A stretch of 5,298 nt of DNA, from contig CAZECW010000085.1 in assembly GCA_964510585.1 (NCBI GenBank), positions 1 to 5,298 of the forward strand, given 5' to 3'. Both the position numbers and the translations under genes were made by a program. The notes under the pieces are model-generated. The model was not told where the DNA came from. It did not search any database and worked only from the letters and a program-made list of their open reading frames with translations. This stretch comes from an uncultured archaeon (GTDB lineage Archaea > Asgardarchaeota > Jordiarchaeia > Jordiarchaeales > Jordiarchaeaceae). Numbering within the stretch: position 1 is the stretch's first letter; the number at the start of each line of letters is the position of its first letter. Positions 1 to 5,298 of the stretch are shown here, piece by piece.

Positions 1-71
1 GCACCCTCATGGGGGCTGCGTCTTGTTTAGCCTCTTAAGCCCAAGCCAAACCCTTCAGCTACCAACAACTA

Positions 72-79
72 TTTATATA
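72..79. promoter_or_regulatory. TATA-box-like element inside the IS end (orientation ambiguous)
   Basis: TTTATATA on plus matches the archaeal TATA consensus. On minus it reads TATATAAA, preceded by purine-rich GAAAGTAGGG. Confidence 0.35.
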
Positions 80-100
80 CCCTACTTTCAAATAAACTTT

Positions 101-146
101 TTGGCGATTCATCCCCACGACTTGAAGTCGGGGGCTTTCTCACCAA
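101..146. repeat. Subterminal imperfect palindrome (IS200/IS605-type hairpin)
   Basis: CCCC(113-116)-A bulge-CGACT(118-122)/TGA loop/AGTCG(126-130)-GGGG(131-134). Outer arms are TTGGCGA (101-107) and TCACCAA (140-146), with one mismatch that is a G-T wobble on the minus strand. Confidence 0.9.
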
Positions 147-274
147 GGTTTTGTAAAATAATACTAGAAATAGAGAATATAGTACTAGAAACCAAAAGAT
201 TTGGATGTGTTCACGGGATTGAAAAGTTAGTTTAATGTAGGTTTTAAAAATATAATAGCTATGGAGGAAGGAAT

Positions 275-1513
275 GTGGTATTTCTCACAAGAGAGGAAGA
301 ACAAATGCTTAATGGGGAATACGGTGCTGCGGCTCAGGAAGCTATGAGTATACTGGTGAAGCTTGCTGAGGCTTACGATGCAGAGAGAATGATCCCGGCT
401 AAGAGTGCACATGTAGCAGCGGGTCTTTTCCTTGAGGAAATTGAGTGGTATGAGAAACTCATTCAGGGAGGAGCCAAGTTCAGGTGTTTCACCACGAGGC
501 ATCCTTGGGGTATTGATTACGACCACTTTGAGGAAGTGGGTACCATATATGGTAACACGCCGGAAATCAAACAGATAGGTGAGCAAATCTTCGGCTACTC
601 TTTAAAAATGGGAGCTATCCCCATGGGTACTTGCATTCAGTATTTGCTGGGGGATTTTCTTATGCCCGGAGATGCTTTCTCCTGGACGGGGTCCTCGGGG
701 GTAGTTTTTGCGAATTCTGTTCTGGGTGCGCGGGGAAACATGGAGGGAGCGGTGACCAACTACTGTGTTGGCATAACGGGAAGAGTTCCAGAGATCCGTA
801 TGCATCTGGATGAGAATAGGAAGGGGCAAGTCCTAGTTGACTGTAGTAAAATAGATTTTAATGGGTTTACGGATGCAGACTATGGAGCCTTAGCATTCCA
901 TGTGGGTAAGGTGGTGGGCGATGAAATTCCAGTATTCGTGGGGCTGCCTAAGAAAATGAACCTAGAACAACTGAGGGCCATAGCTTCTCCGCTTCATGTC
1001 AGTGGAGCAGTACCTATGTTTCACATACCCGGAATCACTCCGGAAGCTCCTACCTTGGAAGCTGCCTCTGGTGGACAAAAGCTGGAAAAAGTACAAGTTG
1101 ACATGGGGGATGTTAAGGCAACTTATGATGAGATAGCCACAACTGGAGGTGACAAGCTAGATATGGTGAACTTTGGGTGCCCACACTTAACCTACAAGGA
1201 GATTAGGGAAATAGCCGAATTTCTGGATGGTAAAAAGGTGCATAAAGATGTGAAGCTTTGGGTGGGAACCTCATACCAAGTGAAAGTTGTGGCTGACCGA
1301 GCGGGCTGGACGCAAAAGATAGAAAATGCGGGAGGCCTTTTGGTAACTAATATCTGCATGGGTCCGGGGGCACCCTTTGCGGCGCGGGGAATGAAAATAG
1401 TGGCAACAAACTCTCCCAGGTCTGCTTATTACGCTTCGGGAGTGGAGCACCTCTACGGAAGCACTAAAGATTGTTTAGAAGCCGCAATTAGCGGCAAATG
1501 GAGGGGTAAATAG
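275..1513 (+). CDS. Aconitase X catalytic (large) subunit, DUF521-type; divergent homologue of phosphomevalonate dehydratase large subunit / cis-3-hydroxyproline dehydratase
   Basis: 412 aa, GTG start with GGAGG at 263-267. Family hallmarks: N-terminal LTREEEQMLNGEYG, SAH, ANSVLGARGN, SGAVPMFHIPGITPEA, GCPH, ATNS. Three Fe-S ligand-position cysteines: C120 (GTC), C302 (GCPH), C361 (NIC). Confidence 0.93.
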   Translation: MVFLTREEEQMLNGEYGAAAQEAMSILVKLAEAYDAERMIPAKSAHVAAGLFLEEIEWYEKLIQGGAKFRCFTTRHPWGIDYDHFEEVGTIYGNTPEIKQIGEQIFGYSLKMGAIPMGTCIQYLLGDFLMPGDAFSWTGSSGVVFANSVLGARGNMEGAVTNYCVGITGRVPEIRMHLDENRKGQVLVDCSKIDFNGFTDADYGALAFHVGKVVGDEIPVFVGLPKKMNLEQLRAIASPLHVSGAVPMFHIPGITPEAPTLEAASGGQKLEKVQVDMGDVKATYDEIATTGGDKLDMVNFGCPHLTYKEIREIAEFLDGKKVHKDVKLWVGTSYQVKVVADRAGWTQKIENAGGLLVTNICMGPGAPFAARGMKIVATNSPRSAYYASGVEHLYGSTKDCLEAAISGKWRGK

Positions 1514-1929
1514 TGTCTATCAGATTGAAGGGACGAGGTTTAGTTAAAGGTAAGGCTGAGGGAGAAGCCCTAGTTTCAAATCAACCAATATCATTTGTGG
1601 GAGGAGTCGATCCCAATACGGGAATAGTGATTGAGAAGGAACATGACATTGAGGGCCAGAGCATCAAAGGGAAGGTGCTCATTTTCCCGTTTGGTAAGGG
1701 AACCACCTATAACCCATTCGCCATATTCGCAATGAAGAAGCGGGGCACCGCACCAGCAGCCATAATAAACGTCAAAACAGAGGAGATAGTGCTCACGGGA
1801 GCCATACTCGCTGAAATACCCTTTATAGACAAGCTGGATAAAGACCCCCTCAAAGTCATAGAAAGTGGCGACTATGTGAAAGTTGATGGAGACACCGGCA
1901 CACTAGAAGTTACAAAGAAAAGGAGTTAA
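1513..1929 (+). CDS. Aconitase X swivel (small) subunit, DUF126-type
   Basis: 138 aa. The GTG start overlaps the upstream TAG stop by 1 nt (TAGTG), with SD-like GGAGGGG at 1500-1506. Family motifs: GKAEGEALVS, ISFVGGVDPNTG, H..GQSIKGKVLIFP.GKG, APAAII, GAILAEIP, GDYVKVDG. Confidence 0.93.
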   Translation: MSIRLKGRGLVKGKAEGEALVSNQPISFVGGVDPNTGIVIEKEHDIEGQSIKGKVLIFPFGKGTTYNPFAIFAMKKRGTAPAAIINVKTEEIVLTGAILAEIPFIDKLDKDPLKVIESGDYVKVDGDTGTLEVTKKRS

Positions 1930-1971
1930 AAACCCACCTTTCTTATCATTCTTCCCATTGCCGGCGAACAG

Positions 1972-2098
1972 TAGACCTCAAACCTTTCCATCCTTCTTTT
2001 CGGTTTCTTAAGGGATTTTAATTTTCAACTCTGTCATAAATATTATAGCACCGCCACAGATTATAATCTCTTACAGTGGTTTTAGTCCTCAAACCTTT
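1972..2098 (+). repeat. 16-bp direct repeat pair (15/16 identical)
   Basis: TAGACCTCAAACCTTT at 1972-1987 and TAGTCCTCAAACCTTT at 2083-2098, 111 bp apart. Confidence 0.8.
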
Positions 2099-2174
2099 TT
2101 TATTAAAATTGGCTTGATGTTGTGCAACACTTTCTGCGTTTGTTTTTGTTTCGGGGTAAGTGTTTTTTTTGGGG

Positions 2175-2188
2175 GGAATTTTTATATC
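2175..2188 (+). promoter_or_regulatory. Candidate BRE/TATA promoter for the AbfD-like gene
   Basis: GGAATTTTTATATC, about 65 nt upstream of the ATG at 2253. The predicted start near 2211 would include the GGAGG at 2239-2243. An alternative TTTATTAA lies at 2099-2106. Confidence 0.35.
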
Positions 2189-2252
2189 GGTTTTTGACGG
2201 TGTTTCTTTCAATACAGTGTGTATTTTAGTTCAGATTTGGAGGATGTCTTGT

Positions 2253-3785
2253 ATGGGTATTAAAACTTTTGAGGACTACTATAATCGCATGTTGAAGATG
2301 AAGCCCAATGTCTACATTGATGGTGAGAAGGTTGATAGGAGTGATCCTAGGATTCGTCCGGGAATGAATGTCATTAAGGAGACTTTTGACCGGGCTAATG
2401 ACCCAGAATATGAAGACTTGTGCACCGCTATTTCGCACTTGACTGGTGAGAAGATAAACAGGTTCACACACATTCATCAGAGTAAAGAGGATCTTCTAAA
2501 GAAGCAGCAGATGACTAGGGTGCTTTGCCACCGGGTGGGTGGTTGCATTCAGCGCTGTATGGGTATTGACGCTATGAATGCCCTATCGGTGGTTACTTAC
2601 GAGATGGATCAAGCTCTAGGTACAGATTACTATAAGAGGTGGGAAAAGTTCTGCAGATATTTCCAGGAGAACGATCTTGTTGGAAACTGTGCACAGACTG
2701 ACACTAAGGGTGACCGTTTAAAGAGACCTCATGAGCAAGCGGACCCAGATCTTTATCTGAGGGTGGTGGAGACCAGGAAGGATGGAATAATTGTTAGGGG
2801 AGCCAAGGTCTGTAATACGGTTGCTCCCTATGCAGATGAGATCATTGCTCTGCCCACCAGATTTATGACCGATAAGGATAGTGACTACGCTGTCGCCTTC
2901 GCTATTCCCGCGGATACTGATGGGGTGAAGCTTCTCGCCAGACCCGCATATCCCCACAGGAGAAAAAAGTTGAGCGCCCCCATTGCGGAGATGGGTGATG
3001 TTGAATCATTCACAGTTTTTGACGACGTTTTTGTCCCCAAGGAGCGGGTCTTCATGAATGGAAACGAGGATCCAAGGGTTACACCTTTTGCAGGATTCCT
3101 AGCGTTGCTGTTCGCCCACTTTCACAGGCATTCTTATACGGGTTGTAAAGCGGCGGCTTCTGAGATACTAGCTAGCATGGCGGCACTCGTAGCAGAGTAT
3201 AACGGTATTGAAAGAGAGAAGCATGTTAGAGAAAAATTGTCTCATATAATAGGTACTGCGGAACTGGTGTTTGCAGCTGGTGAGGCTAGCGCATACCGTG
3301 CTGAGAGAGCTCCGAGTGGCACATATATTCCGGACGAGATTTTGACCAATGCGGGCAGGAGGCTGGCGGGTGAAGAAATATATAATGAGTATAAGATTCT
3401 TGCCGACCTCTCGGGAGGCTTATCAGTTACCTTACCCCTTGAGGGGGACTTCTACAACCCAGAGACGGGGAAACTATTGCACAAGTACATTATGAGGAAC
3501 CCCAAGGTGCCCGCAGAAAATGTGCACCGATGCTTCCGCATGATAGAAACTGCGTTAGGCTCAGAAATATCGGGGCTCATGCAGGTAGCGGGTCTACACG
3601 GTGGAGGCAGTCCCCAGATGGAAACTATAACCATGATGGCGAGATATGATTTGGAGGCCCTGAAGAGCATCGCAAAATACCTGGCAGGAATAGAAAAGGA
3701 GCTACCCCGATACACGCGGGCCACAGTAACGCCCAGAGCCATACTTGAGAGATTCAGACAAATGTATGCCCAAGTGAAAAAATAA
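2253..3785 (+). CDS. 4-hydroxybutyryl-CoA dehydratase / vinylacetyl-CoA isomerase (AbfD)-like FAD- and [4Fe-4S]-dependent protein (HpaB/AbfD family), atypical
   Basis: 510 aa from ATG 2253 (MGIKTFEDY), 9 nt after GGAGG at 2239-2243; the ORF-track start at 2160 adds a T-rich, non-homologous leader. Motifs: INRF, CIQRCMGID (C98, C102), TDTKGDR, DPDLYLRVV, IVRGAK, VFDDVFVP.ERVF, HRHSYTGCK (H291, Y295, C298, K299), GGL..TLP, HGGGSP. Confidence 0.92.
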   Translation: MGIKTFEDYYNRMLKMKPNVYIDGEKVDRSDPRIRPGMNVIKETFDRANDPEYEDLCTAISHLTGEKINRFTHIHQSKEDLLKKQQMTRVLCHRVGGCIQRCMGIDAMNALSVVTYEMDQALGTDYYKRWEKFCRYFQENDLVGNCAQTDTKGDRLKRPHEQADPDLYLRVVETRKDGIIVRGAKVCNTVAPYADEIIALPTRFMTDKDSDYAVAFAIPADTDGVKLLARPAYPHRRKKLSAPIAEMGDVESFTVFDDVFVPKERVFMNGNEDPRVTPFAGFLALLFAHFHRHSYTGCKAAASEILASMAALVAEYNGIEREKHVREKLSHIIGTAELVFAAGEASAYRAERAPSGTYIPDEILTNAGRRLAGEEIYNEYKILADLSGGLSVTLPLEGDFYNPETGKLLHKYIMRNPKVPAENVHRCFRMIETALGSEISGLMQVAGLHGGGSPQMETITMMARYDLEALKSIAKYLAGIEKELPRYTRATVTPRAILERFRQMYAQVKK

Positions 3786-3801
3786 GCCTGAAAAGAGACA
3801 T

Positions 3802-3832
3802 TTGGGGAGACACTTCCCCAATTTTTATTTTT
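3802..3832 (+). terminator. Hairpin plus T-tract, probably the terminator between the convergent genes
   Basis: TTGGGGA (3802-3808) and TCCCCAA (3815-3821) form a perfect 7-bp stem with a 6-nt loop, followed by TTTTTATTTTT, 17 nt after the stop. On the minus strand the hairpin is followed by TGTCTCTTTT, so it may act bidirectionally. Confidence 0.65.
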
Positions 3833-3872
3833 AAAGGGTTTAAACTTGAAGGAGCCTTCTGCCATTTTTTAA

Positions 3873-4043
3873 TCATCTATTTTTGGTTTCATTTTCGTCT
3901 TCCATTAAAAGTTCGATTGCCCATTCGAAGCCACATTTTACGCAGCGGCGACCAACGTAGATGAGGCAATCGGCGCAGACATCTTTCCTTATGAGAATTT
4001 TTTGGTGCTCTGCAACTGCGCCACATCTGGGACATTTATGCAA
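3873..4043 (-). CDS. Small cysteine-rich zinc-ribbon-like protein (56 aa)
   Basis: MHKCPRCG...CADC...RCVKCGFEW with an acidic tail. TTG at 4043 lies 7 nt after a minus-strand GGAGG (4055-4051), so it is a better start than the ORF-track TTG at 4061. Confidence 0.72.
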   Translation of the reverse strand: MHKCPRCGAVAEHQKILIRKDVCADCLIYVGRRCVKCGFEWAIELLMEDENETKNR

Positions 4044-4178
4044 CTTGAAGCCTCCAAGCAAATAACATTTAGATATTTATTTCTTAACTGTTACCATCGA
4101 AAGATGGGTAAACATTAATGGTTTTAGGGGGGAATATTTTTTAATTTCTAAATTGTCTTTCTTATAGCAGTTGGCTTC

Positions 4179-4190
4179 CAAAAATTAATT
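4179..4190 (+). promoter_or_regulatory. Candidate BRE/TATA promoter for the Lrp/AsnC-domain gene
   Basis: CAAAAA followed by TTAATT. The predicted start near 4211 falls just upstream of the AGGAGGG RBS at 4213-4219. Confidence 0.35.
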
Positions 4191-4228
4191 CCCTGTTTTG
4201 ATGGTGTTCTATAGGAGGGTTTTTATAA

Positions 4229-4468
4229 TTGGTTACGTCGGCCTACATTCTTATTAAGACTGCTTCGGGTTTTGAGAAGAAAATTCTTGCAAGTTTGAAG
4301 GAGTTCAGCTCGGTGGAGCATGCGGATCTGGTTTATGGGCTCTACGACATAATAGTTAAGGTAAGGATGAATAATTCGGAGGAGTTGGACTCTTTTATCT
4401 TCGACGTTTTGAGACCCATGCAGGGCGTAGTTGAAACAATGACTTGCATATGCGCACCCGAAAAGTGA
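4229..4468 (+). CDS. Stand-alone Lrp/AsnC ligand-binding (RAM) domain protein, no HTH
   Basis: 79 aa, TTG start after AGGAGGG. The pattern AYILI.T..G.E..IL..L...V..ADLVYGLYDIIVKV......L..FI...LR.MQGVVETMT is the typical AsnC/RAM ferredoxin-like fold. Confidence 0.88.
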   Translation: MVTSAYILIKTASGFEKKILASLKEFSSVEHADLVYGLYDIIVKVRMNNSEELDSFIFDVLRPMQGVVETMTCICAPEK

Positions 4469-4471
4469 ATC

Positions 4472-4501
4472 GGAAAGATTCTTTCCTAAAACTCTTTTTT
4501 T
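4472..4501 (+). terminator. Short hairpin plus T-run after the Lrp-domain gene
   Basis: GGAAAGA-T-TCTTTCC (4472-4486) is a perfect inverted repeat 3 nt after the TGA, followed by a T-run near 4495-4501. It lies between convergent genes. Confidence 0.5.
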
Positions 4502-4537
4502 AATTATTTCTCGAAGGCATTTTTCAAGTGTTGTTGG

Positions 4538-4969
4538 CTACCAGCGATAGGAGAATAACTCGGAGTCCATGAATTTTTTAGCCCACTTCACATAGACTAC
4601 TTTTTCTAGTTTTTCCACTTCTCTTTGAGTTGTTTCGTACTGCTCTATTCTCAGCATTTTTGAAGCTCTCAGCATGCCCAGCCACACATCAATTTTTTTC
4701 TCAGCTTCCTCTACAGAAATGCGGTCCCCTTCTATTTTATTTATAATTTTAAGAATTTCCTTCTCCAAGAGTCTGGAGAGGGTCGCGCCGAAAATGATAT
4801 CTTCTTTGGTCAAATTTCCACTTTTTTCCCGTTTTTTGAACTCTTCCACTATTGACTCTAGCTTGACCTCTTTACCGTTTATCTGTACGGTTTCGGGGAT
4901 GGCGGCGCTGGTGTATGAAAAAGGGCTGGAGAGTCTATTTATGATTTTTTGCTTCTTTGATTTTTGCAT
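4538..4969 (-). CDS. Conserved archaeal hypothetical protein, DUF5788-like
   Basis: 143 aa, ATG preceded by GGGGG. The pattern K.KII.RL......IPET.QINGKEVKL..IV.E...., IS.EEAE..I...LGM.RA..., and the C-terminal W.KF resembles the halophile/methanogen DUF5788 family as I recall it. Confidence 0.7.
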   Translation of the reverse strand: MQKSKKQKIINRLSSPFSYTSAAIPETVQINGKEVKLESIVEEFKKREKSGNLTKEDIIFGATLSRLLEKEILKIINKIEGDRISVEEAEKKIDVWLGMLRASKMLRIEQYETTQREVEKLEKVVYVKWAKKFMDSELFSYRW

Positions 4970-5174
4970 GTTGGCCCCCAGTATACTATTCGCAGAGTGT
5001 AGAAAAGAATTACGATTATATTTACATAAGTTTTGAAAAAATCAGCAACAATTAATATTAAATTGCCAACAAACCCCAAAAACAGGCACAAAAAAGCAAG
5101 TAATAAACAAAAATTCCAACCAATCAAAGCCCCCATTCCGTCTATAAGGAGAAAAAAAGACACTATGTTCCTCG

Positions 5175-5297
5175 TTAGTGAATGGGGGTGATTAGGGTTA
5201 TGCGGTCTAGTCTGAAGGTTCGCTTCCTGTTCTTCAGGTAGCAGTAGGCTTCAACGTACTGTTCCCTACGTCTTCTGCCGAATCTGTGGATTTTGAG
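5175..5297 (-). CDS. WYL-domain protein, C-terminal fragment (5' end outside the window)
   Basis: My translation is LKIHRFGRRRREQYVEAYCYLKNRKRTFRLDRITLITPIH*, with stop TAA at 5177-5175. YVEAYC...RTFRLDRI is the signature C-terminal motif of WYL domains. It is not in the ORF track because the start is missing. Confidence 0.82.
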   Translation of the reverse strand, partial: LKIHRFGRRRREQYVEAYCYLKNRKRTFRLDRITLITPIH

Positions 5298-5298
5298 A

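Follow-up and report, generated by a model that had tools for sequence, protein, structure and literature searches.

The aconitase X gene pair

The window, by which we mean the whole 5,298-nucleotide stretch of DNA that was analyzed, comes from an Asgard archaeon from a hot spring. The genes at 275–1513 and 1513–1929 encode an aconitase X (AcnX), the former its large subunit and the latter its small one, and the features discussed here are collected in Table 1. The large subunit covers the full PF04412 model (3e-112, 375.6 bits against a cut-off of 31.5) and the small subunit the full AcnX swivel model PF01989 (2e-30, 105.1 bits, cut-off 27), with a further match to NF003046 at 166 bits (cut-off 163). 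Encoded side by side, they constitute a two-subunit AcnX of Type II. The N terminus of the large subunit, (M)VFLT(R/K)EEE, is common to its orthologues. The GTG of the small subunit overlaps the stop codon of the large subunit by 1 nt (TAGTG), and a GGAGGGG stretch lies 7 nt 5′ of that start. The TATA-like box upstream is a candidate archaeal promoter of the two-gene operon. Among the public runs listed for this sequence, none is of RNA.

Table 1. Features of the AcnX locus, with positions numbered from the first nucleotide of the window (Tk, T. kodakarensis)
Feature	Position	Strand	Remarks
A/T-rich TATA-like box TTTAAAAATATAA	243..255	+	~20–30 nt 5′ of start codon; read from sequence
Purine-rich stretch GGAGGAAGG	262..270	+	5 nt 5′ of large-subunit GTG; inferred from sequence
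AcnX large (catalytic) subunit	275..1513	+	412 aa, GTG start; PF04412, PDB 7cnr_A match at 3e-64
Loop A48-A-G-L-F-L-E-E55	416..439	+	Replaces Tk phosphate-binding loop A47-G-V-S-Y-K-N53; 4 residues shorter
R75-H76-P77-W78	497..508	+	For Tk L78-N79-P80-A81; 7cnr alignment, orthologue comparison
Cys120, cluster ligand	632..634	+	Tk Cys110; 7cnr alignment
Gly139-Ser140-Ser141	689..697	+	Glu129 to Gly; carboxylate-binding Ser130, Ser131 kept
Cys302, cluster ligand	1178..1180	+	Tk Cys283; 7cnr alignment
Cys361, cluster ligand	1355..1357	+	Tk Cys342; 7cnr alignment
Arg382 through Tyr386	1418..1432	+	Arg382 for Lys361; Tyr386 is Tk Tyr365, kept; 7cnr alignment
AcnX small (swivel) subunit	1513..1929	+	138 aa, GTG start; PF01989, PDB 7cnr_B match at 3e-38
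Small-subunit G61-K-G-T64-T65-Y66-N-P-F69	1693..1719	+	7cnr alignment

Active site

Residues were compared by alignment to the AcnX of T. kodakarensis (PDB 7cnr), a phosphomevalonate dehydratase (PMDh), with the codons checked; (L) and (S) denote the large and small subunits. Cys120, Cys302, and Cys361, which a preliminary description of this DNA had named as kept cluster ligands, do align with the ligands of the T. kodakarensis enzyme, giving the large subunit three cysteines at the archaeal Type-II positions. This CCC pattern is common to 138 of 156 representative clusters, and the same ligand set (Cys110/Cys283/Cys342) holds a [4Fe-4S] cluster in the PMDh of A. pernix (PMC10040528). The carboxylate half of the site is also kept, in the form of Thr65(S), Ser140, Ser141, and Tyr386 (7cnr alignments).

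At the phosphate end, GVSYKN has become AGLFLE with a deletion of four residues, and TLNP has become TRHP (Asn79 to His76, codon 500–502). In place of the PMDh phosphate residues Gly48-Val49-Ser50, Asn53, and Asn79 there are Ala49-Gly50-Leu51, the deletion with Glu54, and His76. The catalytic and hydroxyl-binding residues Ser62(S), Glu129(L), and Lys361(L) are replaced by Thr64(S) (GKGSTVGS to GKGTTYNP, codon 1702–1704), Gly139 (WSES to WTGS, codon 689–691), and Arg382 (NSGK to NSPR, codon 1418–1420), and next to the retained carboxylate contact Thr65(S), Val64 has become Tyr66. The phosphate contacts, MVA5P contacts, and catalytic residues of the T. kodakarensis enzyme (TkAcnX) are listed by Watanabe et al. 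2021 (PMC8184944), where Asn79 is described as hydrogen-bonding both Glu129 and the phosphate. The PMDh motifs that the preliminary description had named match the contact and catalytic residues of that list, and every substitution it had reported was found at its codon (codon check, 7cnr alignment). The window pair almost certainly acts on an organic acid other than mevalonate 5-phosphate.

Phylogenetic placement and the canonical enzyme

IQ-TREE placed a branch with support of 100/99 between the PMDh clade, which includes the Thermococcus PMDh P0203 and the genome's own canonical copy, and 44 non-PMDh rows that include the window clade, so that the window pair lies outside the PMDh clade. 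It belongs to a large, old, and diverse AcnX supergroup without Glu129, far from PMDh. The Glu-to-Gly change is nearly universal in this supergroup and Lys-to-Arg is common; special to the window clade alone are the Ser-to-Thr/YNP change and the shortened AAGLF loop. Glu129, which the two AcnX enzymes of known function have in common, is absent from 31 of the 156 representative clusters (about a fifth) nearest the window protein, and the His/Gly/Arg triple is found in 18 of the 156. A single clade for the triple, uniting the window clade with the large His/Gly/Arg group, is not rejected by the AU test (p = 0.197). Gly129 changes only three times on the tree, and its co-evolution with Arg361 or His79 offers only two or three independent contrasts; a paired co-evolution test is therefore without power. 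The co-occurrence of His, Gly, and Arg is mostly shared ancestry.

The same genome encodes a canonical PMDh pair on another contig (C20, 93375–94885), in the mevalonate cluster between the genes of a UbiD-type (UbiD-family) decarboxylase and HMG-CoA reductase. This copy carries SGVSYK, STLNP, FSESS, and GIGSTVGS and scores 455 bits against PF04412, compared with 375 bits for the window copy. This makes the pair in the window a spare, accessory copy, and UbiD-family or HMG-CoA reductase neighbors occur at none of the 19 clade loci, the window pair included. These results bear on the proposal of the preliminary description that the pair is a paralogue of PMDh with a rewired site and another substrate. 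Its separation from PMDh holds: the pair is outside the PMDh clade, the separate canonical copy that was suggested as a check exists, and none of the PMDh clade's 14 representative clusters has the substitutions. The rewiring does not: a recently rewired PMDh paralogue was rejected because the trees put the window pair in the old, Glu129-less supergroup.

A second phosphomevalonate dehydratase, an isozyme that works despite the substitutions, would account for the shared family, two-subunit architecture, and three cysteines, and the host is an archaeon with the archaeal mevalonate pathway. We nevertheless find this hardly credible, given the change of all phosphate contacts and of three catalytic or hydroxyl-binding residues, the strongly supported placement outside the PMDh clade (100/99), the canonical copy already held by the pathway cluster, and a patchy distribution with pseudogenes in several lineages.

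Conservation and distribution

The large-subunit motifs are invariant in 24 orthologues (P0001–P0024; 80–100% identical), and a 63%-identical member of the clade keeps all of them except Arg75, which is Leu there. All 15 distinct small subunits of the clade have the same motif, GKGTTYNPF; among the 78 small subunits compared from outside it, the catalytic position is Ser in 68 and Thr in none. The shortened loop ends in a conserved Glu54-Glu55. The substitutions in the window are not chance changes, as the orthologues compared carry the same residues invariantly. Values of dN/dS are 0.02–0.07 against orthologues with estimable dS, synonymous sites being near saturation, and the intact copies of the clade are under strong purifying selection. 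The preliminary description had taken the intact, coupled reading frames as an argument against decay.

The clade is patchily distributed in thermophilic archaeal metagenome-assembled genomes labeled Jordarchaeales, Freyrarchaeum, Archaeoglobi, and Hadarchaeota. Of the order's 11 genomes, 5 have the pair and 6 do not, and a closed genome from the same genus is without it. Several lineages have broken copies, whether frameshifted (loci L098–L101), interrupted by a stop (L069), split (L045), or 5′-truncated beside a transposase-like gene (G118), and the function is therefore easily dispensable. These broken, split, and truncated relatives, along with the replacement of the catalytic Ser, Glu, and Lys, might be taken to mean that the protein is catalytically dead or nearing loss, either a relic or a binding protein without enzymatic function. 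That is very improbable in view of the two intact reading frames in the window, the low dN/dS, the chemical competence of Thr, His, and Arg as replacements, and the invariance of these replacements and of the three cysteines across lineages 80–88% identical and, Arg75 apart, one at 63%.

Gene neighborhood

Neighborhoods were compared at the 19 clade loci by all-against-all BLAST of the neighbors and individual look-ups. No partner gene is conserved across these loci, where only the large and small subunit genes occur throughout. In 8 of the 19, the opposite strand upstream carries a type-B carboxylesterase gene, and an FGGY kinase recurs in 5. Orthologous AMP-binding CoA ligases (71% identical) are found upstream in two lineages, in one of them with MaoC and an SSF transporter; the best match to this ligase in the genome studied here is 59% identical, among at least 17 paralogues. 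The carboxylesterase, kinase, and ligase neighbors look lineage-bound and serve as leads only. In the Freyrarchaeum orthologue, acetone-carboxylase-like genes are upstream and hydantoinase/oxoprolinase-family genes adjoin. Beyond the clade, AcnX is found with a TRAP transporter and an enoate reductase in a related branch of the supergroup, hydantoinase/oxoprolinase-family genes are found with an aminotransferase and an amidohydrolase in a related branch, and at locus L050 of the His/Gly/Arg branch the alpha and beta genes of a class-I fumarase/tartrate-dehydratase-type enzyme flank the AcnX pair. No dicarboxylate genes and no hydroxyproline or amino-acid catabolic genes were found beside the clade members at the 19 loci.

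In the window itself, the gene downstream of the AcnX pair encodes a homologue of 4-hydroxybutyryl-CoA dehydratase. It was rejected as an operon partner, being adjacent in 0 of the 18 other loci; the spacer is a T-rich 230–320 bp with an A/T-rich stretch of its own. With no common neighbor throughout the clade, we deduce the substrate class from pocket residues in the alignment.

Relation to characterized AcnX enzymes

The Type-IIb PMDh enzymes (T. kodakarensis TK1249/TK1248, PDB 7CNR/7CNS, and A. pernix) resemble the window pair in having two subunits from coupled genes, full-length homology with roughly 35–40% identity in the large subunit and a higher value in the small one (both by eye from alignments), the three cysteine positions, and the equivalents of the carboxylate contacts Thr(S), Ser130, Ser131, and Tyr365. 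The window pair differs in its replaced phosphate loop, which is four residues shorter, and in the changes Asn79 to His, Glu129 to Gly, Lys361 to Arg, Ser62(S) to Thr, and Val64(S) to Tyr. It also differs in lying outside both the mevalonate cluster and the PMDh clade, and in being accessory rather than universal.

With AtAcnX the pair shares the family and the proposed chemistry of a small-domain base, a cluster iron as Lewis acid, and a cationic residue at the carboxylate and hydroxyl, but in AtAcnX the two parts are fused into one chain, the cluster is [2Fe-2S], and the third cysteine is a different one. The amine and ring contacts of AtAcnX, Asp203, Thr72, Trp35, and Ile206, were mapped through the T. 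kodakarensis equivalents given in PMC8184944 and the 7cnr alignments; they are absent from the window pair, which has Ala48, Tyr66(S), Val29(S), and Leu51 at these positions. Against the NCBIfam equivalog NF051439, which has a cut-off of 700 bits, the large subunit scores 240.4 bits and the small subunit 75.2 bits. With scores so far below the cut-off and the amine-binding residues missing, cis-3-hydroxyproline dehydratase was rejected as the activity. We regard it as decidedly improbable that the pair dehydrates a beta-hydroxy amino acid or related nitrogen compound. In favor of such a substrate are the action of AcnX Types I and IIa on a beta-hydroxy imino acid (PMC5144071, PMC8184944), the two conserved glutamates at the end of the shortened loop, and the hydantoinase/oxoprolinase-family neighbors in Freyrarchaeum and in the related branch with an aminotransferase and an amidohydrolase; opposed to it are the equivalog score, the loss of all four AtAcnX contacts, and a clade without adjoining hydroxyproline or amino-acid catabolic genes.

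That some AcnX subclasses lack the landmark residues has been noted before (PMC8184944). Types IIc to IIf of Watanabe et al. 2021 are described in its text as two-subunit enzymes of unassigned function that lack the landmark residues of C3LHyp and MVA5P dehydratase (PMC8184944). By that text description, the window pair belongs among them as a two-subunit AcnX without either landmark set, although those described there are from bacteria (PMC8184944), whereas the window clade is archaeal and has Thr for the catalytic Ser. In the literature on AcnX, phosphomevalonate dehydratase, DUF521, DUF126, and UPF0107, we found no function assigned to an AcnX that is neither PMDh nor hydroxyproline dehydratase.

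Proposed activity and mechanism

Our proposal starts from the half of the site that is kept. The substrate would be gripped by its carboxylate, through the conserved Thr65(S), Ser140(L), and Tyr386(L) together with the cationic Arg382, and its beta-hydroxyl would be presented to the cluster's free iron, with Cys120, Cys302, and Cys361 as the cluster ligands. At its far end the pocket has a shortened loop and would no longer bind phosphate; lined there by Leu51, Phe52, Trp78, and Tyr66(S), it looks smaller and mostly hydrophobic. Such a pocket would therefore most likely take a small non-phosphorylated beta-hydroxy acid or, in the hydration direction, a 2-enoate. We consider it reasonably probable that the window pair is a functional heterodimeric [4Fe-4S] hydro-lyase for a substrate of this kind, and neither a PMDh nor a cis-3-hydroxyproline dehydratase. 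A 3-hydroxybutyrate/crotonate-type pair as substrate and product is a guess to which we give a low probability. Leads that point to free organic acids are the CoA ligases of two lineages, the acetone-carboxylase-like genes in Freyrarchaeum, the 4-hydroxybutyryl-CoA dehydratase homologue in the window, and the TRAP transporter and enoate reductase of the related branch.

Arg75 and the conserved Glu54-Glu55 could, however, mean that the substrate is charged rather than hydrophobic. A di- or tricarboxylic hydroxy acid (malate, citramalate, tartrate, or a citrate-like compound), its extra carboxylates bound by Arg382 and, where it occurs, Arg75, would be close to the original "aconitase X" prediction. 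The Lys-to-Arg change, the loss of Glu129, and Arg75 all make the site more cationic, the fumarase/tartrate-dehydratase-type context of L050 is from the same supergroup, and the aconitase-family genes seen in the genome are just two of LeuC/HacA size, with no long aconitase among them. We think this substrate class rather unlikely nonetheless: Arg75 is Leu in the 63%-identical clade member, hydrophobic residues followed by two glutamates stand in place of the phosphate loop, dicarboxylate genes adjoin no clade member, and a central-metabolism enzyme would hardly be missing from 6 of the order's 11 genomes and from the closed genome of the same genus.

In AtAcnX, a Lys is the proposed protonator of the leaving hydroxyl, which Glu129 contacts (PMC8184944). 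For the favored beta-hydroxy acid, the role of protonating the hydroxyl may pass to His76, which could reach the site because Gly139 has vacated space, and Arg382 would supply charge only; we count in favor of this idea that Asn79 of TkAcnX hydrogen-bonds Glu129 and the substrate (PMC8184944), and that the His/Gly/Arg triple recurs in 18 of the 156 representative clusters. Thr64(S), in the place of Ser, would abstract the C2 proton. To our knowledge, Thr has been demonstrated as the base in no enzyme of the aconitase family, which counts against our explanation. It is a speculative extension, to which we give a low probability, that the clade is a mechanistically distinct AcnX with a Thr base and a His proton donor from a former phosphate-contact position, interconverting free 3-hydroxy acids and 2-enoates independently of CoA. 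If it is true, thermophilic archaea interconvert a free short-chain 3-hydroxy acid and 2-enoate by Fe-S chemistry, feeding acyl-CoA ligases; we know of no enzyme family that carries out this CoA-independent Fe-S interconversion. The biological role would be that of an accessory, horizontally mobile catabolic enzyme; given the scattered neighbors, it may supply short-chain acyl-CoA metabolism or an acyl-CoA ligase.

Only two reactions are known to us for the whole AcnX family: one dehydrates hydroxyproline, and the other is the key step of the mevalonate pathway in archaea. The window pair will be mislabeled as PMDh by genome annotation and by pathway surveys, for instance those that count an "archaea-type mevalonate pathway" by the presence of AcnX. 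As a compact, self-contained two-gene target from thermophiles, the clade is a convenient entry to a third AcnX reaction, with a clean internal control because the canonical enzyme sits in the same genome. It also suits a test of Thr and His as replacements for Ser and Lys/Glu in Fe-S hydro-lyase chemistry. Mitochondrial and bacterial aconitase use Ser642 as base and His101 as acid. If His76 does donate the proton, the window enzyme would resemble them in pairing a His acid with a hydroxyl-residue base at a [4Fe-4S] site, but His76 is not homologous to His101, classical aconitases have other cysteine ligand positions and other substrate sites, and Thr instead of Ser would act as the base.

Two AcnX pairs in one genome

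The window is the entire 5,298-bp contig C85 of a 3.78-Mb Asgard archaeal MAG that is 96% complete, and its DNA was found again in several hot-spring metagenomes. It encodes a pair of subunits belonging to the aconitase X (AcnX) family. The large-subunit stop codon shares one base with the GTG start of the small subunit (TAGTG), and GGAGGGG lies 7 nt before that GTG. Orthologues share the N terminus (M)VFLT(R/K)EEE, in support of the start at 275, upstream of which a TATA-like, A/T-rich box and a run rich in purines can be read.

Protein-coding features of the window
Feature	Position	Strand	Remarks
AcnX large subunit, 412 aa	275-1513	+	Pfam PF04412 end to end, 3e-112
AcnX small subunit, 138 aa	1513-1929	+	PF01989 swivel domain, 2e-30; NCBIfam NF003046 cut-off reached
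4-Hydroxybutyryl-CoA dehydratase/vinylacetyl-CoA isomerase homologue	2244/2253-3785	+	PDB 1u8v, 4e-103; 6vjr, 3e-97; next gene after AcnX pair
Four-Cys zinc-ribbon protein, 62 aa	3873-4061	-	Absent from other AcnX loci
Stand-alone Lrp/AsnC ligand-binding domain, 79 aa, without HTH	4229-4468	+	Absent from other AcnX loci
DUF5788 protein	4538-4969	-	Absent from other AcnX loci

Exactly two AcnX pairs are present in this genome. The other, on contig C20, scores higher against PF04412 (455 bits) than the window copy, carries SGVSYK, STLNP, FSESS, and GIGSTVGS, and is flanked by a gene for HMG-CoA reductase and one of the UbiD family, that of anhydromevalonate-phosphate decarboxylase. The large subunits of the two pairs are only 34% identical. 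The preliminary description had taken the window pair for a paralogue, and a separate canonical phosphomevalonate dehydratase (PMDh) does exist on C20, with PMDh motifs and mevalonate-gene neighbors: the C20 copy is the real PMDh and the window pair a second copy, for which the canonical enzyme provides an internal control.

The active site

Residues were mapped onto the solved PMDh of T. kodakarensis (TkAcnX; 7cnr chains A and B, E-values of 3e-64 and 3e-38), the catalytic and mevalonate 5-phosphate (MVA5P)-binding residues being those given by Watanabe et al. (PMC8184944). Cys120, Cys302, and Cys361 align with the TkAcnX ligands Cys110, Cys283, and Cys342, and the three equivalent cysteines hold the [4Fe-4S] cluster in A. 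pernix PMDh (PMC10040528). The residue changes and retained cysteines first read from the sequence were borne out by this alignment, and their codon coordinates were all correct.

Correspondence of TkAcnX and window residues (S, small subunit)
Role	TkAcnX	Window
Base	Ser62(S)	Thr64(S)
Carboxylate contact	Thr63(S)	Thr65(S), kept
Carboxylate contact	Ser130	Ser140, kept
H-bond to Glu129	Ser131	Ser141, kept
Water-mediated link to carboxylate	Tyr365	Tyr386, kept
Contact with carboxylate and C3-OH	Lys361	Arg382
C3-OH contact	Glu129	Gly139
Phosphate contact; partner of Glu129	Asn79	His76
Phosphate loop	Gly48-Val49-Ser50...Asn53	Ala49-Gly50-Leu51...Glu54, shortened by 4 residues
Pocket	Val64(S)	Tyr66(S)
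Pocket	Ala81	Trp78

The window pair is an intact, selected heterodimer with a full set of cluster ligands and a conserved carboxylate-binding half, from which the phosphate site is absent. Of the defining features of PMDh that can be tested it has none, and the same holds for cis-3-hydroxyproline dehydratase; as far as sequence can address it, the earlier proposal that neither MVA5P nor cis-3-hydroxyproline is the substrate would therefore stand.

Phylogenetic placement

When 1.8 billion cluster representatives were searched, 446 clusters proved AcnX-like (E<1e-30). Trees were built with FastTree (156 rows) and PMSF IQ-TREE (50 rows). In the former, the PMDh clade comprises 14 clusters, including the canonical copy from C20 and a Thermococcus protein named phosphomevalonate dehydratase, and all 14 have Asn, Glu, and Lys at the positions of Asn79, Glu129, and Lys361. 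The window pair and its thermophilic archaeal orthologues (the window clade, 100/100 support) fall outside it in both trees, nested within a 35-cluster supergroup (93/95) that a branch of 100/99 support separates from PMDh. MAGs of Desulfobacterota, Acidobacteriota, and Bathyarchaeia contain relatives of this supergroup, whose branches are, among others, of the types Asn/Gly/Arg (417-aa proteins), Asn/Gly/Lys, and His/Gly/Arg (16 clusters) at the three positions.

Nearly all supergroup rows have Gly at the Glu129 position, with Ala or Ser in a few; Gly requires only three changes on the tree and occurs in 22 of the 25 rows with Arg. The substitutions that had prompted talk of a "rewired" site are real, but Glu-to-Gly and Lys-to-Arg are therefore old subfamily traits rather than local rewiring. 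Private to the window clade are the shortened AAGLF loop and, in the small subunit, GKGTTYNPF: of the 93 distinct small-subunit sequences collected, 68 have Ser and 15 Thr at the catalytic position, all of the latter from this clade. An AU test did not reject a single clade uniting the window clade with the His/Gly/Arg group (p = 0.197); His76 may have been inherited from that group or may have arisen in parallel.

Subclasses IIc-IIf, which lack the landmark residues, were already recorded as awaiting characterization (Watanabe et al., PMC8184944), and a further substrate for AcnX is therefore a question already posed rather than a new category. What is new is an archaeal clade in which the catalytic base has changed as well.

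Distribution and selection

Orthologues of ≥80% identity were confined, across 400 Asgard genomes, to five of the 11 that represent the window's order. Within the same genus, one closed genome has the canonical AcnX copy only, with no window-type pair. Near-orthologues are also found in MAGs labeled Freyrarchaeum, Archaeoglobi, and Hadarchaeota. For intact copies with estimable dS, dN/dS is 0.02-0.07, at near-saturated synonymous sites. All diagnostic residues are invariant at 80-100% identity, and all save Arg75 are kept in a 63% relative.

Several copies are broken. That of Ca. Jordarchaeum madagascariense, one of the five genomes, is 5'-truncated and adjoins a gene with transposase-type HTH domains (L041, G118:C12, 2001-2747). 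A copy from a Hadarchaeota MAG has an in-frame stop (L069:2232-3443), a 63% relative a split ORF (L045:5372-6585), and one lineage, seen in four metagenomes (contigs L098:4021-5227, L099, L100, and L101), has a large-subunit relative with multiple frameshifts and a short deletion after GCPHLTY. The pattern is that of a working but dispensable accessory enzyme that moves laterally.

Gene neighborhood

Across the clade loci compared, only the two subunit genes travel together. The neighbors that recur are lineage-bound: an upstream gene for a type-B carboxylesterase, on the opposite strand (eight loci); an FGGY kinase (five loci); an AMP-binding CoA ligase, orthologous between two lineages at 71% identity and in one of them accompanied by MaoC and an SSF transporter; and, in Freyrarchaeum, acetone-carboxylase-like HydA/HydB/gamma genes. 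The 4-hydroxybutyryl-CoA dehydratase homologue of the window, in which a C-x3-C motif plus a His and a Cys that we take to be the [4Fe-4S] ligands of that enzyme align, neighbors AcnX in none of the other loci compared. It follows a T-rich spacer of 230-320 bp and has its own A/T-rich upstream region.

The genome has five paralogues of this dehydratase, including that of the window, and one of the five contains stops. The genome also encodes no fewer than 17 paralogous acyl-CoA ligases of the AMP-binding type, several of them in tandem (e.g. C184:16289-20149 and C62:54705-58404), which suggests a broad organic-acid or fatty-acid diet. One of two LeuC/HacA-type aconitase-family large-subunit genes (G000:C181:3044-4288, minus strand; six-frame match) contains in-frame TAG and TAA codons, which could reflect either a pseudogene or an error in assembly.

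Proposed reaction and substrate

The residues retained and lost point to a [4Fe-4S] hydro-lyase that would act on a non-phosphorylated β-hydroxy acid or 2-enoate. Arginine is a poor proton donor, and the window enzyme lacks Glu129. In Agrobacterium AcnX, whose S70A and K530A mutants are inactive, a lysine was proposed both to stabilize the carbanion and to donate a proton to the leaving hydroxyl; in TkAcnX, Asn79 makes side-chain contact with Glu129 as well as with the substrate (PMC8184944). His76, occupying this position, is therefore the obvious candidate acid and could reach the site through space vacated by Gly139, with Thr64(S) as the putative base. Such an arrangement would resemble the acid-base logic of His101 and Ser642 in classical aconitase.

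The hydrophobic replacements Leu51, Phe52, Trp78, and Tyr66(S), together with the shorter loop, suggest that the distal group of the substrate is small and non-polar. Because of the scattered C4/CoA-ligase neighbors, a 3-hydroxybutyrate/crotonate-type compound is the single best guess, held with low confidence; the substrate may instead be a dicarboxylate or a β-hydroxy amino acid.

Two loci from other supergroup branches give clearer pictures of free-acid metabolism than those of the window clade. A Desulfospira MAG chromosome operon (L071:7275-14907), whose AcnX is about 40% identical to the window pair, comprises genes for an HTH-cupin regulator, both AcnX subunits, the TRAP transporter DctP/Q/M, and an OYE plus Pyr_redox_2 enoate reductase, and looks like a pathway in which an imported hydroxy acid is first dehydrated and then reduced. 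At L050:2620-7001, a His/Gly/Arg-type pair is inserted between alpha (PF05681) and beta (PF05683) genes of the class-I fumarase/tartrate-dehydratase type, followed by an Fe-ADH, such that one operon interleaves two different Fe-S hydro-lyases.
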